Virus record (IMG/VR): IMGVR_UViG_3300025490_000005
Location: 1-29,604 of that record
Strand: one strand, 5' to 3'
Source of the DNA: a virus
Taxonomy: Duplodnaviria > Caudoviricetes
Length of the DNA stretch: 29,604 bases
A model generated the notes under the pieces. The model saw only the letters and a program-made list of their open reading frames with translations, was not told the DNA's origin and ran no database searches. Made by a program: the position numbers and the translations under genes. Below are positions 1 through 29,604 of this stretch, in pieces (positions within the stretch are counted from its first letter, which is position 1; each line of letters opens with the position of its first letter).

Positions 1-91
1 CCCCCCCCCTCGCCTGTCAATCCAAATTTTGTCAATTTTGAACAATTTTACAGTTCGAGAAGAGATGTGCAGGCATAAAACTGTGGATTAC

Positions 92-116
92 AAAAAGGCA
101 TCGAAAATGCTGCCTT
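92..116 (-). terminator. Probable intrinsic terminator after the recombinase pair
   Basis: Minus strand AAGGCA-GCATTTTCGA-TGCCTT followed by T-run. Confidence 0.55.
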
Positions 117-143
117 GCAAGCATCTACTGTGCCTAAGTCAGT

Positions 144-1721
144 TTATGCTTTGAACTCCTTGCCATCTTTAAACTCAAACAGCATCCTACCGTCCACCAT
201 TACCTTGACCTTCCTTACCGACACCCCCCACAGCTTCTCGTCAAATTCCTCTAAAACCAGCGGTTGGGATTCAATTTCCCTGATAAAATTGCTAAGAACT
301 AACGACTTGTTCTGGCGCTCACGCTGCAGCCTCTCCAGTTCGGCAACCCGCTCCGTGGCCTTGCGGTGCCGCTTCAGATAGCTGTTGTTGCGCTTACTCC
401 ACTCATCCTGACTGGCAGGAGTCCTCGCGTTCTCATAGATTGCATTTTTGGACAGTTCAGTAACCACCTCTATTTCCCGCCTAAGTTCCTCAAGTTCGGC
501 TTCAATCGCCGACTGGTTACATAGAATCTGCTGAGCGAGGCAGCAGTTGGTGAGCAGTTCCTCTCGGCTACCCATCAAAGTGTTAAAAGCCACCAGGAAG
601 CGTTGTTTCACATCGTCCTCGGTTACGTGCGGAGTTTTACACCTTTTACCGTTCTTGTACTTTTCATTGCACCGCCAGATTACCCGGCGGTATTTGGTGT
701 TGGAACCCCAGACCTTGGATCCGTAAAACCCACCACAATCACCGCAGACTATCTTCGCCGAGAACGGGCTGCCGCAGCCGGATGGTCTGCCGAGACCCTT
801 ACGTCGCTCGATTTCTGCCTGCACTGCGTCAAATTCATCCGGCTCGATAATAGCGGGGTGGCTGTTCTGAACGTAGTATTGCGGAACTTCGCCCTCGTTG
901 GGCTTCCGCTTTTTTGTTAGGAAGTCTACAGTGAATTTCTTTTGGAGAAGGGCATCGCCCTTATATTTCTCGTTGCCCAATATACTTATAATTGTAGCAA
1001 CCTGCCACGTTTTTTTACCTGCTGGTGATGGAATACCCTGTCCGGCAAGCTGCTTGGCAATCGCAGAAGGTGTTTTGCCATCTACGAACAGCCGGAATAT
1101 CATGCGCACAATTTCGGCTTCGGATTCCACAATCTTAGGTAAGCCGTCCTCGCCCTTCTCATAACCGAGGAATTGACCGTATGGCAGGCTCACCTTGCCG
1201 TCAGCCATGCGCTTGCGTTGCCCCCATGTAACATTTTCAGAAATTGACCTCGATTCTTCTTGCGCGAGCGAAGACATGATCGTGATGAGCAGCTCGCCCT
1301 TGCTGTCCAGTGTATAAATGTTTTCTTTTTCAAAGTAGACCTCCACGCCTTTTTCCTTGAGCTGGCGAACTGTCACAAGGCTATCTACAGTGTTTCGAGC
1401 AAAGCGGGATACGCTTTTAGTGATGATAAGGTCAACCTTGCCGACTAAGGCATCGGCAATCATCTGCTTAAAGCCGTCACGCTTTTTCGTATTTGTTGCG
1501 CTGATGCCTTCATCTGTATAAACCCGCACAAACTCCCAGTCGGCGCGCTCCTTAATGTACTTGGTATAGTAATCCACCTGTGCCTCGTAGCTAGTCAGTT
1601 GTTCTTCGCTGTCGGTGGAAACTCTAGCATATGCTGCAGTCCTTCGTTTGTCGTTCAAGTGCGTACCAATGGCCGAGTTTTGGCGAAGTGTTGCCGGGAT
1701 TATCCTTATGCTTGAAGCCAT
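144..1721 (-). CDS. Large serine recombinase (resolvase + recombinase + Zn-ribbon + coiled coil)
   Basis: Catalytic AAYARVST, SVSRFARN, HPAII, CGDCG...WRC...C; start placed at ATG 1721 behind GGAGG (track starts at 1733). Confidence 0.93.
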   Translation of the reverse strand: MASSIRIIPATLRQNSAIGTHLNDKRRTAAYARVSTDSEEQLTSYEAQVDYYTKYIKERADWEFVRVYTDEGISATNTKKRDGFKQMIADALVGKVDLIITKSVSRFARNTVDSLVTVRQLKEKGVEVYFEKENIYTLDSKGELLITIMSSLAQEESRSISENVTWGQRKRMADGKVSLPYGQFLGYEKGEDGLPKIVESEAEIVRMIFRLFVDGKTPSAIAKQLAGQGIPSPAGKKTWQVATIISILGNEKYKGDALLQKKFTVDFLTKKRKPNEGEVPQYYVQNSHPAIIEPDEFDAVQAEIERRKGLGRPSGCGSPFSAKIVCGDCGGFYGSKVWGSNTKYRRVIWRCNEKYKNGKRCKTPHVTEDDVKQRFLVAFNTLMGSREELLTNCCLAQQILCNQSAIEAELEELRREIEVVTELSKNAIYENARTPASQDEWSKRNNSYLKRHRKATERVAELERLQRERQNKSLVLSNFIREIESQPLVLEEFDEKLWGVSVRKVKVMVDGRMLFEFKDGKEFKA

Positions 1722-1722
1722 G

Positions 1723-3018
1723 CTACCTCCCACCTTTTACTTTTTCTCGTGCCAATTGTCGCATCTCGTCCGTCCAGCTCTCACGGCGCGACCTGTCCTG
1801 CCAGCCATTTTCTTCTGTATGTCCGTCGCGGAACATGAAGATCAACGTGTTAAAATCCGGCACCCGGATTTCCTTAATCTCTTTTTCGAAGATTTCAGCA
1901 TCAAGCTCATCAAGACCTAGAACCTCGGCACCTGTTGAATAAAGCACAGCTTCCGGTATTTGCTTGGCGTGGCATGCGGCTTTCCCCTTCTGCAAAAAGG
2001 TGGGACACTGCCATGCGGCTTTTCCGGCTTTGACTTTCCTCTTATACTTCTTGCCGCAGCTACCGCAGCGGATGATGCCGCTAAATGGGTATCGGTTATG
2101 GGTATTACTCTTTGCTCCATAAAGCCTGCGCCGCTCTTCCATGACCATTTGTGCTTTTTCAAAGGTTGCCGTATCAATGATGGCAGGATGAGTGCCTTCC
2201 GCGAAATACTGCGGTAGCGCACCAGTATTTCTGACCAACTTTTTTGTCAGATGGTCGGCTACATACTTTTTCTGCAGCAACGCGTTTCCGGCATATTTTT
2301 CATTCCTTAGGATTTCCATTACGCGCTCGCTATTCCAGTCAGCGCCGCGCACGGTGGCCACATTCATTCCCATCAGCTTCTTTGCAATCCTGCCGCCGCC
2401 CATGCCGCCGATATAATCGTCAAAAATCATGCGGACAAGCGCCGCCTGCTCATGTTCGATTTCTATTTTACCTTTTGCGATGCGGTATCCGAACATGAAA
2501 TTGAGTCCGGCCAGTTCGCCGTTCTCAAAACGCTTGCGTACGCGCCACTTACAGTTTTCGCTGGCTGACAGGCTTTCTGCCTGTGCATAGGACGCGAGAA
2601 TGGTCAGCATAAGCTCACCGTCTCCACTGATGGAGTGGATGTTCTGCTCCTCAAAATATACGTCCACGCCTAGTGATTTCAGTTCCCGCACAGTCTCAAG
2701 AAGTGTAACGGTATTCCTGGCAAAGCGTGAAATTGACTTGGTGATGATCATGTCAACTTTACCGTCCCTGCAGTCGGCGAGCATACGCCTAAACTCCGGG
2801 CGGCTATCTTTTGTGCCCGTCAGCGCCTCGTCCGCGTATACTCCGGCATATTCCCAGTCCGGCCGCCGCTGGATCAGTCCGCTATAATAGCTGACCTGGG
2901 CAGCGAGGGATTGAAGCATCGCGTCTTTGCCGCTTGACACCCGTGCGTAGGCGGCAACCCTAAGTCTTTTAGCAAGCGTCGGGGCTGACGTCATTGTTTT
3001 TGTGATGATTCGCTCCAT
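1723..3018 (-). CDS. Large serine recombinase
   Basis: AAYARVSS, SISRFARN, HPAII, CGSCG Zn ribbon; AGGAGG SD. Confidence 0.93.
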   Translation of the reverse strand: MERIITKTMTSAPTLAKRLRVAAYARVSSGKDAMLQSLAAQVSYYSGLIQRRPDWEYAGVYADEALTGTKDSRPEFRRMLADCRDGKVDMIITKSISRFARNTVTLLETVRELKSLGVDVYFEEQNIHSISGDGELMLTILASYAQAESLSASENCKWRVRKRFENGELAGLNFMFGYRIAKGKIEIEHEQAALVRMIFDDYIGGMGGGRIAKKLMGMNVATVRGADWNSERVMEILRNEKYAGNALLQKKYVADHLTKKLVRNTGALPQYFAEGTHPAIIDTATFEKAQMVMEERRRLYGAKSNTHNRYPFSGIIRCGSCGKKYKRKVKAGKAAWQCPTFLQKGKAACHAKQIPEAVLYSTGAEVLGLDELDAEIFEKEIKEIRVPDFNTLIFMFRDGHTEENGWQDRSRRESWTDEMRQLAREKVKGGR

Positions 3019-3041
3019 TAAAAATCCTCCTTCCGTTTATG

Positions 3042-3074
3042 ACATATTCGCTCTAAACGCCCGTATTATCAAGT
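3042..3074 (-). promoter_or_regulatory. Upstream motif, copy 1 (ACTTG.TAAT-N7-TTTAGAG.GA-N1/2-TATGT)
   Basis: ACTTGATAATACGGGCGTTTAGAGCGAATATGT just upstream of the recombinase SD; matching copy at 23318-23351. Confidence 0.55.
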
Positions 3075-3077
3075 GTT

Positions 3078-3233
3078 TTAGCGATAGATACTGCACGAAG
3101 AGAGGCTGTATTTTTGGGCTATTATTATATTGATCTTTGTTAGTTCTTCCTCGGTGATGATGCCCTCGGCAAGCCAAACTCTAAAAACCGCCATTGCCGT
3201 CCTATAATGGATTATTGCCTGCTGTTTACTCAC
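3078..3233 (-). CDS. Small SHOCT-like protein preceding the recombinase cassette
   Basis: WLAEGIITEEELTKI motif; GTG start at 3233 overlapping the upstream stop. Confidence 0.7.
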   Translation of the reverse strand: MSKQQAIIHYRTAMAVFRVWLAEGIITEEELTKINIIIAQKYSLSSCSIYR

Positions 3234-3633
3234 GCGGCACCGCCTTTGACTTGCCATAACAGGCGCGGGAGCAGTATTTACGCTTCTTGTTGCCGTAGCT
3301 CTCAAAGGTGGCGCCGCAGTGGGCGCATATGAAGGTATAGATAGCCTTACGCCTGAGGGCTTCCAGGTGAGTATTCCACCAAGACATGCGGCATTTATCT
3401 GAGCAGAAGCGCTTCTGTTTTGCTCCTACAGTATGGGTGAGCGGGGCTTTGCACTGACGGCAAAGAGCTCCATCGCACTTCTTGGCAATTCCCGTGCTGA
3501 CACCGCCGAGGTTGTTCCGGCGGCAGAATGATTTCACCGTATTCTCCAAGATGCCAAGCTCCGCCGCGATCCTCGCGTAACTGAAACCCTCATCGCGCAT
3601 TAATCTGATTTTTTCTTTTTGCTGATACCTCAT
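3226..3633 (-). CDS. HTH (sigma-70 region 4-like) plus Zn-finger protein, probable regulator
   Basis: GFSYARIAAELGILENTVKSFCRR helix-turn-helix; CRQC, FCSDKC, CAHC, YCSRAC Cys pairs; ATG 3633 with GAGGAGG SD. Confidence 0.8.
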   Translation of the reverse strand: MRYQQKEKIRLMRDEGFSYARIAAELGILENTVKSFCRRNNLGGVSTGIAKKCDGALCRQCKAPLTHTVGAKQKRFCSDKCRMSWWNTHLEALRRKAIYTFICAHCGATFESYGNKKRKYCSRACYGKSKAVPRE

Positions 3634-3697
3634 TTTGATGCCTCCTCTAAAGGCGAGTGCCTTCGCTATAAGCCGGCGGAAAAGGCAAAATCGGTGC

Positions 3698-3747
3698 AAA
3701 AAAATAAGCCCCACTGTACAGAAGAAAAACTCCGCACTAGGGGTCTT
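3698..3747 (-). terminator. Probable intrinsic terminator after the endolysin
   Basis: Long imperfect stem AAGACCCC...GGGGCTT followed by ATTTTTTT. Confidence 0.55.
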
Positions 3748-3766
3748 ACTTGTTATACTCTTGCGG

Positions 3767-4501
3767 CTACTTTGTTGGGATTTTGAGTTTCTGTCCGGCA
3801 ACTATGGTGCCAGATGAGAGCGCATTCATCTCCGATATTTCAGGATGCCGCGCACCGCTGCCAAGCCTAGCCGCTGCGATTTTCCAGAGCGTATCGCCTT
3901 TTAACACTGTGTAAATCTCATAATCGCTCTCTGCCAGTACCTTCCTCACATCAGCCCGGAAAGAATCCATGCTCTTGCCGTGGCGCGGGAACCAATGCAT
4001 CACGTCGGCATGGTTTGAGGCAATGCCGAGCCTGAAACCTTCGCTGTGGCTGATAATATCTGCTTCAGTCAGGCCAAACTGCCCGCAGAGATGCACGCAT
4101 AGCTCCACGGCCTCGTCATATACTTTGCGAAAATAAACGGCGCCGGCTAAATTATCTTCGCAAATTTCAACTGAAATGTGCGTGTCGTTGCCGGAGCCTC
4201 TCACACCTCTGCCGCAGTGCCAGCCGCGATGGTTCCAAGGCAGCGTCTGGTAGGTGGCAATCGAGCCATCAGCAAGCCTTCCGATAAAGGCATGGACGCA
4301 GACCTGCCTGCCATCCGGCCGCTCCTGATTCCAGTGGTTATTGTGCCGGTTTACGCCCAAAAGCCCGTCGTCCGGGCCGACGTAGCGCCGCAGCCACGGG
4401 TTATTCGCCCCGGTGGAATGCACCATGATGCCTTGCGGCGTAATCGTTCTGCCCGACTTGTAGCAGGCGTTGTTTGTGAGTATCAGCTTGCGCAGGTTCA
4501 T
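3767..4501 (-). CDS. Endolysin: N-acetylmuramoyl-L-alanine amidase (Amidase_2) + C-terminal LysM
   Basis: IMVHST, GWHCG, SVEICE, IISHSE, HADV; LysM YTVLKGDTLWKIA...GQKLKIP. Confidence 0.92.
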   Translation of the reverse strand: MNLRKLILTNNACYKSGRTITPQGIMVHSTGANNPWLRRYVGPDDGLLGVNRHNNHWNQERPDGRQVCVHAFIGRLADGSIATYQTLPWNHRGWHCGRGVRGSGNDTHISVEICEDNLAGAVYFRKVYDEAVELCVHLCGQFGLTEADIISHSEGFRLGIASNHADVMHWFPRHGKSMDSFRADVRKVLAESDYEIYTVLKGDTLWKIAAARLGSGARHPEISEMNALSSGTIVAGQKLKIPTK

Positions 4502-4914
4502 TTTGATTCCCCCTCATCGCTAAATTCATTTAATTGCTTCAAAACTGCTATAAGTTTTTTTGGCAGCGGCAGTCCGAGTGTTGCTGCGTTCTCCAAGATG
4601 GAAATGCCCTCGTTGCTCAGATAAAAGAAAATCAGCGCCGTCCTGATCGCGCCACCCTCGCCAATAACCTGGCTGTCTAGCATATGCCCAAGGCCAACCA
4701 GCGCGAAGATAAGCACCTTTTTAAAGATACCTTTTGAACCGATTTCACTTGAGAGCTTTTTGTTCATGATTGCGCACATCACGCCGGTCAGGTAATCGAC
4801 CACCACAAAGACAATTAAGGCATAAAGAAAACCGTCCAACCCGCCCAAAAACCAGCCTAGAAAACCGCCGATAGCTGCAAAGGCCGCCTGTACGTTGCTC
4901 CAGATAGATTTCAT
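4498..4914 (-). CDS. Holin (phage holin 4_1 / toxin-secretion type)
   Basis: Hydrophobic helices, DYLTG, NEGISILEN; ATG 4914 with GGAGG SD; overlaps endolysin start. Confidence 0.9.
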   Translation of the reverse strand: MKSIWSNVQAAFAAIGGFLGWFLGGLDGFLYALIVFVVVDYLTGVMCAIMNKKLSSEIGSKGIFKKVLIFALVGLGHMLDSQVIGEGGAIRTALIFFYLSNEGISILENAATLGLPLPKKLIAVLKQLNEFSDEGESK

Positions 4915-4941
4915 AAGTAAAACCTCCGTCTCAAAAAGGAT

Positions 4942-4980
4942 AAAAAAAGAACGCCCGCCGGCTGTGCGGCAAAGCGCCCT
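4942..4980 (-). terminator. Intrinsic terminator-like hairpin between tail and lysis genes
   Basis: AGGGCGCTTTGCCG-CACAGC-CGGCGGGCGTTCT followed by T-run. Confidence 0.65.
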
Positions 4981-4991
4981 AAGAACTATAC

Positions 4992-6380
4992 TCATTTAAA
5001 TACCCGCTTGCCTCTGCCGCTTTCCGGCTTAATCGCCCTGTCAATCAAGTCTCTGATGTTTAAGCGTCCTTTTTCAGCGCCGCTGTCTACCGTAAACTCC
5101 GTCATAAAACCATTCTTGCCAAGAGTATGCCTGACAGTCGTAACTATCCCCAGAATCTGAGTTCCGTCATCTGAAATGATCCTTGCTTCATCGCCAACCA
5201 AAAGGTGCGGGCGTACCGGCCCGACGAATGTTTCAACTACACCCGCCTCAGAGAGCCTTTCCGCTATGCCGTCGATGATGGCCTGAACCTCGGTTTGCTC
5301 GGAATTGTCCGGAAACTGGATATGCAGCGTCTTTTGCGGCGCCAGTATCCACATCTGCTCTACCGTAACAGGCGAGTACAGATAACTCATGCCGCTTGCG
5401 GTGTTGAACCGTCCGCACACTTTAGCATATATGCCTTCATCGTCCCTTGCAATGTCACGGCTCCAGACATCTTTTCCCCTCTCAAACGTGTACGCACTGT
5501 TTACTTGAACTGGAGGGTAGGAAACTGCCGACCCTACGACAATCCTGCCTTCCATCGTTTCTAGCATAACCCAGTTCAACGCGGCTCTAATCAGCTCATT
5601 TAATGCGTCGAGCACCCCGGTTTCAGGTGTAAATAATATGCCAAATTTCCACGCGTTCGGATCCGTAGTTGATTGCACATCATAATTTTCAATGCCGGCA
5701 TCTCGTAATAATTTGACCACGTTAAGATGATATGTTTGGAAGGGAAACGCGTGATTCTCGTTTAGCGACTGGTCGCGCAAGAGCTTGCCGCTGATGCTGC
5801 GCCCCTCAACCGCAGCGTGATTTTTTGTCACACCCATATTTACCCGGTCCACATACTGCACACCCATCGGATACTCTTCGCTATCACCCAGCTTCAAAAA
5901 TAGTTCGACCTTCATGCCGGGCGATATTCTAGATACTTGCTCCCCTGAGATAAGCTGTTTTGGGTTTTCCAGCGTCATGTTAAATGAGGCAATCGGTGAA
6001 CCTTGATTCATCTCGATTGTACAGTCACTAAGGTACTTGCTAAAATCTATTTTAGCATCCCAAATCGCAAAGCGCTGCCGCTCGGGCGATAAGACCACAT
6101 CATCCTTTAAAACTTCTCTTTGATGCCATGCACCGAATATCCCCACACGTGGAACGCTTTTAATCCGCAAAAGCGACATATTTTTGTCTGCTGTCCCTAT
6201 GAAGCCTTCGCCAAATTCCGGTGTGCTCCAATCCACATCACCGGCTCCCGGTTTCCACTGCCTTGCCCGCAGGCGCCCTCCGGCGACGTTAAAGAGGTAC
6301 ACACTGTTGTCGTCAAGGTGAACTGCGGCAGGCTCTGCACCTTGGCCCAAATTAGCAGTATGTTCAAATATCAGCTCCAT
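4992..6380 (-). CDS. Tail-tip / baseplate hub-like protein
   Basis: Position in tail module; pattern PGMKVELFLKLG...YVDRV...VEGRS and C-terminal VTTVRHTLGKNGFMTEF resemble gpD/Mu gp44-like hub proteins. Confidence 0.55.
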   Translation of the reverse strand: MELIFEHTANLGQGAEPAAVHLDDNSVYLFNVAGGRLRARQWKPGAGDVDWSTPEFGEGFIGTADKNMSLLRIKSVPRVGIFGAWHQREVLKDDVVLSPERQRFAIWDAKIDFSKYLSDCTIEMNQGSPIASFNMTLENPKQLISGEQVSRISPGMKVELFLKLGDSEEYPMGVQYVDRVNMGVTKNHAAVEGRSISGKLLRDQSLNENHAFPFQTYHLNVVKLLRDAGIENYDVQSTTDPNAWKFGILFTPETGVLDALNELIRAALNWVMLETMEGRIVVGSAVSYPPVQVNSAYTFERGKDVWSRDIARDDEGIYAKVCGRFNTASGMSYLYSPVTVEQMWILAPQKTLHIQFPDNSEQTEVQAIIDGIAERLSEAGVVETFVGPVRPHLLVGDEARIISDDGTQILGIVTTVRHTLGKNGFMTEFTVDSGAEKGRLNIRDLIDRAIKPESGRGKRVFK

Positions 6381-6392
6381 CTGCTGCCTCCT

Positions 6393-8420
6393 TTAAGCCG
6401 GAGTTCCGTACTGGATGCTAAATCCCACATCGATAACAAACTGGTCTGTTTTATGCACCCCGTCAACGATGTAATCCGCTGTTATGCTCGTTCCTGCCGG
6501 CGGTGCTATGTCAAACCTGATTCTGGTAGTTCTTGCGGCATTCTCGTAAACCCTCGTGATGCCTTGTGACCAACCCGAAGCCACTGCAATCATCGACCCA
6601 TCAGCTGAAATTGCTATGTCTTCACCCGTTGTGACAGGGAAAACAACAGGGGCTTGCCGCATAAGCCAAGCGGAACCGCTCCAGTCATATAGCAACATAG
6701 TCGCCGCCGCAGCAAGCACTGACCCGTCGGCAGAAAGGGCAACACTCGCGCCCCAGGGTGGCAAGGCCGCAGGGTTCGGCCGCCTGAGCCAAGCAGTGCC
6801 GTTCCAGTCGTAGGTCGAAAGGAAAGGGGAAGTGTCATGCCCGACAGCTAGCACTGACCCATCAACAGAAAGTGCTGCGCCTCTGCCGTGACCGGCTGGA
6901 AGTATTGCAGGATTAGGGCGTCTAATCCAAGCAGAGCCGCTCCAATCATATGTCGATATAAATGGCGTGGTATTATGCGCCACAGCAAACACCCTGCCAT
7001 CGGCAGAAAGGGCAGCGCTGTTACCGGGACCGGCTGGAAGTGCGGCAGGGTTAGGACGTCTCGCCCAAATAGCGCCGGTCCAATCATAGATAGACATAAA
7101 GGGCGAAAATTCATGCGCCACAGCAAATACCCTGCCATCTGATGAGAGCGCCAGTCCCCAACACTCGCCAGCAGGCAATACCGCAGGGTCAGGCCGCCTG
7201 ATCCAGGCTGTGCCATTCCAGTCGTAGGTTGAGATGCGAGGCAAACTAAAATGCCCAACAGCAAGCACCCTGCCATCAGCAGAAAGAGCTACGCTGCGCC
7301 CGTCCCCCGCAGGAAGTATCGCAGGGTCAGGGCGCCTGACCCATACTAGGCCGACGCGATCATGTGTCAAAACAACAGGGTTGAATGCCATTGTGAGAGC
7401 AAAGAGTGTGCCATCAGCAGAGAGCGCTACACCGCTATTGTGCGACGGCGGCGAAGGCATGTTAAAACAATAATTGCCTCCGGTGCCTATCAGCGTCCGC
7501 GTGAATGCCGCCGTGGACAGATCATTTAGCTTTACATCTATTGACGCCTGCCGTATATTCCTTGAAGGCAACACAAAATCCCGCGTCACACCGTCACCGT
7601 TGCCCACCGGGACATTAATGTAGGCTTGCCCGGCAAAGACGTTTGCCAAAGGCAGCCTAGCCCTAAAGACGTTGCTAAAAATATACTCGGCCGCGTGTCC
7701 GTTGCCGACAGTTGTGCCAAAACGCATAATTCCTGTGGTTCGCCTTCTGTTTGCGGTATCTGCCGTCCACGTGGCGGCAGCAGTGCTTCCAAGCGCCGGC
7801 TGTGAGCCGAGTCCTGTCATTTGTGTGGAGCCTGCGCCGACCGCCTCGCCAAGCGAAAACACGCCGCTTGGTGCAGCAGCGCCGCCAATCAAATAATTCA
7901 CAAGGCCGTTGCCATTTGGCATATTGATATAGACAACATCAGCAGGCGCACTAAATGTAACAAAGATAGTCGCAAAAATCGTGACAACATCTACGCTTGT
8001 CTTAAGAATTGTGATCGGATTGCCGGCCGCATCTTCAAGCAACGCGTGAGTCACAAGGTTTGTCGTTCCCGTACCGAAAGCCACGCCCACCTCAGAGAGA
8101 CTCGCGCCGACAAATTCCTCCGGGTTAAGCACAACCCTGCGCCGCCACGACGAATTCGGGAAGGCGCGCACAAGCGTGTCATCAGTTGCCGCTCTAGTGC
8201 CAAGATGGGTAAATAACGATGTCCTTGTGGCCGCGAGCGCGCCTGTGCCTGTACCGAAGTGGATATTGACAAAATATGCATTGCCGGCACATAAGCGTGT
8301 CCACATCTGGTCTAGCACAATGTTATATGCCTTTGCTTGTTGTTTGAGTTCACCGCTTAAGGCGTCCCTGACTTCAACATCAAAGCGGTTGTGCAGCGTG
8401 ATAGCCGTTTCTACTTTCAT
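6393..8420 (-). CDS. Tail protein with 7-bladed beta-propeller, candidate receptor-binding protein
   Basis: Seven (L/I)S(A/S/V)DG blade motifs, 46-aa repeats; tail module location. Confidence 0.7.
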   Translation of the reverse strand: MKVETAITLHNRFDVEVRDALSGELKQQAKAYNIVLDQMWTRLCAGNAYFVNIHFGTGTGALAATRTSLFTHLGTRAATDDTLVRAFPNSSWRRRVVLNPEEFVGASLSEVGVAFGTGTTNLVTHALLEDAAGNPITILKTSVDVVTIFATIFVTFSAPADVVYINMPNGNGLVNYLIGGAAAPSGVFSLGEAVGAGSTQMTGLGSQPALGSTAAATWTADTANRRRTTGIMRFGTTVGNGHAAEYIFSNVFRARLPLANVFAGQAYINVPVGNGDGVTRDFVLPSRNIRQASIDVKLNDLSTAAFTRTLIGTGGNYCFNMPSPPSHNSGVALSADGTLFALTMAFNPVVLTHDRVGLVWVRRPDPAILPAGDGRSVALSADGRVLAVGHFSLPRISTYDWNGTAWIRRPDPAVLPAGECWGLALSSDGRVFAVAHEFSPFMSIYDWTGAIWARRPNPAALPAGPGNSAALSADGRVFAVAHNTTPFISTYDWSGSAWIRRPNPAILPAGHGRGAALSVDGSVLAVGHDTSPFLSTYDWNGTAWLRRPNPAALPPWGASVALSADGSVLAAAATMLLYDWSGSAWLMRQAPVVFPVTTGEDIAISADGSMIAVASGWSQGITRVYENAARTTRIRFDIAPPAGTSITADYIVDGVHKTDQFVIDVGFSIQYGTPA
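6669..7343 (-). repeat. Tandem 138-bp coding repeats (propeller blades)
   Basis: Trp codons of W.RRP(D/N)PA start at 7343, 7205, 7067, 6929, 6791 (138-bp period), then a shorter 123-bp unit. Confidence 0.9.
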
Positions 8421-8433
8421 GCTCTTTTCCTCC

Positions 8434-9846
8434 TTAGAGCGGGTTGCCGCCGACTCTTGTAACTACAAATGATAGATGGCTGATGCTTGCCGTTAGATGC
8501 TCAGCTGTAAACGCATTCCGGTAAAACACTTGCAGAACGCTAAAGCTCATCTGTGTTAACCCGGTCGCCAAATGATCCCTTGCAAAGCCTCTTGGCGGCT
8601 CAATCAACGCTGTGAACGACACGGAGAAAGAAGGCACATTAAACTCACAGCCGTCGTTGTTGCTTGTTAAAGCGCTGGGTATTCCATCAGCCGCGCCGCT
8701 TGCAAATGTTACGACTAGATCGTTTTTCGCCGCACCGAAGTTTATCATGTTGAGGTAGAGCTCTGTCTGGTCAGCGCCGGCCGAGGTCGAAAGAATCGCA
8801 AAAGAGACGCCTAAAGCATCTCTTACTGTAAAGCTATTCCTCAAAGTGGTACTTGCCAAATTCTGCGAGAGCGCGTGGCTGAATTTTATAAGAATCCGCC
8901 AATCATTTAACTGGTTGGAGATTGACAATATGGTTGGAGTAATCGGACGGCAGACAAGCAGCCCCAGATTGCTTAGCGCTACTGTAAGCTGTTCACTTTT
9001 GTAAGCATTACGATTTTGTATCGGGATAACTTCAAAAGATAGGTTGCTTATCGCTACTGTCACCAAATCGGGGAAGATGCTCATGCCGGCATAATTTCTC
9101 GTAGTTAGGCTCCATTGCATTGAAGCGTTTACCGTCGCCAGAAACCCTACTCTAAAGTCATTTGTCCGAAAGAGCGCAATATCTGTAGCAGTGGCCATAA
9201 ACCCTGGAACTCTGCGCTCGACCTCCCAAATTCTTGTGCCGTCAGGCTGGTGGCAGTATGCCCTGTAATAGACGAACCCGTCTGTTTTGATGTAGCCGAC
9301 GATTAACCCTTGGTCGTTGTGGTGCTCCCGCGTTACAGGCAGCCACCCTCTGATTGTACTGATTTTTGATACGCCACTGGCAAGCATAATCGGGCTGTCC
9401 TGCCAGTAGCGGCCATATAGGGCGCCATCCTGCACGTAAAAGATCCACGGCACATCTTCTGTCACAAAGTCAAAGCGCCTTGACTTCCAGTCTCTATCCC
9501 AATACCCGTCAAACTCTATGCCTACTGATGTGACATTTGCTGCTGCCATAAATTCATCCAGCCAAGGTGTCAGTTCATCATATGGCAGTGCTTTTGATTT
9601 AACAGCCGCCACACCGTCATCCACGCAAACTGCATAAGCTTTCGTCGGGGCAGTGCCTACCGTCAAGCGCTTGACGGTAACATCTATAGCTTGAAGTGTA
9701 GCGCTTTTTTGGAGCGTATGCACAAGAAACAGTTCAGTCGTCAAGCCCCGGCTAAAATATGCCTTAAGCTCAGGTTGCGCATTGTTATATAGCGTCTTTT
9801 GCCTTGAGGTTATCTTTTCTAAAAGTTCCTGACTAATCTGCCTCAC
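8434..9846 (-). CDS. Minor tail protein of unknown function
   Basis: 470-aa ORF with GGAGGTG SD in the tail module; beta-rich. Confidence 0.7.
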   Translation of the reverse strand: MRQISQELLEKITSRQKTLYNNAQPELKAYFSRGLTTELFLVHTLQKSATLQAIDVTVKRLTVGTAPTKAYAVCVDDGVAAVKSKALPYDELTPWLDEFMAAANVTSVGIEFDGYWDRDWKSRRFDFVTEDVPWIFYVQDGALYGRYWQDSPIMLASGVSKISTIRGWLPVTREHHNDQGLIVGYIKTDGFVYYRAYCHQPDGTRIWEVERRVPGFMATATDIALFRTNDFRVGFLATVNASMQWSLTTRNYAGMSIFPDLVTVAISNLSFEVIPIQNRNAYKSEQLTVALSNLGLLVCRPITPTILSISNQLNDWRILIKFSHALSQNLASTTLRNSFTVRDALGVSFAILSTSAGADQTELYLNMINFGAAKNDLVVTFASGAADGIPSALTSNNDGCEFNVPSFSVSFTALIEPPRGFARDHLATGLTQMSFSVLQVFYRNAFTAEHLTASISHLSFVVTRVGGNPL

Positions 9847-9858
9847 ATACTCACCACC

Positions 9859-10206
9859 TCAAACTGCCGGCTGAAAACATCTCACTGAAATTTTGGCGGC
9901 AAAAATACCCTTTAATTTACTAATTTTCTCCCAGCTTGGTGCCTCTGCGATGAGCCCCACCCATGTATCAGTTCCGTCGCTCACGTTGATAGGCTCGCCT
10001 TTTGCCTGACACCGGTCAATAATCTCTTTGCCTTTTTTGTCCACCCATAATTCAACATCAATAACCTCTGTTGCGTTGCCGATAGTCTCTACATGAGGCA
10101 AACCGTCAAGCGTGGTATGCCAAATCTGGTGCGCATCAAAGCGGCGGAGGGTGTTGATGTAGCGCGTGATTAGATCATTGTCAATCGTCCAGATGCCTAC
10201 CGGCAT
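9859..10206 (-). CDS. Small tail protein, possibly distal-tail-like
   Basis: Directly follows tape measure; AGGAGGTG SD; function from position only. Confidence 0.6.
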   Translation of the reverse strand: MPVGIWTIDNDLITRYINTLRRFDAHQIWHTTLDGLPHVETIGNATEVIDVELWVDKKGKEIIDRCQAKGEPINVSDGTDTWVGLIAEAPSWEKISKLKGIFAAKISVRCFQPAV

Positions 10207-10210
10207 AACA

Positions 10211-12583
10211 TCACCTCCTGTTGCTTTTGCGCAGCTCGTCCATCACCAGTTCAAGTGCGCCGATAAATTCGCCCTGGTTATTTACACCTCTGATTGTGAT
10301 TTCACCGGAGTGCACATGTCCGATTTGCGCATTTTTGCTTTCTGCTGCAAAGCCAACCGGCACTGCTCTTTGCATATCGCCGCTGATGCGTGACATCGCC
10401 TGCTCAAAACCTACACCGATGCCAGCTGCCATGTCGCCGCCGAGTCCGGCAAAGAGTAAAGACGGACTCCTTATCCCAAAGAAACTCTTGATGCCGCCTA
10501 CAATCCCGTTCATAAAGCCGGCAATTTGCCTTCTGATCCATGCTCCCATATCAGAGATGCCCTGCCATAATCCTCTAATCAGGTCGCCGCCTACGCGCGC
10601 CATTTGCCAGGTTGAGCCGGAGAACGCATTTGCAATACTTGAGATAATGCGCGGCACAGCAGACACAATGCTTGCAATAATCTTTGGCAAGTCCCGAGTT
10701 AAAGAGCCAAATACCCGCACGCCAGCTTGGGCAAGCTGCGGAGCGCTGCCGACAAAGCCGCCCACAAGCGCCGCGATGATCTGCGGGACTGCCACTGCAA
10801 CAGCGACAATTATCTCAGGCAGCGCAGTAACTAGCGCGGTAAGAAGCAGAATGCCAGCTTCGATAATCTGCGGGGTTGCGACGATGAGAAACGACACTAT
10901 CGCATCAATAATTTTTGGCAGCGCAGCCACAAGCACGGGCAGCGCGGTCACTAGCCCTTGCGCTAAGCCAAGAATAATCTGCAGCGCTGCGTCCAGCACA
11001 AGCGGCAAGTTTTTGACAAGCGTCTGTGCAACAAGGCCAACTGCCTCAACAATCGCCGGAACAAGTCGCGGCAGCGCGTCTCCAATGCCGCCGGCAAGCG
11101 TGGCCACCATTTTTACTGCCGCATCAATCAGTACCGGCAGCGTGGCGATAATCCCATCAGCCAGAGCAAGCACAAGCCGCAGCGCGCCCTCAGCCAGGCC
11201 GGGCAGAGCCGCGACCAGACCATCCAGCAGCGTCATGATGATCTTGGAGGCGGCGTCTACAAGTATTGAGAGGTTGTCTGTAATCGCCCCGCCGATGGAC
11301 ATGATTATATCCATGCCAAGAGCTACGATATCAGGCACGGTTTTCATGATTGTATCCACGATGCCGCCTACCGTGTCGCCTACGACCTCGCTGATTCTCG
11401 TCCAATCGCCGCCAGCTTCGTTTAGTCCTCGCGTAAACTTGCCAAGCAGCCCCACGCCATCACCCGCAAGCACTTGCAGCTGCGGCAACAACACCATGCC
11501 AAGGGCGTTTCTTGCGGCTCCGGCACCAGCCCTAAGGCGCTGGACTGTATCGTCAAATGCGCCAAGGTTTAAGAGCGCATCCTCGCTCATCACAGCGCCC
11601 ATCTGCCGGGCTTCTTCAGTAAGCTCTGCAATACCGGCAGAGCCTTGCGCGATAAGCGGATTAAGGTCAAGCGCCGATTTGCCAAAGATCTGCATAGAGA
11701 GGGCGCTACGCTCAGTTTCATCTTTTACCTGCCCGAGCGCATCAATAGTTTCCCAGTAGACAGTTTCCGCGTCACGGAGATTGCCGCCGGCATCAGTCAC
11801 AGAGACGCCAAGCTCCTTGTACGCCCCGGTTTGTAATTTCGCCCCTCTGCGAGCCGCATCCATCGCGCGTATGTTTCTTGCCATGCTGCCGGTCAGCGTT
11901 TCAAGCGGCACGTCCACAAGCTCGGCGGCATATCTGTATGCCTGCAGCGCGTCTGTGCTCATCCCGGTGACTGTGGCTGCGGTAAGTATTTCATCGGCAT
12001 ACGTTGCAGCGCCTACGGACATGCCGGCAAGCGCCCTGCCTGCAGCAGCAGCGGCAACGCCAACGGCAACAAATGCAGCGCCCATCGCTATGCCCACGTT
12101 TTGCAGTGTGCCCCTCAATCTGTCAAACTTGGAACCTGCCTCATCCGCGTCTTTGCCTGTTTTGTCAAGTTCGTTGCCAAGCTGTTCTGTTTGTGTTTCT
12201 AGGTCGTTTGTTTCCTTTGCGGCATCTTCTAGGGCATTACTCGTGTCGCTTAGCTCGCGCTCCATGTTAAGGAGCGCGGCGTTTGCCTTATTTAGCTGTA
12301 TTTGCCACTCTTGTGTGCGCTTGTCGTTTTCACCAAAGGAGGCGGCGGCGTTTAATAGGGCGGCGCGGAGGACATCCGTCTTTTTCCTCTGCTCGTCAAT
12401 CTCTTTGCCAAGCACTTCTTTTCGCGCGGTTAAGGCCTCGACTGACTTGTCGTTTTTGCCAAACTGGGCAGACACAAGCTCCATTTCGCTGCCTAGGACC
12501 TTAAAAGAGCGGTTGATATCCTGCATGGCGGTCTTGAATTCCTTTTGGCCTTCTACGCCTATCCGCAGGCCGAAATCTGCCAC
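10211..12583 (-). CDS. Tail tape measure protein
   Basis: N-terminal coiled coil, Ala/Gly/Leu-rich amphipathic repeats with periodic Pro, C-terminal FFGIRSPS; GTG 12583 behind GGGAGGT. Confidence 0.92.
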   Translation of the reverse strand: MADFGLRIGVEGQKEFKTAMQDINRSFKVLGSEMELVSAQFGKNDKSVEALTARKEVLGKEIDEQRKKTDVLRAALLNAAASFGENDKRTQEWQIQLNKANAALLNMERELSDTSNALEDAAKETNDLETQTEQLGNELDKTGKDADEAGSKFDRLRGTLQNVGIAMGAAFVAVGVAAAAAGRALAGMSVGAATYADEILTAATVTGMSTDALQAYRYAAELVDVPLETLTGSMARNIRAMDAARRGAKLQTGAYKELGVSVTDAGGNLRDAETVYWETIDALGQVKDETERSALSMQIFGKSALDLNPLIAQGSAGIAELTEEARQMGAVMSEDALLNLGAFDDTVQRLRAGAGAARNALGMVLLPQLQVLAGDGVGLLGKFTRGLNEAGGDWTRISEVVGDTVGGIVDTIMKTVPDIVALGMDIIMSIGGAITDNLSILVDAASKIIMTLLDGLVAALPGLAEGALRLVLALADGIIATLPVLIDAAVKMVATLAGGIGDALPRLVPAIVEAVGLVAQTLVKNLPLVLDAALQIILGLAQGLVTALPVLVAALPKIIDAIVSFLIVATPQIIEAGILLLTALVTALPEIIVAVAVAVPQIIAALVGGFVGSAPQLAQAGVRVFGSLTRDLPKIIASIVSAVPRIISSIANAFSGSTWQMARVGGDLIRGLWQGISDMGAWIRRQIAGFMNGIVGGIKSFFGIRSPSLLFAGLGGDMAAGIGVGFEQAMSRISGDMQRAVPVGFAAESKNAQIGHVHSGEITIRGVNNQGEFIGALELVMDELRKSNRR

Positions 12584-12607
12584 GCAGCGCACCTCCCTTC
12601 CAATTTC

Positions 12608-12817
12608 CTATATTCCGTAGGGAACTAAATTTTCAATGAATATTTCTTTTTTCTGTTTCGCCAGCCCTAGAAACTGCTTGTGGCACTCCCACAAATCAAG
12701 CAAGAGGCCAAGCGGCATGAGCCACGTTTCATCTTCTGTGCGGTTTAAATGAACTGTACCGTAATAGAGAAGCCGGGTGAACAACTCATCGTCGCTTACC
12801 CGGCTTCCGTGTTTTTT
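12608..12817 (-). CDS. Tail assembly chaperone -1 frame extension (gpT-like), absent from the ORF track
   Basis: Open -1 frame from the slippery site: KHGSRVSDDELFTRLLYYGTVHLNRTEDETWLMPLGLLLDLWECHKQFLG...PYGI*. Confidence 0.8.
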   Translation of the reverse strand, partial: KKHGSRVSDDELFTRLLYYGTVHLNRTEDETWLMPLGLLLDLWECHKQFLGLAKQKKEIFIENLVPYGI

Positions 12818-13179
12818 GGACTGTCCTCGCTTGCAATGCTGCGCTTCGTGCCCTTAAACATTGCTTCGGTGATGGCGGCTTTGTATTCTGCCAAGTCTAG
12901 CGGTGTGGTTAAAAGCTCCACCGCTTCTTCGCTCAGAAGCTCTTGCCGGCTTTCCTTGTTTTTGAGGTTGTGGATGAGGATGGACTGGTTCGCGAGCAGC
13001 GTAATCAGCCAAATGATCTCATCAAGCGCCAGTTCAAAGTTCTCGGCTTGCATCAGCTTTTCGCCTAGATTCTCTAAGCCTCCGTAGCGTCTTGCAATCT
13101 CTTTTGTGGCGCGGGTGGTCAGCACCAGTTCATAGTCCGCACCGCCGATATTGATATTTGCACTTCTTTCGTTATCCAT
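12796..13179 (-). CDS. Tail assembly chaperone (gpG-like)
   Basis: Between major tail and tape measure; ends SPKNTEAG; ATG 13179. Confidence 0.85.
   Translation of the reverse strand: MDNERSANINIGGADYELVLTTRATKEIARRYGGLENLGEKLMQAENFELALDEIIWLITLLANQSILIHNLKNKESRQELLSEEAVELLTTPLDLAEYKAAITEAMFKGTKRSIASEDSPKNTEAG
12811..12817 (-). other. -1 ribosomal slippery heptamer A AAA AAC
   Basis: cca aaa aac in frame 0, four sense codons before the chaperone stop. Confidence 0.8.
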
Positions 13180-13194
13180 AAACAATTACCCCCC

Positions 13195-13779
13195 CTATGG
13201 CGTATATGCCGGTTCGTAAACCAACGTATACCAAGCATTTATCGTGGCCGGCAATACGCTTGCATCATCCTCGTTTACTTCAGCTTTCCAAGGATGCTGT
13301 CCTCTTGAATCTGCTTTGTTTCGCCTAAGCACCGTACCTTCGATGGAGGGAGTAGAAAATGTGATTGAGTCACTTTTCGTTTCCAAATTCGTAGGCGGGA
13401 TGCCAAACTTTACGCGATAGAGCCAGAAGTATCTATACTTGCCATTTGCTTTCTTTGCCCTAAACCCTACCGCCACAGGCATCCCGACATCCTCGCTGCT
13501 TGAAATAAGCACACCTTTAGAATCCACAGTTGCACCAGTCAGCGCTGCAGCAACAGCACGGCCGATACCATCCACGCTCAGCGTTAATGTACCGCTTTGG
13601 AATTCCTTTACTACCTCCACAGCGCCGTCGTCGGCATAAAGCGTCGCTTCGGCAAGCTCGATGGAGAGCTCAGCTGAGATCGCCTTTGCCAGCATTAGCG
13701 GCGTGCCGTATGTTTCGTTGCCGTTTGCCGCCTCTGTGATCGGCGCGTAGTAGAGCCGGTCAAGACCGATTGTTGCCAT
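13195..13779 (-). CDS. Major tail protein (phi13 family-like)
   Basis: MATIGLDRLYYA, LYADDG, VAVGFRAKKANGKYRYFWLYRVKF; ATG 13779 with GGAGG SD. Confidence 0.9.
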   Translation of the reverse strand: MATIGLDRLYYAPITEAANGNETYGTPLMLAKAISAELSIELAEATLYADDGAVEVVKEFQSGTLTLSVDGIGRAVAAALTGATVDSKGVLISSSEDVGMPVAVGFRAKKANGKYRYFWLYRVKFGIPPTNLETKSDSITFSTPSIEGTVLRRNKADSRGQHPWKAEVNEDDASVLPATINAWYTLVYEPAYTP

Positions 13780-13781
13780 AA

Positions 13782-14123
13782 TCATTCCTCCTGCAGTTCG
13801 TATTCTTTTGCCACATTTACGGAATAATGGTGGTAGCCCGTGTCCTCCTCGTAACCGAGGTAGCGCCGGCTGGTGACAGTGAAGTTGTTTTGTAGCAATG
13901 CGGCTACAAGCTGATTTTTCCGCCGGGTGTAGCTGCCCTTGCAAAAGAGCGACAGCCGCGCTTCCTGCACCTCAAGCCCCGGAACGTCGTCGGCGTGAAC
14001 TTCAAAAATGTCCAAGAGCGGTGTAATGACGACGTACTCATCCGGAGCCTTGCCGCTAAAGATGCCGGTTTCAACTGCGATTACGCCGGTTAAAAGCGCA
14101 TTTAGTCCGGCTAAAATGCTCAC
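13782..14123 (-). CDS. Tail completion/terminator-like protein
   Basis: Position before major tail; C-terminal YEEDTGYHH. Confidence 0.7.
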   Translation of the reverse strand: MSILAGLNALLTGVIAVETGIFSGKAPDEYVVITPLLDIFEVHADDVPGLEVQEARLSLFCKGSYTRRKNQLVAALLQNNFTVTSRRYLGYEEDTGYHHYSVNVAKEYELQEE

Positions 14124-14554
14124 AAGCTCTCCACCTCCAGCTCAAAGGCCTCCGTCATCGTCTTGATGACTAATTTTCTAGAGGTGCTTCTTGCCGGGGC
14201 TAGAAACGGTTTTGCGGGTTGTCCGTGTTTGCCATGTTCAATAATATTTGCGAGCATAGCGTTGCTTAGGCCATCGCGCCGAGGCTCGGAAAAACCGACT
14301 TTGATATTTAGCGTGCCGTCTCTGCTGAGTTTGACCGGCGATATGCCTAGTGCATCGACCAGCTCACCCGTAGAGCGCGATGCGTGCAAGGTATCGCGCC
14401 CGATAACCGCTGCCAGGTTGTCTTTGACTTTCTCCAGCGCTACCTCGCCGCCCGCTTCAAGCATCTTTGTGATTATTTCATCTGTTTTTTCCCCAAGCCG
14501 CGACAGCCTCAGGAGAAATTCCTCCGGCATTGAAAATACTTTGGCTTTAGCCAC
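14120..14554 (-). CDS. HK97 gp10-like neck protein
   Basis: STGEL, IEHGKHGQPAKPFLAPA. Confidence 0.85.
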   Translation of the reverse strand: MAKAKVFSMPEEFLLRLSRLGEKTDEIITKMLEAGGEVALEKVKDNLAAVIGRDTLHASRSTGELVDALGISPVKLSRDGTLNIKVGFSEPRRDGLSNAMLANIIEHGKHGQPAKPFLAPARSTSRKLVIKTMTEAFELEVESL

Positions 14555-14879
14555 CGGAAATCACCTTCTTTGCCAGAACTTCAAGATACATGCCGCGCCC
14601 GCGCACGTCCTCGACGCTCAAAATGTTGTAGCGCCCGTCAGCGCAAACGATAACCATCTGTGCCGTAAACACAAGGCCGGGGATTTTACGGAAGCGAAAG
14701 AGGGCGGACGCCTCAGAGAAGGCCGCCATGTTCGCCCATTTTTCATTGCCGCGCCTGTCCTCTTTGTAGGCGCGGATAGAGGCGAGGATGGTGTCGCCGG
14801 TGACCGCAAAACCCTCGCTATCCTTAACAGGCACAGTTGAGATGATATCGATAAAGGTATTCATCTTGCCAAAGCTCAT
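14547..14879 (-). CDS. Head-tail adaptor / head-closure protein
   Basis: MSFGKMN...KDSEGF...GRYNILSVED; synteny. Confidence 0.8.
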   Translation of the reverse strand: MSFGKMNTFIDIISTVPVKDSEGFAVTGDTILASIRAYKEDRRGNEKWANMAAFSEASALFRFRKIPGLVFTAQMVIVCADGRYNILSVEDVRGRGMYLEVLAKKVISGG

Positions 14880-15202
14880 ATGCTTTTCCCCCAATCCCGG
14901 TCAAGCCGCAGCAGCAGATTAACCGTGTGCCACACCTGCTGACTTGCCTGCACGTTATCTGCAAAAAAGCCTGCTGTCGAGCCGTCTCTGGACTCGTAAA
15001 AATGGCTGGAGAGCATAATCACAGCCTGTTCGGTGGTGGGCGGCATGGCGTTCTCAAAGTAATGGCCTTCTGCAATATGCTGGTAGCTTTCGGCATAAGA
15101 AAGAGCGGCGCGGATAAAGCCTAAAAGTAGAGCATCGTCCGCGCCGTGTTCCAGAATCAAATTCGCCTTGACTTTAGGCAACAGGGTATCCATCACACTC
15201 AT
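14876..15202 (-). CDS. Head-tail connector (gp6/gp15-like)
   Basis: VKANLILEHGADDALL...AVIMLSSHFYESR. Confidence 0.88.
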   Translation of the reverse strand: MSVMDTLLPKVKANLILEHGADDALLLGFIRAALSYAESYQHIAEGHYFENAMPPTTEQAVIMLSSHFYESRDGSTAGFFADNVQASQQVWHTVNLLLRLDRDWGKSI

Positions 15203-15214
15203 GCCGCCGCACCC

Positions 15215-16405
15215 CTACACTGTTTTGTGCTGGAGTACCTTGAAAGCTTCCGGCAGGATCACCCTGCCGTCCACGCGCTGAGTGGCCATAAAGCCAACCT
15301 GGCCCGTTACGGCAAACAGTTCGCTCAGTCGCTTGAACACCCTCCCTTGGCGGTCAGCCACCCAGTAATAGCTAAAATCACCGAAGATCACGCTTTTTGC
15401 TGCAGCCTCGATGGCAGGCATATACGCCGAGGTATAGAGTGGACGGTTTAAGATAGAGTCGGGCGTTCCCACTTGGATAGACGGCTGCCAGAGGTACTGG
15501 CCGGTGCTGTCTTTTAGTTTCCTGATCGCTTTGACGGTGGAGTCGTTCATCACAAAGACCGCCTTGTTGCGGTAGGGCGCTTTCAGACTGTAGAACAAAT
15601 CAAGGATATCATCTAGCGAGATGGTAGTGGCATTTGCTGTTTGGTCGCCGACCGTTCCGGGAATGATGCCTTGGGGTTTGCCTATTCCGTCGCCTAATAG
15701 GAACGCTTCTTCTTCCTTACCGCCGATCCTGCGGGCAAACTCTCTTGCGATGTAGTTTTCAAGGTCGAATACGGAGTCGTTTAAGAGTTCCTCGGAAACC
15801 TTAATCATGGTGGCAAGCTTATGGGCGCCGATTGACACCTGCAAGAAGCTGTCGTCGCTCTCAGGGATAGCGCCTTCCTCGTCCACCCAAGATGCGTTGC
15901 CCTTACTCGCAACAACGGGAATCTTGCGGTCGCCGCTTGAGGTGGTGATGACGCTTGCCAAGCGGCGAAAGATATTTTTTTCTTCTAAGGCTTCGACGAG
16001 CGTACGCTCAAACGTATCCGGCACAAGGTAGCCGCCTTCATGATCAGAGCCAACCTGCAGGGCGTCTATGACCTCGTACTTTGGCTTTTGGGAGCGCATG
16101 GCATTCCAGAACGCCTTCTTGTACTCGGCTGATGCCCTGCCGGTCAAATCCTTGCCGGGCGTATCTGCCGGGGCGTTGGTGATAGCCTTGTTAACAGGAA
16201 GGGAAAGCTCAAGGTCAATTGCGGCCTGGCGCTCCAAACGGTCGATTTCTTTACCAAGCGCCACAACATCGGCTTCCATTTTCTCGTAGGTGACGGTGTC
16301 TTCTGCAGAGATTATCCCGTCATTGCCTCTTTTTGAATCGAGAAACGCCTTCGCTGTTTCCCAGGCCTTAGCCCTTTTTTCACGCAGTTCTAAAGTTTTA
16401 TTCAT
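15215..16405 (-). CDS. Major capsid protein, HK97 family
   Basis: N-terminal coiled-coil delta domain, GGYLVP, SEELLNDS, LKDSTGQYLWQP, RVDG. Confidence 0.95.
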   Translation of the reverse strand: MNKTLELREKRAKAWETAKAFLDSKRGNDGIISAEDTVTYEKMEADVVALGKEIDRLERQAAIDLELSLPVNKAITNAPADTPGKDLTGRASAEYKKAFWNAMRSQKPKYEVIDALQVGSDHEGGYLVPDTFERTLVEALEEKNIFRRLASVITTSSGDRKIPVVASKGNASWVDEEGAIPESDDSFLQVSIGAHKLATMIKVSEELLNDSVFDLENYIAREFARRIGGKEEEAFLLGDGIGKPQGIIPGTVGDQTANATTISLDDILDLFYSLKAPYRNKAVFVMNDSTVKAIRKLKDSTGQYLWQPSIQVGTPDSILNRPLYTSAYMPAIEAAAKSVIFGDFSYYWVADRQGRVFKRLSELFAVTGQVGFMATQRVDGRVILPEAFKVLQHKTV

Positions 16406-16407
16406 TT

Positions 16408-17106
16408 TCAATTGCCTCCTTGTAATTTTAATAGTTCAAGTCTCGTGTCGAGCTCAGTTATGGGTTTGCCTGATGTCTTTTCTTTGCGCGGCAATTTGCT
16501 CATAAGCGAGTTGATAACCGCCATTTTGCTAAAAATTGCTCCCTCGTTTGCAGGAGCCGACACATCCGCATCCCAAAACATGATCTGGTCTGCAAAGCCA
16601 AGCTCTACTGCTTTTTTTGCATTGAACCAGCTCTCGGCATCCATCAAATGCGACAGCTTCACCCTTGAAAGGCCGGTCTTTAACTCGTAGGCGTTGATGA
16701 TGCTTTCCTTCACCTCGCTTAGCATGCCTATGGCTTTTTCCATTTCCTCTGTGTCACCAAAGGCGATGGTCATAGGATTATGCACCATAATCATGGAAAC
16801 CGGCGACATTAAAACCTCCCCGCCTGCCATGGCAATAACAGACGCGGCACTTGCGGCAATTCCATCAATTTTCACTGTAACTTTTCCTTTGTAGTCCATC
16901 AGCATGTTGTAGATCTGGCTTGCCGCAAAGACACAGCCTCCCGGCGAGTTAATCCAGACGGTGATATCTCCGCTGCCGCTGATTAGCTCAGCCTTAAATT
17001 GCTTAGGCGTCACCTCATCGCCAAACCAAGTTTCCTCAGCGATGGCACCGTCAAGGTAGAGGGTTCTGCCTTCTTCATTTTTGACCCAATTCCAAAATTT
17101 GTTCAA
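16408..17106 (-). CDS. ClpP-like head maturation protease
   Basis: INSPGG, GIAASAASVI (catalytic Ser), MVHNP, AVELGFAD. Confidence 0.93.
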   Translation of the reverse strand: MNKFWNWVKNEEGRTLYLDGAIAEETWFGDEVTPKQFKAELISGSGDITVWINSPGGCVFAASQIYNMLMDYKGKVTVKIDGIAASAASVIAMAGGEVLMSPVSMIMVHNPMTIAFGDTEEMEKAIGMLSEVKESIINAYELKTGLSRVKLSHLMDAESWFNAKKAVELGFADQIMFWDADVSAPANEGAIFSKMAVINSLMSKLPRKEKTSGKPITELDTRLELLKLQGGN

Positions 17107-17151
17107 GCTTCATCTGCCTCCTTTCCCGCACTACTTTTATTTGCGAATGCT

Positions 17152-18375
17152 TTACATTATGTCGGACTTTCCATAAAATGCTCCAGCATCAGCAAGTTTG
17201 GTCATGTTGCCGTTGATCAGATAGAGATCTCCGCCGAGTTCATCCGGAATCCGATTCAGATTTTCCAGCTCTCTGATATCGTTTGATGACATCCAGCCGT
17301 TTTGCCGGCCAATCGCATAACCGTTCATTCTGCTTTGATAATCTCCTCGAAGGAGACCGTCTACATTGAACCTGATGAAATAATCCTTCTTCTCAACAGA
17401 GGGAAGAAGCGCCCTTTGCATTGCCTGCTCCCACCTTACAACCCACGGATCGAGCGTATACTTCACAAACTCAAGGCTCTGCTGCTCAATATTAGAGAAG
17501 CTGGATTTCTCAAGATCGCCAATCATGTGCGGCGGTATCCTGAAAATTCTAGCTATCTCTGTAATCTGAAATTTGCGCGTCGCAATGAACTGGGCTTGCT
17601 CTGGCGGAATACCGATACTTTGAAACTTCATGCCTTCTTCCAAGACTGCTATCCGATGCGCGTTTCCACTACCTTGATAAACCGCGTTCCAGCTGTCCCT
17701 TACTCGTTTTGGGTCCTTGACCACACCGGGATGCTCAAGTACTCCGCCCGGATTTGCGCCGTTTGCGAAAAAAGTGGCCCCATATTCCTCGCAGGCTAGA
17801 GCCATACCGATAGCATTTTTTGCCATGGCGATGGGAGAGTAACCGACCAGCCCGTCAAAACCAAGCCCTGGAATATGCAAGACATCCTCTTTTCGAAGAA
17901 TGGCTGAACCGGTATCCTTTCGGTATTCGTAGTAAAGCTCTCCAGCCTGCGTTCTATCAACCACCATCCTGTCGGGCAGCAGGGGATAGAGTGACAGCAC
18001 ATTTCCCCTGCCATCGCGAATGATCTGTGCATAGGCGTTTCCCCATAATAAAAGATGACTCATCAGTGTCTCACGAAACACAAATGAAGACATCTCAGGG
18101 TTTGGCTCGTCATGGAGTAAATGATAGAGGTGGTGATTTGTTGCTTTTTCCTTACCGCGTTCTGTGTGTTTGTAGGTATGAAGCGGCAGGCTCGCTATGG
18201 TTTCTGCTAGAATCCTAACACAGGCGTAAACCGCTGTGGTCTGCATGGCTGTGCGCTCGTTGACGCTCTTGCCGCTGGATGTTGTGCCGAAGAAGAAGCT
18301 GTAAGTAGAGCCAAACAGGCTGTTTGTAGGGCTGGCCCGAGAGCGTAATATCTTTGATAGAAAGGGTATCCTCAT
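17152..18375 (-). CDS. Portal protein, HK97 family
   Basis: VYACVRILAETIASLP, LLWGNAY, GYSPI, IARIFRIPPHMIG, SFSNIEQQ. Confidence 0.95.
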   Translation of the reverse strand: MRIPFLSKILRSRASPTNSLFGSTYSFFFGTTSSGKSVNERTAMQTTAVYACVRILAETIASLPLHTYKHTERGKEKATNHHLYHLLHDEPNPEMSSFVFRETLMSHLLLWGNAYAQIIRDGRGNVLSLYPLLPDRMVVDRTQAGELYYEYRKDTGSAILRKEDVLHIPGLGFDGLVGYSPIAMAKNAIGMALACEEYGATFFANGANPGGVLEHPGVVKDPKRVRDSWNAVYQGSGNAHRIAVLEEGMKFQSIGIPPEQAQFIATRKFQITEIARIFRIPPHMIGDLEKSSFSNIEQQSLEFVKYTLDPWVVRWEQAMQRALLPSVEKKDYFIRFNVDGLLRGDYQSRMNGYAIGRQNGWMSSNDIRELENLNRIPDELGGDLYLINGNMTKLADAGAFYGKSDIM

Positions 18376-18401
18376 AGGCGTGCCTCCTGATTCTGGGCGT
18401 G

Positions 18402-18428
18402 AAAAAAGACCCCATGTTGTGAGGTCTT
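18402..18428 (-). terminator. Intrinsic terminator after higA
   Basis: AAGACCTCA-CAACA-TGGGGTCTT-TTTT. Confidence 0.7.
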
Positions 18429-18462
18429 ATTCATCTTTTTTTACTTGTGCCTTATTGACAAA

Positions 18463-19569
18463 TTATTCTATTGTTTTTTCGATTCCGTCCAGCTCATACT
18501 TGATTTTCTCGTGAGCATATTGATGATACTCAAGGTGCTTGTCACGCTGCAATCTGCCGATCAAGATATAGGCGGGAATCTTCTGTTTAGAGCAGAGCTG
18601 GTGAATGTGAGACAGCGAATAATCGCCGGTTTCTACAAAATGGTTATACATATCTTCTGCGATTAGTGTATTGGCTGCAAATTCATCTGCTCGGTCTTCT
18701 ATTTCATTTTTTGTATCCTCATAGTCGATGAGCCGATCCTCTATATCCCTATTGAGAATGTGCCCGATTTCATGAAAAAGCGTAAACCAAAAGACATCCG
18801 CAAACTTGCGCCTTAATGTCATGATTAGATTGAGGCTACCATCATTGTTTTTCTTGATGACACCCTGCACAGGTGCTCCAGTGAAATGCTTGACTATGGC
18901 AAATTTAATCCCGCACTCTGCAAAATACTCCTTCAGTCTTACATGAATCGTATTCGCATCTTCAAACGTGAGATGTCGAATTAAATGCAGTTTGCTCTTT
19001 AGTCTATCGATATTCAGCTCTTGGATTACCTTCTGGTTTTTTGTGATTAGATCGCAAATTCTAAGCCAGGTAAATAGAACATATGGATCCACATTATCCG
19101 CCACTGCCAAACGATACGCCCCGGTCTGTGATATTTCAGGAATTCGTACCAAACTGCTGACGTTTAACAGCTTTCGCCACTCAATGACAAGCATCGAACC
19201 TTGGGCATCAGGGTCAAGCAGACGGATATCCTGAGCGTACTCAGTGATGCTTTTCAATTTTTGCAGGATCGCCAATTCTTCACTTGAAATCTGGTTAATC
19301 TCTTCAAAATCAGCGAGTTCCTTCTCGTAGTTTGCCTGGAGATTGACCCAAAAGCTTGCATCTACCCCCAACGCATACTCCAATTTTTTAGCAAAAGTAA
19401 CAGAGATTGGTTTTTGACAATTCACGATGCCACTAATGTGTGGCTCTTTCACATCCGTTCTCATTGCTAACTCTCGTTGCGTCATATCCCTATCTTCCAG
19501 CATTTCTCTTAACGTTTCTCCCGGATGAATGATAAAGTCACGGGATAAGCCAATCGTTTTTTCTGCCAT
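18463..19569 (-). CDS. higA: HigA-family antitoxin HTH fused to ImmA/IrrE-type zinc metallopeptidase domain
   Basis: IIHPGETLREML...FWVNLQANY (HigA signature); FTLFHEIGH (HExxH) and EDRADEFA. Confidence 0.88.
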   Translation of the reverse strand: MAEKTIGLSRDFIIHPGETLREMLEDRDMTQRELAMRTDVKEPHISGIVNCQKPISVTFAKKLEYALGVDASFWVNLQANYEKELADFEEINQISSEELAILQKLKSITEYAQDIRLLDPDAQGSMLVIEWRKLLNVSSLVRIPEISQTGAYRLAVADNVDPYVLFTWLRICDLITKNQKVIQELNIDRLKSKLHLIRHLTFEDANTIHVRLKEYFAECGIKFAIVKHFTGAPVQGVIKKNNDGSLNLIMTLRRKFADVFWFTLFHEIGHILNRDIEDRLIDYEDTKNEIEDRADEFAANTLIAEDMYNHFVETGDYSLSHIHQLCSKQKIPAYILIGRLQRDKHLEYHQYAHEKIKYELDGIEKTIE

Positions 19570-19885
19570 GATAATCCATCACCCCCTTAATAACCACAGT
19601 CTTGCACTCTTTCAAAGCTTCTGGTTCCAAGCTTTCGGCATCGGGCTTCATAATCAGTCTCACATTTCCAGTAATAGTTACTCCGTAATAACCCTTTAGG
19701 TTTTCATACAATGGGTGCGGCTTTCCAAGTCCTGTCGTCAAATAGATGCTAAAATTTAACGCTGCCCTCAATTGATCCAGCCTCTTTTTGGTTGCCCTAG
19801 CTCTATCCATTCCGATCTCTTTCTTCATCAAGTCAAAGTCATTGAAAATATCACGAACTGATTCGCTTTCGTACTTAATAAGCAC
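19538..19885 (-). CDS. higB: HigB/RelE-family toxin
   Basis: KPHPLYENLKGYYGVTITGNVRLI...MDYH; toxin-first order overlapping higA; start probably GTG 19885 (track gives 19903). Confidence 0.8.
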   Translation of the reverse strand: MLIKYESESVRDIFNDFDLMKKEIGMDRARATKKRLDQLRAALNFSIYLTTGLGKPHPLYENLKGYYGVTITGNVRLIMKPDAESLEPEALKECKTVVIKGVMDYHGRKNDWLIP

Positions 19886-19903
19886 CTTGTTCGACCACCA
19901 CAC

Positions 19904-19939
19904 TTAACCTTTTAGTTAACTTAACTTATGGGTTAAGTT
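19904..19939. promoter_or_regulatory. Two tandem TTAAC-N6-GTTAA palindromes, probable HigA operators
   Basis: 19904-19919 and 19921-19936; the second extends to AACTTAAC-N6-GTTAAGTT; both lie at or downstream of the predicted start site. Confidence 0.75.
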
Positions 19940-19940
19940 G

Positions 19941-19969
19941 AGTATAGGTTATTTTGAACATCTTTGCAA
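19941..19969 (-). promoter_or_regulatory. Sigma-A/70 promoter for higBA
   Basis: TTGCAA-17 nt-TATACT. Confidence 0.75.
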
Positions 19970-20041
19970 GGCATTATTACAAAAAATTTTCTTATCGTTA
20001 ACAGATGAATAATGAAACCATGTTTCTTGCCGGTTCTGCTT

Positions 20042-20299
20042 TTAACCGCCTGGCAGGATGTCAACAAGGGAGATTTCCTTTTCCAAACTCTTCTCAAGCT
20101 GGATTAGGGCCTTTAAATAGAACTCTCCTTTTTGCAGGTCCTGCACGCCGCCTTTATGTTTATAGCGCCACAGGTATTTCATGCAGTTGCCCCTAAGATA
20201 TCCGGCAAACGCCTCAGCTGTCATGGAGGCACGTATGGCGTCAATACATTCAATGGTGCCGCTTGTATAATGTTTCGGGTGATTGACCTCATCAGACAC
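20042..20299 (-). CDS. DUF3310 / SaV-like protein
   Basis: VNHPKHY, IECIDAI, GNCMKYLWRY..KGGVQDLQK; GTG 20299 overlapping the terL stop. Confidence 0.85.
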   Translation of the reverse strand: MSDEVNHPKHYTSGTIECIDAIRASMTAEAFAGYLRGNCMKYLWRYKHKGGVQDLQKGEFYLKALIQLEKSLEKEISLVDILPGG

Positions 20300-21893
20300 T
20301 CCAAATCCCCCTTTCGTCATAGATGCTGCCGCCGGTATTGCCGGAACCGCAGCGGATGGCTCTATCCAGCGCCATAATGGTAGCCACCGCGCCATCAATC
20401 CTTTCTGTGCTTTTTTCTTTGTCCGGCTTAATGTTGCCGGCCGGGTCAGTGCGGATGAAGATATTGTCCATCATCCAGCGCAAGACCGGATGCCCGCCAT
20501 GGGCGATTTTTTCCTCCAAGGTCAGCTTCATCAGCTCCTTTGTAGGCGGCGACATATCCTTAAAGCCCTGCCCGAAAGGAACAACCGTGAAGCCAAGGCC
20601 CTCAAGGTTTTGTGTCATCTGCACCGCGCCCCAGCGGTCAAAGGCGATCTCGCGGATGTTGTAGCGCTTGCCAAGCTCATCAATGAAGCGCTCGATGAAG
20701 CCGTAATGCACGACGTTGCCCTCGGTGGTCAGCAAATATCCCTGCTTCTCCCAGAGGTCGTACTGCACATGGTCGCGCCGTACCCGCAGGCTGATATTGT
20801 TCTCCGGCATCCAGAAGAAGGGAAGAACGGCATATTTGTCGTCCTCATCCGCCGGCGGGAACACCAACACAAAGGCGGTGATGTCGGTAGTGGAGGAAAG
20901 GTCTAGCCCGCCGTAGCAAACCCGCCCCTCAAGGCTTGCTGAATCTATCGGAAAAGCGCAGGCGTCCCATTTCGCCATTGGCATCCAGCGGACGGCCTGC
21001 TTGACAGGCTGGTTGAGATGGAACTGTCTGAAATGGTTCTCCTCCGCCGGATTTTGTTTTGCTGATTCACACATCGAACGAAGGTATTCCTCCTTGACGG
21101 TGATCCCGAGTGACGGGTTGGACATTTTCCATACCTTGGGGTCTGTCCAGTCAGCATCCTCCGGCGTACTGAATACGACAGGATAAAAAGTCGGATCTGT
21201 CTTGCGGCCATGGAGAATATCCAGAGCCTTGGCATACACCTCATAACAGATTGAGTTTGTATCGGAGCTGACAGTCGTAATGACGAAATTTAGCGGTTGC
21301 CTCCTTGCCGCGCCGGCGCCCTTTGTCATTACATCGTAGAGTTCGCGGTCTTTTTGACCGAGCAGTTCATCAAATACCGTCGCGTGTATGTTCAGTCCGA
21401 ATTTTGTCGACACCTCGCTCGACAAGGCTTGGTAGTAGCTGCGCGTCGGGTGATAGATGATGCGTTTTGTGGAATCGAGCAGCTTCACACGCCGCTGAAG
21501 CGCCGGAGGCGCCAGCCGGCACATATCCCGCGCCACATCAAAGACGATGGCGCTTTGTTTGCGGTCGTTTGCGCAGCCGTAGACCTCGGCGGCTTCTTCG
21601 CCGTCTGCGCAGAGCATATACAGCGCGACGGCGGCCGCAAGTTCGCTTTTACCGCTTTTTTTGCTGCAGGTTATGAAAGCGGTAGTAAACTGGCGGTTCC
21701 CGTCCGTCTTAATGACGCCAAAGATATCCCGGATAATCTGTTCCTGCCACGGCAGCAGCACAAACTGTTTCCCTGACCATTCGCCCTTCGTATGACAAAG
21801 CAGTTTGATGAAGTCTACCGCGTGGTCAGCGCGCTCTTTGTCATACCGCGAAGTCGGCAGCATAAAACGGGTGGGGGTAAACTTTTTAGCCAT
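20292..21893 (-). CDS. terL: Terminase large subunit
   Basis: LLPWQ, KKSGKSE (Walker A), VFDE (Walker B), GGLDLSST, FDRW, RIDGAVA; ATG 21893 with GGAGG SD. Confidence 0.95.
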   Translation of the reverse strand: MAKKFTPTRFMLPTSRYDKERADHAVDFIKLLCHTKGEWSGKQFVLLPWQEQIIRDIFGVIKTDGNRQFTTAFITCSKKSGKSELAAAVALYMLCADGEEAAEVYGCANDRKQSAIVFDVARDMCRLAPPALQRRVKLLDSTKRIIYHPTRSYYQALSSEVSTKFGLNIHATVFDELLGQKDRELYDVMTKGAGAARRQPLNFVITTVSSDTNSICYEVYAKALDILHGRKTDPTFYPVVFSTPEDADWTDPKVWKMSNPSLGITVKEEYLRSMCESAKQNPAEENHFRQFHLNQPVKQAVRWMPMAKWDACAFPIDSASLEGRVCYGGLDLSSTTDITAFVLVFPPADEDDKYAVLPFFWMPENNISLRVRRDHVQYDLWEKQGYLLTTEGNVVHYGFIERFIDELGKRYNIREIAFDRWGAVQMTQNLEGLGFTVVPFGQGFKDMSPPTKELMKLTLEEKIAHGGHPVLRWMMDNIFIRTDPAGNIKPDKEKSTERIDGAVATIMALDRAIRCGSGNTGGSIYDERGIWSV

Positions 21894-21916
21894 ACTGCCG
21901 CCTCCGTTCCCAAAAC

Positions 21917-21960
21917 GGGCAAAAGAAAAGAGCCTCCAAGGAAGCCCCTTGCCTTTGCCC
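21917..21960 (-). terminator. Terminator-like hairpin just upstream of terL
   Basis: AAGGGGCTTCC-TT-GGAGGCTCTT-TTCTTTT, enclosed by GGGCAAA...TTTGCCC. Confidence 0.55.
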
Positions 21961-21969
21961 ATTTATAAG

Positions 21970-22152
21970 TTATTCATCCGCCTCACCTGTCAGGATAAAG
22001 CGGCTGTATGCGGCCTTGTGTTCCTCCAGGTAACACACCAGCTCGTAGAAGCCGCGCAAGAATGCTTCGCGCTGGACGCGGTTTACGTCAAACATGTTGG
22101 TGGAGCCGCTTGCCCGGATGGAGAGGATTTGCTCTTTCACCTTATCAGTCAT
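21970..22152 (-). CDS. DUF5049-like small phage protein
   Basis: VKEQILSIRASGSTNMFD...YSRFILTG. Confidence 0.8.
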   Translation of the reverse strand: MTDKVKEQILSIRASGSTNMFDVNRVQREAFLRGFYELVCYLEEHKAAYSRFILTGEADE

Positions 22153-22409
22153 GGGCTGTTTGCTCCTTTTTTGTCCGATAGCTTTTCCACTCGCACTACA
22201 TAATCCTCACCATACACCACGCCGAGGGTGGAGCCAGAGTCCCAGATACAAAATATGGTTCCAGCGTCGTCGACAAAATCAACGAACCCCTTGTTGCCTG
22301 GCTTCAGATCAGAGTATGGGTCGTTAATCCTGACAAGTTCCACTCTGGTGCCTTGAGGATACTCTTTGCGCAGGCGCTCCACCGTCTCCTTAGAGGGGAA
22401 CTTAGGCAT
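22149..22409 (-). CDS. DUF4314-like small phage protein
   Basis: YPQGTRVEL...VDDAGTI...WDSGSTLGVVYGED. Confidence 0.82.
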   Translation of the reverse strand: MPKFPSKETVERLRKEYPQGTRVELVRINDPYSDLKPGNKGFVDFVDDAGTIFCIWDSGSTLGVVYGEDYVVRVEKLSDKKGANSP

Positions 22410-23286
22410 CGGCGTCCACCTCCGCCTTAGACCGGGCGCCGCTCTTAAAAGCTGAGCTTCCGGAGAGATTTTTCAATAAAATTTTCCGCGCGTCCACATA
22501 CTCTCGACCCACAAAGCCGAGTCGGATGAGGAAGCATCTCATGGCGTACTTTTCGTTCTCCACCGCCTTTTCCCTGCCGGTTACACGCTTCTGGATTTTC
22601 GCGGCCGCATAAAGTGCACCGATAAAGCGGGAGTAGGCTGCGACTGTTGCGCCGTCTATGCCAAACTTAAACCATGGAAACCTGAGCGTCGTTTCCGTGC
22701 GCTCGATAGGGAGTGCTTCCGCGCCGATAGCTTTCTTAATCAGCGCCGCTTTGCTTGCAATTAGCCGCTCGAGGTTCTCCAGCGCCGCATCAGTAAAGCC
22801 CGCAAGCGGCATCTCAATAGTGAGCGTGTCGCAGTGGTCGTCGGGGTCAACTTCCTCTTCCTCGGTAACAGTCATTTGCAGTTCGTCAACGGCAGAAATA
22901 TCATCCCCGCCGTACTGCCCGCGATTTGAGTAATCGGGGACGTTTGCGTCTTCAAGTTTCATGCGGCGCATTTCGCTTTCTGCCCAAAACTCGTTTAGCT
23001 CTTCAATGGATGGTTTCGCAGTCATCCCGCCAAGGCCGCTCTCGTAGGTATCGGGGTTGTCATATTCGCGTTCTGCTGCTTCAAAGCCGTGGAGAGCATG
23101 TAGGCCAGACTCAAGGTCAAGGTTGTCTGGACCTGTAACCACGCCGTTCTTGTCGATGTGGTAGCCGCCTACCTCGTAGCAAAATGTCGGAGCTGCCTTG
23201 TAGACAGGCTCCGAGCCAATAATTTCAGCTACTGCCTTGACCAGTTCCTTGCGGCGCGCGCCAATAACGTTGTACTTTAAATCCAT
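22402..23286 (-). CDS. Conserved phage protein (often labelled virulence-related), function unknown
   Basis: RKELVKA, NEKYAMRCFLIRLGFVG.EY...RKILLKNLSGSSAFK; ATG 23286 with AAGGAGG SD. Confidence 0.75.
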   Translation of the reverse strand: MDLKYNVIGARRKELVKAVAEIIGSEPVYKAAPTFCYEVGGYHIDKNGVVTGPDNLDLESGLHALHGFEAAEREYDNPDTYESGLGGMTAKPSIEELNEFWAESEMRRMKLEDANVPDYSNRGQYGGDDISAVDELQMTVTEEEEVDPDDHCDTLTIEMPLAGFTDAALENLERLIASKAALIKKAIGAEALPIERTETTLRFPWFKFGIDGATVAAYSRFIGALYAAAKIQKRVTGREKAVENEKYAMRCFLIRLGFVGREYVDARKILLKNLSGSSAFKSGARSKAEVDADA

Positions 23287-23317
23287 TTTGTAAGCCTCCT
23301 TAATTTCTTTGGTGCTT

Positions 23318-23351
23318 ACATAGATCACTCTAAAGCTGTAAATTAGCAAGT
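23318..23351 (-). promoter_or_regulatory. Upstream motif, copy 2
   Basis: ACTTGCTAATTTACAGCTTTAGAGTGATCTATGT upstream of the SD of the 23286 gene. Confidence 0.55.
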
Positions 23352-24238
23352 TATATCTTTGACATGTGTGTATATTGGCTACGGTAATCCTCCCACAGTA
23401 CCGACTTGAAAATAGCCTTATGGTTAACCCACCGTGCGAAAGCTTTCTGTTCCTTCGTGGGTTCGATATTTGTCCGGAAGTCTCGGTATGGCTGTGCAAA
23501 CGGGTCTACGTTCAACCCTTTCAAAAAGCGAACGCGCTCCAGGGCCTCGGGGATGTCTTTAACGAGAACATATACAAAATAGGCACGCGGCGTGGCGTTG
23601 TACCAGCGCAGCAAGTTAACCGCTTTTTGTATATAGGGCATCATCGCTTGGCTATCACAGGCAAGACGGATCGGCGTCAGCCACTTGACCTTCGCTAGAA
23701 GTCGAGCCGTTGCGTCGTCAATCAGACGGGCATCCAGCCCCTGATTAAAATCCACGCGCAGTCCCAATCCAGCAATCTTTTCAAGCTGACTGATTCCATG
23801 ATCATGGGCTAGCACATTGTTGTCCATCAGAACTACGTCTCGATGCTTGGCAAAATCGGTAATATCAGCATGATCCTGAATCGGCCCTTCCTTTTCAGGG
23901 ACAATGCACCACCCACAGTTTCGAATGCAACCACGCGTCAGGAAGCCCAACGAATAATCGAGATCATACAAATCATAATCCGGACACAGGTGCTCAACCT
24001 CATCAGGCAAAGCCACTTTCAGATTGATACCCGAACCGCCTACTTCAACCCAGTCAGGTAATTCCGGCATGAGCGTAAAGGAAAAGACCTTGCTTGCGAA
24101 ACCGCAGTCAAAGTCTTTTATATTATCCGGTGTTGCCAATTTGACCTCATGACCTGTTGCCTTAAAGTGTGCCGACAGCTTCATTAGCGCCAGGTTGGGG
24201 TAATTGTGGCCGTCAATATCAACCAGTCCGACTCTCAT
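23351..24238 (-). CDS. Radical SAM domain protein
   Basis: TRGCIRNCGWC (CxxxCxxC), VLMDNN, DFNQGLDARL. Confidence 0.88.
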   Translation of the reverse strand: MRVGLVDIDGHNYPNLALMKLSAHFKATGHEVKLATPDNIKDFDCGFASKVFSFTLMPELPDWVEVGGSGINLKVALPDEVEHLCPDYDLYDLDYSLGFLTRGCIRNCGWCIVPEKEGPIQDHADITDFAKHRDVVLMDNNVLAHDHGISQLEKIAGLGLRVDFNQGLDARLIDDATARLLAKVKWLTPIRLACDSQAMMPYIQKAVNLLRWYNATPRAYFVYVLVKDIPEALERVRFLKGLNVDPFAQPYRDFRTNIEPTKEQKAFARWVNHKAIFKSVLWEDYRSQYTHMSKI

Positions 24239-24270
24239 CCGCACCCACCTCGTTGTAAGAGAACAAAATT

Positions 24271-26148
24271 TTATTTATTGCCATGTTGCCCACCACCTTC
24301 TATTAATTCTACAATCCCGCCGAGGACAAAAATCACGCACGGTAAAGCCACCCCAGCGCCCCACATCTTATATTCTGCAGAATCGGAATATGGGTTCTGC
24401 AACCACTTAATTATCTGATTCCGGCTCTTTGGCTTTGAGGACACGCCCATAATAAGACGGTGGATTTCCCAGACTTCCGCCCAAAAAACGATATCCTCTT
24501 CGGTAGGCTCGGCAGTTTCCAAATCCGAGCACCACCAGTCGGGAAAGCCCTGCAGCCTGGCGCACTCTGTGGGCGTGAGCCTGCGAACGGTATACTGCGG
24601 CCGGTTCACAATTTGCACATCTTTATAGTCCCGTGCCAGCAGCGTGGCGGCTCTCTCCGCATGCACCTCGGCGAAGCTGCCCGTGGTCATGGCATAGGCC
24701 ACTGCATGGCGGTCGGCGGTGTTTAATGTGAAACTCACTTCATCGTTTACGCCGTCTCCCTGCGGACCGTTCTTTTCTTCGCGCCCGATCATGCTGCCCT
24801 GCAGGACGTATGTCTGCCGGGAAATGCCCGGCTCTGCAGCGATTGCGCTGGATTTGCCTTGCAAATCCCTTGCCTCATCCCGTTCCACAACGGCGATGCC
24901 GCCCTGATTGCAGGCCGGGTTGCCGCCGTTTTTGTCCAGCGTCCGGGAAGTGTCCGCTTCATAAATGCCGCTGTTAGGGTTAGCAGATTTCATGGCATTA
25001 CTGTCCTTGGAACAGATGCCGTAAGTTTTAGGCATGAACACCGTCTGCTCATTGTTGCAAGAAAGGGTGGCAGACATATCATCTTGAACCAGTGCGGATT
25101 TCCCGCCTCCATCACAGCCGGAGCGGATTTCCAGAGTCAACGGCACGTTGCCGCCGCCCGTCCCCATGCGTGAGGTCAGTGTTTGCACCTTGCCACTTGT
25201 GTCAAGGGTAACCCGGCTGTCGGTTGGATGGTTCTCAACCACGACTGCAAGCCGGTTGTCGCCCATGTCGGCTCGGAGCGTCCCGCATAGGCCTTTATCT
25301 GAATGCCCGCCCAGCCTTGAAGCTGCCCCCGGCTCGAACACGATGGGCTGATGCCCGTGTTCCTGGGCACGGAGCGTGGCGGTTAGTTCTTCCGTGACTG
25401 ACATACAAGAACCGCCCTGATCGTTTAAGACACGGACTGGCTCTCCAGTGCAATCCGCAAAACCTCCGGCAGTTCTTTGCCCCGGAGAGCTGCACGGCGC
25501 AAAATCCCTTGACACGCCTTCGGGCTCAAAGAGTATTTCTCCGGCGTATTCGCTTCCAAAATCTGCGACAAGATAGATTCTCTTGCGGCGTTGGGCGACT
25601 CCGAAAAATTGCGCGTCGATAGTTCTGTATGCCACGCTCCATCCGTTTCCCAAAAGTATGTCTGCGTAAGACCATCGGCCGTTCTCAGGCGCAGGCACCT
25701 CGGCTTCCGGCTCGGCGATCCGGATGATCGCTTCGAGGACTGCCTTGAAGTCGGCGCCTTTGTTTGAGGAAAACGCACCGGGTACGTTCTCCCAGAGGAT
25801 GAATCTTGGATTACGCCCATTTGTCGCGCACCTCATTTCCTTAATGATTCTGATTGCTTCATAAAAAAGAACGGATTGTTTTCCGTCCAGACCAGCTCGC
25901 TTGCCTGCGACCGACATATCAGTGCAGGGTGAGCCGAAGGAGATAATGTCTACAGGCTCAATCTTCGAGCCGCCAATCTGTCCAATGTCGCCGTAGTGCT
26001 TCATCTGCGGCAGGCGTTTGGTGGTCACCCTTATGGGAAAAGGCTCTATCTCTGATCCCCAGACAGGTATGATCCCATTTAAAACGGCTCCAAGCGGAAA
26101 GCCGCCGGAGCCGTCGAAGAGCGAGCCGAGGGTAAGCTGTCTATTCAT
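24271..26148 (-). CDS. C5-cytosine DNA methyltransferase with long variable region
   Basis: Motifs I FDGSGGF, IV GSPC, VI ENVPG, VIII QRRKRIY, IX RRLTPTECARLQGFP, X YKMWGAGV. Confidence 0.93.
   Translation of the reverse strand: MNRQLTLGSLFDGSGGFPLGAVLNGIIPVWGSEIEPFPIRVTTKRLPQMKHYGDIGQIGGSKIEPVDIISFGSPCTDMSVAGKRAGLDGKQSVLFYEAIRIIKEMRCATNGRNPRFILWENVPGAFSSNKGADFKAVLEAIIRIAEPEAEVPAPENGRWSYADILLGNGWSVAYRTIDAQFFGVAQRRKRIYLVADFGSEYAGEILFEPEGVSRDFAPCSSPGQRTAGGFADCTGEPVRVLNDQGGSCMSVTEELTATLRAQEHGHQPIVFEPGAASRLGGHSDKGLCGTLRADMGDNRLAVVVENHPTDSRVTLDTSGKVQTLTSRMGTGGGNVPLTLEIRSGCDGGGKSALVQDDMSATLSCNNEQTVFMPKTYGICSKDSNAMKSANPNSGIYEADTSRTLDKNGGNPACNQGGIAVVERDEARDLQGKSSAIAAEPGISRQTYVLQGSMIGREEKNGPQGDGVNDEVSFTLNTADRHAVAYAMTTGSFAEVHAERAATLLARDYKDVQIVNRPQYTVRRLTPTECARLQGFPDWWCSDLETAEPTEEDIVFWAEVWEIHRLIMGVSSKPKSRNQIIKWLQNPYSDSAEYKMWGAGVALPCVIFVLGGIVELIEGGGQHGNK
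25425..25820 (-). CDS. Nested alternative-frame ORF, candidate second subunit of the C5 methyltransferase
   Basis: ATG with GAGGTG SD 8 nt upstream; C-terminal LSQILEANTPEKYSLSPKACQGILRRA. Confidence 0.7.
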   Translation of the reverse strand: MGVIQDSSSGRTYPVRFPQTKAPTSRQSSKRSSGSPSRKPRCLRLRTADGLTQTYFWETDGAWHTELSTRNFSESPNAARESILSQILEANTPEKYSLSPKACQGILRRAALRGKELPEVLRIALESQSVS

Positions 26149-26756
26149 CTTGAATCCTCCATTTTAAAAGAAAAAACGCCCGTTACCGGACGCCAGTTTC
26201 GACGGACAACCATGTTCATGCACCGTTCATAAACCATAATCTTAACATTTTGTGAAGGTTCCGGCGCATTCTCGTTTAATCTGGCAAATTCCCCAAACAT
26301 AAGTTTTGCGGCATAATTATATGCCATAGCGCCTTCTCGTTCTGTTAGGAAAACGCCGAGGTGTATTGCTTTACCGTTATACTTAAGTCTCGTCTCCCAA
26401 CCGTTCTTTCCCTTACGTCGCAAAACACCTTTGTACTTTGATGTACACAATACGTTAGGTTTGCCTCGATTGAACGCGTTTGTCTGAGTGGTCGCTATGC
26501 GAAGGTTGGCACGACGATTGTCTAAACCGTTACCGTTTATGTGGTCTGTTGCCAGATCATCATCAACCTCAAGAATTTGGCGATGCATCGAGATCGTGTG
26601 TCGTGGTTTTCCACGCTGTCGGGGCAAGCTGCGAATAGCATATCCCCCGGACTGATAATTGTTGGGCTGAAATGCCCAGTTAAATTCGCTTAAAATCTCA
26701 AAATCCTCATCGTCCACTATCACACATTTTCCCCGCGTCAGTTGGATGGTTTTAAT
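26145..26756 (-). CDS. HNH endonuclease with AP2 DNA-binding domain (homing endonuclease-like)
   Basis: MHRQI...DHINGNGLDNRRANLR; SKYKGV...W...HLGVF.TEREGAMAYN; start at ATT 26756 or GTG 26723. Confidence 0.88.
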   Translation of the reverse strand: MKTIQLTRGKCVIVDDEDFEILSEFNWAFQPNNYQSGGYAIRSLPRQRGKPRHTISMHRQILEVDDDLATDHINGNGLDNRRANLRIATTQTNAFNRGKPNVLCTSKYKGVLRRKGKNGWETRLKYNGKAIHLGVFLTEREGAMAYNYAAKLMFGEFARLNENAPEPSQNVKIMVYERCMNMVVRRNWRPVTGVFSFKMEDSR

Positions 26757-28828
26757 ATTGAGCGCACCTCCTCGAATGTCAGTCTCTTTCCTTTGCGCTC
26801 GAATGTAATTGCCTGATTTGGAAAACTTTCGTGAAACCGTTTAATACTGGCGCTTGCGTATTTCGTGTCAATTTCCATTGCGTAGCAGATACGATTGGAT
26901 TGCTCGCAAGCCATCCCGGTTGAAAAACTCCCTGAAAACAGATCGAGCACGATGTTGTTTGCAGTGCTGCTGTTTTTGATTGGATACGCTAGCAGCGGAA
27001 CAGGCTTCATCGTACAATGAATGTCATTCTTGGCAGACTTGTCAAAATTCCAAATTGTAGTCTGTTTCCTATCGGAGTACCAAAGATGCTTTCCGGATTT
27101 CTTCCAACCGAAAAGGCAGTTATGCACCACGATACCATCGGCAATATAGTGTCCGTACTCTTTAACATCCAACGAATACACAGTTCCATGAAACGGCGAT
27201 GTTTCAACGGTCTCAATCGTCTCCCACTGAAAGTGCTTATTGTCCGTATAATCCCTTGAGATTGGAATCTGCATTATTTCGGGAATCAGATTACATGCAC
27301 ACACCTTGGCGGTCACGCGTGAGCTCATTTTAGATTCCCGTTCAGCAATCGTAATTAAAGGATATTTAGGATTGCGATCACATTTTAGAAGTAGTTCATG
27401 TGCGTTTTGGTTCAGTTTTTCCAAGTCTAAGCTCGTATAAATATACTCGATGTCCGACAAGGTTCTGGTTCCGCAGCTTGATCTCCAGTTTTCGGTTTCC
27501 CAATGTGTTTGCGGAATACCGTACTTAACAGAAAAGAGCTGTTCATCAGCTCTCGCTCTCTCTGCATTATCATATGTTTTTAACAGCCAAACAGCCTCGG
27601 CCTTCTCACCACGCAGCCTTTCCTTTAATCCGAACCCCCTCGAATTATATGTGCGAGTTACGCCTATTCGCCACCAGCCATCACGTTTCATCAGGTAACT
27701 GCAATATTTATGCTTGGTCATGGGGTTATACCTGATAGTAAATTTGTGGTTATCCGTAGTCCGTGTGTTCTTTCCTCCAACCCTAACGGTATACATTTTT
27801 CCTTGATAAGGTCTGCTTGCCGTTGTTATTGCGTAACCGCCGTTTCGGAATCCCTTTATCTGTCCGCTATAGGTGTCAAACGATACCACCCGGTCGCTGT
27901 CGGTCAATTCTTCTATGGGCTTCTCTCCATCGACAGTAAGCACCATCGTTCCGGCGGGCTGACAGGGTTCATGGCGCCATTGGTACGGTGAACGGCCGAG
28001 CACCAGGCTCGGCTTGACCCAAACGCACGTACCGGACAATTTGAATCCAGCCTCGCGGAACGCCCGTCGGAAGATTTCCCCCTCGGTATCGGCGTGGAAT
28101 ACATAAGCGCTGCCCTCGTTGTCAAGCGCTGCCTCGGCAGCTGTAAACGCAGCAAGCAGAAATTGATATAATGCTTCACCTCGCAGGTCATCGTTAGCGA
28201 TTTTCCCCGCCTTGCCTTCGTATGAAACCCCATATGGCGGATCGGTTAGCAGTAGGTTCGCCCTCTTACCATCCATCAACCGAGAAACGTCTTCTGCCTT
28301 CGTTGCGTCTCCTATGAGTATCCGATGCTGTCCGAGCGTCCAAAGATCCCCTGTTAAAGCAAACGGCGGCTCGCTTATCGCCTTGTCCACGTCGAAGTCA
28401 TCGTCCTTAACGTCCTCAAGCCCACCCATCAGCTTACTCAGTTCCGCGTCGTCAAAGCCAAGGAGCGAAAGGTCAAAATCAGCCCCTTGCAAATCGGCAA
28501 GTTCAATAGACAGCATCTCCGCGTCCCAGCCGGCATTTAGGGCAAGGCGGTTGTCGGCAATGATGTATGCTCGCTTCTGAGCTTCGGTCAGATGCTCGAC
28601 CACAATACAGTTTAGTTCGGTTAACCCTTCCGCACGAGCCGCAACAAGTCGCCCATGCCCTACAAGCAGATTGTATTTCTCATCAACAACCAGAGGTGCG
28701 ACCACACCGAATTCTCGAAAGCTGGCACGTATCTGAGCTATCTGCTCTTTGCTGTGCGTTCTGGCGTTTCGAGCAGACGGTACAATTTTATCAATTTTTA
28801 CTATTTCAGACCGCTTGGCGAGTATCAT
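26738..28828 (-). CDS. ParB-like domain + beta-class N6-A/N4-C DNA methyltransferase, intein-containing
   Basis: RNARTH, VGHGRL, IADNRLA (ParB-like); TDPPY motif IV precedes LDLFSGS motif I. Confidence 0.92.
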   Translation of the reverse strand: MILAKRSEIVKIDKIVPSARNARTHSKEQIAQIRASFREFGVVAPLVVDEKYNLLVGHGRLVAARAEGLTELNCIVVEHLTEAQKRAYIIADNRLALNAGWDAEMLSIELADLQGADFDLSLLGFDDAELSKLMGGLEDVKDDDFDVDKAISEPPFALTGDLWTLGQHRILIGDATKAEDVSRLMDGKRANLLLTDPPYGVSYEGKAGKIANDDLRGEALYQFLLAAFTAAEAALDNEGSAYVFHADTEGEIFRRAFREAGFKLSGTCVWVKPSLVLGRSPYQWRHEPCQPAGTMVLTVDGEKPIEELTDSDRVVSFDTYSGQIKGFRNGGYAITTASRPYQGKMYTVRVGGKNTRTTDNHKFTIRYNPMTKHKYCSYLMKRDGWWRIGVTRTYNSRGFGLKERLRGEKAEAVWLLKTYDNAERARADEQLFSVKYGIPQTHWETENWRSSCGTRTLSDIEYIYTSLDLEKLNQNAHELLLKCDRNPKYPLITIAERESKMSSRVTAKVCACNLIPEIMQIPISRDYTDNKHFQWETIETVETSPFHGTVYSLDVKEYGHYIADGIVVHNCLFGWKKSGKHLWYSDRKQTTIWNFDKSAKNDIHCTMKPVPLLAYPIKNSSTANNIVLDLFSGSFSTGMACEQSNRICYAMEIDTKYASASIKRFHESFPNQAITFERKGKRLTFEEVRSILKPSN
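27119..27964 (-). mobile_element. Intein, 282 aa (residues 289-570 of the methyltransferase)
   Basis: HEP|CQPAGTMV (block A), TDNH (block B), VYSLDV (block F), IADGIVVHN|C (block G, +1 Cys). Confidence 0.93.
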
Positions 28829-29412
28829 TTGTTCCTCCCACCTTTCCTGCCAGAGAGCAACGCCTCCATAATGTCGTCCTGCGGATTGCCCACAAATGCT
28901 GTGGTGCAGTTCTGCTTGACGATGTCAAAAATCTCATACCAGATGAGATTTGCCTGTTTCTGGAACGACTGGCTCATCTGCACAAACGGGCTGCTCATCG
29001 CGCCGCCTGTGGTCGGGTGCTTGCCCAAAAGCCCGTAGGTGCTGATTGCCTCTTCGCACTGGATGTAGCGCGTGAAGGCTTGTGCGTAGGCTTCAATCAG
29101 CCGGGGGTTGACGAATTTTTCGCACCCGCGCTCTTTAAGCCATCTCCAGGTTTCGATAAATAGCGCATCCGCACCGAGCGGCTTGCCGTCTTTTTGCCTT
29201 GCGCAAAGATAATCGCTTGGCGCAGGCATATCCTCGCCAAATAAAGCCGCCGCATCACCTAGTTCGCCCGCTTCAAGGAGCAACTCAGGAGGCAGTTCCG
29301 GGGCTTCCAGCATCCGCGCGGCCTTGCCCGCCGTGATTTTATCCGCAAGTGGCTGCGGTTTGCCGCCGGCGCGGACTCTGCGGCCGCCCCTGTTTGTTCC
29401 GTCTTTTGCCAC
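28825..29412 (-). CDS. terS: Terminase small subunit, P27 family-like
   Basis: MAKDGTNRGG.R..AG, MPAPSDYL, GLLGKHPTTG...SPFVQMS, DDIMEALL; AAGGAGG SD. Confidence 0.85.
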   Translation of the reverse strand: MAKDGTNRGGRRVRAGGKPQPLADKITAGKAARMLEAPELPPELLLEAGELGDAAALFGEDMPAPSDYLCARQKDGKPLGADALFIETWRWLKERGCEKFVNPRLIEAYAQAFTRYIQCEEAISTYGLLGKHPTTGGAMSSPFVQMSQSFQKQANLIWYEIFDIVKQNCTTAFVGNPQDDIMEALLSGRKGGRNK

Positions 29413-29436
29413 GCGCTTTCACCTCCTTGCTGTGGT

Positions 29437-29530
29437 GGGGGTTAATCCCCCGTTTGAACCGGTATTTTTTCACGCGGTGGGCCACGCCCGTTGAATTCCT
29501 ATAGGAATACAGGGATTACACCCGGCCCCC
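29437..29530. other. Putative cos/packaging-initiation region
   Basis: Non-coding GC-rich stretch upstream of terS with palindromes GGGGG-TTAAT-CCCCC and ATTCCTATAGGAAT; position typical for HK97-like cos phages. Confidence 0.4.
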
Positions 29531-29604
29531 TGCCAAACGCATACTTTTTAGCCTTGTATTGACACCGTGCATGCCACGCAGTATGATGAATATACTAAGC
29601 ATTG

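Follow-up and report, generated by a model that had tools for sequence, protein, structure and literature searches.

The window, that is the whole stretch of DNA analysed here, is a viral record, linear and 29,604 bases long, in which head, tail and recombinase genes are present. Between its terminase genes lies an orphan gene encoding a C5-cytosine DNA methyltransferase (alpha), and a second open reading frame (beta) is located wholly within the alpha gene; it begins shortly ahead of motif VI and runs on for about 45 codons beyond motif VIII. Motifs are numbered throughout according to the C5-methyltransferase scheme, and Table 1 reports the positions of all features. The original prediction had proposed a 131-residue frame opening with ATG over motifs VI to VIII, preceded by a Shine-Dalgarno sequence built from Met-Arg-Cys codons of the main frame; both elements were found exactly as described, and the C-terminal residues quoted for the product are correct.

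Table 1. Features of the methyltransferase locus in the window.
Feature	Positions	Strand	Remarks
Alpha chain, C5-cytosine DNA methyltransferase, 625 aa	24271..26148	-	a single frame carries motifs I-X, with a long variable region between VIII and IX
Alpha motif I (SAM binding)	26101..26130	-	
Alpha motif IV, catalytic Pro-Cys P74-C75	25924..25935	-	invariant among 51 aligned alphas
Alpha motif VI (E120-N-V)	25783..25791	-	overlapped by beta
Alpha motif VIII (Q186-V194)	25567..25593	-	overlapped by beta residues 77-85
Alpha variable region, about residues 242-519	24592..25425	-	seven T-L modules, candidate target-recognition domains
Alpha motif IX (R522-D537)	24538..24585	-	predicted pairing with beta 96-98
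Alpha motif X	24340..24372	-	WGAGV, Ala replacing the usual Asn (WGNGV)
Beta chain, 131 aa, gene nested in the +1 frame (ATG start, TAA stop)	25425..25820	-	over alpha codons 110-241
Beta Shine-Dalgarno GAGGTG	25829..25834	-	8 nt before the ATG, in alpha codons M105-R106-C107
Beta conserved core, residues 84-128, LSQIL...KYSLSPKACQGILRRA...GKELP	25437..25571	-	common to EcoHK31I-type beta, partly to MM1 ORF14
Radical SAM-like gene (phrog_9298)	23351-24244	-	follows the C5-methyltransferase
HNH-AP2 endonuclease gene	26145-26723	-	between the two methyltransferase genes
ParB-N6/N4 methyltransferase	26738-28828	-	insert resembling an intein, about residues 299-570
Two tandem serine recombinase genes (phrog_95)	144-3018	-	at the record end

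No restriction endonuclease gene stands beside the C5-methyltransferase gene of the window, its neighbours being the HNH-AP2 gene, the ParB-N6 methyltransferase and the radical SAM gene. In the two relatives opened for comparison the two methyltransferase genes are directly adjacent, with no HNH-AP2 gene between them. The insert in the ParB-N6/N4 methyltransferase scores 34.6 bits on Pfam Intein_splicing, just below the cut-off of 35.8.

The alpha chain matches the Pfam DNA_methylase family (PF00145, E 3e-39), and motifs I, IV (Pro-Cys), VI, VIII, IX and X are present in order. Modelled alone, it takes the C5-methyltransferase fold, like M.HhaI and M.HaeIII, the variable region not being resolved in the model. 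Among 51 relatives the length of this region ranges from 172 to 446 aa, and the count of T-L modules rises with it (r 0.79, a trend partly expected by chance). One module of 37 aa found no match among PDB sequences. The repeated modules suggest, as the original prediction had considered possible, that the window enzyme could methylate more than one target. The multispecific methyltransferases of the Bacillus phages SPR, phi3T and rho11, likened here by general description, share a long variable region of repeated T-L modules, but they are single-chain enzymes. Within motif X, 48 of 52 relatives have GN, two (the window and L042) have GA and two could not be parsed; by reason of this Asn-to-Ala change the window methyltransferase may be weak or inactive.

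The full 131-aa sequence of beta had no match in Pfam or PHROGs, a profile of the core had none among PDB sequences, 58 beta cores had no relevant match in NCBIfam, and a search of the ESM Atlas with beta returned hypothetical clusters only. PHROG 16143 ('DNA methyltransferase') matches 41 of the 58 cores, that of the window not being among them. The core is also the most conserved part of beta, with a pairwise identity of 73% as compared to 44-47% upstream. Motif IX is absent from the window beta, which ends at residue 131, while the motif maps to alpha 522-537. A 229-nt contig from an RNA library covers positions 25554-25782, and carries no information on strand, start or translation.

A check put forward with the original prediction was whether the +1 frame is conserved in homologs and synonymous variation suppressed within it. 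Both are borne out by the relatives of the window gene. Specifically, 80 viral loci were retrieved with the main-frame protein, of which 78 could be scored, having motifs IV and VI in one frame (L044 and L072 were dropped). In all 78 the +1 frame is open for 120-132 codons past motif VI, and no interrupted frame, the observation that would count against a nested gene, was met among these close homologs. The beta start is at the same place in every one of them, as ATG in 74 and GTG in 4. In addition, two distant main-frame queries (CRP-822 and Bcep22) yielded 160 loci, in which the +1 frame is open in 159 and truncated in one, and the +2 frame is open in none; as both queries were picked for holding beta, these figures measure conservation within those clades and not prevalence among C5-methyltransferases. 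In Dcm-type genes the +1 frame is closed in 15 of 15 distinct sequences. Three loci, L055 (with an alpha stop 40 codons after motif VI), L001 and L043, have a broken alpha and an intact beta frame.

The substitution analysis was carried out on 67 full-length genes (66 loci and the window), reduced to 52 below 90% nucleotide identity. When the window gene was resampled synonymously with the alpha protein fixed, the +1 frame stayed open in 11% of cases; a single copy is thus unremarkable, and the significance lies in openness across the relatives. All 52 dereplicated genes have the frame open as compared to 4.5 expected from synonymous resampling, a contrast that is not a p-value, since the genes are related and are not independent trials. 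Stops occur at about 4 per 100 codons both in the +1 frame outside the overlap (1032 in 24,654 codons) and in the +2 frame inside it (276 in 6,885). The initiation signals are equally constant. At the Arg within the Shine-Dalgarno sequence 52 of 52 relatives use AGG, a codon that serves 156 of the 1115 Arg positions outside the overlap. The beta start persists whether alpha has Asn, Asp, Gly or His at that point.

The suppression of synonymous variation is strongest under the beta core. Four-fold synonymous difference, 0.66-0.69 outside the overlap, falls to 0.43 at alpha 110-200 and to 0.08 at 200-240. In the latter stretch codon positions 1, 2 and 3 differ at 0.46, 0.22 and 0.22, respectively; position 1 being the most variable, beta is the dominant frame there. 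In conclusion, the relatives show the nested gene to be a real dual-coding gene under selection.

The original prediction had cited M.EcoHK31I as the precedent for a beta subunit encoded in an alternative frame inside alpha. This agrees with PMC2836561 and PMC3404938, in which the M.EcoHK31I beta is nested in alpha and carries motif IX, both chains being needed for the enzyme. To compare the two systems we used a primer from the supplement of PMC2836561, which matched 81 of 5,426 E. coli genomes. The locus examined, L374 of E. coli AR_0017, was identified by this primer match and is not from strain HK31. It encodes an alpha of 309 aa, which lacks motif IX, and in the +1 frame a beta of 176 aa that ends in motif IX. 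Its beta scores 56 bits on the beta core profile, as compared to at most 7.9 in 2000 shuffles, and shares 36% identity over 73 aa with the window beta (E 2e-10). Judged by this alignment, the window beta is homologous to the EcoHK31I-type beta. In addition, the variable region of the EcoHK31I-type alpha resembles one module of the window alpha (residues 447-477; one weak pairwise match, E 1e-4).

The likeness to M.EcoHK31I (which recognises YGGCCR) therefore holds for a homologous beta core, nested with its own start in the +1 frame over motifs VI-VIII, but not for motif IX, which in M.EcoHK31I lies in beta and is lacking from alpha, whereas the window alpha keeps it. A further difference is the restriction endonuclease gene that adjoins L374, the window gene being an orphan. 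As for the suggested similarity between the end of beta and the segment that follows motif VIII in Dcm, the position is right, the best match of the core on Dcm falling at 288-326, just past motif VIII, but its score of 4.8 bits is not significant, being below the shuffle maximum of 7.9. M.AquI, described in PMC3404938, is likewise one C5-methyltransferase made of two polypeptides. Its small chain comprises the distal variable region and motifs IX-X; in the window these are absent from beta and stay in alpha, so that the AquI-type split does not apply.

With all ten motifs in alpha and no motif IX in beta, the closest precedent for the partition seen in the window is, on the sequences compared, not M.EcoHK31I but ORF13/ORF14 of Streptococcus pneumoniae phage MM1 (NC_003050). 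In RefSeq, ORF14 (141 aa) is nested in ORF13 (385 aa), both being annotated as DNA methyltransferase. As in the window, this is a phage gene with a +1 nested frame that contains the beta core (46 bits on the profile) and lacks motif IX, while motifs IX and X are kept in the large chain. The differences concern the start of ORF14, at alpha codon 51 instead of 110, its stop before the C-terminal helices that the window beta has, and the shorter alpha (385 as compared to 625 aa). Totally overlapping C5-methyltransferase frames have also been reported in the 5093-group phages of S. thermophilus, in a work that cites MM1 and a streptococcal transposon, Tn5252, with overlapping C5-methyltransferase frames (PMC5601072). 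The window is thus an MM1-type partition related to EcoHK31I, an arrangement already in print for phages.

Structure prediction of both chains, a check put forward with the original prediction, returned an alpha-beta complex. Its score was 0.77, the best of three controls reaching 0.00, with runs agreeing in at least 61% of contacts and a partner pLDDT of at least 59; the mark for this score is reached by 116 of 157 solved complexes and by 2 of 215 mismatched pairs, and the prediction was run on self-made alignments. The pass may reflect likeness to solved single-chain methyltransferases. Since halves of split genes tend to pass through such likeness, we take the predicted binding as support and not as proof. 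In the model, beta 96-98 contacts alpha 521-525 (motif IX), beta 42-45 contacts alpha 163-167, and beta 70-76 contacts alpha 176-181 and 207.

These observations are compatible with the following mechanism. Ribosomes would start beta internally on the alpha mRNA, and beta would bind to alpha, placing residues 42-45 and 70-76 on the catalytic domain and pairing residues 96-98 with the motif IX strand. In this way it would contribute the structural segment found, in single-chain enzymes, after motif VIII and ahead of the recognition domain. Under the beta core, alpha codons 200-240 behave like a loose linker that is read through the beta coding sequence. One or several sites in phage DNA would be methylated by the resulting heterodimer, guarding that DNA against host restriction.

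The fate of the core where the nested frame is lost was followed in 97 relatives of the EcoHK31I-type alpha, 80 of them from genomes. Among the genome loci, 62 have a beta with motif IX, 12 are nested with a motif IX not placed by pattern, one is nested with motif IX in alpha, four are same-frame and one was not parsed. In seven loci (L454:1450-2757, L457:1393-2757, L446:1339-2895, L449:1225-2544 and L458-L460, with L459 and L460 near copies) the core lies in frame behind motif X, and the +1 frame is closed by 3-9 stops over 90 codons. In five of the seven, motif IX precedes X as it does in the window; in L446 and L449 the piece fused behind motif X includes motif IX as well as the core. The simplest reading of these arrangements is that they are natural re-fusions with permuted order, in which the overlap was lost and the piece kept by fusion. 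In L451, the fourth same-frame genome locus, motif VIII is joined directly to the core and motif X is in another frame, which looks like a deletion.

In a midpoint-rooted tree of motifs I-VIII (53 rows, with Dcm on a long branch among MM1-like rows), the four fused rows with IX before X that were included are sister to the nested L453 (95/86), and the other two fused rows fall among EcoHK31I-type genes (87/87, not starred). The nested arrangement may have arisen by a pair of compensating frameshifts around the segment, with an overprinted upstream start as the rescue; the tree is no test of this history, and settles neither a single origin nor the order of events. One clade of the tree (L461, L467, L468, L469 and L471) has a +1 frame of 175-349 codons with WPTP-type repeats and a variant motif IX, alpha keeping motifs I-VIII together with X, and shows no match to the core profile.

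All together, we consider it likely that the locus consists of two overlapping genes, kept by selection, for two chains of one phage C5-cytosine methyltransferase. This two-chain reading, the one advanced by the original prediction, is supported by the homology of beta to the EcoHK31I-type chain, by its predicted binding to alpha and by the fusion of the core where the nested frame was lost. The need for beta is not evident from the motifs alone, because alpha has all ten and the proof obtained with M.EcoHK31I concerns a beta that also carries motif IX. It is conceivable, though rather improbable, that beta is made and binds alpha as an accessory, tuning stability, activity or site choice or inhibiting the enzyme, with alpha working alone. 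Such a role would suit an alpha with motifs I-X that folds in its model like M.HhaI and M.HaeIII, a beta without motif IX, and C-terminal beta helices that are missing in MM1, L453, L462-464 and L470. It fits poorly with the retention of the core as a C-terminal fusion in loci that have a closed nested frame, which belong to two distinct parts of the tree, and with PMC2836561, in which deletions of the M.EcoHK31I beta reaching residues 65-70 (the LSQVL stretch) reduce methylation, so that the homologous stretch matters for activity.

The original prediction had also named a frameshift fusion as an alternative. Ribosomal frameshifting or polymerase slippage into the +1 frame would produce an alpha(I-VIII)-beta fusion, and proteins with alpha-then-beta or beta-then-IX-X joins do occur in databases (37 fetched among 150 listed matches). 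We judge this route very unlikely, for a dedicated Shine-Dalgarno sequence and start are kept, the frame is already open ahead of motif VI, a stretch not required by a shift that occurs after motif VIII, and the fusion would end at the beta stop without recognition domain, motif IX or motif X. Moreover, the only recurrent slippery heptamer (31 of 52 genes, from W-E-N codons) is out of phase and absent from the window. The beta-IX-X join was recovered in only one of 80 DNA loci retrieved with a beta-IX-X query; beta-IX-X proteins as a stable AquI-type form were rejected on this count, and the joined proteins look sporadic. Their AlphaFold model had a pTM of 0.31 and structural matches limited to 32-58 columns, apparently at the IX-X end, with E above 0.5, and is uninformative. 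Finally, an open frame that follows from constraints on the alpha protein, or from a signal in RNA or DNA, with no protein made, would be consistent with the chance openness of a single gene. It is scarcely credible for a frame that is open in all the dereplicated genes, where substitutions shift to +1 periodicity, whose product is homologous to a biochemically proven chain, and that is closed in Dcm-type genes.

The range of the two-chain arrangement was assessed with beta itself. The protein matches 139 of 50,697 phage records and 533 of 72,556 plasmid records, the latter mostly from E. coli and, among the matches listed, lying under Dam-type annotation as in P1 dmt, and a profile of 58 beta cores matches 5,328 clusters at 50% identity. 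In each of P1, Omega, CP-T1, Bcep22, Chantilly and CRP-822 the +1 frame is open over 153-194 codons and includes the beta core. The nested gene is annotated in none of these six, nor in two closer phages, so that it is unannotated in eight of the nine named phage records opened, the exception being MM1. In P1 (NC_005856, 66710-67201; L081:2261-2752) the unannotated frame has 163 codons and lies inside dmt. In Mycobacterium phage Omega, genes 127-128 (L082:2089-3393) make up three pieces, gp127 with motifs I-VIII, beta nested in gp127, and gp128 with the variable region and motifs IX-X. A literature search, of incomplete coverage and therefore not implying absence from print, found no paper that deals with a gene nested inside P1 dmt or with fusions of the core at the C-terminus; the accessible parts of PMC10269572, PMC1931599, PMC4472890, PMC3706429, PMC5831693 and PMC4524720 hold nothing on nested methyltransferase genes.

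The window itself is one more member of a described arrangement, the nested layout being known for the E. coli enzyme and for streptococcal phages and mostly unannotated elsewhere, including phage P1; what is added here is how widely it occurs, together with P1 as a test case and the natural fusions. With modest confidence, we lean towards the wider proposal that thousands of complete-looking phage C5-methyltransferases, including the cytosine half of P1 Dmt, would be obligate heterodimers, the second chain of each lying concealed in the +1 frame, and that codon-optimised or recoded copies would be inactive. The beta core would then be a movable structural piece that occurs nested by itself, nested together with motif IX or joined on behind motif X, and the enzymes would make up a natural series, with parts of one fold moving between reading frames. 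Should beta be required, a subunit of a very large family is being overlooked by annotation pipelines, and orphan phage methyltransferases could silently fail to work once cloned or recoded. A direct test case in laboratory E. coli is at hand in P1 dmt, and the natural C-terminal fusions provide a single-chain control, as well as a model for overlapping genes that arise from, and resolve back into, one protein.
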